From an uncultured delta proteobacterium (GTDB taxonomy: Bacteria > Desulfobacterota > Desulfobacteria > Desulfobacterales > UBA2156): a stretch of DNA of 64,000 nucleotides. The notes below the pieces were generated by a model, which was not told the DNA's origin, did no database searches, and was given only the letters and a program-made list of their open reading frames with translations. Below, one piece after another: positions 1 to 64,000 of the stretch. Where the stretch lies: NCBI GenBank assembly GCA_963736855.1, contig CAVTQK010000013.1, positions 32,001 to 96,000 on the forward strand, read 5' to 3'. Position 1 is the stretch's first letter, and each line of letters opens with the position of its first letter. Position numbers and translations under genes: made by a program.

Positions 1-592
1 CCATGCCCAACACATAGGTCGGGGTGGCCATCATGGCGGTTGCCTTGAGCTCCTGGATCTTCAGAATCCGGGCGGCTGTATCCAGAACTCCGCCGGGAAC
101 GACCTCGCAACCGATCTTTTCCGCTGCATAGTGTCCGGCCCAAAAGGCCACAAAGACATTGTAGCCGAAAGGAATGAATACCCGGTCTTTGGGCCGATAG
201 CCCTGGGCCCAGAGGATGTAGGACCAGCATTCGGACCACCATTCCCAGTCCTGCCAGGTATCCGGCTGGTAAACCGCCTGGCCGGTGGTTCCGCTGGTCT
301 GACGGAATTCCGTCACCTCTTCGAGGGGAACACAAAGGGCATCACCGTAAGGGAAGGGGTCTTTTCTCTGGATATCGCGCATCATGCTTTTTTCCACTTT
401 GGGAATATGGCTGATTTCATCCATGGAGCGGATATCATCGGGCGATATCCCTGCCTCATCATAAAGGTGCCGGTGAAACCGGGAGCGCTCATAGGCCCAT
501 GAAAAAATTTTTTTAAATTTCCGGAACTGAAGCTCACGGAGGCGTTGACGGGGCAATCTTTCGAGTAGGGGATTCCAATAGCGTTGATCCAT
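1..592 (-). CDS. Phenylacetate-CoA ligase (PaaK-like) family protein, N-terminal part; runs off the window start
   Basis: Manual minus-strand translation from ATG at 592: MDQRYWNPLLERLPRQRLRELQ...FRQTSGTTGQ...FGYNVFVAFW...ATPTYVLGM. Contains the TSGTTG adenylation P-loop and the PaaK-type N-terminus. Absent from the ORF track because it is open at the edge. Confidence 0.85.
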   Translation of the reverse strand, partial: MDQRYWNPLLERLPRQRLRELQFRKFKKIFSWAYERSRFHRHLYDEAGISPDDIRSMDEISHIPKVEKSMMRDIQRKDPFPYGDALCVPLEEVTEFRQTSGTTGQAVYQPDTWQDWEWWSECWSYILWAQGYRPKDRVFIPFGYNVFVAFWAGHYAAEKIGCEVVPGGVLDTAARILKIQELKATAMMATPTYVLGM

Positions 593-938
593 ATTCGGTG
601 CCTTTGTTTTTTTATCCGTTGCGTTTATTCATCAGGGCAATGCAAGGTGCATACTCGCCATTAAAAACCACCAAGTCAAGAAGGCAGTCTCCCAAACATC
701 GGGGTCAAATTTTTTCAAAAAAATTATCTTTAAATAATATGGATAATAATCTGCTGTCTGATAGGGTTCAACTTTTTCCGATCTCGTAGCTCGACCGGAT
801 AAAAGTGTCTTTGGGTATTTAACTTGACAGTCGGAAACCTCTCTTGATACTCACATTATAGCTGTTTCAAAGCATGGAGTAAAGTCTCTGGGGGACTGTT
901 ACCGAATATATGAACTCGAAACCAAAGGAGGATCGGAA

Positions 939-1964
939 ATGAAAGCAGGCAAATGGGTTGTTTGTGTCTCGTTGATGATGCTGGCAGGTTTCCTTCTTGC
1001 CGCATCACCGGTTTTCGCCCAGGCAAAACCGATTGAATTGACCTACTCGAATTTTTTCCCCGCCCCTCATAAAAATGCGGTCCTTTCCGTCGAATGGGGC
1101 AAAGAGATCGAGAAAAGGACCAACGGCAAAGTTAAAGTGACGGTGTTCCCGGGAGGAACTTTGACGCCGGCAGCCCAGTGCTACGATGGGGTCGTCAAGG
1201 GCCTTTCTGATGTCGGTTTGTCTGTTTTGGGCTACACGCGGGGAAGGTTTCCCCTGACCGAGGTCATCGATCTACCCCTTGGTTATGAAAACGCTCTAGA
1301 GGCAACCAAACTGATCAATATCTATTACAAAAAATTTCAACCCAAGGAATTGGATGACGTCAAAGTCATGTATCTGCACGCCCATGGTCCCGGACTTGTT
1401 CATACCAAAAAGCCCGTCGCCAAGCTGGAAGACCTTAAAGGTTTGAAGATTTCATGCCATGGTCTCAGCGCCAAGATCGTCGGCGCATTGGGTGGTGTTC
1501 CCGTGGCGATGCCGATGCCGGAGCGATATGATGCGATTCAAAAAGGTGTTGCCGAGGGAGGGGTGTTTCCTCTGGAATCACTGAAAGGCTGGAAGCTTGC
1601 AGAAGTCGTCAGTTCCACCACACTCAACTATGGATCGGCATATACCACAGGATTCTTCGTGGTCATGAACAAGGAAAAATGGAATGCCCTACCCCCGGAT
1701 ATTCAAAAAGTCATTGAAGCGATAAACGAAGAGTGGATCATCAAAACAGGCCAGGGATGGGACGAAATCGATAAGGAAGGAACGGCTTTGGCGGCCTCCA
1801 AAGGCCACAAAATTATCTCTCTTTCCAAAGAAGAGGATGCGCGATGGGCAAAGCTGGTTCAACCCATTCTGGATGATTACGTGAAAGCAATGAAGGAAAA
1901 GAATCTTCCGGGTGAAGAAGCGTTGAAATTCTGCCAGGATGAACTGAAAAAACTGAAAAAGTAA
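939..1964 (+). CDS. dctP: TRAP transporter substrate-binding protein (DctP family)
   Basis: Signal peptide; EKRTNGKVKV.VFPGGTL and VMNKEKWNALPPD motifs; followed by small and large TRAP permeases. Confidence 0.92.
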   Translation: MKAGKWVVCVSLMMLAGFLLAASPVFAQAKPIELTYSNFFPAPHKNAVLSVEWGKEIEKRTNGKVKVTVFPGGTLTPAAQCYDGVVKGLSDVGLSVLGYTRGRFPLTEVIDLPLGYENALEATKLINIYYKKFQPKELDDVKVMYLHAHGPGLVHTKKPVAKLEDLKGLKISCHGLSAKIVGALGGVPVAMPMPERYDAIQKGVAEGGVFPLESLKGWKLAEVVSSTTLNYGSAYTTGFFVVMNKEKWNALPPDIQKVIEAINEEWIIKTGQGWDEIDKEGTALAASKGHKIISLSKEEDARWAKLVQPILDDYVKAMKEKNLPGEEALKFCQDELKKLKK

Positions 1965-1975
1965 AATGAGAAACC

Positions 1976-2006
1976 GGAGGGGAGAGGGAACATTTCCCTC
2001 CCCTCC
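1976..2006 (+). other. Intergenic stem-loop between dctP and dctQ (mRNA stabiliser or attenuator)
   Basis: GGAGGGGAGAGGGAA-CAT-TTCCCTCCCCTCC inverted repeat. Confidence 0.5.
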
Positions 2007-2020
2007 CTTACAGGGGTTTC

Positions 2021-2503
2021 ATGGATTCATTTACTCGAAAAATCCAGTCTGTCAGCAAGCTTTTGAATATGATTGCCGGCATCAGTCTGACCTTCATCAT
2101 GTTTCTCACGGTCACAGATGTCATTTTGAGATATTTTAGAAAACCGATTACCGGAACTTATGAAATTGTGGCGTTTTCAGGGGCCATCGTGATCGGTTTT
2201 GCCGTTCCCTTGACCACGCTTCTCAAAGGACATGTCCTGGTGGATTTCTTAATTTTCAAGTTCCCCAAAAAAACCCGAAATATCTTCCATATTTTTACCC
2301 GTTGCATGGGCATTTTTCTTTTTTCCCTTCTCGGCTGGAACCTGATTAAAATGGGGATGGATCTCTATCGCAGCGGAGAGGTTTCTCTGACGTTGCAGAT
2401 TCCCTTTTACCCTGTCGCATTTGGTTTGGGTTTCAGTTGCTTCATCCAGTGTATTGTACTTGTCGCCCATATCTTTCAGGTTGTGGAGGGAAAATATGAG
2501 TGA
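2021..2503 (+). CDS. dctQ: TRAP transporter small permease
   Basis: Four TM helices; DVILRY..KPI.G..E and GHV.VD motifs. Confidence 0.9.
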   Translation: MDSFTRKIQSVSKLLNMIAGISLTFIMFLTVTDVILRYFRKPITGTYEIVAFSGAIVIGFAVPLTTLLKGHVLVDFLIFKFPKKTRNIFHIFTRCMGIFLFSLLGWNLIKMGMDLYRSGEVSLTLQIPFYPVAFGLGFSCFIQCIVLVAHIFQVVEGKYE

Positions 2504-3797
2504 AGTAATGGTCGGAATTTTGGGACTGACGCTGGTGCTGGTTCTTTTTCTAACGGGGATAGAACTCGGATTCGTCATGGCTTTTGTCGGCTTTCTGGGC
2601 TTCAGCTACATGGTTACCCTGAAGGCGGGATTGAATCTGTTGGCCAAAGATTTTTTTGACGTTTTTGCTTCTTACGGGTTCACGGTGATTCCTCTTTTTG
2701 TTCTCATGGGCCAAATCGCATTTAATGCGGGAATCGCCAAGCGGCTTTATGATTCGGCATACAAATTCATCGGTCACATTCCCGGCGGCCTGGCCATGGC
2801 GACAGTAGTCGGAGCGACCGTGTTCAAGGCTATTTGCGGTTCTTCCCCGGCAACCGCTGCAACTTTTGCCAGCGTTGCCGTACCGGAGATGGACCGCTAT
2901 AACTATAATCGGAAATTGTCTTCCGGAATCGTCGCAACGGTCGGAACCCTTGGAATTCTCATGCCTCCAAGCGTCACCCTGATCATTTTCGGCATCATCA
3001 CCGAACAGTCCATCGGAAAGCTTTTTTTAGCCGGCATTCTCCCCGGTCTGCTCATCGCCTTTTTCTTCATCTGCATTATTTTCATCTGGTGCAAATCCAA
3101 TCCTTCCCTCGGCCCAAAAGGTGAAAAGTCAAGCTGGAAAGAACGGGTTGCATCGCTTCCGGAGGTTTTTTGGGTAGTCATCATTTTTTTCCTCGTTATC
3201 GGGGGCCTCATGAAGGGCTTTTTCACCCCGACCGAAGCCGGCAGCGTGGGTACTTTTGCTGTATTGGTTCTATCTCTCATTAAAAGAGACCTTGGATTCA
3301 AGGGATATATCAAGGCCGTCGTGGAATCCCTGCGAACCGCCTGCATGGTCTTGCTGCTGATCGCGGGCTCGACAGTTCTGGGGCACTTCCTCGCCAGGAC
3401 CAAGATCCCCATGATCGCGGCTGATTGGATTATTTCCCTTCCACTGAACCGTAACATGATTATGATCATCATCAGCATTATCTATCTAATAGGAGGCTCC
3501 TTTATCGACGATTTGGCTTTTTTAGTCCTTGCCACACCCATTTTTTATCCCGCAATCATCAAGCTGGGGTACGATCCGATCTGGTTCGGCATTATCATCG
3601 CCATTACAGTTATGATCGGGGTCGTCATACCGCCTGTCGCCATCAACGTCTTTGTGGTCAAGGCCATTACAAAGATTCCTTTCAATGTGATCTACGCCGG
3701 AGTATACCCGTTTTTGCTGAGCCTGGTTTTTTGCGCATTTTTGCTTTTTTTATTCCCCCAGATAGCGACTTTTCTGCCGAATATGTTTATGCGGTAG
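2496..3797 (+). CDS. dctM: TRAP transporter large permease
   Basis: IPLFVLMG, GSSPAT, GTLGILMPPS and FTPTEA motifs. Start placed at ATG 2496 (GGAGG RBS), overlapping the dctQ end. Confidence 0.92.
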   Translation: MSEVMVGILGLTLVLVLFLTGIELGFVMAFVGFLGFSYMVTLKAGLNLLAKDFFDVFASYGFTVIPLFVLMGQIAFNAGIAKRLYDSAYKFIGHIPGGLAMATVVGATVFKAICGSSPATAATFASVAVPEMDRYNYNRKLSSGIVATVGTLGILMPPSVTLIIFGIITEQSIGKLFLAGILPGLLIAFFFICIIFIWCKSNPSLGPKGEKSSWKERVASLPEVFWVVIIFFLVIGGLMKGFFTPTEAGSVGTFAVLVLSLIKRDLGFKGYIKAVVESLRTACMVLLLIAGSTVLGHFLARTKIPMIAADWIISLPLNRNMIMIIISIIYLIGGSFIDDLAFLVLATPIFYPAIIKLGYDPIWFGIIIAITVMIGVVIPPVAINVFVVKAITKIPFNVIYAGVYPFLLSLVFCAFLLFLFPQIATFLPNMFMR

Positions 3798-4062
3798 ACT
3801 TCTTCCAACCGACTGAATTCGACAGCTATCAGCTCCGCTGCAGTTTTCGAAATACCAAGAATTTTCACAATAGACCCAATCCGCGATTTCTATCTGAAGA
3901 TTCAGATTCCGTCCACGCCACGTGAACATCACCATAGCGGGGAATCCTGCGGAAAACCCCTCTCGACCACCTCGTTTACTCGAACCGTTCCATGAAACCG
4001 GGGAAGGTCATTGGCCTCCGGGAGTTAAGATATTTCATTTCTGAATAATTACCTGCCTTTTA

Positions 4063-4106
4063 TTACATATATGTAAATCAAATATCGATAAATAACATAA
4101 ATGTAA
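4063..4106. promoter_or_regulatory. Tandem palindromic boxes, putative upstream activator sites for a sigma54 enhancer-binding protein
   Basis: Perfect palindrome TTACATATATGTAA (4063-4076) and degenerate copy TAACATAAATGTAA (4093-4106), 30 bp apart and ~90-130 bp upstream of a -24/-12 motif. Confidence 0.55.
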
Positions 4107-4193
4107 TTTTATTATTTCTGGATTAGCTCCCAGAAAATCAATTTTTAACATCATAACAGATCATTATATCAATCAACCGGGGATTAACGGGAT

Positions 4194-4209
4194 TGGCATA
4201 TGATTTGCA
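4194..4209 (+). promoter_or_regulatory. Sigma54 (-24/-12) promoter
   Basis: TGGCAT-ATGAT-TTGCA matches TGGCAC-N5-TTGCW with correct spacing; 60 bp upstream of the amt start. Confidence 0.75.
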
Positions 4210-4269
4210 TTTTTGAGATGCGGTTCTGGCAATCATCCAATCATGATGTAGAAAGGAGAAAACAGAGTC

Positions 4270-4611
4270 ATGAAATCTTCGATTTATTTCTTGGCGGCAA
4301 TGATGCTTTTTTACGGATTTTCCTGGGCAGGCGAGGAACCCCCGACACCCGCCTCCAACAAAGCCCTCATCGATCTGGTACAGTCCCATGCGGATTATAT
4401 TTGGACGCTTATTGCCGCAGCACTGGTATTTTTTATGCAGGCCGGATTCGCCATGGTGGAAACTGGTTTTACCCGGGCCAAAAACGCCATCAACATCATT
4501 TGGACATTCGTTCGGCCTCCGCCCGATTGGTGTCGGTCCGCCAGAATTGATCCCGATGACTGCTCATTTATTCTATTGACAACATATCGAGTTAATTTTA
4601 AAAAATTTTAA
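4270..4611 (+). pseudogene. amt: Truncated ammonium transporter (Amt), N-terminal fragment only
   Basis: Signal peptide, then DYIWTLIAAALVFFMQAGFAMVETGFTRAKNAINII (Amt TM1 signature). Homology stops abruptly near 4500; a full Amt is ~400+ aa. Confidence 0.85.
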
Positions 4612-4643
4612 AACAACTGAATCCGGAAAGGAGGTTTTTTGAC

Positions 4644-5423
4644 ATGAAAAAATGTACAGTTATGACTCTTGCTGCACTTTTGCTTTTTTCTATCTTTCCT
4701 CTAAACGGTCCTGCTTGGGGCCAAGGCGAACAAAAAGGGGCTTTGGATCCGGAAAACTTCAGCGCTACTTTAACCTTCACGTCGGATTATGTCTTCCGAG
4801 GAGTCTCTCAAACCGATGAGGAACCCGCAATCCAGGGTAGTTTCGATTACGCACATCCTGTCGGACTCTATTTGGGTATGTGGGGATCCAATGTGGATGA
4901 AGCCATCTCGGATGCAAACCTCGAAATCGATCTCTATGTAGGTTATCGGCGCGAACTTCTCAAGGATTTCAACCTGGATTTAACGGGTTACTACTATGCT
5001 TACCCCGGCAATGAAAAGGATCCCGATCCGGAGTTCATTGAACTCCACCTCGGTCTTTCCTATGCTTTTTCCGAAATGAAGCTTTCTCCCACCATCGGCA
5101 TCGGATACAACTATTCTCCGGACTTCTTCGGTGAAGACGGCGCTGCTCATTATATCAATGTTACGGGCGCATTGGCCCTGCCTTACGGTTTCAATGTTTA
5201 TGCAGAAGTAGGGTATCAGACCGTCGAAGGGGATAAACTCACCGGCAACGGTCAGGGACAGGACGGGGGAGATGGGTTTGATTATACCCATTGGAAAATA
5301 GGAGTCTCCAAGGAAGTCGTGGGCTTCAAACTGGACGCTGCTTTTCATAGTACCGGCGACGAAGAATTCCTGGGCGAAATCGGAGAAAATCGATTGGTCT
5401 TCACGATTTCCCGTTCTTTCTAA
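4644..5423 (+). CDS. TorF/TIGR02001-type putative outer-membrane porin
   Basis: Signal peptide; TSDYVFRGVSQT...PAIQGSFDYAH, EIDLYVGY; C-terminal Phe. This family is typically found next to amt/glnK. Confidence 0.85.
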   Translation: MKKCTVMTLAALLLFSIFPLNGPAWGQGEQKGALDPENFSATLTFTSDYVFRGVSQTDEEPAIQGSFDYAHPVGLYLGMWGSNVDEAISDANLEIDLYVGYRRELLKDFNLDLTGYYYAYPGNEKDPDPEFIELHLGLSYAFSEMKLSPTIGIGYNYSPDFFGEDGAAHYINVTGALALPYGFNVYAEVGYQTVEGDKLTGNGQGQDGGDGFDYTHWKIGVSKEVVGFKLDAAFHSTGDEEFLGEIGENRLVFTISRSF

Positions 5424-5454
5424 TCTCAACGACTTACCCGATCTAAGAATATCC

Positions 5455-5492
5455 AATAAAGGGCTTCCCGGATGCGGGAGGCCCTTTATTTT
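5455..5492 (+). terminator. Rho-independent terminator, possibly bidirectional
   Basis: AATAAAGGGCTTCCCG-GATG-CGGGAGGCCCTTTATTTT hairpin. Confidence 0.75.
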
Positions 5493-5639
5493 GATCAGAA
5501 CTCGCTTTTTTATTTGCGGATCGAGGGCGAGCGTGAATTGTGTTTTGCTGATAGTTGCACACCAGCCGAAAACCTGTTCGAAGACCAGGATCCGACAGGA
5601 CAGACCCTGAGAACATCGAGCCGGTCATGCTTTCATTCT

Positions 5640-5805
5640 TAATCTTCGTAAAAAGCTTTGTGAGCGCCATTCAAGTCTTTTCGAAAAGAGAGGAAAAGGG
5701 TTGAGCGTAAAATCTCAAGCTGTTGAGGCTTTGCGAGTTCTGAGATAAAAAGCTTTTTTGAAATGACTGCGGCGCGAGAAAAATCAGCCTTTTTACGATT
5801 TCGTC
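5640..5805. mobile_element. Degenerate MITE copy (GATGRCTTCGTAAAAAG terminal-repeat family)
   Basis: Ends CTTCGTAAAAAGC ... CTTTTTACGATTTCGTC; internal similarity to the 25469 copy; followed by AATATT. Confidence 0.7.
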
Positions 5806-8783
5806 AATATTACGGCGATGGATTTTTTGCCGTCCACCCGGATGGAAAGGGGTTTATCCAATCGGACATGCCGGACGAAAGGAGTTTCCGATACGGCAGG
5901 CAAGGTATTCAGCCAGCTCCAGTCGATGAAATCCTCTCCCTCTTCGGTGACGGTCAGGTAACTGATTCCCAAGGACGTGATGTTGTGAAAAAAATGAGAT
6001 CCGTAAGACGGGTCCGCCCGAAGTTTCGAGGTTCGGTTCTCGATAAAGGATCCCACCATGGAGATGTCGTTCCAGGCCACCGGTATCCCCAGCCACCGGT
6101 CGGCCGAACCCCATCTTCCCGGACCGATGAGCAAATAGCGGCGAGCATTTTGGATCATGAATTTGTTCAACGAGCCGATCTCCCGGGCGATCTCCACCGT
6201 CCTGGCCGCATCGAAGGCATCCGGCTTGACAAAAAGAATATCTTCAATATCATCGCGCACGCCGTATCCAAGCGCCATGGACGAAAAGCAAAAGGCCCTC
6301 GAAATCTCCGCGGAGGTAATGTCCACATCCATGCGGTTCTGAAACAAGGCCATGGGCCGGATCTGGAGCAGGGTAAATTCGGGCTTTTCGGTAGCGGAAA
6401 CCGGGAAGTTGACTGCAAACTCGATTTCGACCGGGGAGGCCATTCCCTCTTCCCCCATCTTCAGCACATCGTTGAGAATTTCGGGAAGGGGAAAGGAGCC
6501 GTATTTTAAAATACCGGCAAAGGTCAACACCGGGGTCCCTTCTCCCAAGTAAGAATCCCGAATGCGATGCTCCTGTGGGAAATAGGTGCTCAACAGACTT
6601 TTCATCGTAACATGGCGGGGATCTTCGGCAAATTCCGCAATTTCAAGCTGTATCAACGAAGGGTCCTCCCCTTTCAACGCCTCTTGGGCAAAATTTTCCG
6701 GCGAATCCTTCAGTTGTATGGCAAAAAAATGTCGCTGGGCGTTTTTCAGGATGTCCTCCACTGTCGAAAACTGGGGAAGGAACTGGGGATGTCTTGGGGA
6801 AAAACGCAGAACATTCAATCCCTCCACTACGGTCTTCCCCAAACCGGCCGCGATGTGGGCGATCCCTTCATCGGCCTTTATATGACCGACGGGGTAGAAG
6901 TTGTAAGACTGGGCAACCCCGGAAACGGCGGGATAGTAATGATCGCCGCAGGTCGATCCGGTAAGCTTTTGGATCACCACTGCCATCTTCTCCTCCTCGA
7001 TCCGATGAACCGTGCTCTTGGAAAAAGAGCGCGGCGCCTCGTAGTACGTCGAAGAGAAGACGAGCTTGATGGCCTGGCTCAGATGACTCAAACGGACCCC
7101 GATATCGCTGTGATTGTTGGGCACCATGTATGTCCGGTAAAGACCGGCAAACGGTTGAAACATGGCATCTTCCAGGAGACTCGAAGAGCGGACGGCCAAG
7201 GGATAATGCGCACCGGTGAGGAACCGGCGCAGGTCATTTTCCAGCCAGTCGGGAAGCTGTCCTTTCAAAAAGAGGCTGGCAATTTCCGCATTTTTAAAGG
7301 AGCTGTCGGCCAGAGCTTTGAGGTCATTTTCCCGGATAAATTCGTCAAAGGCTTCGGTCGAAATCACCAGGGTCTTAGGAACTCCGATGGCTACATCGGG
7401 GTACTTTTCAAAAAGGCTCGCCTGTGCCTTGAAACGGGTGGCCATGAAAGCCAGCCCCCTGGCCTTTCCCCCTAAAGAGCCTTTCCCGATCTTAGCAAAC
7501 TCAGTCTCAAGATCGAACCCTTCCGAGGTAAAGTCGGCGATCACCCCTTTTTGGCGGGCAACCCGGCGATTGCGCAGGCACGCCACCAGATAATCCTTGT
7601 TCTCCCGGACGCTGGAAAAGTCGGTCACTTTGATAGGCTTGAGCTTTGCGGCCAACTCAATTTCGGATCGCGCCATCAGCCATGTGGAAAAATGATCCCG
7701 CAGGGCATGGTAATAAACCGATTCATCGGGGATCGAAGGGAGGATCCTTTCCAGGGCCAGCAGATTGGAAGCACGCGCCACCTCGGTTCCGTCGGGCATC
7801 TGGAAAACGAAGTCTCCGAACCCGAGATACTGCATGAAAAAGGAGCGGATATCCGTATGAAAGGTTGGCGAGTTCTTGTTCAGAAACAACGCCCCGAAGC
7901 CGTAAGCCTTTTCCCGGTTCTTTTCTTCCGAACTCATGATAAACAACGGAAGCTGGGGACGTTCACTCCGGACCCTGTTTATAAAAGTGAAACCGGCCTC
8001 CGGATCGAGCTTTCGATCCCTCGGAAACCGGACGTCTGACAAGACGCACAGCATATAACGCTGAAAAGACCTGAATAGATTTTCGGCATCTTCGTAGTTT
8101 AAGGCGTGCAATATCTTCGGCCGGGCGCGCATTTTTAGAATGCGATGCTCTTGATTCAAAGACTCTTCCATCACCGTCTGGGTCTGCGTCACCACTTCTT
8201 TGTATAGAAAGGGAAGCAGTGAAGAATAATAAACCGGTGAATCTTCCACCATTAGGATCACCCTGACCCGCGCCCTTTGGGTATCCGAAACCACGTTCAT
8301 CCGGTCTTCTTCATTTTTGATCATGGCTAAAAGGAGATCGGTGTTGCCTGTCCAGATGTAGGTTTTATCGATGGCATCCGGGTCTGCAGCCGGGTCGTCC
8401 ATGGGCATGCCTGTCGTGCCGTGAGTCAGGAGAAACACCGGTGTTTTCGGAAAACGCTCCTTGATGGTGCGGCCTAAATTTTTAGGCTCCATGTCCCCCA
8501 GACGGGGCATGGTCAGCACCAGATCGAATTTCTGCTGGGACATCCTGTTGAGCGCCTCCTGGGCGGTGGAGACCCAGGTCAGCCTGGGGGGACGGGTGAG
8601 ATTGAGGCCGCGGTATTCATGAATGATCCGCTCGGCCAGTCGGCCGTCTTCTTCCATGATGAAGGCATCGTAGGGGCTGGAAACCAGGAGGATTTCACTC
8701 ACCCTCTTGGCCATCAGGTCGTAATAGATTTTGAATGAAGAGTCGAACGGGTCGTTATCGTTTGAGGTAAAGATGTCGGACAT
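5793..8783 (-). CDS. PEP/pyruvate-binding (PPDK_N-type) domain protein with N-terminal receiver-like domains
   Basis: GSLGGKARGLAF, PLAVRSSSLLED..FAGLY.T, EEKMAV.IQ, VEIEFA and LLQIRPM motifs; N-terminal ILLVSS.YD and ILMVEDSP receiver-like segments. Confidence 0.85.
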   Translation of the reverse strand: MSDIFTSNDNDPFDSSFKIYYDLMAKRVSEILLVSSPYDAFIMEEDGRLAERIIHEYRGLNLTRPPRLTWVSTAQEALNRMSQQKFDLVLTMPRLGDMEPKNLGRTIKERFPKTPVFLLTHGTTGMPMDDPAADPDAIDKTYIWTGNTDLLLAMIKNEEDRMNVVSDTQRARVRVILMVEDSPVYYSSLLPFLYKEVVTQTQTVMEESLNQEHRILKMRARPKILHALNYEDAENLFRSFQRYMLCVLSDVRFPRDRKLDPEAGFTFINRVRSERPQLPLFIMSSEEKNREKAYGFGALFLNKNSPTFHTDIRSFFMQYLGFGDFVFQMPDGTEVARASNLLALERILPSIPDESVYYHALRDHFSTWLMARSEIELAAKLKPIKVTDFSSVRENKDYLVACLRNRRVARQKGVIADFTSEGFDLETEFAKIGKGSLGGKARGLAFMATRFKAQASLFEKYPDVAIGVPKTLVISTEAFDEFIRENDLKALADSSFKNAEIASLFLKGQLPDWLENDLRRFLTGAHYPLAVRSSSLLEDAMFQPFAGLYRTYMVPNNHSDIGVRLSHLSQAIKLVFSSTYYEAPRSFSKSTVHRIEEEKMAVVIQKLTGSTCGDHYYPAVSGVAQSYNFYPVGHIKADEGIAHIAAGLGKTVVEGLNVLRFSPRHPQFLPQFSTVEDILKNAQRHFFAIQLKDSPENFAQEALKGEDPSLIQLEIAEFAEDPRHVTMKSLLSTYFPQEHRIRDSYLGEGTPVLTFAGILKYGSFPLPEILNDVLKMGEEGMASPVEIEFAVNFPVSATEKPEFTLLQIRPMALFQNRMDVDITSAEISRAFCFSSMALGYGVRDDIEDILFVKPDAFDAARTVEIAREIGSLNKFMIQNARRYLLIGPGRWGSADRWLGIPVAWNDISMVGSFIENRTSKLRADPSYGSHFFHNITSLGISYLTVTEEGEDFIDWSWLNTLPAVSETPFVRHVRLDKPLSIRVDGKKSIAVILTKS

Positions 8784-8946
8784 CGCGTTATCTTTGTGTT
8801 TTTAAAAAAACCACCATCTCGTTTTATCTTTGATTGGACAGGCTGTTTTGTCAAGTCATTATTGGGTGTTACAATTTTTTCCGGCGCCTTGACAAAACAA
8901 AACCAACCGGTGTAGCCTCAGGCCATATGGAAAAAGGAAACCGGAT

Positions 8947-10633
8947 TTGAAAATCGGACTGGCGCAAATCAATCCCGTCATCGGGGACTATCCCTGCAAC
9001 GCTGAAAAGATCGTCGCTTTTGCCGACCGCGCGAGGGGTATGGGTTGTGATCTGGTGGTTTTTCCGGAACTGTCCCTTTGCGGATATCCGCCGCGAGACC
9101 TTCTGGAAAAAAGGGATTTCGTGGATGCCGGACTGGTTTGCCTCCATCGACTCATCGAATCGATACGAGGCATCGGGGTCATCTGCGGTTCTGTAGATAA
9201 AAATCCCAATCCGGGTGGAAACGCTCTTTTCAATTCCGCCGTCCTGTTCGAAGACGGAAAGCGTTTGCACCAGGTGCAAAAACGACTCCTGCCCGTCTAT
9301 GATGTTTTTGACGAGCGGAGGCATTTCGAACCGGGAACAAGCAACGAAACTTTTTCTTACAAGGGACGCTGCATCGGAATTTCCATTTGTGAAGACGCTT
9401 GGAACGATAAAGATTTTTTTTCAAGGCGGATCTATTCCGCCGATCCGGTCAGCCAGTTGGTGGAAAGCGGGGCGGATCTTCTCGTCAATATCTCCGCCTC
9501 ACCCTTTTTCATGGGTAAAAACCGTTTCCGCTCGGAAATGTTGGGCTCCATCGCAAAAAAATACGGCACCTGGTTGATCTACGTGAACCAAGTGGGCGGC
9601 AACGACTCCGTTTTATTCGACGGCTTAAGCTTCGCCCTCAATCCCTCCGGTGCCTGTGTCGCGGCCGCCCGGGACTTTGCGGAAGACCTCGTCGTCGTGG
9701 ACATCGACAAATGCGGTGGAGATATTCATCCGGTCTCCGACGACGATATAGAAGCTGTCCGGAAAGCCCTGGTCATGGGAACCGCCGACTATGTGACCAA
9801 GTGCGGCTTTTCCAAAGTGATCCTCGGTTTAAGCGGCGGGATCGACTCGGCCCTGGTGGCCTGCATCGCCCAAGAAGCCCTGGGAAAAGAGAATGTCACC
9901 GCCGTCTTCATGCCCTCGCGCTACACCTCCAAAGACAATTTCGAAGACACCCGGGCACTGGCGGAAAACCTAAATATTGCATGGATTGTGCATCCCATTA
10001 ATCCCATATTCGATGCCTTCCTCCCCGGCATATCTCCCCATTTCGACCCCGGTCGGCCCGGCGTCACGGAGCAAAACATCCAGGCCCGGATCCGGGGAAC
10101 GCTTCTCATGGCCATTTCCAACCGGGACGGCGCCATGTTGCTTTCCACTGGAAACAAGTCCGAATTGGCCATGGGCTACTGCACCCTCTACGGCGACATG
10201 AACGGCGGCCTGGCGGTCATTTCGGATGTTCCAAAAACCCTAGTTTATCGGCTAGCCAGACGGATTAATTCCGAAAAAGAGATTATACCCGAACGGATCT
10301 TTGAAAAAGCCCCGTCTGCAGAGCTATGCGCCGGACCAAAGAGATGAAGATGACCTTCCCCCATACGAAACCCTGGATCCCATTCTCAAGGCTTACATCG
10401 AAGATCAAAAAAGCGCTTGTGAAATGATCAAAATGGGGATGGATTCAAAGCTGGTGGAGCGTGTGATCCGACAGGTGGATCGGAACGAATACAAACGGTA
10501 TCAGGCCCCTCCGGGGCTGAAAGTTACTTCCAAGGCATTCGGATACGGGAGAAGATTCCCTATCGCCCAGCGCTATAAACTTACAGGTTCAAAAGAATAC
10601 CAGTTTCCCGAAGCTCCCGGAACATCTTCTTAA
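8947..10633 (+). CDS. nadE: Glutamine-dependent NAD+ synthetase, split by a 1-bp frameshift near 10326 (likely sequencing error)
   Basis: Nitrilase domain (FPEL, ICEDAW), GLSGGIDS, TGNKSE..GY.TLYGD. The PSAEL|.PDQRDEDDLPPY motif continues in the 10301..10633 frame. Confidence 0.9.
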
Positions 10634-10649
10634 CACTCTAAGAAAAAAT

Positions 10650-11033
10650 TCGGTAATCGTCTATGAACCCGGATATCAGTTCGGATTTTCGGGAATAAGC
10701 TAAGGCTTTTTATAAAAATGTCTCAATTCTGACCAAGAAACTTATTTTCTCTCTTAAGACGCCCCAGCTCTTCATTGGAGGGCTTGGAACGCTCCTTACT
10801 TGAAAAGAATTTTTCACCTTCTTTTTCCAGCTTGTGCTTTTATCGGCCGATTACCCTAAGCCCTGTACTCCAGTCTCGTTCAATCCCGGCCTCTATGTAG
10901 CCTTGCTCCGAGGCCGGTCAAAAAGCCTTTCTCAATGCTAAGATATTTCTCGTATCATTTCCCCTGATGGAACACCTCCTATTGTTTCATACAAGTTGGC
11001 TATTCGGTGTGTCCACGGTTTTAGAAAAGGCCA
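10650..11033 (-). mobile_element. Decayed IS3-family remnant (left end and orfA pseudogene)
   Basis: Minus-strand translation ASEQGYIEAGIERDWSTGLRVIGR*KHKLEKEGEKFFSSKERSKPSNEELGRLKRENKFLGQN*DI resembles IS3 OrfA (HTH plus EL.RL.REN leucine zipper). AGGAGG RBS; 5'-TG...AAAACCGTGGACAC left-end-like sequence. Confidence 0.65.
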
Positions 11034-11056
11034 ATTATTTGAAAATGAATCTAATG

Positions 11057-12895
11057 CTACTGATTTTGAATATTCTTATTTGCTTGGCCCGAATGATAAT
11101 GAATTATTATTGCGACGACGAACAACGGCAATGTCTGCACGGTCAAACGGTTCCATGCAGCCCCGATATGCCACCAGAGATTTTTATGGTGAATGATAAT
11201 AAAAATATAACCCGAAAGCATTGCTAAAGGTAATAACATATCTATACGCTGATATTTATTTCCCTTTACAAAATACACAGCGACAACCAATCCTATCAAA
11301 CCCATCGCTACATTCCATTGCTTGATATCCATCCACATGTTGCCAATGATCATCAGTGCGTCCGGAATTCGCTTTATAGCATTCAGTATCACCCCGGGAT
11401 GATATGTTATCACCTTAGTCGCATTAGATTCTAAATCGAGTACCACCCGAGTCCACAAATACCAAGGGGCATACAGGAATAAACAACATACCATATAACA
11501 ACAAACCGTTTTCATTCTTAGCTTATTATAAAATGCAAGCGCCCACAAGAAACCTAAAACAGCGAATAGGAATCCCTCATTTTTAGTATATGCAGCACCC
11601 ACAGCGAATATTGATGCCAGAACCATGCTATTTATAGTATTTTCATCACGCCAACGAAGCAGGCAACCGAAGCTGCAAATAATCATCAGGGAAAGCGCGG
11701 TTTCCGCATAAGACCATGAAGCAACTAGCGGCACCATCGGTATTGAAAGAAAAAATATTGCTCCGAACAGTGCATATTTGTTTTGTCGTGTTTGACGCTG
11801 GATAATGACACCGATCTCCCAAGCTGTTAAAAGCATAAACAGCACACTCCAGCCCCTGCTCCAGTGCTCTTCCCACCCACCCGAGCACCAGCCTGAAAAA
11901 GCCCAAACAGTTGGCCAGAGAAGAGGATAATCGGAAGCCCCAAAGTAGATCACATTTTTCAGGGCCCCCTCAGTGAGTGCAAGAACTTTTGCCTTTGCAC
12001 CCCATATGGCCCAAGCATCCCAATCATCTGGAACGGTGACTACAGCCATTTCCATTGCCCACAGAGAGATGAAAAATCCTATCGAATAAAGCAACAGCGA
12101 GAAGGTGAGGTTGGATTTTTTTTGAAAATAAAATAACTTCGAAATTAAAACGCTTTTAACTATCGAGATATTCAGATATTTTTTAAAGTCTATTAATCCA
12201 TAAAATGCTTTTTTCAAATCAAACCCAATAGTTATTTTTCTCAGTTGGTTATACAAAAAAGATACCCAGCCTGCTACCCCTCCCCACGCGTATAATTTGA
12301 AACCGATGCCTGGACTTTCGAAGACGCCCATCGAGATCAAAGTGCTCGACATCAATAAAAAACAAGATATCCCGATCATTTCGGGAACGCTGATTGGTGA
12401 CAATGACCATAAAGACCATAACCATCGAATATTAAAAGCGATACCGACAACGCAACATACCGAAATTATTAACCCAAAAACGTTCGGTTTTTCAGGATAG
12501 GTTCTATTTACCGGCGTGGATGATGAAACTCCCTGATAGAGCACCTTGGAACCCTTAACGCTTATGGCATAACTGGTCGAACCGGAAGGAATACGGGGTA
12601 TGAGCAAATATGTTCCATAAGAAAGAGTATTATGATCGCCTTTGGCTTTATAATGAATATTCATTGGCCAGAATGTATCGATTTCTATAAAATCTTTCAG
12701 AGTTTCAGAGGGAATACCTGCCCATTTGAATACATTTATTCTTTGTTCATTTATGCTTTTACCCAAGTACCATACTCTTTCCCTGTTCCACCAAAGCCGC
12801 TGCATTTGGAACAGCGCTGCCACCGTAATTAGAATCCATAGTAAAATAAATAATCGAGCAGCCAGTGTTGAGAGGCTGTTTTCAAAAAATTTCAT
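11057..12895 (-). CDS. Multi-pass membrane protein, GT-C-fold glycosyltransferase-like (PMT/ArnT-related)
   Basis: About 13 hydrophobic segments; WDAWAIWGAKAK, DYPLLWP, YAE and TKNEG motifs; visibly lower GC than the flanks. Confidence 0.6.
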   Translation of the reverse strand: MKFFENSLSTLAARLFILLWILITVAALFQMQRLWWNRERVWYLGKSINEQRINVFKWAGIPSETLKDFIEIDTFWPMNIHYKAKGDHNTLSYGTYLLIPRIPSGSTSYAISVKGSKVLYQGVSSSTPVNRTYPEKPNVFGLIISVCCVVGIAFNIRWLWSLWSLSPISVPEMIGISCFLLMSSTLISMGVFESPGIGFKLYAWGGVAGWVSFLYNQLRKITIGFDLKKAFYGLIDFKKYLNISIVKSVLISKLFYFQKKSNLTFSLLLYSIGFFISLWAMEMAVVTVPDDWDAWAIWGAKAKVLALTEGALKNVIYFGASDYPLLWPTVWAFSGWCSGGWEEHWSRGWSVLFMLLTAWEIGVIIQRQTRQNKYALFGAIFFLSIPMVPLVASWSYAETALSLMIICSFGCLLRWRDENTINSMVLASIFAVGAAYTKNEGFLFAVLGFLWALAFYNKLRMKTVCCYMVCCLFLYAPWYLWTRVVLDLESNATKVITYHPGVILNAIKRIPDALMIIGNMWMDIKQWNVAMGLIGLVVAVYFVKGNKYQRIDMLLPLAMLSGYIFIIIHHKNLWWHIGAAWNRLTVQTLPLFVVAIIIHYHSGQANKNIQNQ

Positions 12896-13089
12896 ATCAG
12901 CTTCAACGCTCTTTCCATTGATTTTTAAAAATGCGATAAGTTAAACGGATATTCTAGAACCCACCGTTTCCTTTTTTAAAGTGTTTCTCTGTTAGTTTCT
13001 CTGGTTTCTATTCACTTTCAAAATGAAGATTTTCTCTGGAAAGAATCGTTTCATCAACCCATAGCATTCGTTTCATATCGCCTTCAATG

Positions 13090-14331
13090 TTACCCCAACC
13101 TGCCCATGGGCATATGGTTTCGGGAATCCCTTTTATGATGAATTCGCCAGCGATAGAACAGTGAAAATGGTTTCATCATAAAATATAACGAAAACAAATA
13201 ATTCGGTAAGTTGACGGTCTCCCAATCATCATGGGACGGGCCGATCTGATAAAGAAAAAACTTTAATTTATAATTCAAATCGCTGCGCAAACTAAAATCA
13301 TACAATTTTTTTTGGAAATACTCCCAAGATACGGGTATGTTAGGATGATCATTCAATGATTGGATGCGATTCCAAGCAATTCTGACCAGATAATTCACCA
13401 CCTTGTCCCGTTGAACATATTTTATCACTTTACCGGGCAAAGGACAGTCCAGCAATAACGCTCCCAAGATTAACCCTTCTGCTATCATTCTCGAAATACC
13501 CATCTGATTTGAATGATCCATTAACTGATCCCAATCAAATCCTGATTCGTTACCCACAAGGTATGCCACATCAGTCAGCCAAAATAATCTTGACCAGCCA
13601 TGAAGCGTTCCGTGAACACAGAGAAACATCAAGGTGTGTTCAAGAGAAAAGGTGGGAATGCTGACTCCGCCGATCGGAACTATCCGGTGTCCATTCCAAG
13701 CATTTTCAAATCTCAGGGGGAAAAGGGAAGAAAGGTATACACAACGGTAATGAAGCTCCAGGTAAATCCTTTTTTCTCGACAAAAATATCCAAAGTGACT
13801 AAAATTCCTCATGAAAAAAGTTTTTTGACGAGCAGTTAAATGAAAATCGGGCAGGATTCTGGTATAGCCCGCTTGATGCAGAAATGCTTCTGCATGCTCT
13901 ATATGTTCCTCTGGAATCAAAAGGTCCAGATCTCCTACATGGCGTGACCCCAAGTCCCCAAAGGTGATAAGACCTAGAACCGGTCCTTTGAATGCAAGAG
14001 CAGGGATACACCTTTGGTTAAACCCTTTCAAAATATAAGCCAGCTCCGCTGCTTTTAAGACATTTCGCCGGGTATTATTTTCGACACGCTTTCTTAATCG
14101 TGACAGCACGAAAGACGGGATTCTATTACCGAATCTTTTCATTCTCTTGTATACCAACGCAGCTACTCGGTGTTTTTCAACCAAGTTTAAAAAAAGCTCC
14201 CAATCAATTTTTATGGGATTTTTTAATTCCAATTCTTTATGCCCATTTTTTCTCAAAGAAAACCTGAGACAGGATAATACGAAATTCATTTCTGGAGACA
14301 TTCTTAAAAAACTGCCTGTATTGTTATCCAA
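13090..14331 (-). CDS. Nucleotidyltransferase family protein (NTP_transf_5 type, lasso-cluster associated)
   Basis: IDWELF...EKHRV, FKGP.L......LG.R..GDLDLL, ELH, LCVHG..HGWSRLFWL.D motifs. Confidence 0.85.
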   Translation of the reverse strand: MDNNTGSFLRMSPEMNFVLSCLRFSLRKNGHKELELKNPIKIDWELFLNLVEKHRVAALVYKRMKRFGNRIPSFVLSRLRKRVENNTRRNVLKAAELAYILKGFNQRCIPALAFKGPVLGLITFGDLGSRHVGDLDLLIPEEHIEHAEAFLHQAGYTRILPDFHLTARQKTFFMRNFSHFGYFCREKRIYLELHYRCVYLSSLFPLRFENAWNGHRIVPIGGVSIPTFSLEHTLMFLCVHGTLHGWSRLFWLTDVAYLVGNESGFDWDQLMDHSNQMGISRMIAEGLILGALLLDCPLPGKVIKYVQRDKVVNYLVRIAWNRIQSLNDHPNIPVSWEYFQKKLYDFSLRSDLNYKLKFFLYQIGPSHDDWETVNLPNYLFSLYFMMKPFSLFYRWRIHHKRDSRNHMPMGRLG

Positions 14332-14351
14332 AGCACCCCTTAATTAAATTT

Positions 14352-14433
14352 GATGAAATCGTAAAAAGACTGATTTTTCTGCGCTGCAAGTCTTTTCGAA
14401 GATCGAAAGGGTTTCGCTAAATCTCAAGAACTC
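14352..14433. mobile_element. Partial MITE copy
   Basis: AAATTT followed by GATGAAATCGTAAAAAGACTGATTTTTCT..., matching the reverse complement of the 5640 copy, then breaking into an AT-rich tract. Confidence 0.65.
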
Positions 14434-14939
14434 AGACAAGTGTAACAGTTAGATTTTTAGCTATTTGTTTTTTTGAAAGATTGAATGGTATAAATTTTTA
14501 TGAGCATAAATTTTATTTTTTTAATTTAACAGTTACTAGAAATTTGTAATGCATATGAGTAAATTACTGCTGATTTAAGGATTTATTAATTTTAAATTAG
14601 AATAATTAAATAGTTAAAGAATAAATGTTGTTGTAAGAGTTTGAATTTTGAAAATAGACAGCTAGTTGTTGAATAGATAAGAAATATAATATATTTATAT
14701 GTTAGAGAAATATATTGTTTTAAATGGAATTGGGAAGACAAGAGGATAGATAATACTATTTAGTAATGTTATATAGAAGCTGTAAATGCAATCCGCAGAT
14801 CCATCGGTTATTGATATAATTATATGCGATAAGTTATAGACTGTAACTTGTTTTAAAATTAAATATTTATATAATAAATGTGTTAAAAAATATTTTTAAT
14901 AATAGTAAAAAAATTTTATATTTAATGAATAAAATTCGA

Positions 14940-15778
14940 TGAAAGACCTACCCTGATTTTGTAATCCGGGGCATTCCCCGGGTCATGGAAGAAGACGATG
15001 AGACCGGGTGGCACAGGCATGGATGATTTAAGGACCCACGTCTTGTTGACGAGCTCTGTGTTCACGCGGGTATGCTCAGCGGTTTTGTGTCGCCCCATCC
15101 GCCTCATTGCCATGAGCACGAAGAGCTGCACATCGCGCTTTCGGAAAATCTTGAGATTGTGGACCGTGATGCGGACTTTGGCGTTGAAAAGACACTCCTG
15201 GTCGACAAGGGCGCATTGTTGTATATCGATGCAAGGATTGCCCACACCATGCGAAATACGGCATCCGGGCCTGCCGATTATTTTCACGTCAGATGGAAAA
15301 ACGCATCTACGATGTTTCCTTCGGAAATAAAAAACAATTTTTATTATTGCCCCGGCAACCGAAGCAGAGAGTTCAAGCAGTCCACGCGTGACGGCTCAGA
15401 AACCATGGAGATATATTCCGGGCTTCGCGGTACCTGCCGCGCTTGAGGGCGCTGTTTACAAGGGTTTTTCCCGGAGGCATGATTCCTTTTCATCGACATG
15501 CCCATGAAGTGATCTTCCTGTTCATAAGCGGTTCCGTCGAGATCCTTGGGAAAAAGCTGGAGGCTCCGGGTTTTGCTTTCATGGGAACCCAGGTGCCTCA
15601 TTACATTGTCAATCACGGACCAGCGCCCGCTGAATACTACGCATTTGAGCTGCACGGGAGGCATAAAGGTTTGCGAGAAAACGAGCAAAGTCCTTTTGAA
15701 CTCACCGAGTTTTTTTTCCGAAACAGAGCATGCTCTACCGCGCCTACGGCCTCTCATTTTCGTCCGAGGTACCCATAG
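14940..15778 (+). pseudogene. Bicupin protein, frameshifted
   Basis: Two cupin motif pairs, PHPPHCHEHEE...AHTMRN and PFHRHAHEV...PHYIVN, spread over ORFs 15072..15446 and 15443..15778 plus upstream frames. Start uncertain. Confidence 0.7.
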
Positions 15779-16616
15779 CGCATTTCCCGGGGGCTCTCAG
15801 TCCCGGAGATCCGGATGTGCGTATCAGGCGGGGCGAAATATTCGGCCCCGGGTATACGCCTCCTGCCTCGATCCGGATCGAGGCATCGCCGGGAAGAATT
15901 CTTTTGCGCGGGGCGAGAAGCGCACAATTCTCGTCACCGGCGGAAACTCTATCACGATAGAACCGCTCCCGAACGGAAATCGCGCAACCATCATGCAGAT
16001 CCTTCTCGGCTGGGCGCTGGGCGGCCTGTTCCATCAGAGAGCATGCTCCCACTGCACGGCAGCGCTCTCTGCCGGAATGATGACTGTTTCGTCTTCTGCG
16101 CCCGATCAGGCGCAGGCAAATCGACCCTGGCAGCGGCATTCCTCAACCGGGGTTTTTCATTTCTCGATGACAACATGCGCTTGAGATTTTGAGACGGCAT
16201 GCGTTATAGCACCGGGGTCTCCGGAACTCAGATTATGGGAAAGCGCAATGCCTGCTCTCGAGTTCGAGTATGAAGCAGCGGGCCGCATAAGACCCGACAT
16301 GGACAAGGTCTCGATTATCGCCAGACGTAAATTCAGAAGCGAGAAAGCTAGGCTCAGGAAGATATTCATATTGAGAAGAAGCAATGAGCCGGCGGTCTCT
16401 TTCTTAAATGTCACAGGAGCGGCAAAATTGCAGGCATTGCTTGAAAATGTTTTCTTTATTAAATTAATGAAGTATGATGGAAACAGCGCCGGGCTGTTCC
16501 ATCTCGTCCATGGACTTGCGGAGAGAGCGCCGATTGTGGAAATCAGGCTTCCAGGCAGACTGCCGCCGCCTGATGCGCTGTGCGATATCATTCTCGGCGC
16601 TCGTGTGATGCAGTGA
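15730..16616 (+). pseudogene. HPr-kinase-like protein (PadeK-type lasso kinase family), multiple frameshifts
   Basis: MLYRAYGLSFSSEVP start; ILLGWALGGLFHQR; LPLHGSAL.....VFCARSGAGKSTLAAAF..RGFSFLDD (His, Walker A, DD); P.LRLW and IRPDMDK, across three frames. Confidence 0.8.
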
Positions 16617-16630
16617 GGGAGGACAATGGC

Positions 16631-16906
16631 ATGAAAGAAATGACACTTGATACGGTCGTGAAAAAAAATGACGATATATTTACGGGCAGTATCGACAATG
16701 AGATGGCGGCGATGAGTATTCAGAACGGCAAGTATTATCAGATGAATGAAACCGGTTCGCGCATCCTTGCCCTGCTCGATCATGAGCGTTCCATAAGGAC
16801 TGTCGAGTTGATGTAGGTTTTTCCGGATTGACGGCCTGTCTGCAGGCAGGATGTCCTCGATTTCATGCGGAAAATGGCGGAATACAATTTGATATCGACG
16901 GTGTGA
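16631..16906 (+). pseudogene. PqqD/RRE family protein (lasso B1-like), frameshifted near 16800
   Basis: GGAGG RBS; DNEMAAMSIQNGKYYQMNETGSRILALLD, then in another frame CRQDVLDFMRKMAEYNLI. Confidence 0.85.
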
Positions 16907-17199
16907 TCGGTAGATCTTTCTCAATGTGCCGAGCCGATATTGCGGTGGAGATTTGACATGTGCTATTGTTTGTATTAAACTTTACATAATTAAAAAGATG
17001 AAGGTGTTAGATGAAAGAAACCTAAAGCGGCAGAATTGTGGATAAAATTAGTAAGAACTAATAATACATAATTAGTTAACTTCAATTTGACACTTGTATA
17101 GTTATATAGGAAGATATATGTTAAGCTTTTACAAAGTTTAAGAATGATTAGATGCTAAATTATTGAGTTTATAGCGCTTCTGATACACATAGTTTAGAA

Positions 17200-18350
17200 T
17201 ATGAAGAATGTTTTAGAAAGAGTTGGGGGGGGCATCTCCTTACCCTCCATTCGATAGCGAAAGGGTTCTTGCAGCAAGGGTGCGAAGTCATCCTGCTATG
17301 CCGGGACACCGAAAGGCTCAGGGTGTTTTTTCGGAGATAGGTGTCGCCGTTGAACCGATCTCCCCCTTGGCCGCCCCGCGATACAGGTTTTTCCCTGAAT
17401 TATGCACAGAATCTGTGGCGAAACGGCTACCGAGACGCCGAAAGTTCAGCGCCCATTTCACGTGGTGGTCGGACAGATTCAGGGCCCTGAAGCCCGATTT
17501 CGTTCTCACGGATTACGCCCCCACCGCCCTCGTATCCGCTTTATCCCTCGGCATCCCGAGGGGCGCAACCGGCACAGGATTTACTCTTCCCCCCATGACC
17601 ACTCCAATGCCATGCCTGCATCCATGGCTCGAATCCCCTAGTGAGGCGCTTTCCGAGGCCAAGGACATGGTTCTCGATACGATCGGACGCCATGTGCCTT
17701 CCCTGCACTCTGTGGCCGGCATTTTTGAGGGGGCCGCACGGTTTTCGTGGTATTTCCCGAAATGGACCATTTTGAGATCCGGACCTCGGAAAAATATTTC
17801 GGACCTGTTTTTGGATCGGCATCTTACCTGAATTCACTTGGCCTGAAGATTCGGGACACCGGGTTTTTCTTTATCTCAGCGCAGCCAACCGCTGTCTCGG
17901 TGATGTGATGAACCATATCAGGAGACTCGAGCTTCCCTTGATCGGGCACATCAAGGATCTTCCCAATCCGATCGAAAGGCCATGGAATCGCCAACACTCA
18001 GACTGAGCGGTACCCTCATGAACCTGGACCGAGCAGCCGCTGAATGCAACATCGCGGTAACGCAGGGGGGCCTTCACACGAGCGCCGAATGCTCCTTTCC
18101 GGAGCCCGCCTCTTGATCTGCCCAGAGCAGCTCGAGCAGACGCTTCTTGCCTATCGGTTGAAGCAGAGGGGGCTCTGTGAATTCGTGAGTTTTTTCAGCG
18201 AGGCAAACACAGTAAAGGATAGATTCGAAACTGTAGCGTATTCAGCGGAACTTGGAAAAACCGCGGTGGCATTTTGCATCAAAATACGCCGAATATAATT
18301 CAGTGGATACGGTCAGAGAGATTGTCCGGACATGTCTCAATGTAATGTAA
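17200..18350 (+). pseudogene. GT-B glycosyltransferase (UDP-glycosyltransferase-like), multiple frameshifts
   Basis: ELGG.H start remnant, PDFVLTDYAPTAL...GTGFTLPP, FPEMDHF, WPE..G.RVFLYL and PEQLEQTLLA segments, across frames. Confidence 0.7.
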
Positions 18351-19381
18351 TACCCAACATCAAAGAAAGGATAAGCCCGGACTGTCTGACGGTTTATCCA
18401 GCGGAGGCGAGGCTTGACGTATCCAGCCGGTGCCAGCTTGACTGCCCGCTCTGTCCCGTCGCTTCAGAAGAAATGGACGACCTTTTGTAGGCCGCGGCAT
18501 CATGCCTTTCGCTGACTTTGCTGAATTCATTGACAGTAACCCACAGATTCGAATCATCGAGCTGGGAAACTCGGGCGAGGTCTTTCTGAATCCCGATCTG
18601 CTCTGCCATTCTGGGATACGCCAGGGAAAAAGGTGTGGCAATCCGTATCGCAGAGGGCGCCAATTTGAATGACGCCTCCGATGAAGCCCTGGAGGCCCTT
18701 GTCCGATATGGCGTCATGATTTTGAGAGTGGCTTTAGATGGGGCCACCCAGGAGACTTACCGGATATACCGTGTTGGCGGAGAGCTTAAAAAGGTGCTGA
18801 GAAACGTGGAGAAGATAAACGCGTATAAAAGGGAGTATGGAAGCAAACTGCCGCGCCTTATCCTTCAATTCATCCCCTTCCCGCACAATGAGCATGAAAT
18901 AAAAAAGATCGCGGTCCTGGCCCGGGCATTGGACATGGAGATTGATTTCAAGATCAACGTATTCCATGGATATTCCCCTTTGCAGAATGATGGGGAACTC
19001 ACCAAATGGCTCGACTATTCAGATAAGGCTTCCTATCTGGAAAAAACCGGTAAAATATACATGAGGGACATCTGCCTTCAACTCTGGAGATCCCCCCAGA
19101 TCAACTGGGACGGAAGGCTTCTCGGATGCAGTGGCAATAAAACCGTCTCCTATGCCGAATATGCCCTCGGCGATGCATTTGCAAGGGAGATCAACAACGG
19201 GCATATCCAGTATGCCAGAAAGATGCTCATGGGAATCGCGCCTCAGCGTGACGACATTCCCTGCTCTGTCTGTGATTCATATGCGGACTACCGGAAATAC
19301 GACCAATGGTTCACGGTTGAGGAGATCAGGGCTGCCATGGAACGCTGGCGAAAGCAGGTGCCTGAAAATTATGAACACTGA
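18332..19381 (+). pseudogene. Radical SAM protein with C-terminal twitch/SPASM-like Cys, frameshifted (paralogue 1)
   Basis: RLDVSSRCQLDCPLCP (CX3CX2C) at ~18410-18460; ELGNSGEVFLNP; LDGATQETY..YRVGG; C.QLW.SPQINWDGRLLGC...PCSVC. Confidence 0.85.
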
Positions 19382-20366
19382 TCTTCTTACGATCAATCCG
19401 GTTAAGGTCCGGCTCGATATATCCACTATATGTCAGCTCAAATGTCTCCTTTGCCCGACGGAAGAAAAAAACGGCCGGGCCTTTCTTAAGAGCGGGACGA
19501 TGGCTTATTCCGAATTTACCTGCTTCCTTGAACATAATCCGCAAATCGAAATGGTCGAGCTGGCCAGTGCCGGTGAGGCCTTGCTCAACCCTGACCTGCC
19601 GGAGATATTGAAAAGCGCATCCGAACGGGGAGTCGCAACGAGCCTCGGAGGCGGGGTCAACATGAACGACGCATCTGATGAGGCCCTCGAGGCCCTCGTC
19701 AGGTACAAGACGACCCGTATCCGGGTGTCTGTTGACGGCGTCACCGAGAAGACCTATCGGAAATATCGCGTCGGCGGAAGTCTTCACAAGGTATTGGCAA
19801 ACATTAAAAAGATCAATGAATTTAAGGAGAAGTATCAATCCGAATTTCCAGAGATTCTCCTCCAGTTCATCCTTTTCGGACACAATGAGCACGAGCTTGA
19901 AAGGGTCTTTGTTCTGGGCAGGATGCTGAAAATGAATATCTTCATCAAATTAAACCGATGTCCGGACCGACTTGCCGTCAGGGACAGGGAGAAAATCCGG
20001 AAGCTCTTGGGTTACGCAGACAGAACAGAATTTATTGAGTCGATGGGAATTCAATACTGCCGCGATCTCTGTCTCGGACTCTGGAAGGCCCCTCAGATAA
20101 ACTGGGATGGGAGACTTTTGGGATGTGGAAGCAACACAAGCATTGCCTTTGCCGAATATGTGCTTGACGGAGCATTTCTCAGAGAGATAAACAACGAGCG
20201 GATGCAGTACGCACGAAGGATGCTCCTGGGAGAAGCGCCTCCCCGGGATGATATTCCGTGCTCCGGTTGCGCCTTCTATAATCAGATTTCGGAACATGAC
20301 CTTTGGTACACTCCGGAAGAGATAAAGGCCGCAATATTAAAACACGCAGGATGCGAGGAATCGTGA
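19371..20366 (+). CDS. Radical SAM protein with C-terminal twitch/SPASM-like Cys (paralogue 2)
   Basis: CQLKCLLC motif, GEALLNP, SVDG, C.GLW.APQINWDGRLLGC...PCSGC; start at ATG 19371 overlapping paralogue 1. Confidence 0.9.
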   Translation: MNTDLLTINPVKVRLDISTICQLKCLLCPTEEKNGRAFLKSGTMAYSEFTCFLEHNPQIEMVELASAGEALLNPDLPEILKSASERGVATSLGGGVNMNDASDEALEALVRYKTTRIRVSVDGVTEKTYRKYRVGGSLHKVLANIKKINEFKEKYQSEFPEILLQFILFGHNEHELERVFVLGRMLKMNIFIKLNRCPDRLAVRDREKIRKLLGYADRTEFIESMGIQYCRDLCLGLWKAPQINWDGRLLGCGSNTSIAFAEYVLDGAFLREINNERMQYARRMLLGEAPPRDDIPCSGCAFYNQISEHDLWYTPEEIKAAILKHAGCEES

Positions 20367-20384
20367 GGCCCTGAAAAAGGTATT

Positions 20385-22340
20385 TCATCCTCCCCTTTCC
20401 GGTCCGTCTGTTAACCCCGCGACAAAACGCCCCGCCATGACGCCCCTCAAAAGGAGCGACGCTGCCCTTTGGGAGGTCCGGGGGGTCACCGCGGCCTGGA
20501 GGTCCTTCCAAGTCCCTCGCAGCGCGTTTACATCCACATAGGCCGCAACCACCCGGTGGGAGGCCAGGGCGGCCAGATCATTTTCCATTTCATCCCGGCA
20601 ATCCAGAAGTCGGAAGGCTGCGTCAGCCGCCTGCCTGCCGCGGATGCTGTTTCCCCACACCTCCTCCGGGAGGACGCCCGCAAGGGATCGACGCAGAAGC
20701 ATCCGTTCCCCGCCGTTGCGGTTATGCTGATCGTCTGGGACGCCGAGGCAGAAGGTGATAAGCCGAACATCCGCTGTAGGATCAAGCACTTCCATCCGGA
20801 AGGCAGTGCCAAAATGGTGATGGATATACCCCCCCGGGGCGTTCAACTCGATGGTCTGTCGACGTTCCCATGTAGGGGTCCGGGGGCGTGTAAAGGACGA
20901 ATCGTGACTCTCGGCTTCCATGATCTCCCGCAGCCCTATGCGCCTCGCAAAGTCCGGATGGATCGCACTATATTGCCTCCACGGCGGTTCCATGGGGCGC
21001 ATTAATCGTCGTCTCCAGTACCATAATTGGCCAAGGAGGGGACTCAGCAGATGCCTGCAAATAGCCCCGTACCATGAAAAGCCCTCTCTTTCCTTCAAGG
21101 CGCGAAGAGCCCGTAACCCTTCGTCCCAGCGACCCTGAACCAGAAGAAAGAATATCCGGTGCCGCCCACCGCTCCAGGAAACCCCGCCGTTTCCCATCTG
21201 CCCCGTCAGGAGAACCCCGAGCCCCTTCCGTTGAGCCTCGTCATGTATTGCCTGAATCCAGTACAGGTTAACCGCCGCATGGAGGGGATGACCGCATATG
21301 CGAAGACCGTCATGGATTGCCCTAAGAGGGGAGATGCGCTCGGCACGGACCGAGACATGTTCGATATTGTTATACTTTTTCGCCACGGTGTGGGCCAGGG
21401 ACCACTCGTCTGCCAGGGCGCCGGGAACCAGATGCGCCGCCTGATAGAGGGGAACGGATGTAAAGGCCGAGAGGGTTCGATCCTCGCTTTGAAGGGCCTC
21501 CGCAGCAAGGGCAGTGACGGAACTCGAATCGAGACCTGCGCTTAGCTGGGATCCGACAGGGCGGTTGGCTCTGAGGCGCACGCGGACGGCCCGCCGGAAA
21601 TGGTCGAGAAAGCCGTCGAGGTACTCTTCATCGGAGGCGAGACGGACGGCCGGGGCATCCTCCATGCGCCAGTATTTGCTTAGTTCCAGGGCCTGAGGTG
21701 TCACCGCCAGTTGATGGGCAGGCAAAAGCAGACGCACGTCTTCCCAGAAGGTGTGGGCCCGCTCAGCTTTCTCACCGGGGAAGATGGCGAGATAGCGGGC
21801 GAGCCGCCATTCGTCCAGGCTCCCAGAGAACCCCGGCAGGGCCAATATGGCTCGGGGGGTCGAGGCAAAGGCAAAAAAAGGGGGTTTGTGGCAATAAAAA
21901 AGCCCCGTATTGCCCAGATGATCCCGGGCAATGAAGAGGCGCCGCTCCCGCCCATTCCAGGCGGCAAAGGACCAGTCGCCGAACAGGTGCTCCGGAGAGT
22001 CTTCCCGCCAGCGGAGAAAGGCCAGAGCGACGAGGCGGCCATCGGCGACGGTGGGCCGCTCGGGCGTAGGGATGTGGAAAAGGCCGCAGAGTTCCTCCCT
22101 ATTATCGAGCCGGGTGGCAGCGGTGATGAGAATCCCCGAATCGAGGTCCTCCCAGGGCATCCTTTCATAACTGGCTTCCGGCGTGGCGGAGAGGTGGGTA
22201 TATCCCAGCATGGCGGACTTCCTGATCACGTTAACGACACCGTTAGGTCCCCAACTTGCCATAGCTTTCGTCATGGCCTGCACATACTCCGAGGGTACCG
22301 GCTTGCCGTCGAGACAAATCAATCCAAAAATGCCGCTCAT
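20385..22340 (-). CDS. Asparagine-synthetase-like protein, probable lasso cyclase (isopeptide-bond-forming) family
   Basis: Starts MSGIFG (Ser replaces catalytic Cys2); RLDNREEL, GDWSFAAW, ARDHLG, LSAGLDSS PP-loop, LLTGQMGN, R.LLRR....LPE. Confidence 0.85.
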   Translation of the reverse strand: MSGIFGLICLDGKPVPSEYVQAMTKAMASWGPNGVVNVIRKSAMLGYTHLSATPEASYERMPWEDLDSGILITAATRLDNREELCGLFHIPTPERPTVADGRLVALAFLRWREDSPEHLFGDWSFAAWNGRERRLFIARDHLGNTGLFYCHKPPFFAFASTPRAILALPGFSGSLDEWRLARYLAIFPGEKAERAHTFWEDVRLLLPAHQLAVTPQALELSKYWRMEDAPAVRLASDEEYLDGFLDHFRRAVRVRLRANRPVGSQLSAGLDSSSVTALAAEALQSEDRTLSAFTSVPLYQAAHLVPGALADEWSLAHTVAKKYNNIEHVSVRAERISPLRAIHDGLRICGHPLHAAVNLYWIQAIHDEAQRKGLGVLLTGQMGNGGVSWSGGRHRIFFLLVQGRWDEGLRALRALKEREGFSWYGAICRHLLSPLLGQLWYWRRRLMRPMEPPWRQYSAIHPDFARRIGLREIMEAESHDSSFTRPRTPTWERRQTIELNAPGGYIHHHFGTAFRMEVLDPTADVRLITFCLGVPDDQHNRNGGERMLLRRSLAGVLPEEVWGNSIRGRQAADAAFRLLDCRDEMENDLAALASHRVVAAYVDVNALRGTWKDLQAAVTPRTSQRAASLLLRGVMAGRFVAGLTDGPERGG

Positions 22341-22787
22341 AAAAATGCTCCCTATACTACACACTTTGCTTTAAATCTAGGCAATACTACATGCTGGAGT
22401 TCACGGCAACATTCTTCGAGGAAAATTTAGGAGGAAATGGTATCCAGTCCAAATCCAAAGGAGAGGCGCGTCCAAAAGGGGTTTTTCCCACTTCTTAAGT
22501 CTCCTTAAAGGCCTTTGCGAATCCCATGTAGAGAGGTAAATCAACATCGGTAGACTTCGAACCCCAGTAAAAAATGTAATAAAAATGAAAGTCCAAAGTT
22601 TCACGCATAATTTGTGTTAACTAGTTAATATCATTTAATAAACTATAACAGACCTGCTTAACGGCAATATAATATTACCGATTTTGCGCACTACCGATTT
22701 TAAAGAGTCGGTTGAGCAGGATCTCCCTTTTCTGACCCATCTTTTCTTGACTTACCGGGTCTGTTAGCTTAGAAAATAGATTTTTGC

Positions 22788-23333
22788 GTGGGAGTAATTG
22801 GGGGCAATGGTTTGACCATGGGCATATGTCGTTTTCACCATTTCCGGTTTTTTTGCGTACTGATCGCCTCTGTCTGGACTTGGGGGCCTTTATCGGCGCC
22901 ATCGGCCTTTGCCCAGAAAACGGTCAACCTTTATTTTATGGATCCTTCGGACACCCACCTGACTGCTGAAACACGTCAGATCCCCGAAATAGAAAGGATT
23001 GAACAGTCGGCCCGTGCCATCCTGGAGGCGCTCTTGACAGGCCCCCGACAAGGTCTTGTCCGCGCCATCCCTGAAGGCCTCTCGTTGCGGACACTCTTTT
23101 TGACCGAAGAAAAAATTGCCTATGTGGATTTTCAAAAGAACCCGGATTCCCACATGGAAAGAGGCGTTTTATCAGAATGGCTGGCTGTTTATTCCATTGT
23201 CAACTCCCTGGTTCTCAATATACCGGAAATCGAGTCGGTTCAAATCCTCATTGACGGCCATGAGGTGACAACCTTTTCAGGACATATCGATCTGACCGGT
23301 CCATTCAAAGCGAACATGCTGTTGGTCCGATGA
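22788..23333 (+). CDS. GerMN domain protein
   Basis: LYF...L.AE.R, LL.GP, AYVDF, YSIVNSL..., VQILIDG....T..GH motifs. Confidence 0.85.
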
Positions 23334-25372
23334 AAAAAACAAGCAACATTAGCCGAATCCGAAATATCGGGATCATCGCCCACATCGATGCAGGAAAGAC
23401 CACCGTCACCGAACGGATTCTCTTTTATACCGGTCGTTCCCACAAAATGGGGGAGGTCCACGACGGCGAGGCCATCATGGACTGGATGCCCGATGAGCAG
23501 GAGCGCGGGATCACCATCACCTCTGCTGTGACCACCTGCCAGTGGAAGGACGCCGACATCCATATCATCGATACGCCGGGACACGTCGATTTCACCATCG
23601 AGGTCGAGCGCTCCCTCAGGGTTTTAGACGGGGCGGTGGGTGTTTTCTGCGCCGTTGGAGGTGTTGAACCCCAGTCGGAGACAGTCTGGCGCCAGGCCGA
23701 TAAATACCGGGTCCCCAAAATCGCTTTTGTGAATAAGCTGGACAGGATCGGTGCGGATTTCTTCGGAACCGTCGAACAGATGAAGCAAAAACTGCACGCC
23801 GATCCCCTTGTCCTTCAGCTCCCCCTGGGTGTCGAGGAAAACTTCCGAGGTGTTATCGATCTTGTGCACATGAAACAGATCGTCTGGGACGACGACTCTT
23901 TAGGTGCGTCCTTTACCGCCGATGAAATATCGGACAACGACAAAGAATCGGCGCAACTTTACAGAGAAAACATGATAGAGAAGTTGGCCGAAATCGATGA
24001 CACCCTCATGGAAGCCTATTTATCGGATGCGCCCAGCGATTCCATTTCCACGGAACAGATTCTTTCCGCCATCCGGAAAGCGACGGTGAATCTGAAGCTT
24101 ACGCCGGTTTTATGCGGCAGCGCACTACGGAACAAAGGGATCCAGCCGCTGCTGGATGCCATCGTCTCCTTTCTCCCGAGTCCCATGGATATCCCGGCCG
24201 TCAAAGGGGTGCACCCGGAAACCGGAGAAACCGTTACGTTTCCTCCCGACGATAAAGCACCCTTAAGCGCCCTCATCTTCAAAGTCTCCATCATGGAGGG
24301 GAGAAAACTCTCCTTTGTCCGGGTCTACAGCGGAAAACTCGTCGCGGGACGGGAGATTTTCAACCCCGGGCGCCGCGTCAAGGAAAAGCCTGCGCGGATC
24401 CTGATGATGCATGCCAACAAGAAGGAACGGATCGAGGAGGCGGGAGCGGGAAACATCGTAGGCGTCGTGGGCCTGAAAGACTCGTCAACCGGGGAAACGC
24501 TGTGTACCTCGGAGCACCCGGTTCTTTTGGAAAGAATGGAATTTTATGAACCGGTGATTTCCGTGGCCGTGGAACCCAAAACCCATTCGGACCAGGAACG
24601 TCTCGACCAGATCCTCGATAAGTTCTTGACGGAGGATCCCACGTTGCGGGTTCATAAGGATGAAGAGACCGGGCAGACCCTTCTTTCCGGGATGGGGGAA
24701 CTCCATCTTGAAATCATCATCAGCCGGATGGAACGCGAGTTCAACACCCAGGTCAATGTGGGAAAACCCCAGGTCGTATATCGGGAGAGCATCGAATCTA
24801 TTATCGAAGGATCAGCCGTTTTTGATAAGGAATTCGGGGGGCAGCGCCATTTTGGTGAGGTTCGGCTCAAATTGAAACCCTTGCCCAGAGGTTCGGGGAA
24901 CCGTTTCATGGCAGATGTCTCTGAAGAGGCGATCCCCGCAATCTACATTCCGGTCATCGAAAAGGCGGTGATGGAATCGTTTCTCAGCGGCGTTCTGATG
25001 GGGTATCCGGTGGTCGACGTGGAAGCCATACTCATCGGAGGTTCCCAAAAAGAATCCTTGGGATCGGATCTGGCTTACACCGTCAGTGCTTCCATGGCCT
25101 GCAAGGAGGCCCTCTCAAGAGGCAATCCCTTCCTCCTGGAACCCATCATGTCTGTAGAGGTGCTTGTACCCGAAGGATTTACAGGAGATGTCATCGGAGA
25201 TTTAAACGCCAGGAACGGGAAAATTGAGGCCATTCGACCCAAGACCGGATACCAGGCCATCCGGGCCATCGTCCCGCTGGCGCACATGTTCGGCTATTCT
25301 ACGTCTCTGCGTTCAGCCACCCAGGGCCGAGGGACCTTCACCATGCATTTTTCTCATTTCGATCGATGCTGA
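23330..25372 (+). CDS. fusA: Elongation factor G (stand-alone paralogue)
   Basis: [44 protein letters not shown] motifs. Confidence 0.95.
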
Positions 25373-25468
25373 AACTCTCAGAGATCGCCTCCCTTTAAGC
25401 ATTGACAAACCCCTTTCTTCGCTTCCTCTGTAATTTTTATCAAAATCTTGAATCGCTACCCAAAAATT

Positions 25469-25658
25469 GATGGCTTCGTAAAAAGCTTTTGCAAGCGAGA
25501 TTTGAGCATTTTCGGAAAAAGAGATGCGAACGGCTGAGCGTTAATAATTTCAAGCTGTTTGAGGCGCTTGCGCCGAGTTCTTGAAATTTAGAGAAGCCGT
25601 GAGCATCTCCAGAAAATGGTCACGAAGCGAGCAAAAATAGCTTTTTTACGATTTCATC
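25469..25658. mobile_element. 190-bp MITE with terminal inverted repeats and 6-bp target duplication
   Basis: GATGGCTTCGTAAAAAG ... CTTTTTTACGATTTCATC flanked by AAAATT on both sides (25463-25468, 25659-25664); near-identical inverted copy at 50438. Confidence 0.85.
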
Positions 25659-25802
25659 AAAATTAATCATCGACTCAACGGTTTTTATTAAACAGCCTTC
25701 TCGTCTTGATTCCAGAGAAATTTTTTGAGATTTAAAAGATGTAAGAAATTTTTACGGCAAAACTCAAAGAGAAATACCATTCAACTCGAAGGAGGTTAAA
25801 TC

Positions 25803-26171
25803 ATGGCTGAAAAGGAATTGGTTGTTATTGCATTGTCCTGCGGTACCAACGACACCAACCGGGCCACCCGGGCCATTCATCTGGCCACAATCGCCCACAA
25901 GGAAGGGAAAGATACCATTCTCTTTCTCCTGGATGAAGGGGTGTATCTGGCCAAAACCGGGATCATCACCCACGTGCGGGCGGCCACCGGCGATGTGGCC
26001 GATGACCTGTTGACCTATCTGCAAGCTCAGGAAGTACCGATTCTGGTATGCACGCCGTGCGCCAAAGCCCGGCAGATCAAACCGGAAGACCTGATCGAGG
26101 GAGCTCGGATGGCTTCCGCTGCGGAGTTCATCAACATGTCGTGTAAAGCCTGCGCGGTCATCAGTCTGTAG
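25803..26171 (+). CDS. DsrE/DsrF-like sulfur-relay family protein
   Basis: LFLLDEGV, VCTPCAKAR and DLIEGA motifs. Confidence 0.85.
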   Translation: MAEKELVVIALSCGTNDTNRATRAIHLATIAHKEGKDTILFLLDEGVYLAKTGIITHVRAATGDVADDLLTYLQAQEVPILVCTPCAKARQIKPEDLIEGARMASAAEFINMSCKACAVISL

Positions 26172-26182
26172 AAAGGGATGTC

Positions 26183-27409
26183 ATGGCCGAAAAGCGCGTA
26201 TTGGTTATCGGAAGCGGGGTGGCCGGGCTTTCCGCAGCATTGGATCTGGCCGCAGCGGGCATCACAGTGGACATCGTGGAGCAATATGAATTTGCCGGCG
26301 GACAGGGCATCCGGCTTTCATGCAAAGCCACAAAAGCCTGTGTGAAATGTGGGGCCTGCATGGTTGATGATCGACTGGGGAAAGTTTTAAGACATCCACG
26401 CATCCGTTTGATGACCGGATCCAGCGTCGAGGCAGCCGACCGAAACGGCCGATTTGCTTTTCAAATCCGTCACAAACCCGAGTTCATCGATCCATTAAAA
26501 TGCAATTCTTGCGGCATCTGTCTAAAAGAATGCCCCGCCGAAGGGGCAATCATTCAAGGAACCTCGGGGCATCACCGGCCCTTTTATGCCATTTTCGAGA
26601 AAACCTGCCTTTATCTGAAAGATAAGAGCTGCACCGCGTGCCGGGATGCCTGCCCAACTCGTGCCATCAACCTGGACGCCGTGAGACAAACGGAATCGAT
26701 ACGGGCCGATGCCGTGATCCTCGCCGCAGGATTTTCGACCCATCGTCCATACGAAAAACCCTATGGATACGGTATATCTCCCAATGTGGTGACCAACCAG
26801 GAACTGGAGACGATCCTCAAACGCCATGGGAAGGTGCTCCGGCCCTCCGACTATACCGAACCCGCCCGTATGGCCTTCATCCAATGCGTGGGGAGCCGGG
26901 ACGCCAAACTGGGCCATCTATGGTGCTCGACTTATTGCTGCGGATCGGCGTTGCGCCTGGCCCGCCTCATCGGTCACCGTCAGCCTCAAATCCAAACGAC
27001 CCTTTTTTACATCGACATTCAGACCTTCGGAAGGACTTTTGAAACCTATTACACGGAAACGAAAGAAAAACTCCGGATGATCCGATCGATTCCCGGAGAC
27101 ATCTACCCGTCCGAAAACAAAGGGTTGAAAATAACCTATCTGGACCCTTTAACCGCCGATACGCTCCAGGAGGATTTCGATCTGATTGTCCTGTCGGTAG
27201 CCATGATACCGCCGGCAGGGTTGGCTGATCTTTTGAAAATGTTTCATCTGGACCGGATCGCCGACGGTTTTCTGTCACCTGGCGAAGATATGGAGCGGGA
27301 AGGGATTTTTGCCGCCGGGGCGGTCACCGGACCGATGCCGCTTGCCGAGGCCGCAGCCGGCGGCTCCAAAGCAGCCTGGCAGGCCATTTGCTATTTGAAA
27401 ACGGCATAA
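26183..27409 (+). CDS. Heterodisulfide reductase subunit A-like flavoprotein with 4Fe-4S clusters
   Basis: VIGSGVAG FAD motif, ferredoxin CNSCGIC...CP and CTACRDACP, YGYG...VVT..ELE, FIQCVGSRD...WCSTYCC, FYIDIQ. Confidence 0.85.
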   Translation: MAEKRVLVIGSGVAGLSAALDLAAAGITVDIVEQYEFAGGQGIRLSCKATKACVKCGACMVDDRLGKVLRHPRIRLMTGSSVEAADRNGRFAFQIRHKPEFIDPLKCNSCGICLKECPAEGAIIQGTSGHHRPFYAIFEKTCLYLKDKSCTACRDACPTRAINLDAVRQTESIRADAVILAAGFSTHRPYEKPYGYGISPNVVTNQELETILKRHGKVLRPSDYTEPARMAFIQCVGSRDAKLGHLWCSTYCCGSALRLARLIGHRQPQIQTTLFYIDIQTFGRTFETYYTETKEKLRMIRSIPGDIYPSENKGLKITYLDPLTADTLQEDFDLIVLSVAMIPPAGLADLLKMFHLDRIADGFLSPGEDMEREGIFAAGAVTGPMPLAEAAAGGSKAAWQAICYLKTA

Positions 27410-27422
27410 GGATCACAAACCC

Positions 27423-29024
27423 ATGAATGCAAAAACACTCATCATCGGCGGCGGAGCATGCAGCCGAAACATGGCAAAAGAACTCATGCGGTCAGGGAGT
27501 TCGGTAGTAATCGCCGGTTTCAATTCATCGGATGCAGCCCCCTTGTCGATTCAATCGTCCCCTGACGCCGGGGATTTGTTGGAAATCATGGACGGGAGTC
27601 AAATCCGATCCTGCACCGGATCCGCCGGTCAATTCATAGTGGAATGGGTGGCCGATGGCCGCCGGATCCGCAGGGAAGTCCAGCACATCATCGTGGCCGA
27701 GGATACGGTCAGGCATGTCAACGGGTCCCTTTACGGGCTGAAGGAAGGCCCCCGGGTGGTTTCGATTTCGGGTTTTAAATCCCTCATGAGATCCTCTTCA
27801 GAGAAACCGTTCCTTCCCGGGTCGGCTTCCCGGGTCGCGTTTTTAACCGGCCTCTTCCATGAGAGTCTTCCACTCATGGCAGAAGAAATGATGCAGGCCG
27901 CGCTGGATTCGCAGCGGGACGCCGGAGTCCAGGCCTATATCTTCACCGGCAACCTCAAGGTCGCCGGAGACGGATTGGAGACGCTTTCCCGGAAAGCCAA
28001 GGAAACCGGGGTCATCTTTGTAAAATTCACCAACACGCCCCCGGAAATTACGCAAACCGAAGACGGATTCGTCACCTTGACTTACCTGGATGAAATTATT
28101 CGACAAAAGTGTATCCTTCGGCCGGATCTTACCGTTTTAGACGAAACCATCCTCCCTTCACCGAATCTGAGTGCCATCGCCGAAATGCTTCAGTTGGAAA
28201 CCGGACCGGATGGTTTTACACAAGCGGACAATGTTTATCGACTTCCCACAAGCACCAATCGAAAAGGCATCCGGGCCGTCGGTCCGGCCCGCGGCGTTTC
28301 CTCCCCTTCACTCACCGGTTCGGAAATCGCTCATACCACCTTATCCATCGCTTTCCCGGAAGAGATCGGTTCTGACACGGAAAGAAAAGCCCGCATCGAA
28401 ATTGAGCAATGCGTCCGTTGCCTGACCTGCTTCCGGATCTGCCCTTACCGAGCCGTGGAGCTATCCCCCCGCCCCGTCATTTCCACTACGGCATGTGAAG
28501 GGTGCGGCATTTGCGCAGCCGAGTGTCCCCGAGATGCGATTGTGCTCCCTGCTTTTCCATCGGATGACAAAGCCTTGTCGCTACCAAAAGACTCCACAGA
28601 CTCTTTAAGATCTTCCGGGTTCGTTCCCGACGTGACGATTTTTTGCTGCTTGCGGTCCTCAGTCCCCGCGCGCAACATGGCCTCGGCCATGGGCGGCGAT
28701 TGGCCGGGAAACCTTGCCTTTGTCGATGTGCCCTGTGCAGGTGCGGTCTCCCAATTCCATTTGTTGGAGGCACTCCGCAGGGGCGCCGACGGAGTGCTGG
28801 TGATCGGCTGTCACGGGGACAACTGTCATTCCAATCGCGGGACCCTTCTGGCACGAAATCGTTTGAGTTCCACCCAGGAAACCCTGACCGCTCTGGGATT
28901 GCCTGAAAAACGATTGGCATTTCAAAGCCTGGCCGCGAATATGGGCTTCGAATTTTCGCAAACCGTCTCCGGTTTTATCCGGGGGCTTGCACCACTGGGC
29001 CCCAGCCCTCTCAAAGCTTTATGA
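27423..29024 (+). CDS. HdrA-like fragment fused to 2x[4Fe-4S] ferredoxin and MvhD/FlpD domain
   Basis: IIGGG; CVRCLTC..ICP and CEGCGICAAECP; FCC...VPCAG...GADGVLVIGCH..NCH..G (MvhD). Confidence 0.85.
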   Translation: MNAKTLIIGGGACSRNMAKELMRSGSSVVIAGFNSSDAAPLSIQSSPDAGDLLEIMDGSQIRSCTGSAGQFIVEWVADGRRIRREVQHIIVAEDTVRHVNGSLYGLKEGPRVVSISGFKSLMRSSSEKPFLPGSASRVAFLTGLFHESLPLMAEEMMQAALDSQRDAGVQAYIFTGNLKVAGDGLETLSRKAKETGVIFVKFTNTPPEITQTEDGFVTLTYLDEIIRQKCILRPDLTVLDETILPSPNLSAIAEMLQLETGPDGFTQADNVYRLPTSTNRKGIRAVGPARGVSSPSLTGSEIAHTTLSIAFPEEIGSDTERKARIEIEQCVRCLTCFRICPYRAVELSPRPVISTTACEGCGICAAECPRDAIVLPAFPSDDKALSLPKDSTDSLRSSGFVPDVTIFCCLRSSVPARNMASAMGGDWPGNLAFVDVPCAGAVSQFHLLEALRRGADGVLVIGCHGDNCHSNRGTLLARNRLSSTQETLTALGLPEKRLAFQSLAANMGFEFSQTVSGFIRGLAPLGPSPLKAL

Positions 29025-29045
29025 AAATCAAGGAGACCTCCAACA

Positions 29046-30272
29046 ATGGAAAATGATGGGCTCGTCGCATTGAACACATTGGAGCATGGATGCTTTCGCT
29101 CCTGGCCGTTTCTACAGGATTACTGCCTGACTTGCGGAATCTGCGCATCCTCATGCCCTGCCTCCGGTATCGACGGGTTCGATCCAAGGAAGCTCGTGAG
29201 AATGACCTCTTTGGGCTTAGAAGAAACAATAGTATCGGCCCGATGGCCCTGGATCTGCACCATGTGCGGTAAATGCGCCAACGTCTGCCCCATGGATATC
29301 GACATCCCCGGTTTGGTCCGCAGAATCCGTTCGCTTCGGAATCGCGAAAAAGTTCCAGGCATCACTCACAAGGGACTGCAAGCGGCCCTGGAAACTGGGA
29401 ACAATCTCCGCCTTCCCAAAGACGACTATATTTTCATCCTGGAAGATGTCGGTGAAGAAATCGCTCAGGAGCCGGGATTCGAGAGCTTTACGGTTCCCAT
29501 CGACAAAAAAGGCGCAAGGATACTGACCACCATTCACAACAAGCTGGTCAACACCCATACGGAGGACCTGAAGCACTGGTGGAAGATCTTTCACGCCGCC
29601 GGTGAAGACTGGACAGTCCCTTCTGAGAACTGGGAAGGAACCAACTGGGGGTATTTCACCGGCGACGATGAGGCCATGAAAATAATGACCGGCCGCATTG
29701 CCGAAAACATGGAGCGGCTCGACATCGACACTCTCCTCTGGCCCGAGTGAGGGCATGCCTACTTAGCAACCCGGTCGGGGTTCGAAGCGCACTATCCGGA
29801 AGTCTTAAAAAAATACCATTTCGTTACCGTGTTCGATCTCCTCATCGAATACATCCGGGAAAAGAAAATCCGCCTGGACAAGTCCCGGTTCAAGGATCGC
29901 ACAGCCACCTATCACGACCCCTGCAACTACGGAAGACAGGCCCAGCGCCGCTTCGGGCATGGTTTTTTCGAAGAGCCGCGATGGATCTTAAGTCAATGTA
30001 TGGAAAACTGGCGGGATCTGTATCCTTGCCAAATGAACCAGATCTGCTGCGGAGGGGGCGGAGGCACGCTGACTACGGGATACAATGAGGAGCGGATCTT
30101 TTACGCCCGGCGCAAGTTCGATCAAATCCGGACATCCGGAGCCGATATGCTCGTGGTCCCCTGTCATAGCTGCCACGGCCAGTTCAACGCGGTAAAAAAA
30201 GACTACGGCATGGAAGACCTGGAAGTCAAATACCTCTGGGAGCTCGTGGCGGATTGTCTGGTTGTCGGATAG
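29046..30272 (+). CDS. HdrD/GlpC-like (Fe-S)-binding CCG-domain oxidoreductase, probable selenoprotein (U235)
   Basis: ORFs 29046..29750 and 29829..30272 are in the same frame, separated only by TGA at 29748. Read-through gives WPE-U-GHAY (ECGH motif), then TYHDPC, CCGGGGG and PCHSC. N-terminal CLTCGICASSCP and CTMCGKC...CP. Confidence 0.85.
29751..29791 (+). promoter_or_regulatory. Bacterial SECIS-like hairpin
   Basis: AACCC-GGTC-GGG(G)TT stem-loop with the apical GGUC loop starting 22 nt after the UGA; possible lower stem TGC..CTT/AAG.GCA. Confidence 0.7.
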
Positions 30273-30332
30273 GTGTTGGATTTGGATTGGTGGAGTTTTC
30301 TTTCCGACACCCAAAGCGCCTGTTCGAATCCT

Positions 30333-31551
30333 TCACATGCCTTTCAAGGAATCCAAAGCGTCAATGACGGCCTTGGCAAATTCCGGGTCGTTGATGGGGT
30401 ACGGCAAAAGACTTAAAGGAATTTTTTCATTCAGATATTTTTGCAAGGTATCGGCAAACCGTTGCGGACCTTCGGGATCGTGGAGAGGGCCTTCTTTTGC
30501 GTCAAAGGCGGAAAAGCCACCCATGGGAATACAGGATTTTTACCGGGCTGGTCGCGTCGTTGCAAGATTTCGCAATGGTTTTCGCCAGCATTTCCAGCTC
30601 ATCTCGAGTGGTTCGAACAACGGTGATGGCCGCGTTATGAACATGATAGGGGCGATCGGGGAATCGGAGACGGGCGGTTTCCAGGGGGCCGGTGACCAGA
30701 AAGTCGATGTTTCCCGGTACCAGGATCGTCGGCACCTGATTCTTTATGGCGGTTTTCCCTCGATCCGGTCCGGCATCATAATCGCCGCCGAAATGATGAT
30801 CCGCAATTTCGTGAAGTGAAAGATCCACCAGGGCCGTCACTTTCTCTTGCTTAATCATCTCTTCCATGGACTTTCCGCCGGATCCCACCGTATGAAAAGT
30901 GACGACTTCACACCCTTGGCTCTCCAGGGTCCTGCGGACATGCTGGGCGCAAGCTTCGGTGGTGCCCAGCGTCGAAATAAAAACCAATGGTTTTTCAACC
31001 TTTTCATCCGAAACCGGGCATTTCAACATACCGGCCAGCGCCGCGGCGCCGTTGCGCAATATCTTTCTGGTCACTCGATTCAGGCCTGAAAGATCGCACA
31101 CCGAATGCAACATCAGGATGTCTTTCGTCCCCACGAAGGCGCGGGTGTCCCGGGAGGCCATGGTGGAAATCATCACCTTGGGAATGCCGACAGGCAAGGA
31201 CCGCATCACCGCCGTTCCCAGGGTCGTTCCCATGGACCCCCCCAGGCCGATGACACCCTGGAATCGGTCCTGTTGAAATAGTTCCGACGCGATCTTGACG
31301 GCACCCCGTGTCATGACCTCCAGGGCTTTTCCTTCATGACCGAGGGTCTGGACCTCGGCCAGCGGCTTTCCGCCGGCCCGGGCCACATCGATCCGGTGGA
31401 TATCCACAGGGACCGGACTTTCTCCCCGGATTCCGGCATCCATGATCAGCACCGATACACCGGCTTCCTCTAGATACGATTTGATGAAAAGGGCTTCTCA
31501 GCCCTTGGTATCCATGGTGGCAACCAGCAGGGCGTTTCCGGAATCCTTCAA
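30333..31551 (-). pseudogene. Tm-1-like ATP-binding protein (UPF0261), in-frame stop at 31498-31500 and frameshift near 30525
   Basis: ATMDTKG*EA, GGSMGT, LP.G.PKVM.ST, SV.D.SGLN, FHTVGSGG, P.GGFS and INDPEFA motifs; TTG start with GAGGAG RBS. Confidence 0.8.
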
Positions 31552-31617
31552 GGGAATCTCCTCAAGATGAAATCGGCATTTTTCGCCATTGGAATTTTTC
31601 TATTCTTTAATTCTTTT

Positions 31618-32481
31618 TTATTCCTCGGACACCAGACAGGCTTCCCAGCCGAGCATGGCTTTTTTCCGCGCCGGGCCGCCGCCGTAGTTACCGAATTCAG
31701 CCGTCTTTCGCACCACCCGGTGGCAGGGGATGATGAAAGAGACAGGGTTCTTGCCGACGGCGTTTCCTACGGCTCGCACTGCCTTGGGAAATCCGATGGA
31801 AATCGCGATGTCCTCGTAGGATACGACTGTGCCCATCGGAATCCGCAGCAACGCCTCCCATACTTTGATCTGAAAGTTCGTCCCTGCGATCATCACCGGA
31901 ATCGGGTTCGACCGCCGCCACAGCGACGGGTCGAAGATACGCACCACCAGCGGTCTTGTATCGGCCGGGTTTTCGATCAGACGGGCGTTCTTCCAGGCGT
32001 TCCGGAATTCTGCCAGAAGACCGACTTGATCACCGTCGCGCAAAAAAACAAGCCAGCAAATTCCGCGCCCGGTGCGGGCTAGGAGGCATCGGCCGAAAGG
32101 GCTGTCATGAAACCCATAGTCGATCACAAGGCCCTTGCCTTTGGATTTGAACTCCCCGGGGGTTACCGCCTCGCAGGCGACAAAGAGATCGTGCAGACGG
32201 CCGGGGCCTGAGAGTCCTGCATCGTAAGCGGCATCAAGCACATTGGACGATCGGGAGAGAAGCCCTTTCACGTACTCCTTGGTCAGAAACTGCAGGAACC
32301 GCTTGGGGCTGATCCCGACCCAACTGCTGAAAAGACGCTGGAAGTGGAACTCGCTTAAGTTCACATGGGCTGCAATTTCCTTCAGATCCGGCTGGCGGTC
32401 AAAGTGGGTTTCAATGAAGACGATGGCCTTTTCAATCCGCTCATAATCGCGGCGGGACCGGGAAAAATCATTGACTTTCAT
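31618..32481 (-). CDS. AraC-type HTH / methylated-DNA-protein-cysteine methyltransferase (Ada-like)
   Basis: HFQRLF...GISPK HTH; GTNFQ.KVW, RAVGNAVGKNP and PCHRV active site. Confidence 0.92.
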   Translation of the reverse strand: MKVNDFSRSRRDYERIEKAIVFIETHFDRQPDLKEIAAHVNLSEFHFQRLFSSWVGISPKRFLQFLTKEYVKGLLSRSSNVLDAAYDAGLSGPGRLHDLFVACEAVTPGEFKSKGKGLVIDYGFHDSPFGRCLLARTGRGICWLVFLRDGDQVGLLAEFRNAWKNARLIENPADTRPLVVRIFDPSLWRRSNPIPVMIAGTNFQIKVWEALLRIPMGTVVSYEDIAISIGFPKAVRAVGNAVGKNPVSFIIPCHRVVRKTAEFGNYGGGPARKKAMLGWEACLVSEE

Positions 32482-32605
32482 TCCGGAGTTCCTCGTTTGA
32501 GAATATGAATTGCCCCTGTTGCCATTTTTTCAAGGCTATTATACACATCTTAGAAAATGCCGCCACCCGATTCTTGCGAACTTTCACCTCTGCAGACAAT
32601 GAGGT

Positions 32606-33373
32606 ATGACCATGATGACCCGAACCAAAAAATATCAAGCCCTTATCTCTTCGGACTGGAGCGAGTGTCTATCCCCTTCCGGACCTTTTGACTTCATCGA
32701 ATTCAATTTCCCATCGACGGCACCCGCGCTGAGGGAGATCTTTCGAAGCTACACGGGCAATATCATTTCCCTGGGAGAAGCCTGCCGCCGCATCAAGGCG
32801 CTTCTGCCGACACCGGTAACACCCGATATGATGGATGCCTATCTGGATCAATCTTTTTCCGCCTACCGCGGTGTGCCGGAGTTGATCCAGTGGTGCTTGA
32901 GCCGCGACATTTTGTTCATGATCAACACCACGGCGATGATCGGTTACTTCCAGCGAATTTTCGCAAAGAACCTGCTGCCGCGAGTGCCGGTTTTATCGGC
33001 CAACGCCCTCTTGCGGTATCCTTCCTCGACGACCGATCCGGAAGTCATTCTTGAACTCTCCGAGACATCGGACAAGGGAATAAACACCAACGCCATCGCC
33101 CAAAAATTCGGGGCACCGCAAGCCAAGATCGTCGTGATGGGCGACAGCGGCGGAGACGGGCCGCACTTCGAGTGGGGAAGGCAGGCAGGCGCTTTTCGAA
33201 TCGGGAGCATGACCAAACATTCCCTGACGACCTATTGTCGCAATAAAAACATCCCCATCGATCTACGTTTCGGGGTATCTTACGCGGAAGGGGAAGTGCG
33301 GGATATGGAAAAAGAAAAGCGGTTCAACTTCATGGACCTTGTCGGACCGCTTCAATCCCTCTTGAAACGATAG
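32606..33373 (+). CDS. HAD-superfamily-like hypothetical protein
   Basis: SSDWSECL (motif I-like), Y.GV.EL, K, and MGDSGGD (motif IV). Confidence 0.6.
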   Translation: MTMMTRTKKYQALISSDWSECLSPSGPFDFIEFNFPSTAPALREIFRSYTGNIISLGEACRRIKALLPTPVTPDMMDAYLDQSFSAYRGVPELIQWCLSRDILFMINTTAMIGYFQRIFAKNLLPRVPVLSANALLRYPSSTTDPEVILELSETSDKGINTNAIAQKFGAPQAKIVVMGDSGGDGPHFEWGRQAGAFRIGSMTKHSLTTYCRNKNIPIDLRFGVSYAEGEVRDMEKEKRFNFMDLVGPLQSLLKR

Positions 33374-33482
33374 CATCATCCATATGGCATGACGATGAAA
33401 CCGGTACACCGGGGTCGGGAGGGGGCATCCCGCTGTTGATGAAGGTTGCCGGAGCCGTTTTCATCTGCAAGAGCGAATCTTT

Positions 33483-34334
33483 TCATCCGCCGCATTGATT
33501 TAGAACACGATCCCGGTAATCCGGGTTCAGCGAAAGGATTTGGCGCGCTTCTTCGGGGGTCGCGATCTCGCGCCCGATCTCCCGGGCAATGCGGACGATT
33601 TTCTCCACCAGAAGCGGATTGGATGCCGGTGAACCATCCGGCATGATCAGATTATCTTCCAATCCCAGCCGGACATGGCTTCCCATGGCAATTGCGGTTG
33701 TGGAAAGCGGGATTTCCGCTTTCCCGATCCCTGCAACCGACCAGGTAGAACCGGACGGAATGCTTTCCGAGAGAAACACGAGATTCTTGATAGTTCCGGG
33801 CATAGCGCCCGGAGCACCCAGGACGAAGTCGAAATGCAAGGGGGGCTGAATGTAGCCCTTCTTTTGCAGGAACAAAGCGTTGGCAATCATACCGGTTTCG
33901 AAGACCTCGATCTCGGGTTTCACGCCGGTTTCCTGATACACCCCCGCCAGAAATTCGATAAATTGCGGCGAGTTCTCATAGACAATACCGGGCAGATTGT
34001 TGGAGCCCGTGGTAAAGGACCCCATCTCCGGAAGCAGTCTGACCGGATTGACCCGGGCCTCCCAGTCCTTTCCGGCACGACCGCCGGTGGAAAGTTGGAT
34101 GATAACATCCGGCGCCGCTTTCTTGATGGCACGCACATTGGCCTTATAAATTTCGATGTCCAAAGTCGGCTTCTGATCCTTATCCCGTGCATGGACATGA
34201 AACAGGGAAGCCCCTGCGTCACGGCAACGCCTGACATCCTCAGCAATCTCCGCGGGTGTAATCGGAAGGTTCGGATTCATCTGTTTGGTGGGGACATTCC
34301 CCGTCAAGGCAACTGTGATGACCAGTTTTTCCAT
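33483..34334 (-). CDS. 3-keto-5-aminohexanoate cleavage enzyme family (BKACE, DUF849)
   Basis: ITVALTG, P.LP.TP.EIA, HVHAR, STGG, KPEIEVF and HVRLGLEDN motifs. Confidence 0.92.
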   Translation of the reverse strand: MEKLVITVALTGNVPTKQMNPNLPITPAEIAEDVRRCRDAGASLFHVHARDKDQKPTLDIEIYKANVRAIKKAAPDVIIQLSTGGRAGKDWEARVNPVRLLPEMGSFTTGSNNLPGIVYENSPQFIEFLAGVYQETGVKPEIEVFETGMIANALFLQKKGYIQPPLHFDFVLGAPGAMPGTIKNLVFLSESIPSGSTWSVAGIGKAEIPLSTTAIAMGSHVRLGLEDNLIMPDGSPASNPLLVEKIVRIAREIGREIATPEEARQILSLNPDYRDRVLNQCGG

Positions 34335-34380
34335 CGCATGTACCTCAAACACGCGGACTTTGCGCCGCGGTTTTTAAATC

Positions 34381-34508
34381 AAACCCACATTGAGCGATTT
34401 TCGAATTTATCGCAGATGCAAGGCGTCCGGAAGCGAAGGCGTACAATTCGTACGTCGAGCTTTCGGCAACGTAGCAGATGCGGTGAAATAGGAAATCCCA
34501 AAGGGTTT
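34381..34508. repeat. Intergenic palindromic repeat element
   Basis: Imperfect inverted termini AAACCC..GATTTTCGAATTTATCGCA / TGCGGTGAAATAGGAAATC..GGGTTT. Core CAGATGCAAGGCG...AGGCGTAC...GTACG...GCAGATG is shared with the element at 40280. Confidence 0.6.
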
Positions 34509-34646
34509 TCAATTTGGCAAATAATTCCACTGCATGCCTTTTATGGTACACCCGATGGGTGGGTAATTGGAGTGGTCAACTCCGTTCCAACACAAAGATA
34601 TTCAAACACAATCCTTTCTTGCCAGATTGAAAACGATCAATTTAGG

Positions 34647-36025
34647 TCAAAGGTTTTTCTCCGCACAGACCTCGGCGATTGCCGCGTCGAGGATCTCTAC
34701 CAATTGATCGATTTGCTCCTCGGTGATGATGAAAGGCGGAGCAAGCAGGATGTGGTCCCCGCGGATACCGTCTGCTACCGCCGCCGCCGGGGTATGTGAT
34801 GAGTCCTTTTTCGAAGGCGCGATTCCCGATGGCCGCGTTGAGTTTGAGCTTCGGATCGAAAGGCTTTTTGGTTTTGCGGTTTTTAACGAACTCCACGCCA
34901 GCCATCAACCCCAGTCCGCGGACATCGCCGACGATGGGATGTCGATACAGGTCATTCAACTTCTTCAGCAAGTACTCCCCCATGACTGCGCAATGTTTCA
35001 CCAAATCATGCTCCCGGATGTAGTCCAGTACAGCGGAGGCGATCGAACAGGAAAGCGGATTCTGACTGTAGGTATGCCCATGGATGAAGACGCCGTTGCC
35101 TTCCTTGATGGCCTTATGTATAGCCTCCTTGGTAACGACGCAGTAAATGGGTGTATAGCCGCTGGCCAGACCTTTACTTCCCACCAGCATGTCCGGAACC
35201 ACCCCCCAGTGGTCGACGGCGAAATGCTTTCCGGTTCGCCCGACTCCGGACATGACCTCATCGACAATCAACAGAACATCGTAGCGGTCGCAGATTTCGC
35301 GGATCCTCTGGAAATACCCGTCACGGGGCACCAGGGCCCCGGCAGTAGCTCCCACCACCGGCTCGGCCATGAACGCCGACACCGAATCCGGACCTTCGTA
35401 GAGGATGGCTTTCTCCAGATCATCGGCGCATTCCAACTGACAGGAAACAGGGCTTGCGGCCGAACGGGCACCGATAGCAATACGCAGGCGCGATATGGGG
35501 GGTATGCTGCATGAGGGGAAGGTAGTATTTGCGGCGCCCCGTATGACCGCTGAGGGCCAGAGCCCCCAGGGTGTTTCCATGGTAGCTGGTCCAACGCGAA
35601 ATCACCTTGTATTTCGACGGCACCCCGCGATCGACCTGGTATTGGCGTGCCATCTTGACGGCGGTTTCGACGGCCTCCGACCCTCCGGAAAGGAAATACA
35701 CGCGCTCCAGGCCGGGCGGCGAGATGTCCACGATCTTTTGTGCCAGCTCGACGGCGGCTTCGCTGGTGAATTGGGAGCCGTGGGCAAAGGCGATACGGGA
35801 AGCCTGCTTGAGCATGACATCCTGAATTTCCCGGACTCCATGCCCGATGGAAACCACTACCGCTCCCCCGGACCCATCCATGTAGCGACGTCCCTCGGTG
35901 TCGAAAATATAGATCCCCTCGGCCCTTTCGGCCGTCGGGTAAAACTTGTTCACGTTCCGATAAAAAACATGGTCCTTCATGATCTTAGGCCCGGGCATCT
36001 GGAATTCCTCCCCACTGATCCGCAT
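34647..36025 (-). CDS. Class III PLP aminotransferase, frameshifts near 35450 and 34776 (likely sequencing errors)
   Basis: DGSGGA, SGGSEAVETA.K, SYHGNT, AEPVVG, DEVMSG.GRTG, KGLASGY.P, HGHTY, RGLGL; C-terminus DHILLAPPFII in another frame. Confidence 0.88.
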
Positions 36026-36085
36026 GGATAACCCTGCTGTTGCAACTGCAGGGATAATTTTTTCAGTTACCGATAACCGATTGAA

Positions 36086-38090
36086 TCAATTTACAGGCAG
36101 CATCGGTTGATTATGTGTTTCCTTTCTCTTTGGTTTGGTTTTGCGATATTGAAAAATCGTCAGAAGGCCCATGATGCCCAAGCCGGTTACGTCGGTGAGG
36201 GTGGCCGGGTCGATGAGCATCAGACCTGCAGCCAGTGCGGCGATTCTTTCCCACCAGTTCATATGGGTCCAATACCAGCCCTCAACCGCAGCGCCCACTC
36301 CGATCATTCCGACTACCGAGGTGATCACCATCTGCACCACCAGATAGATATTGGCGTCAACCAGCACTAGGGCTGGGCTGAAAACGAAGATATATGGAAC
36401 GATGAACGCCGCGATGGCAATTTTACTGGCATAGACTCCTGTCCACCAAGGATTTGATTTGGCGATGGCTGCTCCGGCCATCGCCGCCAATGCGACCGGA
36501 GGGCGTAATGTCGGCAACGATGCCGAAGTAAAACGTAAACATATGAGCGGCTATGAGCGGCGTACCGAGCTTGACCAGGGCCGGTGCCGCAACGGTGGAT
36601 GTAATGACATAATTCGCAGTAGTGGGAGCGCCCATCCCCAAAAGGAGCGAGGTAATCATCGTGAAAAACAGGGTCGGGAGCAGCATACCGCCGGCAAGGG
36701 CAATCAGACCGTCGCCCATCTTGAGACCCAGCCCCGTCAGCGTCACCACTCCCACGATAATTCCGGCTGAAGCACAGGCAACCGCAACACCTAAAGCGCT
36801 GCGGGCGCCGGCTTCAAGGGTATCGAGGAGTTTTTTCCAATTCAGGCGCGTTTCCTTCCGAAACATGCCGACCAGCACGCACAGCCCCAAGCCGGACATG
36901 GCGGCCCGCATGGGCGTCGCACCCTCTAGCAGGAAGTAAATGATACCGACCAGAGGCAAGATCAAGTAGCTGCGTTCTTTCATCACTTTTACGAGATTCG
37001 GTAGCTTATCGCGTGAAAGGCCTTTCAGGCCGCATTTCTTGGCCTCAAAGTGAACCACCACGAAAACCCCCGTAAAATATAGAAGCGCCGGTATGATTGC
37101 CGCCTTGGCGATCTCGATGTAAGGCATGCCGATGAATTCCGCCATGAGAAACGCCGCAGCTCCCATAATTGGGGGCATGATCTGGCCGCCTGTAGAAGCC
37201 GCCGCTTCCACGGCGCCGGCAAACTCCGCTTTATAGCCGAGGCGCTTCATCAAGGGGATCGTGAAGCTGCCGGAACCCACCGTGTTGGCCACGGAGCTTC
37301 CCGAAACCGTCCCCTCTAAAGCGCTGGCGATGACGGCGATCTTAGCCGGGCCTCCGGAAGCCCATCCGGCTACGGCATAAGCAAGATCCATGAAAAACTC
37401 CATGACACCGGTACTCATGAGAAAGGATCCAAACAGGATAAACAAGAAAATAAAGTTGGCCGATACCCCCAAGGGAACGCCGAGGATCCCCTCGGTGGTA
37501 AACCACATATGCGTGGCGATGCGCTTGAGGTCATAGCCGCGGTGGCTTAAAAACCCCGGAAAATAGTCGCCCAGGAAAGCATACACCAGGAAAAGACCGG
37601 CGATGATGACGATGGGCAAACCCACGATCCGCCGGGTCGCTTCCAGGGTCAAGAGAATGCCTGTGACAGCTATCGCGTAATCCATGTTTGAATAAAGCCC
37701 TGCGCTTTCCATCAAGTCTTCATAGTTGATGATGGAATACAGCGTCGCGGTTATACTGATTGCGCACAGCATAAGATCCACCGGGTGGGGTGTTTGTTTT
37801 CCTTTTCTCTTTTTAAAGGGGTACAGGATAAACACGAGGGCAAGGGCGAACATGAGATGCGTCGGGCGCTGAATCTGGGCTTCGAATACTCCGAAAAGGC
37901 CTGTATAGAGCTGGAATAAGGAGAAGAGAATGGCGATCAGTTTGGTAATCGGGATCCATAGACCCGTCAATTTGAGATACCGGGATTCAGGGTCGAACTT
38001 TTCTAAAACCTGCTCGATGTTTACCGAATCATCCGCTCGAAATTCCGGTCGGCCGCCATCGCCTTCCGGTGGTTTTTCTAGCGAGGCCAT
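36086..38090 (-). CDS. TAXI-TRAP fused 4TM/12TM permease, frameshift near 36502
   Basis: GGPAK, GSSVAN, ASTGGQIMPPIMGAAAF, LGMG.PTTA.Y; ADITP|PVALA spans the two ORFs. Confidence 0.9.
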
Positions 38091-38196
38091 ATCACCTCTC
38101 TTGGGAATTCGCCGCCTGCCTGAGCGGATTCCTTCATCTTATCGAAGAATTGAATGCCGGCACCGGCCGGCGGCGAATGAATCCGATTGAGAATTG

Positions 38197-39174
38197 CTAC
38201 TTCATCAATCCTTTTTCCTTCAAATACTTTTGCGCGCCCGGATGAATGGGAACCGCAATGCCTGCAATCGCATTGGCCGGGTCGATGTATTTTCCCGCGG
38301 CATGACCCTGGGCAATGGCCGCTCGTTCTTCCAGAAACACCTTAGTCATCTTGTAGACCAGATCCTCAGGGATATCGTTTCGGACGAGGAGGCTCGAATA
38401 GACGGCAATGGTCTTCACGGGCTCGGCCTGGCCCTGGTAGGAGTTGACCGCAATTTCAAAACGGGCGTATAAGGGAAATTCTTTTTTGACTTTGGCAAAG
38501 ATTTGGTCATCGATCTCCAGGAACCTGACGGGGTGCATGACATTGATATCCTGGAGGGCGGCGTTCGGTACCGCCACCACAAAATACGCCGCATCGATCA
38601 GTTTGTCTTTAAAATGGTCCGCCGCCTCCGAGTAGGAAAGATACAGGGGCTTGAACGCATCTTTATTCTTGTAGTCCAGGCCATAAAGACCCAGGATCTG
38701 GCGTGCGCTGATCTCCGTGCCGCTTCCCGGAGGGCCCACGGATACTTTTTTACCCTTGAAATCGGCGATCGTCTTGATGTCGCTGTCTTTGCGGGTGAAA
38801 ATCTGAATCACGTCAGGGTAGACATTGGCAATGGCCGAGTAGTTGGTGTATTGCTCATTCTTGGCTTTAAACGCCTCAAGACCCTTCTGCCCGTAGTAAG
38901 CGATGTCGTTCATGCAGATGGCGACTTCGGCACCCTTGCTCCCGAGAAGACGCACATTTTCCAGCGACCCGCCCGTCGCCTGGACTGTCACGTTCAGCCC
39001 GGGGACTTTCTGGTTCCACACCTGGGCAATGGCCCCTCCGAGCGGATAAAACGTCCCGGACACGCCTCCGGTTGCAAAAAGAAGCTTGGCGTCACCACAG
39101 AGACCTTGCCCCGCCATGAACAGACAAGAAAATACGACCAATAATGCCGATACGATGGAAATCTTTTTCCTCAT
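38197..39174 (-). CDS. TAXI family TRAP substrate-binding protein
   Basis: Signal peptide; ATGGVSGTFYPLG, TGGSLEN, G.PGSGT and P.HPGA..Y motifs. Confidence 0.92.
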   Translation of the reverse strand: MRKKISIVSALLVVFSCLFMAGQGLCGDAKLLFATGGVSGTFYPLGGAIAQVWNQKVPGLNVTVQATGGSLENVRLLGSKGAEVAICMNDIAYYGQKGLEAFKAKNEQYTNYSAIANVYPDVIQIFTRKDSDIKTIADFKGKKVSVGPPGSGTEISARQILGLYGLDYKNKDAFKPLYLSYSEAADHFKDKLIDAAYFVVAVPNAALQDINVMHPVRFLEIDDQIFAKVKKEFPLYARFEIAVNSYQGQAEPVKTIAVYSSLLVRNDIPEDLVYKMTKVFLEERAAIAQGHAAGKYIDPANAIAGIAVPIHPGAQKYLKEKGLMK

Positions 39175-39260
39175 AATAATAACCTCCTGGTTTGGTGGGA
39201 ATAACGGCGGACAAATGTTTTTCCTTTCACCCCCCTTCTTTTTAGTTTTATCCGCCTCAT

Positions 39261-40112
39261 TTAGCTTTCATGGTAAATTTTACGACTTTGCCAAAATTCT
39301 TCGAGTTTTTTCAGAGCTTCCAAGGTCGATTCTTTTTGAAAAAGCCCCAGAGCGATGATTACGGCATTGATCAGGCTTAAGGGAGCAACGAACGATTCGA
39401 TGAAGGAGTCCATCTTACATCGGGCCGTCAGTACGTGGTCAGCCAGTTGTGCCAGGGGTGAAATGGGGCTGTCTGTAATTGCAAGGGTTTTGATTCCAGT
39501 TTTTTTGGCGAAACGAAGCGCCTCGACGGTATCCCGGGTGTATCGCCGAAAACTGATCGCCAGCAGGACATCCCCTTCCCTCAGTCCCAGCAATCGGTCC
39601 CACATGTCTCCGATTCCCGGCGTGACAATCCAGACGTCACGCTGCAGAAATTCCAGTGCGACTCCCATTAAGACCGCCAACGAATGCGCGCTTCGAAGAC
39701 CCACGATCACTGTGCGTTTGGCCGAATGGATCGCATCGACAAACCGTCTGAAATCTTCCGGGAAGACCTGGTTCATCGTCTCATGGATGTTTTCGGCATC
39801 CTGTTGCAAAACTTTGAACAGGACATTTTCTTCATCAGCTTCCTTTTGGGCTGCCTTCTGGAGTCGAGAGACCGTCGTCAATTTATCCCTGAAAAGCCTC
39901 CTGAGTTCCTGCTGAAACTCCGGGAAACCGGTATACCCGAGTGATTTTGCGAGTCGGACCACGGTTGCCACACTCACGTTGACCCGAATGGCAAGATCCT
40001 TAATCGTCAGAAATACGGCTTCTTCGTCATTGGCCAGGATGTAATTCAGGAGCTTTTTTTGGGAAGACGTCAGGTTCTGTTCTTTTTCCTTCAGGAGTCG
40101 ACTGTATGTCAT
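39261..40112 (-). CDS. RpiR/MurR family transcriptional regulator
   Basis: LT.SQ.K...YIL, VS.ATVVR.AK.LGY.GF HTH; SIS domain ISF.RY and AITD...SPL. Confidence 0.93.
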   Translation of the reverse strand: MTYSRLLKEKEQNLTSSQKKLLNYILANDEEAVFLTIKDLAIRVNVSVATVVRLAKSLGYTGFPEFQQELRRLFRDKLTTVSRLQKAAQKEADEENVLFKVLQQDAENIHETMNQVFPEDFRRFVDAIHSAKRTVIVGLRSAHSLAVLMGVALEFLQRDVWIVTPGIGDMWDRLLGLREGDVLLAISFRRYTRDTVEALRFAKKTGIKTLAITDSPISPLAQLADHVLTARCKMDSFIESFVAPLSLINAVIIALGLFQKESTLEALKKLEEFWQSRKIYHES

Positions 40113-40158
40113 TGAAAATAATTTTTCTTAATATTTTTAAATTGTAATTTTTTTTACA
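40113..40158. promoter_or_regulatory. Putative RpiR-family operator boxes
   Basis: TGAAAATAATTTTTCT (40113-40128) and palindrome TGTAA-T6-TTACA (40143-40158) directly upstream of the regulator. Confidence 0.4.
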
Positions 40159-40279
40159 TTATCCTAAAATCTTTTGTCAAGTTGAAATTTCGTAATTCCC
40201 GATCCGCCGATTACAGATACGCCACCGCCGTCGGTTTCGTAATTGATCTTTTAACCAACGATTCGATATGGTATAAATT

Positions 40280-40432
40280 GATGACTTCGTAAAAAGTCCA
40301 TCTGATGCATTGCACTGCATCCTTCGTCATTACGGCGTACCTATATTTACGCCTTATTCCTCAGGATTTGCGCGCCTTGCATCTGAAGCTTTTTACTTTG
40401 CCAAACTAATTTTGAGTTTTTACGATTTCATC
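40280..40432. mobile_element. MITE-like element with the same termini but a different core
   Basis: GATGACTTCGTAAAAAG ... GTTTTTACGATTTCATC termini; core related to the 34381 repeat. Confidence 0.7.
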
Positions 40433-40576
40433 ATAGATTAAGCTGAAAATTTTTTCCGATTTCATTTAACGCCGGTTCCCATTCAATTGCCGGTCTTTTT
40501 TGACAATATTAGAAAATCCGATGCGATCTTTGGATATCACAGGGCACCATCGATATTTCCGTTTTATCATAAATGA

Positions 40577-41083
40577 ATGGAAATACTTGTGACGACTATC
40601 TCGTATGATTCTCTGAAAAAACACTCTTATCCGAGCAACCGTCGTTTGGCCGGCTTTACTCTCATTGAACTCATGATGGTTGTGGCCATTATTGGAACGC
40701 TCGCGGGGATTGCCGTTCCCATGTACATCCGATACATCAACAACGCACGATTGGCTGAGGGGATATCGGAAATTCGGAATCTGGAACTGGAGATAGAGAT
40801 CTACCGATTGGACAATGACCGTTTGCCCTCAAGTCTAAACGATATCGGACGCCAGAACCTGACAGATCCCTGGGGCCGTCCGTACGAATATGCCAATCAT
40901 TCCCTTATCCCTCCCGGGAAAAGGAGAAAATTTCACGGAACGGTTCCTTTAAATCTCGACTATGATCTTTTCAGTACGGGTACCGACGGACAATGGGTGC
41001 CTCCTTTGACGGCAAAACAAAGCCGGGATGACATCGTCAGGGCCGATGACGGCGGGTATATCGGATTGGCTTCTCAATATTAG
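40577..41083 (+). CDS. Prepilin-type N-terminal cleavage/methylation protein (GspG-like pseudopilin)
   Basis: G|FTLIELMMVVAIIG.LA, DPWGRPY, DYDLFS.G.DG and SRDDIVRA motifs. Confidence 0.9.
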   Translation: MEILVTTISYDSLKKHSYPSNRRLAGFTLIELMMVVAIIGTLAGIAVPMYIRYINNARLAEGISEIRNLELEIEIYRLDNDRLPSSLNDIGRQNLTDPWGRPYEYANHSLIPPGKRRKFHGTVPLNLDYDLFSTGTDGQWVPPLTAKQSRDDIVRADDGGYIGLASQY

Positions 41084-41092
41084 CGACTTGAA

Positions 41093-43241
41093 ATGAAAAT
41101 CGATAAAATTTTTTTAAAAAGCAAAGTTGCCAAAAGAATTTATATCCAGTTTATTCTTTGCGCGATTGTTCCGATAGTGGCCCTAGCCCTGATTTCTTTC
41201 ATTCAAGTTACGGCAGAATTAGAAAAGCAAGGTAAAACCCGTCTTCATGAATCCACACAAACGGTCGGCATTCTGATCTTTGAACGCCTTAATTTGATCG
41301 AGAAATATTTGAAGGCCCTTTCCATGAAAGCGGTTTCAGATGCCTACGATGGGTTAGAAATCATTTCCGATGAGAATATGGAACCCTTTGCCAGGCGATT
41401 CACATCGATCACGGGGATCTCTTCTGATCGTAAAATCATTTATTTGGGGAATCCAAACAGACTTCCGACCCTCAGCGATGTTCAAAAACTGCACCTTCTG
41501 TCCCACGGGGCGCTGATAACAATCACCGATCAGAATCTGCAAGAGCCGAAAATCTGGATGGTCGTGGCGTCCTCTTCAATCAACGGCACCCATCAGTATT
41601 TCTATGGAGAAATAAATACTCTGCATCTTATGGCTTCAGATCAAGATCTGGTCCTCCCCGAGGAAACTCACCTGTTTCTTTTGGATGATCACAATGAACT
41701 GATTTTTTCTTCCTGTGCCCGGCCCCCTGACTTCAAAAAAGAACGATTCATGAATCAAACCCGATCTTCGATTTCTTCTTTTTCGATGACGCATGACAAC
41801 AAAGATCAGATCGTTGCTTATTGGTCTATTTTTTTGAGATTCAACTGGTTTTATCCTAGTATAAAGGTTGTCGGGATGTCTTCCAAAACCCATATTCTTT
41901 CTCCGATCATCTTCTTTAAAAAAGTTTTCCCCTTTGTGGTTCTTTCGGCGTTATTGATGGCTCTGCTCTTAAGCTCCATTCAAATTCGAAAAATTACCCT
42001 GCCTTTGGAAAAACTGAAGGATGGAACTAAACAGATCGCAATCAGTAATTTTGAAAGCCGGGTAAACATATCGAGCAAGGATGAATTCGAGGACCTGGGA
42101 ACTTCTTTCAATGAAATGACGGGACAACTGAAAAGTCAATTTGACGCCCTGGCAACTATGGCGGAGATTGACCGAGCTATTCTGTCCTCTCTAAGTGTAA
42201 AGGAAATTGCCGAAACCGTAACCCGTCGGATGAAGGAACTCCTGAAATGTGACGCAGTCTTCCTTTATCTTTCAGAATCGAATGCCGAATCCGATTCAAA
42301 GACTTACCTGAACGCTAAGGGACAAACCGTCCTCGAGCTTCCTTTCATCAAGAAAAAAGAGCTTATTAATGTCATCCAGGAAAAAGAAGTAGTCCTGATT
42401 GAAGACAACTATCCGGATTTTCTTCAAGCTTTTGTATCCAAGGGCTACACATCTTTTGCCCTTTTCCCCATCTATTTGAAATCAGCTCTGGTCGGCGTCA
42501 TCATTCTCGGATCATTCGTAAAACAATCGAATATTGCTGACTGCATTCAGCATGCAAAAAAGATTTCAAACCAGGTGGCAGTGGCGCTTTCCAATGCATT
42601 TCTTCTTGAGGAGTTGAAGTGGTCGAACTGGGGCACCCTCGAAGCTCTCGCGCGCACCGTGGATGCTAAATCTTCGTGGACTGCAGGACATTCAGAACGT
42701 GTGGCAGAAAAAGCGGGTCGTTTGGGCATGCTATTGGGTCTCGACGATGAAGAAGTGGACAATCTGCACCGCGGCGCGTTGCTTCACGATATCGGAAAAA
42801 TCGGAATCCCCGGTCAATATCCTCGACAAACCCGGAAAATACAGCGAAACAGAAAATTTTTTAATGATGGAACATCCGAGAAAGGCTGCCCGGATTCTTG
42901 AACCCATTAAAAGCTATGCCCCGATTATTCCCATGATCTTACATCATCATGAAAATTTTAATGGAAGCGGATATCCGGGTGGGCTGATGGGTGAAAATAT
43001 CAGTTTTTCAGGCAGGATTCTTGCCGTAGTCGATGTTTATGATGCCCTGACTTCGAATCGACCTTACAGGGAAAAGTGGTCTCAAGAAAAGGCGATCAGC
43101 TTCATCAAACGAGAAATCGGGAAAAAATTCGACCCTAAGATCGCGGATGCTTTTTTAAAAATGATCATGGAAGATACAATCGAAAAAGAACCGGACACCC
43201 GGGAGCCTTCCCGACCCATTGCACTTTCTGTGAAGGCTTAA
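41093..43241 (+). CDS. Membrane HAMP-GAF-HD-GYP phosphodiesterase, frameshift near 42812
   Basis: Two TM helices flanking a periplasmic region; HAMP (PL..L, DE..DL..SFN.M); GAF; TAGHSERV, LLHDIGKIGIP; HHE..NGSGYP and DALTS.RPYR in the second ORF. Confidence 0.88.
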
Positions 43242-43285
43242 AAAGGTATTTGATCTTCATCAATGCTATGGAATCCGAAAGACCC

Positions 43286-43675
43286 ATGAAAAGCGACAAA
43301 TTCCTTTTCCTGATTTGTATTCTCCTTAGTATCGCCACCCTTTCATCGGTTGGATGCAAGCCTCGGATTTCCGAGCCGCTTCCCCCCGCCGTGCTGGGTG
43401 AATGGAGAACCGATGACCCGAAATTCACCGGTTTCTCGTTTGTCATCGAAGATGATTTTCTCTCCTTTAAAGACCAGAACGCCGAAAAAAAAATTGAGCG
43501 AAATAAAATTTTCAAAATTGAAAAAACTGAACTAGCGTTAAAAACGCTCTACACCCTTTATTGCAAAAACGAGGAAGGAATTGACATCGTTTTTGCCCTA
43601 TATTTTCAAAATGGCCCGGACGGCTCCATCCGACTTAAGAATCAAAATCGATTTCTCTGGAAGAAAATGCCTTGA
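43286..43675 (+). CDS. Hypothetical lipoprotein
   Basis: MKSDK + hydrophobic stretch + SVG-C lipobox-like site. Confidence 0.55.
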   Translation: MKSDKFLFLICILLSIATLSSVGCKPRISEPLPPAVLGEWRTDDPKFTGFSFVIEDDFLSFKDQNAEKKIERNKIFKIEKTELALKTLYTLYCKNEEGIDIVFALYFQNGPDGSIRLKNQNRFLWKKMP

Positions 43676-43785
43676 CTTTTTCAGAATAAGAAGTTTCGCC
43701 TCATCGGATTTTCAAAAAATTCTTCTAAACCAAGTCCATATCCCGGCTGTCCAAGGTCTTTTCATCAAGTCCATCAAGCCTTCGT

Positions 43786-44202
43786 TTATAGCTCAGAAGT
43801 ACAATGGGGACAGCGCGTCGCCTTGATCGGAATGATAGAACAGCATCGGGGACATTCCCTGGTCTCTGGCGCTGCAGCCGGCGCCTCTGCTTTCTTGAAG
43901 CGGTTGATTTGTTTGATGAGGATAAAGATCGCAAAGGCGACGATGATAAAATCCAAAACGGTATTGATGAATGTGCCGTACTTGATGGTAACCGCCGCCG
44001 CATCCGGGGTTTTCTCCTTGAGCGTAAGGGCCAGTTGCGAAAAATCGACTTTTCCCAGAAGCACGCCAATGGGAGGCATGATGACGTCGCTGACCAGGGA
44101 ACTGATGATCTTGCCGAACGCACCGCCGATGATGATGCCGACAGCCATGTCCATCACATTCCCGCGCATTGCAAATTCTTTAAACTCTTTAAAAACAGGC
44201 AT
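43786..44202 (-). CDS. mscL: Large-conductance mechanosensitive channel with C-terminal zinc-ribbon-like extension
   Basis: [24 protein letters not shown] and YG.FI...LDF.IVAF; tail CPRC...RCPHC. Confidence 0.95.
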
Positions 44203-44265
44203 TTGTAAGTCCTTTCTGCTTGGATTCAACAAATCGATAAGTTTTTTTTACGGTGTTTCCTGTAA

Positions 44266-45690
44266 TCACCGCTCTTTGTCCAAATCTTTAAGGGCCGATT
44301 CGATTTTTTCTTTTTTCTGGGATTCGGTGATCAATTCCTTCGCCCGTTGAAGGTGAAAGCGGGCGCTTGCGGCATTTCCGGTCTTATAAAAATGCATCCC
44401 CAAATAATAATGGACCAAGTCCGCACGCCCCTTATTCTGGTAGATCTCCCCTAAAAAGTAATCCAACTGCACAAGGTCCGGATTTTTTTCGGCAATGGTG
44501 AGAAAGGCCGTTTCCGCGGAATCGGTTTGTCCAAGGGCGGCCAGAGACCTGGCCAAATAAAAGAGACCTTCCGGATTTTGAGAAGGACTATCGGCTATAC
44601 TGGAAAGGGTCTTGAGAGCCTCTTCATACCGCCCCTGGAAAAAATAGATCTTTCCCATTTCTGCCAGGAGATTTTTGTCAAAAGCGTTTTGAGCCAAGGC
44701 AGTCCGGATGTGTGAAAGGGCTTCCTCATATCGGTTTTCACGAGTCAAAACAATGGCATATCCATAGTGTGCCATGACATCGTCAGGATTTTTCGATATC
44801 TTTGCCTGGAATTGCCTGAGCGCTGTCCCAGGGTCTTGGCACAGTGCAACCAGCCGCGTATGAACCATTTCAAAGGAGTTGGGATCCTTTGGTTCCAGTT
44901 TTTTTGGGGTATGGTTTTGGATGTAAGCATCGATATAAACCATCCGATCCTCGGAGGCCGGATGGGTCGAAAGGTAATTGGGGATCTGATCCGAGCCGAA
45001 CCATTGCTTACTCCGGATCTTGCGCAGCATGGTCAGCAGACCGTTTCCTTCGTATCCCGCGTCATACAGGTATTGCATCCCGATCTGATCGGCCTGTATC
45101 TCGTCTTCACGGCTGAAGGCCAACACCGCAGATTGGGCGGCGGCGGCTGACCCGATAGCGAGGGCGTTTCCAGCGGCGGACGCCCCTCCTGCGCCCAAAA
45201 AAATACCGGCCACCATCCCGGCTATCGCCGCGATGCCGATCTTCTTGGCTCTTTCGATCTTTTCGGAGATGTGTCGACACTGAACATGAGCGATCTCATG
45301 GGCAAGGATCCCGGCAAGCTCCGCCTCCCCTTCCATCGCTTCCAGCAATCCGCTGTTGACGAAGATATGGCCGCCCGGACCTGCAAAGGCATTGTAAACC
45401 TCTTCCTCAACCACGTAGAACCGAAAGGCAAAAGGCGGCTCGGGCATCACGGATATTATCCTTTTCCCTATGGCATTGATGTAGGACAGGATTAAAGGAT
45501 CTTTAAGGAGCTTGTAGTTGTCGTTGACCACCTTCAGAAATTCCTTGGCCAGGTCCTCTTCCTGTTTGATGGAAAGGGCTTCGGCGTTTCCTGGAACTCC
45601 GATCCCAAGAACTATAAGCGATATCAGGGCCATCGATATGATTTTTTGAATGAGATTCACCGGATTTCTCTTTGTTAATCCGCTTTCCAA
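44266..45690 (-). CDS. M48 family metalloprotease with TPR repeats (BepA/YfgC-like)
   Basis: NAFA.PGG, HEIAH, SR..E..AD, YLSTHP, TPR-rich C-terminus. Confidence 0.9.
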   Translation of the reverse strand: MESGLTKRNPVNLIQKIISMALISLIVLGIGVPGNAEALSIKQEEDLAKEFLKVVNDNYKLLKDPLILSYINAIGKRIISVMPEPPFAFRFYVVEEEVYNAFAGPGGHIFVNSGLLEAMEGEAELAGILAHEIAHVQCRHISEKIERAKKIGIAAIAGMVAGIFLGAGGASAAGNALAIGSAAAAQSAVLAFSREDEIQADQIGMQYLYDAGYEGNGLLTMLRKIRSKQWFGSDQIPNYLSTHPASEDRMVYIDAYIQNHTPKKLEPKDPNSFEMVHTRLVALCQDPGTALRQFQAKISKNPDDVMAHYGYAIVLTRENRYEEALSHIRTALAQNAFDKNLLAEMGKIYFFQGRYEEALKTLSSIADSPSQNPEGLFYLARSLAALGQTDSAETAFLTIAEKNPDLVQLDYFLGEIYQNKGRADLVHYYLGMHFYKTGNAASARFHLQRAKELITESQKKEKIESALKDLDKER

Positions 45691-45719
45691 CCGTTTCGAT
45701 CTATGTTAGAAATATATTT

Positions 45720-46484
45720 ATGCCACAAATTTTGTGCATTGCCAATCAGAAAGGGGGGGTCGGGAAAACCACCACGGCCATCAACCTATCCGCGGCATTG
45801 GCTGTTTTTAAGAAGAAAATTCTCCTGGTGGATTGCGATCCCCAGGCCAACGCTACCACCGGTGTTGGGATTGACAAGGCTTCCCTCAAGCGTACCCTTT
45901 ATCATGGGTTGATCCAAAAAGATGCAGCAAAGAACCTGATCGTGGACACAGAGATTCAAACCCTGAAGGTCATCCCATCCCGTGTTGAACTTATTGGGTT
46001 TGAACTGGAGATGATGGAGGCGCCGGAACGGGAAAAGGCTTTGAAAAGGCTCATTGATGAGTTGAGATCCGATTTCGACTACATCATCCTGGATTGCCCG
46101 CCGGCCCTTGGCCTTTTGACCCTCAATGCCATGACCGCCGCCGATGCGCTGCTTATTCCTCTTCAATGCGAATTTTATGCCTTAGAGGGACTGGGTCAAC
46201 TCATCCAAACCATCAAACGGGTCCGGGAGCATCTGAACCCGCGCCTTAAAATCTCCGGAATCCTCTTGACCATGTTCGACACCCGGACCAACCTATCCCA
46301 CCAGGTAGCCGAGAACGCCGCCAAATATTTCAAGTCCCTGCTGTTCAAGACCCGAATACCGAGAAACGTCCGCCTGGGGGAAGCACCCAGCTTCGGAAAA
46401 CCGATCCTCTTGTACGACGCCGCCTCTCCCGGCGCCTTGAGTTACCTCTCTTTAGCCAAAGAAATCCTGAACCCCAGATCCTAA
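45720..46484 (+). CDS. parA: Chromosome partitioning ATPase ParA/Soj
   Basis: NQKGGVGKTT, DCDPQAN, DCPP, QCEFYALEG, IPRNVRL.EAPSFG. Confidence 0.95.
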   Translation: MPQILCIANQKGGVGKTTTAINLSAALAVFKKKILLVDCDPQANATTGVGIDKASLKRTLYHGLIQKDAAKNLIVDTEIQTLKVIPSRVELIGFELEMMEAPEREKALKRLIDELRSDFDYIILDCPPALGLLTLNAMTAADALLIPLQCEFYALEGLGQLIQTIKRVREHLNPRLKISGILLTMFDTRTNLSHQVAENAAKYFKSLLFKTRIPRNVRLGEAPSFGKPILLYDAASPGALSYLSLAKEILNPRS

Positions 46485-46491
46485 GGAAGCC

Positions 46492-47400
46492 ATGAAAACA
46501 CAAAACAACCCGAAAGGATCCGAACCCGGGAAAAAAAAGCCCCCGAAAATTGCTTTAGGACGAGGTTTCGATGCCCTGTTCCCGGACTTGGAGCTCGTGG
46601 AAACCGAGAAAAAGGGGTATTTTTTATGCGATATGGATCTGATTCATCCTAACCGATTTCAACCCCGGGTTCTTTTTTCGGAAGCCGAGCTGGCGGAGCT
46701 GTCGAAATCCATTAAGGAAAAAGGGGTCATCCAGCCTATTGTGGTCCGAAAGGATGAACCCGGATATGAAATCGTGGCAGGCGAAAGACGGTTTCGAGCC
46801 GCAAAAATGGCCGGTCTTTCCCAAATTCCGGCTATGCTTGTGTCGATCAAAGACGATGAGCTTTTGGAAATGTCCATCGTGGAAAACATCCAAAGGGAAG
46901 ACCTCAACCCCGTCGAAGAGGCCGAAGCCTACCATCGCCTAATGACCCAATTCCATCTGACCCAGGAGCAGGTATCCGAACGGGTGGGTAAAAACCGCTC
47001 CACCGTCGCCAATTTCTTGAGGCTCCGCCTGCTTCCCGGCGAAATCAGAGACTATCTTTTGAAAGATGAGTTGAGCATGGGGCATGCCCGTGCCCTCTTA
47101 GGCGCAAACACCCCGGCCCGCCAGATCCAAGCCTGCCGTCAGGTATTAGCAAAAAAGCTTTCAGTCCGGCAGACCGAGGCAATGGTCAGGCGGATGCAGT
47201 CTGCATCCGAATCCCCGACAAAAAGAGTCGCAAAAACCGATGATTCATATTTTTCGGACCTTGCCGATGGATTATCGAGACACTTTGGAACCCGGGTTCA
47301 AATCAAACGGCGGGGACATACCGGAAAGATTGAGATCGATTTCTACACCGACGAAGATCTGGACCGGCTGCTGCGCATGTTAAAATCCACGACTATTTAA
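46492..47400 (+). CDS. parB: Chromosome partitioning protein ParB/Spo0J
   Basis: LGRG...L, QPR, GERRFRA, ENIQREDL, GK.RS.VAN.LRL. Confidence 0.95.
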   Translation: MKTQNNPKGSEPGKKKPPKIALGRGFDALFPDLELVETEKKGYFLCDMDLIHPNRFQPRVLFSEAELAELSKSIKEKGVIQPIVVRKDEPGYEIVAGERRFRAAKMAGLSQIPAMLVSIKDDELLEMSIVENIQREDLNPVEEAEAYHRLMTQFHLTQEQVSERVGKNRSTVANFLRLRLLPGEIRDYLLKDELSMGHARALLGANTPARQIQACRQVLAKKLSVRQTEAMVRRMQSASESPTKRVAKTDDSYFSDLADGLSRHFGTRVQIKRRGHTGKIEIDFYTDEDLDRLLRMLKSTTI

Positions 47401-47425
47401 AGAAAATCAGGGTTTAAAATATCCG

Positions 47426-47953
47426 ATGGCGCTTCACATCCTGATCGACGGCTATAATCTGATCAAAAGCGATGCCATACCCGGACTTCAAGACATTCCG
47501 GACTTACAACGGCAGCGCGAAGCGCTGATCGAAAGGCTTATTGAATATAACCGTTTGAAGCGCCACCCCATAACCTTGGTCTTCGACGCCACCCATGCCC
47601 CGGGACCCCTGCACCGAAAGGAGCGGGTGGGCGGCATCGATGTCCGCTTTTCACGACTCGGCCAGACTGCGGATGCACTGATTAAAAACATGGTTGCTAA
47701 ACAGCGGGAACAGGCCCTGGTGGTCACTGCAGATCAGGATATCGCCCGGTTTGCGGAGTTAAAGGGAGCCACCGTGGTGTCCTGTTTGGATTTTGGAGAA
47801 AGAATCAGCCGGGTGGAAATGATGGAAGAACGCTTTTTTGATTCGGAAGAATCCATGGAAGAAGGATGGACTCCCACGACCCGGAAAAAAGGGCCTGCCA
47901 AGCGCCCTTCGAAAAAAGATAGAAAAACGCTCTTGAAGATAAAAAAATTGTAA
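47426..47953 (+). CDS. NYN domain (YacP/Rae1-like) protein
   Basis: IDGYNL, LVFDA, FS....TAD..I and VVT.D motifs. Confidence 0.85.
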   Translation: MALHILIDGYNLIKSDAIPGLQDIPDLQRQREALIERLIEYNRLKRHPITLVFDATHAPGPLHRKERVGGIDVRFSRLGQTADALIKNMVAKQREQALVVTADQDIARFAELKGATVVSCLDFGERISRVEMMEERFFDSEESMEEGWTPTTRKKGPAKRPSKKDRKTLLKIKKL

Positions 47954-47966
47954 GGGGTTTTAAAGG

Positions 47967-48386
47967 ATGAAACGGATCTGTGTCATCGACGGTCAGGGCG
48001 GGGGCATCGGGAGTGCTGTCATCAAGAAACTCAAAGAGGTTTTCGAGGAACGCATCGAAATCATTGCTTTAGGGACCAATGCCATTGCAACATCTCAGAT
48101 GCTGAAAGCCCGCGCCAATCGCGGCGCCTCCGGGGAGAATGCCATCATCCAGACCGTCAAATCGGCGGATGTGATCATCGGCACCATTGGGATCGTCTTG
48201 GCCAACGCCATGATGGGAGAAGTGACACACGGTATGGCCGAGGCGGTGGCGACAAGCCCTGCCAGGAAAATCCTGATTCCTTTGTCCCAGGAGCCGCTGG
48301 AGGTGGTGGGCATTACCCGGGCACCGCTTCCCCATTTAATCGAGGAACTGGTTTGCGAAAACCTGAAAAGTTTTCTTCAGATGTAA
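47967..48386 (+). CDS. DUF3842 family protein
   Basis: VIDGQGGGIG, ALGTN.IAT..MLKA.A..GASGENA. Confidence 0.85.
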   Translation: MKRICVIDGQGGGIGSAVIKKLKEVFEERIEIIALGTNAIATSQMLKARANRGASGENAIIQTVKSADVIIGTIGIVLANAMMGEVTHGMAEAVATSPARKILIPLSQEPLEVVGITRAPLPHLIEELVCENLKSFLQM

Positions 48387-48403
48387 TAGAAAGGATCGCT
48401 ATC

Positions 48404-48598
48404 ATGTGTGAAGCCAACGCCTACCTGATCTCAGAAAATGAAAAAACCCTTGTTATGGAAGCCGTCGATACGGTGGAACCTGAAGAAGACGGCTTGAAGC
48501 TGGTCAACATTTTCGGAGAACAAAAATTTGTGAAAGCCCATATCCATTCCCTATCCTTGGTTGACCACAACATTTATCTGAAATCCGAAACAAAATAA
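48404..48598 (+). CDS. CooT family nickel-binding protein
   Basis: MCEANAY...ME.V...IFGEQK...LVDH.I. Confidence 0.85.
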   Translation: MCEANAYLISENEKTLVMEAVDTVEPEEDGLKLVNIFGEQKFVKAHIHSLSLVDHNIYLKSETK

Positions 48599-48708
48599 GC
48601 TGGCTACCTCAAGACGGCAGCTTCAGGGGCTGGAGATTTGAGGGATCGAGAATTCAAGCAAAATCCCCCAGTTTATCGAATCCTTGTCCCCTTAACCTTT
48701 TCTGAATC

Positions 48709-50439
48709 ATGAAAATCGTTGTCGCCAAAACCGCCGGGTTCTGTATGGGTGTGCGCAGGGCCGTAGAACTCGTTTTGGATCTTCCTAAAAAATATCCGGA
48801 ACCGATTTGCACCTATGGTCCCCTCATCCACAATCCCCAGGTTATAGCTCTATTGGAAGAAAAAGGGATCTACACCCTGAAGGAGATCCCTGAAAAGGGG
48901 TCGGGAACGATCCTGATCCGCGCCCATGGGGTGCCGCCGGAGGTTAAAAAGCAGCTTCAGGAGTCGGGGATGGTCGTGGTGGATGCCACCTGTCCTCGCG
49001 TGATCAAGGTTCAGACCATCATCCGCAAATATGCCGGGCAAGGATATGCCTGTATCATCATCGGCGACAGGGATCACCCGGAAGTGATCGGCCTGTTGGG
49101 ATACGCCGGAAACAGCGGGCATGCGGCAGCCAATATAGAAGACCTTGCGGGGCTGCCTGGGTTCGAAAAAGCGATCGTCGTCGCGCAGACCACCCAGAAC
49201 ACGGTATTGTTTGAACAAGTCCGCCAATGGACGAATCGGCATTTCCCGCATTATAAAGTATTTAACACCATCTGCGACTCCACCGAAAAACGGCAGGCGG
49301 AAATCAGCCATCTGGCCGATACCGTGGATGCAGTAGTAGTAGTAGGTGGCAAAAGCAGCGGAAACACCCAGCGTCTCTTCGAAATTGCCAGGGGGAAAGG
49401 GAAACCCGCCTTCCATGTTGAAACCGAGGCCGAATTGGATGAGTCCCTGGCCAAAGCCCAGCGGGTGGGGATCACGGCCGGAGCCTCCACGCCCAACTGG
49501 GTACTTCGCCGGGTCTATCGGGAGCTGCAAGCCCTTCCGTTTCGGAAAGGGAAAGGGTGGCGAAGCCGGTGGTTCACCCTGGAGAGGACCCTCCTGCTCA
49601 CCAGCACCTACCTGGCTCTCGGTGCGGGAGCCACTTGCTATGCCGGTGCCATGCTCCAGGGGATTCCGGACTATTTCCCTCACATGCTCATCACCATTTT
49701 ATATGTGCAGTCCATGCACATCCTGAACAACCTGATCGGCAGAAAGGCGGACCGATACAATGAGCCGGATCGAGCCTTTTTTTATGACGATCACAAAGCC
49801 CTTCTTTCCAAGCTGGCGGTCCTTGCCGGAGGCGCGGGCCTTGTTGCCGCCTATACCTTGGGGACGCTCCCGTTTTTCGTTCTGCTTTCCATGAGTGTCA
49901 CCGGGCTTTCATACAACATGAACATCCTCCCTGGATGGATCGGAAAAGGAAAATACCGTCGCATTCGGGATATCCCCGGATCCAAAACCGTCCTGATTGC
50001 GCTGGCATGGGGAATCGTAACATCGGTTTTTCCCGCCCTGACCACCCTCAGGACATTCACCGCAGGGAACGCGATGGCCTTTTTATGGGCATCGGGTCTT
50101 GTCTTTACCAGGACCGCCTTCTTTGACATTCTGGACATGCAGGGAGACCGCATCGTCGGCAGAGAAACGCTGCCCATACTTTTGGGAGAAAAACAAACGC
50201 TTAACGTGTTGAAGGTGATGCTCATCGCCATCATGGGGCTCCTTGCGGGATCCGCAGCCATGGGCGCTGTGACGTCCCTGGGGTATCTGCTTCTTATGCC
50301 TGTTTTTTCCCTGCTGATTGTTGTTATGACCCACGAAAAAGGGCACATGCTTCCCGGAATCCGGCTGGAGTTTTTGGTGGATACCCACTTTATCATGGGG
50401 GGTTTTCTCGCGTTGATATGGGCATTGGGGAAAGGTTGA
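48709..50439 (+). CDS. ispH: 4-hydroxy-3-methylbut-2-enyl diphosphate reductase fused to a UbiA-like membrane domain
   Basis: AGFCMGV.RA, HN, RAHG, DATCP, QTT, TICDST..RQ, SGNT, TAGASTP; then ~290 aa multi-TM domain with DILDMQGD...G.ETLP. Confidence 0.92.
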   Translation: MKIVVAKTAGFCMGVRRAVELVLDLPKKYPEPICTYGPLIHNPQVIALLEEKGIYTLKEIPEKGSGTILIRAHGVPPEVKKQLQESGMVVVDATCPRVIKVQTIIRKYAGQGYACIIIGDRDHPEVIGLLGYAGNSGHAAANIEDLAGLPGFEKAIVVAQTTQNTVLFEQVRQWTNRHFPHYKVFNTICDSTEKRQAEISHLADTVDAVVVVGGKSSGNTQRLFEIARGKGKPAFHVETEAELDESLAKAQRVGITAGASTPNWVLRRVYRELQALPFRKGKGWRSRWFTLERTLLLTSTYLALGAGATCYAGAMLQGIPDYFPHMLITILYVQSMHILNNLIGRKADRYNEPDRAFFYDDHKALLSKLAVLAGGAGLVAAYTLGTLPFFVLLSMSVTGLSYNMNILPGWIGKGKYRRIRDIPGSKTVLIALAWGIVTSVFPALTTLRTFTAGNAMAFLWASGLVFTRTAFFDILDMQGDRIVGRETLPILLGEKQTLNVLKVMLIAIMGLLAGSAAMGAVTSLGYLLLMPVFSLLIVVMTHEKGHMLPGIRLEFLVDTHFIMGGFLALIWALGKG

Positions 50440-50627
50440 TGAAATCGTAAAAAAGCTATTTTTGCTCGCTTCGTGATCATTTTCGGGAGATGCTCACGGC
50501 TTCTCTAAATTTCAAGAACTCGGCGCAAGCGCCTCAAACAGCTTGAAATTATTAACGCTCAGCCGTTCGCATCTCTTTTTCCGAAAATGCTCAAATCTCG
50601 CTTGCAAAAGCTTTTTACGAAGCCATC
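50438..50627. mobile_element. 190-bp MITE, inverted near-identical copy of 25469..25658
   Basis: Flanked by AAGGTT on both sides (50432-50437, 50628-50633); only two differences from the other copy seen by eye. Confidence 0.85.
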
Positions 50628-50652
50628 AAGGTTAACCGCAACGAATCACAAA

Positions 50653-51264
50653 TCAAAGGAAAGGAGGCTCGACGCCCCGGATCAGTCGCCGGATATTGTC
50701 CTTATGTCGAATCGATATCAGAAAGGCTGAAGTAATCGCAAATCCGGTGAAAACCGGGGAAAAGGTTGCCTGCCAAATGACCACCGGAGCCGTCAGGGCC
50801 GATGAAAGAGAAGCCAGAGAGACTCGGTTGAAATAACAGAGCATCATCATGAAAACCATCACAAGGATCAGAAGGGCAACCGGAGAAATGGCTCCAAAAC
50901 ATCCCGCAGCGGTAGCCACCCCCTTTCCGCCGCCTCTAAATCGGGTATAGATCGGAAACAGATGCCCGAGGACGGCCAGAAATGCGATGAGCGCCATGTA
51001 TAGCTCACCCCATAAATCCGGCGCCGGAAAGAGGCCTTTTGCGATCACCACAGGCAGTACCCCCTTGCCGATATCCCCTAAAAGTGTCAAGAGACCTAGG
51101 ATCCAGCCGGTGGTTCTTTTTACGTTGGTGGCACCAATGTTGCCGCTTCCTTCCCTCGTGATATCGACGGCTGAAAAGGCCCGGGTCAAAAGCATCCCCC
51201 AAGGAATCGACCCTACCAGAAAAGCCGCCGGAGGCAAGAATAACAGCTCCATCCACCATGTCAT
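50653..51264 (-). CDS. plsY: Glycerol-3-phosphate acyltransferase
   Basis: GSIP.G, GSGNIGATN..R, D..KG, GH.FP, GGKGVAT, RH..NI.RL..G.E. Confidence 0.95.
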   Translation of the reverse strand: MTWWMELLFLPPAAFLVGSIPWGMLLTRAFSAVDITREGSGNIGATNVKRTTGWILGLLTLLGDIGKGVLPVVIAKGLFPAPDLWGELYMALIAFLAVLGHLFPIYTRFRGGGKGVATAAGCFGAISPVALLILVMVFMMMLCYFNRVSLASLSSALTAPVVIWQATFSPVFTGFAITSAFLISIRHKDNIRRLIRGVEPPFL

Positions 51265-51339
51265 GATGTTTTTTCCTTATCTTTTCCAGAAAGCGGCAAC
51301 CGCCCGTATCGGATCCCACCGGGGCCGAAGAGGTTTCGC

Positions 51340-51609
51340 ATGAATCCCGTGATTTTTCCCATCGAAGACGTGCTCGATCTGCACACCTTCCGACCCGAAG
51401 AGGTGAGCTCGCTTTTAGAAGATTACTTTTTCGCGTGCATCGAGGCCGGAATCTATTCGGTCCGGATTATCCATGGAAAGGGAAAGGGAACCCTGAAAAA
51501 CCGCGTCCTGCATCTCTTGGAAAGAGACCCCCGGGTGATATCTTACGGAGATGCGCCTCTGGATGCCGGCGGCTGGGGCGCCACTATCGTCCAATTTAAA
51601 CCGAAATAG
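51340..51609 (+). CDS. Smr/MutS2 C-terminal domain protein
   Basis: LDLH, RIIHGKGKG.L, GGWGAT. Confidence 0.9.
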   Translation: MNPVIFPIEDVLDLHTFRPEEVSSLLEDYFFACIEAGIYSVRIIHGKGKGTLKNRVLHLLERDPRVISYGDAPLDAGGWGATIVQFKPK

Positions 51610-51623
51610 GCGGCTTTGTTGTC

Positions 51624-53579
51624 TCAATCCTCCTGCAGTTCCCTCAGCCCGGCATAGAAGTCGAGGGCTTCCGGATTTCTCAGCGCATCCTTATTGAGAA
51701 CCGGCTGGCCGTGGACCGTTTTTCTGACTGCGAGTTCCACTTTTTTCATATTCAGGGTATAGGGGATGTCCGGTACCGCCAGGATCTTGGCAGGAACATG
51801 CCGCGGCGATGCGTTCGTTCGGATGGTCTTTTTGATCTTGTCCTTCAGCGCATCGGTCAATTCGAACTTCGGTGCCAGCTTGACGAACAGGATGACCCGC
51901 ACATCATTTTTCCAGTTTTGTCCCACCACGATGCTGTCCTCGATTTCCTCCAACTGTTCCACCTGGCGGTAGATCTCGGCTGTTCCGATGCGCACCCCGC
52001 CTGGATTCAATGTGGCATCGGATCGTCCATATATAACCACTCCGCCGTATTCGGTGATCTCGATGTAGTCCCCGTGGCGCCAGATACCGGGATACACGTC
52101 AAAATAGGCGTCATGATACTTTTTCCCGTCCGGATCTTCCCAGAAATAGATGGGCATGGAGGGAAACGCCGCTGTGCAGACCAGTTCCCCCTGCCGGTTG
52201 ATGACCGGCTTCCCCTGTTCGTCGAAGGCTTCCACCTTCATCGCCAACCCCCTGCACTGGAGTTCACCCGCATAGACCGGACCCATGGGATTGCCGAGGG
52301 CAAAACACCCGTTCAAATCGGTGCCGCCCGAGATGGAAGCCAGTTGGAGGTCCGACTTGATATCCCGGTACACAAACTCGAACCCTTCCACGGAAAGAGG
52401 CGACCCGGTGGAAAGGATCGTCCGCAAAGAAGAGAGATCGCATTCACGTTCCGGCTTGACCCCGGCGTTCTGGAGAGCGGCAAGGTATCCCGCGCTGGTT
52501 CCGAAGATCGTGATCTTTTCATCCTCGGCCATCTCCCAAAGGGTCCCCGGGTGAGGATGAAACGGATTTCCGTCAAAAAGCACCAGGCTGGCCCCTAGGG
52601 CAAGGGAACTGTTCAGCCAGTTCCACATCATCCATCCGCAGGTGGTAAAATAGAAAATAGTGTCCTGACGCTTCAAATCAGTGTGCAGCATCAGCTCCTT
52701 GATGTGGTGGATGAGGATCCCTCCGGCGCTTTGCACCATGCACTTGGGAAGTCCGGTGGTCCCGGAAGAATACATGATGTACAAGGGGTGCTCGAAGGGC
52801 ATTTGCTCAAAGGCAATTTCCAGGTTGTTCCCGGCAGACTTGAAATCGGCGTAATGGACGCTATTGGGAACGTGATGGATCTTTGGGTTTTCCTGGGTAT
52901 ACGGCACCACCACGACCCTTTCAACGGAAGGCAGCGACTTCATGATCTCTGCGATCCTTTCCAGGGAGTCGATCCGGTTCCCCTTGAAAGAATAGCCGTC
53001 TGCGGTGAAGAGCACTTTGGGTTTGATCTGTCCGAACCGATCCAAAACCCCTTTGATGCCGAAATCGGGGGAACAAGACGACCAGACAGCCCCAAGACTG
53101 GCGGCAGCGAGCATGGCGATGGTGGAATGAGGCATGTTGGGCATAAATCCCACCACCCGATCCCCCGGCCTGACACCGGCTTCCTTCAAGCTGAACGCCA
53201 CCCGGGCCACTTCATCATAGAGTTCGGCATAGGTCATTTTCACGGAAGGCCGGCCTTCTCCCTTGAAGATCAAAGAGGTCCGGTTATCTCGATATCGAAG
53301 CAGATTTTCGGCAAAATTGAGACGCGCTCCGGAAAACCATTGGGCTCCGGGCATCTTCTTGACATCGTCTACCACCCGATCATACGGCTTGGAGGCGATA
53401 ATTCCGGCAAAGTCCCATAAACTCGCCCAGAAAGCCGGAATATGATCGATGGACCACTGATACAGGGCGTTGAAATCGTGGAGATTGTGGCCGAATCGTT
53501 CATTGACGAACTGAATGAACCGATACATGTTGCTGGCCTTCACCCGATCTTCGGTAGGCTTCCATAGCATCTTTCCCAT
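51624..53579 (-). CDS. Acetoacetate-CoA ligase
   Basis: WF.GARLNFAENLL, SCSPDFG, YSSGTTGLPKC, GWMMWNW, SGGTD, GRSDATLNPGGVRIGTAEIY. Confidence 0.93.
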   Translation of the reverse strand: MGKMLWKPTEDRVKASNMYRFIQFVNERFGHNLHDFNALYQWSIDHIPAFWASLWDFAGIIASKPYDRVVDDVKKMPGAQWFSGARLNFAENLLRYRDNRTSLIFKGEGRPSVKMTYAELYDEVARVAFSLKEAGVRPGDRVVGFMPNMPHSTIAMLAAASLGAVWSSCSPDFGIKGVLDRFGQIKPKVLFTADGYSFKGNRIDSLERIAEIMKSLPSVERVVVVPYTQENPKIHHVPNSVHYADFKSAGNNLEIAFEQMPFEHPLYIMYSSGTTGLPKCMVQSAGGILIHHIKELMLHTDLKRQDTIFYFTTCGWMMWNWLNSSLALGASLVLFDGNPFHPHPGTLWEMAEDEKITIFGTSAGYLAALQNAGVKPERECDLSSLRTILSTGSPLSVEGFEFVYRDIKSDLQLASISGGTDLNGCFALGNPMGPVYAGELQCRGLAMKVEAFDEQGKPVINRQGELVCTAAFPSMPIYFWEDPDGKKYHDAYFDVYPGIWRHGDYIEITEYGGVVIYGRSDATLNPGGVRIGTAEIYRQVEQLEEIEDSIVVGQNWKNDVRVILFVKLAPKFELTDALKDKIKKTIRTNASPRHVPAKILAVPDIPYTLNMKKVELAVRKTVHGQPVLNKDALRNPEALDFYAGLRELQED

Positions 53580-53757
53580 GGGAGTTTTCCTTGCTATTTC
53601 TTTTTTCCGGCTCTTATTTTCTTCTCTTTTTCTAAGAAGCTATTTGTGTGGACTATAGGTAATAAAAACCTGAAAAGTCAAATTAAAAGGCCTGCGGACA
53701 TTGTCGGTTTAATGGTTTTTACGTCTTGAAAACAAAGCTGAAAAACGATCTGCGGGT

Positions 53758-55008
53758 TTAGGAGGTTGCGTGTTTCCCCGGACCTCGGGAAGTCAGACGA
53801 TTGATAAAAAACGGACCGGTTGCGCATCCGGCCGCCATGACGATAAAGCCCAGTCCCCAGGCCAAAACGCCTCCGTTGAACAAATCCAGCACCGGTCCGA
53901 TGGAAAGGGGCCCGAGAAAAGCCGCACCGAACCCCAACGTGGAATGAACGGCAAGAGTAGCACCCCGGTAATTTTTCGGCGCCGCCCCGACGGCCCCGGC
54001 GGTCAGGGAGGCGGAATCGGCGGTCACGGTAATACCATAAAGCATCGCCAAAAAGACTACGAATAAATAGGGCATCGCGGCCGTAAACCCGATGCAAGCG
54101 CCGAGAAGGGCCGATATGATCATCACGCCTTTGACTACTCTCGGCCTCCCGAGCCGCCGCGCCAGCTCATTTCCGCCTATGCTGGCCGGAAGCCCGATGA
54201 GGTTGACCCAAAAGGCAACCTGAGTGGGACTCAATATCCACATCCCCCGAGGTTGTAATTTGACGGAAAAGACCAGAAATGCCACGATCCAAGAACGGAG
54301 AGAAAACAGTTCCCACATGTGGGCGGCATACGCCAGCACATAGGCCATAGCCGGCCGGCACCGAAGAACCACCCCGAAGTCTTTGAAGAGGGCTCTCTCT
54401 TTTTGTCTGCTGACCCTTGCCCCGGGTACATAGAAAAGGAGAATAACCATGGCCAGGGCAGTGGTCCCGGCAGAAGCGGCGAAGGCTGCCCGCCATCCGA
54501 AAGCGGCGTTGATTTCGCCTGCCATCAGGTACGACAGGCTCGCCCCGATGCTGAAGCTGGCGGTGTAAAACGAGACAAACCGGCTCTGGAGTTCTCCTTC
54601 CGTATGATCGCTGACCACCTTGAGCCCCGGCATGTAGATACCGGCGAGGCTCCCACCTGCCAAAACCCGGAGCAAAAGAGCGGACCAGAAACCGGAGGCA
54701 AGGACGGAATATCCCATAGCCGTCAGAATCCCGAGAAACGTTCCCGCGCCCATGACTTTACGGGCGTCCAGCCGGTCCGTGATACCGGCCAAAACCGGCA
54801 CGGAAAGCATGTACCCCCCATAGTACGCTGCGCTGATCCACCCGGCCTCCGTGTGGCTTAAATTCCACAAACTTTGAAAATCCGGTAGAAGCGCCGGAAA
54901 AGTGGCAATCGGAGCTAAACCGAGAATCTCTGCCAGGCATACCAGGAAGGTGACGCCGTAGGGGGATGTGGTTTTCATCCTCCGGTTCATTAGCGGCATG
55001 TGGTCCAA
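53758..55008 (-). CDS. MFS transporter
   Basis: Twelve hydrophobic segments; G.TDR.D.R motif A-like; YMPG.K; HMWEL. Confidence 0.88.
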   Translation of the reverse strand: MDHMPLMNRRMKTTSPYGVTFLVCLAEILGLAPIATFPALLPDFQSLWNLSHTEAGWISAAYYGGYMLSVPVLAGITDRLDARKVMGAGTFLGILTAMGYSVLASGFWSALLLRVLAGGSLAGIYMPGLKVVSDHTEGELQSRFVSFYTASFSIGASLSYLMAGEINAAFGWRAAFAASAGTTALAMVILLFYVPGARVSRQKERALFKDFGVVLRCRPAMAYVLAYAAHMWELFSLRSWIVAFLVFSVKLQPRGMWILSPTQVAFWVNLIGLPASIGGNELARRLGRPRVVKGVMIISALLGACIGFTAAMPYLFVVFLAMLYGITVTADSASLTAGAVGAAPKNYRGATLAVHSTLGFGAAFLGPLSIGPVLDLFNGGVLAWGLGFIVMAAGCATGPFFINRLTSRGPGKHATS

Positions 55009-55172
55009 ATGGCAAGCTGAAAAGAGGCGGGATCATTCCAATGACGGAAAATTTTAGAGAAGAAAAAGCCGGCCCCCGCTTTCCCTTGGGCACAAGGTCA
55101 ATAACACAGGTGACGGGAACCGGCTTGCATCCTCTCCGCATCAAACGGGATTTGATCCAAACCGGCCTGGCA

Positions 55173-55625
55173 CTATGAAGATCGGAAAGGGTTGATCAAC
55201 AGGACCGGCACAGGGGAGTCCTGTGAGACACGACGGGCCACGGAGCCGAATAGCACTCTGTTGAGCCCTTTTCTTCCGTGGGTCCCCATGATGACCAGAT
55301 CAATCCCTTTTGCCTCGATGTACTTCAGGATCTCGTCCGCACAGTATCCCGTGACCACCTCGACGCCGACCTCTTTAAGGTTCGAAAAATAGGTTTGTCG
55401 AAACTCCTCGAGCTGCTTTTTCGCTGCCTCCGAAATCTCCTTTTCAAACAGGTCCAGGGAAGGATGGGGAATATAGCTGCTCTCAAAGTATTCGAATACT
55501 CGGGCAATATGCAACAAATTGACTCTTGCCTCGAATTTTTGCGCCATGGTGATCACATAGGGAACGACCTTTATCGAGGCCTCGGAAAGATCTACCGGGA
55601 AAAGCATCTTTTTGAAACCTTTCAT
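55173..55625 (-). CDS. Universal stress protein
   Basis: PVDLS, DLVIMGTHGRKG, FGSVA..V...SP.PVL. Confidence 0.93.
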   Translation of the reverse strand: MKGFKKMLFPVDLSEASIKVVPYVITMAQKFEARVNLLHIARVFEYFESSYIPHPSLDLFEKEISEAAKKQLEEFRQTYFSNLKEVGVEVVTGYCADEILKYIEAKGIDLVIMGTHGRKGLNRVLFGSVARRVSQDSPVPVLLINPFRSS

Positions 55626-55674
55626 CTTTTTCCTCCTTTGACCCTGGATGTAAGGTTGAACTCGTGTTGCGGCA

Positions 55675-56115
55675 TCATTTGATCTTAATTTCAGCGGCTT
55701 TGGGTTTTACCTCTCGGCTCTTGGGTACCTGCAGGTTTAATATCCCGTCTTTAAACGACGCCTCTATCTTGGTATCGTCCACATTCTCCGGAAGTGTAAA
55801 GCTTCTGGTAAAACTGCCGTAGAAGCGTTCGATACGGTGATATTTCTTCCCTTTTTCCTCTTTTTCCTGTTTTCTTTCTCCCCGAATGGTTAAAACGCCG
55901 TTATCCACGGTCACCTTGACGTCTTCCTTTTTCACCTCCGGGATTTCGGCTTTGATGACAAATTCCTTTTCGGTCTCCGCGATATCCACCCGCGGCGTCC
56001 AGTCTCCGGTGGTCATAACCTCTTGACTTGCCTGCCTCGGCCATCCGACGGCTTTGGTGTATCGATCCACCATGTCTTCGATTTCACGAAACGGATCCCA
56101 TTTTACGATTGCCAT
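55675..56115 (-). CDS. Hsp20/alpha-crystallin small heat-shock protein
   Basis: W.PRVDI.E, GVLTIRGER, ER.YGSF.RSF.LP, A.FKDG.L. Confidence 0.95.
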   Translation of the reverse strand: MAIVKWDPFREIEDMVDRYTKAVGWPRQASQEVMTTGDWTPRVDIAETEKEFVIKAEIPEVKKEDVKVTVDNGVLTIRGERKQEKEEKGKKYHRIERFYGSFTRSFTLPENVDDTKIEASFKDGILNLQVPKSREVKPKAAEIKIK

Positions 56116-56130
56116 GCTGTACCTCCTTTT

Positions 56131-56352
56131 CTATAGGATTTTTTCCTGACTGTTTCGATTCAGCCTGGCAGCCTCTTTGAAACAGGCCTCCCTGAAACAA
56201 CAGCCGAACTGGTCGCAAAAATCGACTACCGTTGCAAAACAGTCGAAGTGTCCCTGCTTTCGTTGGATCTCCCTTACCAGGACCACTTTGGATTTGCCGA
56301 AGGCATTGATGCCAACGTCCTTTGCCATCTTTCGGATTTCATTCATGTTCAT
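56131..56352 (-). CDS. Small SAP/Rho-N-like domain protein with Cys cluster
   Basis: EIRKMAK..GI.....K..LVREIQ..G..DCF...C.Q..CCFR..C. Confidence 0.7.
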   Translation of the reverse strand: MNMNEIRKMAKDVGINAFGKSKVVLVREIQRKQGHFDCFATVVDFCDQFGCCFREACFKEAARLNRNSQEKIL

Positions 56353-56456
56353 GTTTTTTACTCCGGGTCAAAAAATTTTAAGATCCGTTGCGGGTGGGTT
56401 TGCTGAAATGTACCAATTTTTTTATCATCTGAACGATTGGTCTTACACCACAAATA

Positions 56457-56472
56457 AGCAAAACGGATGCCA
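56457..56472 (-). promoter_or_regulatory. Sigma54 (-24/-12) promoter
   Basis: Minus strand TGGCAT-CCGTT-TTGCT, ~105 bp upstream of the SAP-hsp20-usp genes. Confidence 0.65.
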
Positions 56473-56847
56473 AACTTACTATTCTCAATTATATCGAATA
56501 GATATTAAAAAAGAGAGGGCTTAGAATATCCGAATAATAAGACATAATGAAATATATTGAATGACTCAAAATAATACATTATGACACAATTATTAGGAAA
56601 AACGAGGAATTTAAAAATCAGATCCTGATAAATATTACAATAAGTATGAATAAAGAAAAATCAACCAACTCTTGCTCATTGTATGGATGGCATAATCGCT
56701 TCGTTTCATACAAGGTCCTAATATAGCAGCTCAGACACTGAATTGAATATCCGGTTTGCCCTTGCACCCCCCAGTCAATTATGCAATCAAAAGCACATAT
56801 CATCGCTTTCAGAATATCCAAAACCGCCTCCGGAAAGGAGCATATTC

Positions 56848-57882
56848 ATGCAACTTATCGATCTGCGATCGGATACCGTCACCCTGCCTACACCAAGCAT
56901 GCGGCAAGCCATGTTCAGCGCCGAGGTCGGGGATGATGTCTTTGGAGAGGATCCGACGATCAAACGCCTGGAAGAAATGGCCGCCCGCAGAATGGGGAAA
57001 GAGGCGGCGCTCTTTGTGGCTTCCGGAACCATGGCCAACATCATCTCCCAGTTGGTCCACTGCGGACGCGGAGATGAAATGATCCTGGGGGACCAGGCCC
57101 ACATCTTCTGGTACGAGCAGGGCGGTTCGGCGGCCTTGGGGGGGATTCATCCCCGAACGGTGAAAAATCAACGGGATGGTACCCTGGCTCTGGAGGACAT
57201 CGAAGCAGCCATCCGCCCCGATAACGTGCATTTCCCCAGAACTCGCCTGATCGTGCTGGAGAACACCCACAACCGGTGTGATGGCAGCCCCATCGGCCCG
57301 GATTATATGGAAGCGGTGGCAGATCTTGCCCGGCGTTTTGACCTGAAAATCCACATGGACGGCGCCCGGATTTTCAATGCCGCCATTGCCCTGGGAGTCG
57401 ACCCCAAGGACCTGACCCGGTACGCCGACTCCGTCTCATTTTGTCTTAGCAAAGGGCTGGGGGCCCCTGCCGGCTCTCTGATCTGCGGGTCAAACACCTT
57501 CATCACCCAGGCAAGGCGGGTAAGGAAAGTGCTTGGGGGAGGCATGCGGCAGGCCGGGGTCCTGGCGGCAGCCGGTATCATCGCTTTGACGGAGATGGTG
57601 GACCGCCTGGCAGACGACCACGAAAATGCCCACGCTCTAGCAGTGGGTTTGTCCCGAATCAATGGAATCTCCATCGATCCTGAGCGGATTAAAACGAATA
57701 TCGTCTATTTCGGGATCATCCAGAAGGATTTGTCCCCGCTTCAGGTTTGCGAGAAACTGAATGCCGCCGGGGTCCGGGTCCTTCCCGCCGACTCCCGCCG
57801 ACTTAGGGCAGTCACCCATTACCCCATCACAAAAGCAGACATCGAGGCCGCCCTGGAAGCCGTCGCTTCAGTCATGAACTAG
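56848..57882 (+). CDS. ltaE: Low-specificity L-threonine aldolase
   Basis: DLRSDTVT.P, VGDDV.GEDP, SGTMAN, LENTHN, HMDGARIFNA, CLSKGLGAP; AAGGAG RBS before ATG 56848. Confidence 0.93.
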   Translation: MQLIDLRSDTVTLPTPSMRQAMFSAEVGDDVFGEDPTIKRLEEMAARRMGKEAALFVASGTMANIISQLVHCGRGDEMILGDQAHIFWYEQGGSAALGGIHPRTVKNQRDGTLALEDIEAAIRPDNVHFPRTRLIVLENTHNRCDGSPIGPDYMEAVADLARRFDLKIHMDGARIFNAAIALGVDPKDLTRYADSVSFCLSKGLGAPAGSLICGSNTFITQARRVRKVLGGGMRQAGVLAAAGIIALTEMVDRLADDHENAHALAVGLSRINGISIDPERIKTNIVYFGIIQKDLSPLQVCEKLNAAGVRVLPADSRRLRAVTHYPITKADIEAALEAVASVMN

Positions 57883-59135
57883 TGCTTGAAACTGCGCTGG
57901 CCTGTAAAGACCATGGTGACGTTCGCCTCGTTGCACGCCTCGATGGATTGGTAGTCGTTTTCCGAACCTCCCGGCTGAATTACGCAGGAAATCCCTTCCC
58001 GGATCCCTACATCCACACCGTCCCTGAACGGAAAAAAAGCATCGCTCACCATGGCCGAACCGATCAGCCCCCCTTTTTCCCGGGCTACCTTGGTGTCGAT
58101 TTCCGCTTTCTTTTCAGGGTCCTTGAGATCGTTGTAAGGTATTTTAAACATCTCAAAAGCGTACCGGTCGGCAAGCTTTCGATAGGCCTTATCCCGGGCG
58201 ATCTCCGCCACGCCCACACGATCCTGTTCACCGGTTCCGATCCCCACGGTCACCTGATCTTTCACATAGAGGACTGAGTTGGAAGTCACCCCGGCTTCCA
58301 CCAACCACCCGAAAAGCATGTCATCGAACTCCTGCTGGGTGGGCTCGCGTCTGATCCGGTAGGTTTTTCCTTTGTAATCGCAGGATGCCAGGGTCAGATC
58401 TTCCTTTGCCCGGGCCTTTGGAAGATAGGACCATTGGGTGATTATGCCGCCGTCCATGAGGCATTTGAACTCCACGGTTCGTGCATTTGCAAAATCGGCC
58501 AGACCCGCCATATTCGCAATCCGGATTACCCTCAAGTTCTTCTTTTTTCCGAAAAGACCCATGACACCCGCTTCAAAATCAGGAGCCACGACGACTTCCG
58601 CATACTGATTGAAGATCGCCTCCGCGGTTACCCGGTCCACCGGCCGGTTGAGGGCGATACACCCCCCGAAAGCAGCCACCCGATCCGCAAGATTCGCCTT
58701 GATGTATGCCTCTTCCAGGGAATCGGCCCGGGCCACCCCGCATGGGTTGTTGTGCTTGACGATGACCGCCGTTGGCCGGTCCATAAAATACCGCAGGATG
58801 TTGAGAGCATTATCCGCATCCGTTAGGTTGGTCTTTCCGGGGTGCTTTCCGGACTGCAGCAACTCCGGGTCGGAGGCGAGATACCGTCCGGGCTGAAGGG
58901 TTTGGGCATCCCCCAGTACCAGATTCCCATGGATGAGTTTATAAAGGGCGGCCTCCTGTCCCGGATTTTCACCGTATCTCAACCCCTTCTTCTCTCCCTC
59001 GATGGTCCATCCCACCTTTTCATAAACCAGTTTCTGGGTTTTTTGGTCGTCAATGAAGCGAATCTCCATTTTTTCGGGAAAATGATCCCCCAGGATGGTC
59101 TTGTACATCTTTTTCAGATCATCAGGCATATTCAT
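57879..59135 (-). CDS. AICAR transformylase-type PurH C-terminal domain protein (no N-terminal IMP cyclohydrolase domain)
   Basis: LRYGENP.Q.A, VKHNNPCG, AFGG, GIGTG.Q.RV, SDAFFPF.DG, QPGGS, R.FKH. Confidence 0.85.
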   Translation of the reverse strand: MNMPDDLKKMYKTILGDHFPEKMEIRFIDDQKTQKLVYEKVGWTIEGEKKGLRYGENPGQEAALYKLIHGNLVLGDAQTLQPGRYLASDPELLQSGKHPGKTNLTDADNALNILRYFMDRPTAVIVKHNNPCGVARADSLEEAYIKANLADRVAAFGGCIALNRPVDRVTAEAIFNQYAEVVVAPDFEAGVMGLFGKKKNLRVIRIANMAGLADFANARTVEFKCLMDGGIITQWSYLPKARAKEDLTLASCDYKGKTYRIRREPTQQEFDDMLFGWLVEAGVTSNSVLYVKDQVTVGIGTGEQDRVGVAEIARDKAYRKLADRYAFEMFKIPYNDLKDPEKKAEIDTKVAREKGGLIGSAMVSDAFFPFRDGVDVGIREGISCVIQPGGSENDYQSIEACNEANVTMVFTGQRSFKH

Positions 59136-59153
59136 CTCCTTCTAAGAATAAGG

Positions 59154-60131
59154 TTATGGAATGAGGATCGTGGATCCTGTAGTTTTTCGGCTTTCAAGAT
59201 CCGCATGGGCTCTGGCAACCTTCTCGAGAGGATAGGCTTGACCGATATTGATATGAACCGCGCCGCTTTGCACCACTGCAAAAAGATCCCGGGCGTGGGC
59301 AAGCAAGTCCTCCCGTTTCTGGGTATAGGTCATAAGGGTGGGACGAGTCAAAAAAAGGGACCCTTTGGCGGCAAGAATCGATATATCAAAAGGACCGATT
59401 GCCCCGGAGGCCTGCCCGAAGGAAACCATCGTCCCCAATGGCCGCAGGCAGTCGAGGGACTTGTAGAAGGTGGACTTGCCGATGCCGTCATAGACCACGT
59501 CCACTCCCTGCCCGTTCGTGATCTCTCTGGTGCGATCCGCAAAATCCTCCTTCGTGTAAACAATGGGAAAGTCGCATCCGCACTCCTTGGCCCGTTCGGC
59601 CTTTTCCCCGGACCCCACCGTTCCGATGACCGTCGCCCCTAAATGCTTGGCCCACTGACAGACGAGCTGTCCTACGCCGCCGGCTGCGGCATGCATGAGG
59701 ATCCGGTCTCCTGCCTTGACCGGGTAACACCCCTTTAAAAGATATCTTGCCGTCATCCCCCGCAGCATCATGCCGGCTGCCTGGCGGGCGGGAATTGCAT
59801 CCGGAAGTTTAACTAGCCGATGAGAAGGGATGCGCCGAACCTCGGCGTAAGCACCCAGAGGCATGCCCGCATAGGCCACACGATCCCCCGGGGCAACCTC
59901 TTGAACGCCTTCGCCCACCGCCTCCACAATACCGGCCCCCTCCATGCCGAGGATGGCGGGCAACCCCGGAACCGGATAAAGGCCGGTTCGATGATAGATA
60001 TCGATGAAATTTACCCCGATGGCTTCATGACGCACCAGGGCCTCGCCTGCCTGCGGCGGGCCCGGATCATCGGTTTGAAGATGCATCACCTCCGGGCCTC
60101 CGGGTTGCCGGATCCAAATTGCTTTACCCAT
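59154..60131 (-). CDS. qor: NADPH:quinone oxidoreductase (zeta-crystallin/Qor family)
   Basis: GGPEV, GVNFIDIY.R.GLY, HAAAGGVG, VYDG.G, SFGQASG, KGSLFLTRP. Confidence 0.92.
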   Translation of the reverse strand: MGKAIWIRQPGGPEVMHLQTDDPGPPQAGEALVRHEAIGVNFIDIYHRTGLYPVPGLPAILGMEGAGIVEAVGEGVQEVAPGDRVAYAGMPLGAYAEVRRIPSHRLVKLPDAIPARQAAGMMLRGMTARYLLKGCYPVKAGDRILMHAAAGGVGQLVCQWAKHLGATVIGTVGSGEKAERAKECGCDFPIVYTKEDFADRTREITNGQGVDVVYDGIGKSTFYKSLDCLRPLGTMVSFGQASGAIGPFDISILAAKGSLFLTRPTLMTYTQKREDLLAHARDLFAVVQSGAVHINIGQAYPLEKVARAHADLESRKTTGSTILIP

Positions 60132-60154
60132 CGTGAATCTCCTTCGATCAGATA

Positions 60155-60796
60155 TTACTCTCCATACAGGACCGCAATGATGGTGGCTTTTTCCTTTTTG
60201 GCCGCAATGAAATGAGGCGTGGTGGACAGATAATAGGCGCTGTCGCCGGGAAACAGATCAAAGGTATCCCCTGCAATCTTTAGAGCCACTGCGCCATCGA
60301 GGACATAGATGAACTCCTCTCCCTCGTGCACGGAGATCTCTTCTTCCGGGTTTTCCTCGAGCTGGACGATGAGAGCCTCCATGTGGCGGCCTTTGACTTC
60401 CGGGGCCAGGCTCTTATAGGTATAGACCTTCTTTTTTCCTTTTTGAGATGTGGAGCGGGAAACAATTTTTTGCTCGTCTTTTCGGGTAATGGAATACAGC
60501 TTGCTTCCCACACCCGACACCAACCTTCCGAATGCGCTGTCAAGGGCTTTGGAAAGCTTGATGAGGGTACCTAACTGCGGCTGCAGCTTATCCGACTCGA
60601 TATTGTCTAAAAACTCCGTGTCATAGCCGGTCATCCGGGACAGCTCTTCCAGTGAAAGCCCTTTTTCCTGCCTCAGTGTTCGAATCCGAATTCCGATCTT
60701 TTCCGCCTCTTTGGAGGCTGCACCGGCGATCTCACCGGTCAAATCTTTAAAAAAATCCACGTGGCTGTGGGTTTTATGGTCTTTTTTTTCCATCAT
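60155..60796 (-). CDS. XRE-family HTH / cupin transcriptional regulator
   Basis: IG.RIR.LR...LSLEELS HTH; HEGEEFIYVL.G...GDS.Y...PH cupin. Confidence 0.9.
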   Translation of the reverse strand: MMEKKDHKTHSHVDFFKDLTGEIAGAASKEAEKIGIRIRTLRQEKGLSLEELSRMTGYDTEFLDNIESDKLQPQLGTLIKLSKALDSAFGRLVSGVGSKLYSITRKDEQKIVSRSTSQKGKKKVYTYKSLAPEVKGRHMEALIVQLEENPEEEISVHEGEEFIYVLDGAVALKIAGDTFDLFPGDSAYYLSTTPHFIAAKKEKATIIAVLYGE

Positions 60797-60860
60797 CTTC
60801 TCCTTGCTCCGTTTGATGAAAGCAGAATCGGTTTTAGGATGCAAATGTGCCGTCGATTGC

Positions 60861-62018
60861 CTACATGCACCTTGCTCCGATATGCCGGGCAATGACAATC
60901 CTCTGGACCTCTGACGTTCCTTCACCGATTTCCAGAAGCTTCTGATCCCGGTAAAACCGTTCCACATCATATTCTTTCATGAGCCCGTACCCGCCGTGGA
61001 GCTGCACCGCGTGATTGGCGCACCGGTACATTACCTCAGAACAGTAGAGCTTGGCCATGGCAGCTTCCTTGGCAAAAGGGAGGTGGCTGTCGCACAACCA
61101 ACAGGCCTTATAGAGGAGGAGTCTCGCACATTCGATCTCCGTCGCCATATCGGCCAGCTTGAAGGCATTGACCTGGAAATTGGCGATGGGTCGGCCGAAC
61201 TGCTCCCTCTCGTTGGCATATTTCAATGCCATATCGAGACACCCCTGAGACCCTCCGAGCCCCATGGCCGCAATGGAGAGGCGACCGCCGTCCAGCGTCT
61301 TCATCATCTGGTGGAACCCCTCACCGACGGGTCCCAAAGTATTTTCCACGGGCACCCGACAATCCGTAAAATACAGTTCGCTTGTATTAGATGCGCGCCA
61401 CATCATTTTGCCGTGCATGGGCTTTGCCAGGTATCCCAGAGTTTCCCTTTCTACGAGAATGCAGGTGAGTTCGGGTTTCCCGTCCGGCCTGGTACCGGTC
61501 CGGCACAGAACGGTAACCCCTGCCGTGATGTCGGTTGACGCGTTGGTGATGAAGATTTTGCTCCCATTGATCACCCATTCGTTTCTATCTCTCACGGCCG
61601 TGGTCCGCGTGGCCATAGCATCCGAGCCGGCGTTGGGTTCGGTCAAACCGAAACCCCACAGCGTTTCCCCGCTGCATAGTTTGGGAAGATATTTCCGTTT
61701 TTGTTCTTCATTTCCGAAATAGTAAAGCGGGCTGATACCCAGAGAATTCTCTGCCGCGATGGTGGCGGCATGGGACCCATCCGCCCGGGCGATTTCTTCT
61801 ACGGCGATGATATAGGAAATGTAATCCATGCCCTGTCCGCCGTATTCTTCAGACACAAAAATGCCAAAAAGGCCGAGCTCGGCCATTTTGGCCATGGTTT
61901 CATAGGAAAATTCCTCTTTATCATCCAAAACCCTGGCAACCGGCTTGATCTCCTTTTCGGCGAAGCTACGCACCGATTCCCTCAAGATCTCCTGTTCCGT
62001 GGAAAGTTTAAAATCCAT
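60861..62018 (-). CDS. Acyl-CoA dehydrogenase
   Basis: FGLTEPNAGSDA, NGSK.FITN, REQFGRPI..FQ, QLHGGYG, EIGEGTSEVQR. Confidence 0.95.
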   Translation of the reverse strand: MDFKLSTEQEILRESVRSFAEKEIKPVARVLDDKEEFSYETMAKMAELGLFGIFVSEEYGGQGMDYISYIIAVEEIARADGSHAATIAAENSLGISPLYYFGNEEQKRKYLPKLCSGETLWGFGLTEPNAGSDAMATRTTAVRDRNEWVINGSKIFITNASTDITAGVTVLCRTGTRPDGKPELTCILVERETLGYLAKPMHGKMMWRASNTSELYFTDCRVPVENTLGPVGEGFHQMMKTLDGGRLSIAAMGLGGSQGCLDMALKYANEREQFGRPIANFQVNAFKLADMATEIECARLLLYKACWLCDSHLPFAKEAAMAKLYCSEVMYRCANHAVQLHGGYGLMKEYDVERFYRDQKLLEIGEGTSEVQRIVIARHIGARCM

Positions 62019-62197
62019 AATCTCCCCTCAGATCCGTTTTGATTTCATCCCGGCATCCGTCGCTCTGTCTTCGCGTAACTTAACCCGGATTCGACGTTTT
62101 TAAAAAAAGGTAAGTGTGCTATGATACGAAATTGTACTGTATCTATAAAAGAGGTCCTCGGTTGTCAAATCAAAACCCGGAATGAACGGGGGATGTA

Positions 62198-62656
62198 ATG
62201 GAAGATATTCAGCCTCATAAGCTTGTCGAAAGAGACGGATTTTCCCGCCCTTGCCTGTTTCGCGTTCCGCCAAAAACCGATGTCTCGGTCAAGATCAAGA
62301 CAGACCCGGATTCCGCTTCCCGGGAAGCGGAATCCCCTGATGAAGGCGAGGCTATCCGCTGCCGGGCATGCGGCCGGACTATAACCCGCGCAAGCGAACG
62401 AGCAGAGGTGGAAGGAGCCCATCAGCACACCTTTGCCAATCCCCAAGGGGTCGTATTTCAGATCGGATGTTTCCAATCCGCCTGGGGCTGCGCTCTGGTA
62501 GGTTCGGCCACCGATGACTTCACCTGGTTCAAGGGGTTCACTTGGCGCGTGGCCGTCTGCGGTTCCTGCCTAACCCACATGGGGTGGCTTTACGCATCCT
62601 CCGGCGGATCGTATTTTTACGGCCTCATTTTGGACCGGCTTGTCGAACGCCGATAA
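62198..62656 (+). CDS. Cereblon family protein (single CULT/thalidomide-binding domain)
   Basis: CRAC...H.H.FANP.G..F.I.CF, FTWF.GFTW, CGSC..HMGW.Y, FYGLI. Confidence 0.88.
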   Translation: MEDIQPHKLVERDGFSRPCLFRVPPKTDVSVKIKTDPDSASREAESPDEGEAIRCRACGRTITRASERAEVEGAHQHTFANPQGVVFQIGCFQSAWGCALVGSATDDFTWFKGFTWRVAVCGSCLTHMGWLYASSGGSYFYGLILDRLVERR

Positions 62657-62710
62657 ATCCGGCCATCTCGTTTGTTCCCGAATCATCGTAATGAATGGAC
62701 GGCATGGGAA

Positions 62711-64000
62711 TCACCGGAGTCTGTCCTTGAGCCCGGTATAGCGCTTCTGGGTCCGGTCATTTTTAACGCCGATGGCCAAAGCCTTTCGGGTGCCCACCAT
62801 CACCAGGAGACGCTGGGCGCGAGTGACGGCCGTGTAGATCAGGTTTCGCTGAAGCAGGATGTAGTGCTGGGTCAGCACGGGCACAATAACGGCCGGATAT
62901 TCCGACCCCTGGGATTTGTGAACCGAAACCGCATAGGCTAAAACGATCTCGTCGAGTTCGGAAAAATCATAGACCACTCCCCGGCCGTCATAGGAAACAA
63001 TGACTTCTTGTTCTTCTTTCAGGATTTCCACGATTTTTCCGATATCCCCGTTGAAGACCTCTTTGTCGTAATTATTCCGGATTTGCATCACCTTGTCGTA
63101 CATGCGGAATGCGAGTCCTCCGCGTAAGATGCCGTCCGGCCGGGGGTTCAGCTCCTGCTGGAGCTGTCGGTTGAGGTTTTCGGCGCCCACCACGCCTTTA
63201 TGCATGGGGCTTAGGACCTGGATCTCCTCAATCGGGTCGAATCCGAACCGCGAAGGGATCCGCTCCTTGGCAAGCCATAAAATGGTTTGAAGGACCTTCT
63301 CCGGATCTTCCCGGTCAATGAAATAAAAATCGGTCTTCAAATCAAAATCCTTCGGGGGGCGGATATCGGGGAATTCGCCGGCGTTAATGCGATGGGCGTT
63401 AACGATGATCCGGCTCCCCTCTGCCTGACGAAATATCTTCATCAAAGAGGCTACGGGAATTATACCGGACTCGATAATGTCCTTGAGCACGTTCCCCGCC
63501 CCCACCGACGGGAGCTGGTTCACGTCGCCCACAAGAATCAGTGTCGCACTTTCAGGGATGCCTTTCAGGAGGTGGTACATGAGAAACGTGTCGATCATGG
63601 AGGCTTCATCCAGGACCAGCAAATGACACCTCAGCAAGCGGTTTTCGTTTCGTTGAAAAGCATGCTGCTTGGGGCTGTATTCCAGGAGGCGGTGAATGGT
63701 CTTTGCTGCAAATCCGCACGCTTCGCTCATCCGCTTGGCCGCCCTCCCCGTAGGGGCAGCCAGGAGGATCCGGGCTCCCCGTTGGGCAAAAATAGCCAGA
63801 ATAGCCCGAATGATGGTGGTCTTCCCGGTTCCCGGTCCGCCGGTGATCACCAGCACCTTTTGTTTGAGGGCGGCCTGAATGGCCTTGACCTGGTCGGCTT
63901 CCAGTGCGATGGAAAGGGAACCCTGAGCCTCTTTCAAGGCCTCTTCGGGGTCCGGTATCTGCAGAGACCTGGGGGAATCGGCAAGCCTTTTTAAGGCATC
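62711..64000 (-). CDS. recD2: ATP-dependent RecD2-like helicase, C-terminal part; runs off the window end
   Basis: GGPGTGKTT, APTGRAAKR, TIHRLL, DEASM, VGD.NQLPSVG.G, FRQA, FNGDIG, HKSQGSEY, YTAVTRA. Confidence 0.92.
   Translation of the reverse strand, partial: DALKRLADSPRSLQIPDPEEALKEAQGSLSIALEADQVKAIQAALKQKVLVITGGPGTGKTTIIRAILAIFAQRGARILLAAPTGRAAKRMSEACGFAAKTIHRLLEYSPKQHAFQRNENRLLRCHLLVLDEASMIDTFLMYHLLKGIPESATLILVGDVNQLPSVGAGNVLKDIIESGIIPVASLMKIFRQAEGSRIIVNAHRINAGEFPDIRPPKDFDLKTDFYFIDREDPEKVLQTILWLAKERIPSRFGFDPIEEIQVLSPMHKGVVGAENLNRQLQQELNPRPDGILRGGLAFRMYDKVMQIRNNYDKEVFNGDIGKIVEILKEEQEVIVSYDGRGVVYDFSELDEIVLAYAVSVHKSQGSEYPAVIVPVLTQHYILLQRNLIYTAVTRAQRLLVMVGTRKALAIGVKNDRTQKRYTGLKDRLR

Follow-up and report, generated by a model that had tools for sequence, protein, structure and literature searches.

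The locus studied here raises the question of what is made by lasso peptide maturation enzymes that stand next to two radical SAM (rSAM) enzymes, a cupin, and glycosyltransferases (GTs) in an uncultured delta proteobacterium. We read the window, i.e., the whole 64,000-nucleotide stretch of DNA that was analysed, as holding a damaged copy of a cluster that is intact elsewhere, and its product as likely a lasso peptide of 13–16 residues, for which phosphorylation, glycosylation, and a subsequent change to the sugar are predicted. We assign this reading a probability of roughly 0.5.

The island and its lasso cyclase

The genes lie on an island (Table 1). nadE and gerMN are adjacent without it in 5/5 genomes of the same genus, and the DNA of G005 matches the window up to position 10580 and resumes at 22715. 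No convincing direct repeats were found at the island ends, and an Rfam search of the island gave no match. All eight proteins named in the sequence-only reading are present where it had placed them, and it was also right that several genes are frameshifted or otherwise interrupted.

Table 1. Coordinates and state of the features of the island in the window
Feature	Position	Strand	Remarks
Island	10581..22714	.	12.1 kb; inserted between nadE and gerMN
GT-C-like membrane protein	11057..12895	-	612 aa, intact
NTP_transf_5 nucleotidyltransferase, PsmN-like	13090..14331	-	intact; GDLD motif; PF14907 187 bits
Multi-copy repeat, ~120 nt	14341..14470	.	43 blastn matches in own genome
Very AT-rich stretch, 23–26% GC	14471..14950	.	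~3–3.5 kb apparently missing
Bicupin	14950..15660	+	frameshifted, in pieces, start lost; H-x2-H-x-H-x2-EE metal motif
HPr-kinase-like kinase (PadeK/PsmK type)	15700..16616	+	frameshifted; P-loop and DD motif
Stand-alone RRE (B1/PqqD)	16613..16910	+	PF05402 match; 2 in-frame stops
Precursor slot	16987..17228	+	corrupted relic: lasso precursor gene and GT-B start
GT1-like GT-B glycosyltransferase	17190..18350	+	in pieces
Twitch radical SAM paralogue 1 (rSAM1)	18332..19381	+	frameshifted
Twitch radical SAM paralogue 2 (rSAM2)	19371..20366	+	intact; CxxxCxxC plus C-x17-C...C-x2-C; no N-terminal RRE
Lasso cyclase (macrolactam synthetase)	20385..22340	-	intact, 651 aa, Ser2

The cyclase begins with MSGIFG and keeps the SAGLDS loop, which agrees with its first description as an Asn-synthetase-like protein with Ser in place of Cys2. 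It scores 351 bits with NF033535 (cut-off 525) vs 132 bits with the AsnB model TIGR01536; every cyclase tested, from the window and its relatives alike, scores under the NF033535 cut-off. The phylogeny against AsnB proposed as a check was computed, and it places the cyclase outside the Cys2 amidotransferases, set apart from 20 Cys2 proteins with a support of 100. Neither of the marks of an AsnB-type polysaccharide amidotransferase, a Cys2 glutaminase and grouping with AsnB, was found in it. An NF033535 search of 401 genomes at 1e-60 proved too loose, matching 194 genomes mostly through AsnB, and the 19 loci examined in the follow-up were drawn from the higher-scoring matches.

Intact relatives and the predicted product

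The order cupin–kinase–RRE–precursor–GT-B–rSAM–rSAM, with the cyclase gene converging on it, is common to the loci L047, L049, and L050, whose rSAM2 proteins are 72–88% identical. In the intact relatives a B2 peptidase and an ABC exporter are present, and a lasso precursor is encoded between the RRE and GT-B; B2, the exporter, and the nucleotidyltransferase occur together in L049, L059, L031, and L062, and the B2 proteins of L049 and L031, both of those tested, exceed the NF033537 cut-off. The RRE, broken in the window, is intact in the orthologues. The gene set recurs in other genomes, the cyclase stands apart from the Cys2 amidotransferases, and the orthologous clusters contain B2, exporter, and precursors; none of the outcomes named beforehand as telling against a lasso pathway applies.

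The locus belongs to the paeninodin/pseudomycoidin type of lasso clusters, having an HPr-like kinase, a C-terminal Ser in the precursors, and a PF14907 nucleotidyltransferase with a DxD motif, joined to a module of a GT1-like GT, one or two twitch rSAMs, and usually a bicupin (absent from L022 and L059). It represents a variation within an established RiPP class and not, as had been suggested, an undescribed one. Genes of an NDP-sugar pathway were not observed in the clusters, which counts against the predicted product.

The orthologous precursors have a leader with W-x2-P...T-x (one of the 15 has Ser(-2)) and a core ending in D-x3-Y-S. This ending is found in 15/15 module precursors vs 0/11 other lasso precursors; the 15 stem from only about six lineages, so they do not count as independent cases, and one, L187, was found only after the motif had been set. 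The C-terminal Ser is shared more widely (15/15 module and 10/11 control precursors). A lasso precursor is expected to have Asp/Glu at core position 7–9; here the core Asp is at position 8–9 in 12 precursors and at 10–11 in the remaining three, and one of the five precursors tested exceeds the cut-off of the paeninodin family, NF033524. The tail thus goes with the module and not with the cyclase, as a single clade of the module-bearing cyclases is rejected (AU p 5.5e-5).

The kinase scores below the TIGR04352 cut-off and reaches 61–81% to that of L047. GT-B resembles the GT1 enzymes YjiC, OleI-type, and CalG; its intact orthologues display a GT-B fold, an N-terminal His base, and similarity to EryCIII/UDPGT, and His16 is present in 14/14 rows covering it. 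The rSAMs combine CxxxCxxC with four C-terminal Cys residues for one predicted auxiliary cluster (C236, C254, C299, and C302, in 97–100% of 93 rows). The pair arose at least twice according to the 38-row tree. A model of the intact L049 cupin matches bicupins, with UGlyAH, AerE, BacB, and oxalate decarboxylase, none of them sugar enzymes, as the nearest folds.

By analogy with paeninodin and pseudomycoidin, the kinase would phosphorylate the C-terminal Ser, the RRE and B2 would remove the leader, the cyclase would join the new N-terminus to the Asp, mostly at position 8–9, and the ABC protein would export the product; the same two systems suggest that the nucleotidyltransferase may enable hexose addition on the phosphate. 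The GT1-like enzyme, with His16 as the base, might O-glycosylate the penultimate Tyr, which is invariant, or alternatively act on the phospho-sugar. Remodelling of the sugar by C-H oxidation, epimerisation, or dehydration could follow through the twitch rSAM(s) and the metal bicupin, while the bulky C-terminal groups would keep the tail, very short at five residues, locked within the ring. As a predicted product, the heavily tailored phospho-glyco lasso peptide first envisaged for the locus is supported by the complete orthologous clusters with B2, exporter, and precursor.

The main rival to sugar remodelling is a direct attack of the rSAMs on the peptide: they would join the invariant Tyr to the ring by a cross-link, or alter the Tyr–Ser end, on a precursor presented by the stand-alone RRE, and glycosylation would be separate. 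BtrN and BlsE are twitch rSAMs of the sugar/nucleoside type, and SkfB and SuiB are peptide enzymes. The present rSAMs resemble BtrN and BlsE (PDB 4m7t and 7vob) in having a core and one predicted auxiliary cluster, a similar size, and no RRE, and among the alignments listed BtrN alone spans both the core and the twitch domain. Nevertheless, the identity to all four enzymes is only 13–17%, so the reaction cannot be transferred, and the fold does not discriminate between the substrates, with tied searches (Z of 20.2 for BlsE, 19.5 for SuiB, and 19.4 for SkfB) and SuiB as the top Foldseek match. In favour of the rival are this tie, the invariance of the Tyr in module-cluster precursors only, and the single clade formed by the rSAMs of lasso loci (99.6 SH-aLRT in a quick tree, 100/100 in a careful tree of a 38-row subset). 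We nevertheless regard such an attack as unlikely, as no RRE domain is present on the rSAMs, they never occur without the GT among loci long enough to judge, and in the precursor-free loci L068 and L101 non-lasso relatives form fusions with the same bicupin. Moreover, the ring residues are not conserved, which leaves no fixed cross-link partner. In the long non-lasso loci, a GT, glycan gene, or cupin adjoins the rSAM in 10/22 cases, in support of a sugar substrate, and 12/22 have no glycan or cupin neighbour, which speaks against it. The protein encoded upstream in L068 was rejected as a candidate for the GT.

Somewhat more tentatively than the predicted product itself, we propose a D-x3-Y-S sub-class of lasso peptides with a dedicated rSAM clade, in which radical chemistry on the lasso or the attached sugar would staple or cap a 5-residue tail that is too short by itself (a Tyr glycoside or Tyr cross-link, plus a glycosyl-phospho-Ser). 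The knot would then be held by modifications and not by side chains, and some members may close rings of 10–11 residues.

State of the copy in the window

The breaks in the window are most likely assembly errors. The 22 small indels private to it are confined to 3.6 kb (15021–18602), with no excess of substitutions (140 on the window branch vs 146 on that of L047, from the cupin to the RRE), so that the damage consists of indels only. The extra bases at 10328, 15980, 17361, 18276, and 18600 are absent from run X1, two of them also from X2 and one from X4. The neighbouring nadE is frameshifted in the window as well, though open in 5/5 relatives and free of the extra base in X1. A true decay of the island in this genome, an issue separate from that of the product, is rather improbable against these data, even with several observations pointing to it: the RRE has in-frame stops, the assembly is 100% complete and yet no B2 was found, and the strain behind run X1 differs slightly (shared words 0.60, ~6% difference in 14892–16987). 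Within the genus the copies are broken (G003) or lost down to a B2 remnant (G001), and because this decay is genuine, the window copy could be dead.

It was correctly noted from the sequence alone that B2, an ABC exporter, and a canonical precursor are not visible in this assembly. PF13471 has one weak match in the genome, an unrelated 490-aa transglutaminase (C24) rejected as B2, as it sits in an ABC operon, and tblastn of the genome with three B2 proteins gave no match. An HMM applied to 85,619 short segments found no intact precursor, and the nine matches of a genome-wide precursor regex were not convincing. A candidate second precursor at 22440–22490 (-), with KKWEKPLL, was rejected; it lacks an Asp/Glu core, matches nothing in Pfam or NCBIfam, and was missed by the precursor HMM. 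The precursor slot aligns to the precursor region of L047 better than 300/300 shuffles, with a weaker signal or none for L046, L049, and L050, and run X1 has 372 nt there vs 240 in the window. A cluster genuinely devoid of B2 was rejected because the complete relatives carry it. In L049 the 3.0 kb separating the cupin from the nucleotidyltransferase encodes B2 and the exporter, while the 11,451-nt contig of X1 extends 3,513 nt beyond position 14892 of the window without a match, and in X1 the ~120-nt repeat shows a high depth and a contig break. We infer that the DNA apparently missing from the AT-rich stretch, most probably lost during assembly, held B2 and the ABC exporter.

To the left of this stretch, the nucleotidyltransferase reaches 48–54% to the copies of G001, G003, and G010 and 22% to that of L049. 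The GT-C-like protein has no Pfam match of its own, with two homologues matching PMT or PMT_2. Among the loci examined, G000 and G003 are the only ones where it neighbours a lasso cluster, and it also occurs in a glycan locus of G127. It was rejected as a core member, since only two module loci have it, and is probably a bystander outside the lasso module. The proposal that a cell-envelope glycoconjugate is assembled by these enzymes, with no peptide product, is very improbable, for a conserved precursor adjoins GT-B in 15 loci, the complete clusters carry a true B2 and an ABC exporter, and the cyclase is devoid of Cys2 and separate from AsnB, and this outweighs the widespread GT-C relatives in glycan loci, the distant GT-B relatives that either carry a TPR or sulfotransferase domain as a fusion or are located beside SapC, and the persistence in G001, of the same genus, of three GT2 genes, the nucleotidyltransferase, and GT-C where a cyclase is lacking, a state that looks like loss, as a B2 remnant is present. 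The envelope role suggested earlier is not supported for the cupin-to-cyclase arm; the left arm may fit it, given the G001 genes, and so may the GT-C gene by itself.

Comparison with known systems

No description of such a cluster was found in the literature searched, although published co-occurrence tables may list such clusters; rSAM tailoring of a lasso peptide was likewise not found there, nor in the available part of a 2022 review of lasso modifications. Letzel et al. predicted in 2014 lasso clusters with an HPr kinase and a sulfotransferase in the anaerobes Geobacter, Pelobacter, and Desulfobacca; unlike for the present clusters, no rSAM, GT1, or cupin is mentioned for these deltaproteobacterial ones in the accessible part of that paper (PMC4289311). 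The davasins, as far as the available text describes them, are likewise glycosylated by a dedicated enzyme, but IgtG, a membrane GT2, modifies Ser, while here a soluble GT1-like GT-B accompanies a kinase and rSAMs (PMC11912497). Paeninodin shares the kinase (PadeK), RRE, B2, cyclase, and C-terminal Ser, and one orthologous precursor passes its family model NF033524, yet the accessible account of its cluster includes no nucleotidyltransferase, GT, rSAM, or cupin, all found in the present clusters (PMC9266682).

Also among the closest known systems is psmCAKB1B2ND of Bacillus pseudomycoides, which, according to the available part of its description, shares the cyclase, split B1/B2, HPr-type kinase, PF14907 nucleotidyltransferase, ABC exporter, and Ser end of the precursor (PMC6993621). 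PsmN is regarded there either as the glycosyltransferase itself or as preparing the substrate for a host GT, and unmodified pseudomycoidin is given as a branched cycle (PMC6993621). As a PsmN-like enzyme occurs together with a cluster-encoded GT in the present clusters, that question becomes testable; the invariant Tyr–Ser tail provides a direct mutational handle, and the compact intact clusters of L049, L031, and L059 lend themselves to expression, for which the window is a poor template. In comparison with pseudomycoidin as described in that part of the paper, the present clusters add the GT1-like enzyme, one or two twitch rSAMs, and the bicupin, and differ in a core of only 13–16 aa with a 5-residue D-x3-Y-S tail, in the Desulfobacterota host, and in a cyclase gene that is often convergent with the operon (PMC6993621).

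Gene content of the island

The locus is regarded, with a probability of about 0.85, as a lasso cluster bearing a dedicated module, i.e., a GT1-like glycosyltransferase (GT-B) and one or two twitch radical SAM enzymes (rSAMs), usually with a bicupin. The gene block is an island (10581-22714), since nadE and gerMN are adjacent in all five same-genus genomes. The eight proteins named in the sequence-only reading are all present, with the genes of the cupin, the kinase, the RRE (stand-alone B1/PqqD), GT-B and rSAM1 broken. The cyclase has Ser in place of Cys2 and an intact SAGLDS loop, as had been read; against the lasso cyclase model NF033535 it reaches 351 bits, compared with 132 for AsnB, under both cut-offs. 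Neither the lasso leader peptidase B2 nor an intact precursor was found in the host's 100% complete assembly, in line with the earlier caveat on their absence.

Intact genes of the island in the window
Feature	Position	Strand	State
GT-C-like protein	11057-12895	-	intact
PF14907 nucleotidyltransferase	13090-14331	-	intact
rSAM2	19371-20366	+	intact
Cyclase	20385-22340	-	intact

At 14341-14470 lies a repeat of about 120 nt that occurs in many copies (43 matches in the genome). Elsewhere in the host genome (G000:C15:144747-147042), a PqqD-HPr-kinase fusion and a second NTP_transf_5 gene are flanked by IS remnants, with cyclase and B2 both absent nearby. The host, which has sat/qmo/apr-like genes, is probably a Desulfobacterota sulfate reducer.

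Relatives and the D-x3-Y-S tail

Relatives comprise the best 80 of 274 stretches confirmed in a metagenome scan by rSAM alignment, with genomes G003, G010 and G518 added through genome searches and locus L022 through a cyclase scan. L047, L049 and L050 share the window's gene order and carry a precursor gene that separates RRE from GT-B. B2, ABC and nucleotidyltransferase genes are all present in L049, L059, L031 and L062; in L049, the 3.0 kb separating the cupin gene from the nucleotidyltransferase gene, where the window has its inferred gap, is taken up by B2 and ABC. Both B2 proteins tested pass the B2 model NF033537, and one of five precursors passes NF033524, the paeninodin-family model. 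Few genomes have the module: in the order, 2/400 other genomes give close rSAM matches, besides two distant matches, and in the phylum, 2/400 genomes give GT matches, one of them having the module. It is also carried by two contigs of 70% GC, each with a single rSAM: L061, where a cyclase is present, and L063 (6590-10948, cupin-kinase-RRE-precursor-GT-rSAM), where neither cyclase nor B2 occurs within 10 kb.

All 15 distinct module-adjacent precursors end in D-x3-Y-S, versus none of 11 control precursors, ten of which end in Ser and one in YS. Near-duplicates were counted once (L048 with L047, L059 with L022), and the L187 precursor was found after the motif had been fixed. The controls derive from 24 loci, all devoid of this GT, cupin and rSAM clade (four being Cys2 AsnB loci and ten yielding no precursor), plus the second cluster of L059; two were chosen by eye, and the L020 contig is only 7.5 kb. 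As the 15 precursors represent about six lineages, no p-value is attached to the link between tail and module. Nine module-bearing cyclases are not one clade among 22 (AU p 5.5e-5, for a group set by gene content, though after an earlier FastTree tree was seen), which, with the tail in 15/15 module precursors, indicates that the tail goes with the module. All these cyclases separate from 20 Cys2 proteins in the phylogeny that had been proposed as a check. The closest non-module cyclase (65%; L020 3500-5610), accompanied by a PqqD-TylF methyltransferase fusion, GT2 and an adenylylsulfate kinase-like gene, probably marks another tailoring variant. If the Thr(-2) rule holds, Asp stands at core position 10-11 in L047 (2568-2756), L040 (15588-15776) and L060 (26-217); the usual lasso ring Asp is at 7-9.

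Assembly error or decay

The damage in the window is probably an assembly artefact. Four public runs were compared with 8800-23400. Among the indels listed, besides which at least 42 exist, the extra bases at 15980, 17361, 18276 and 18600 are missing from an X1 contig covering 14892-22667, those at 17361 and 18276 from X2, and that at 18600 from X4. The extra base at 10328, near which a frameshift splits nadE (8947-10633; an open frame in 5/5 relatives), is missing from a second X1 contig. At 16987-17228, 240 AT-rich nt stand against 372 nt in X1, and beyond 14892 the X1 contig continues for 3,513 nt, none of them matching the window. With L049 as the outgroup, private small indels number 22 in 15021-18602 plus one at 20378 in the window and three in L047, while substitutions are about equal on the two branches. 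Such a pattern, indels with no surplus of substitutions, suggests consensus error. The precursor slot (16987-17228) aligned with the L047 precursor region beats 300/300 shuffles; its scores with L046, L050 and L049 are reached by 16/300, 27/300 and 171/300, respectively. True decay of the cluster in this genome is the less probable explanation, favoured by the broken copy in G003 and by G001, which keeps a B2 remnant only.

The G001 locus (L194 8965-15884; G001:C115), where the lasso module seems to have been lost, comprises three GT2 genes, an S26-like peptidase, a nucleotidyltransferase and GT-C, and, on the other strand, the B2 remnant, which is short. In the same-genus module cluster of G003 (L040 and L189; G003:C8), GT-B and cyclase are in pieces and an IS256-like transposase sits between B2 and the nucleotidyltransferase.

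Module enzymes and the proposed product

By analogy with paeninodin and pseudomycoidin, Ser of the precursor would be phosphorylated, the leader removed, the ring closed onto Asp, and a hexose placed on the phosphate before export. GT1 may glycosylate the Tyr phenol, which would account for Tyr being fixed only where the GT occurs, and rSAM and cupin may remodel the attached sugar. The odds of this full model, a phosphorylated, glycosylated lasso peptide with a remodelled sugar, are put at even. The module GT resembles GT1 natural-product enzymes in features, predicted fold and PDB profile, with His16 in all 14 rows covering the position; its wider family (2,542 representatives at 1e-30) includes TPR and sulfotransferase fusions. 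A distant GT-B relative in L188 (86-3851) lies between a pair of SapC genes and another type of rSAM. In the bicupin, which is missing in L022/L059, the His/Glu metal site is invariant; the folds closest to it point to no clear function. GT-C adjoins the module in the host genome and G003 only, being present elsewhere without it.

Radical chemistry of the rSAMs directly on the peptide is a distinctly less probable alternative. The rSAM model (pLDDT 93) gives a tie between BlsE (Z 20.2), SuiB (19.5) and SkfB (19.4), with SuiB ranked top by Foldseek; CxxxCxxC lies at residue 15-34, so the enzyme has no RRE, and four C-terminal Cys are conserved. Thirty rSAM rows from 21 lasso-type loci (five being short contigs where the rSAM had just a GT, just a cupin or no gene beside it) form one clade versus 63 others. 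Within up to three same-strand neighbours per side at 22 long non-lasso loci, a GT, glycan-type gene or bicupin occurs in ten, two of them rSAM-cupin fusions, and not in 12. The window-type and G003/G010-type rSAM pairs form separate clades, and duplication therefore occurred at least twice. Fusions of rSAM and bicupin are encoded in L068 (9674-11860) and L101 (9971-11875), with lasso genes in neither locus; non-clade rSAMs adjoin an Asn-synthetase-like gene in L125 (1503-3506), and PqqD, methyltransferase, GT2 and nucleotidyltransferase genes in L083 (4096-8022). Of the two products suggested by the sequence-only reading, the tailored phospho-glyco lasso peptide is the one supported, while an envelope glycan made with no peptide is highly improbable.

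In the accessible parts of the literature compared, including PMC9266682, PMC4289311, PMC11912497, PMC10288494 and PMC6993621, no lasso cluster that combines GT1, twitch rSAM and cupin was found described, though a bioinformatic mention may exist. Glycosylated Tyr is known in cacaoidin, pseudomycoidin without modification is a branched cycle (PMC6993621), and its sugars are proposed to act as a lock (PMC6993621), a proposal that fits the 5-residue tail predicted here.
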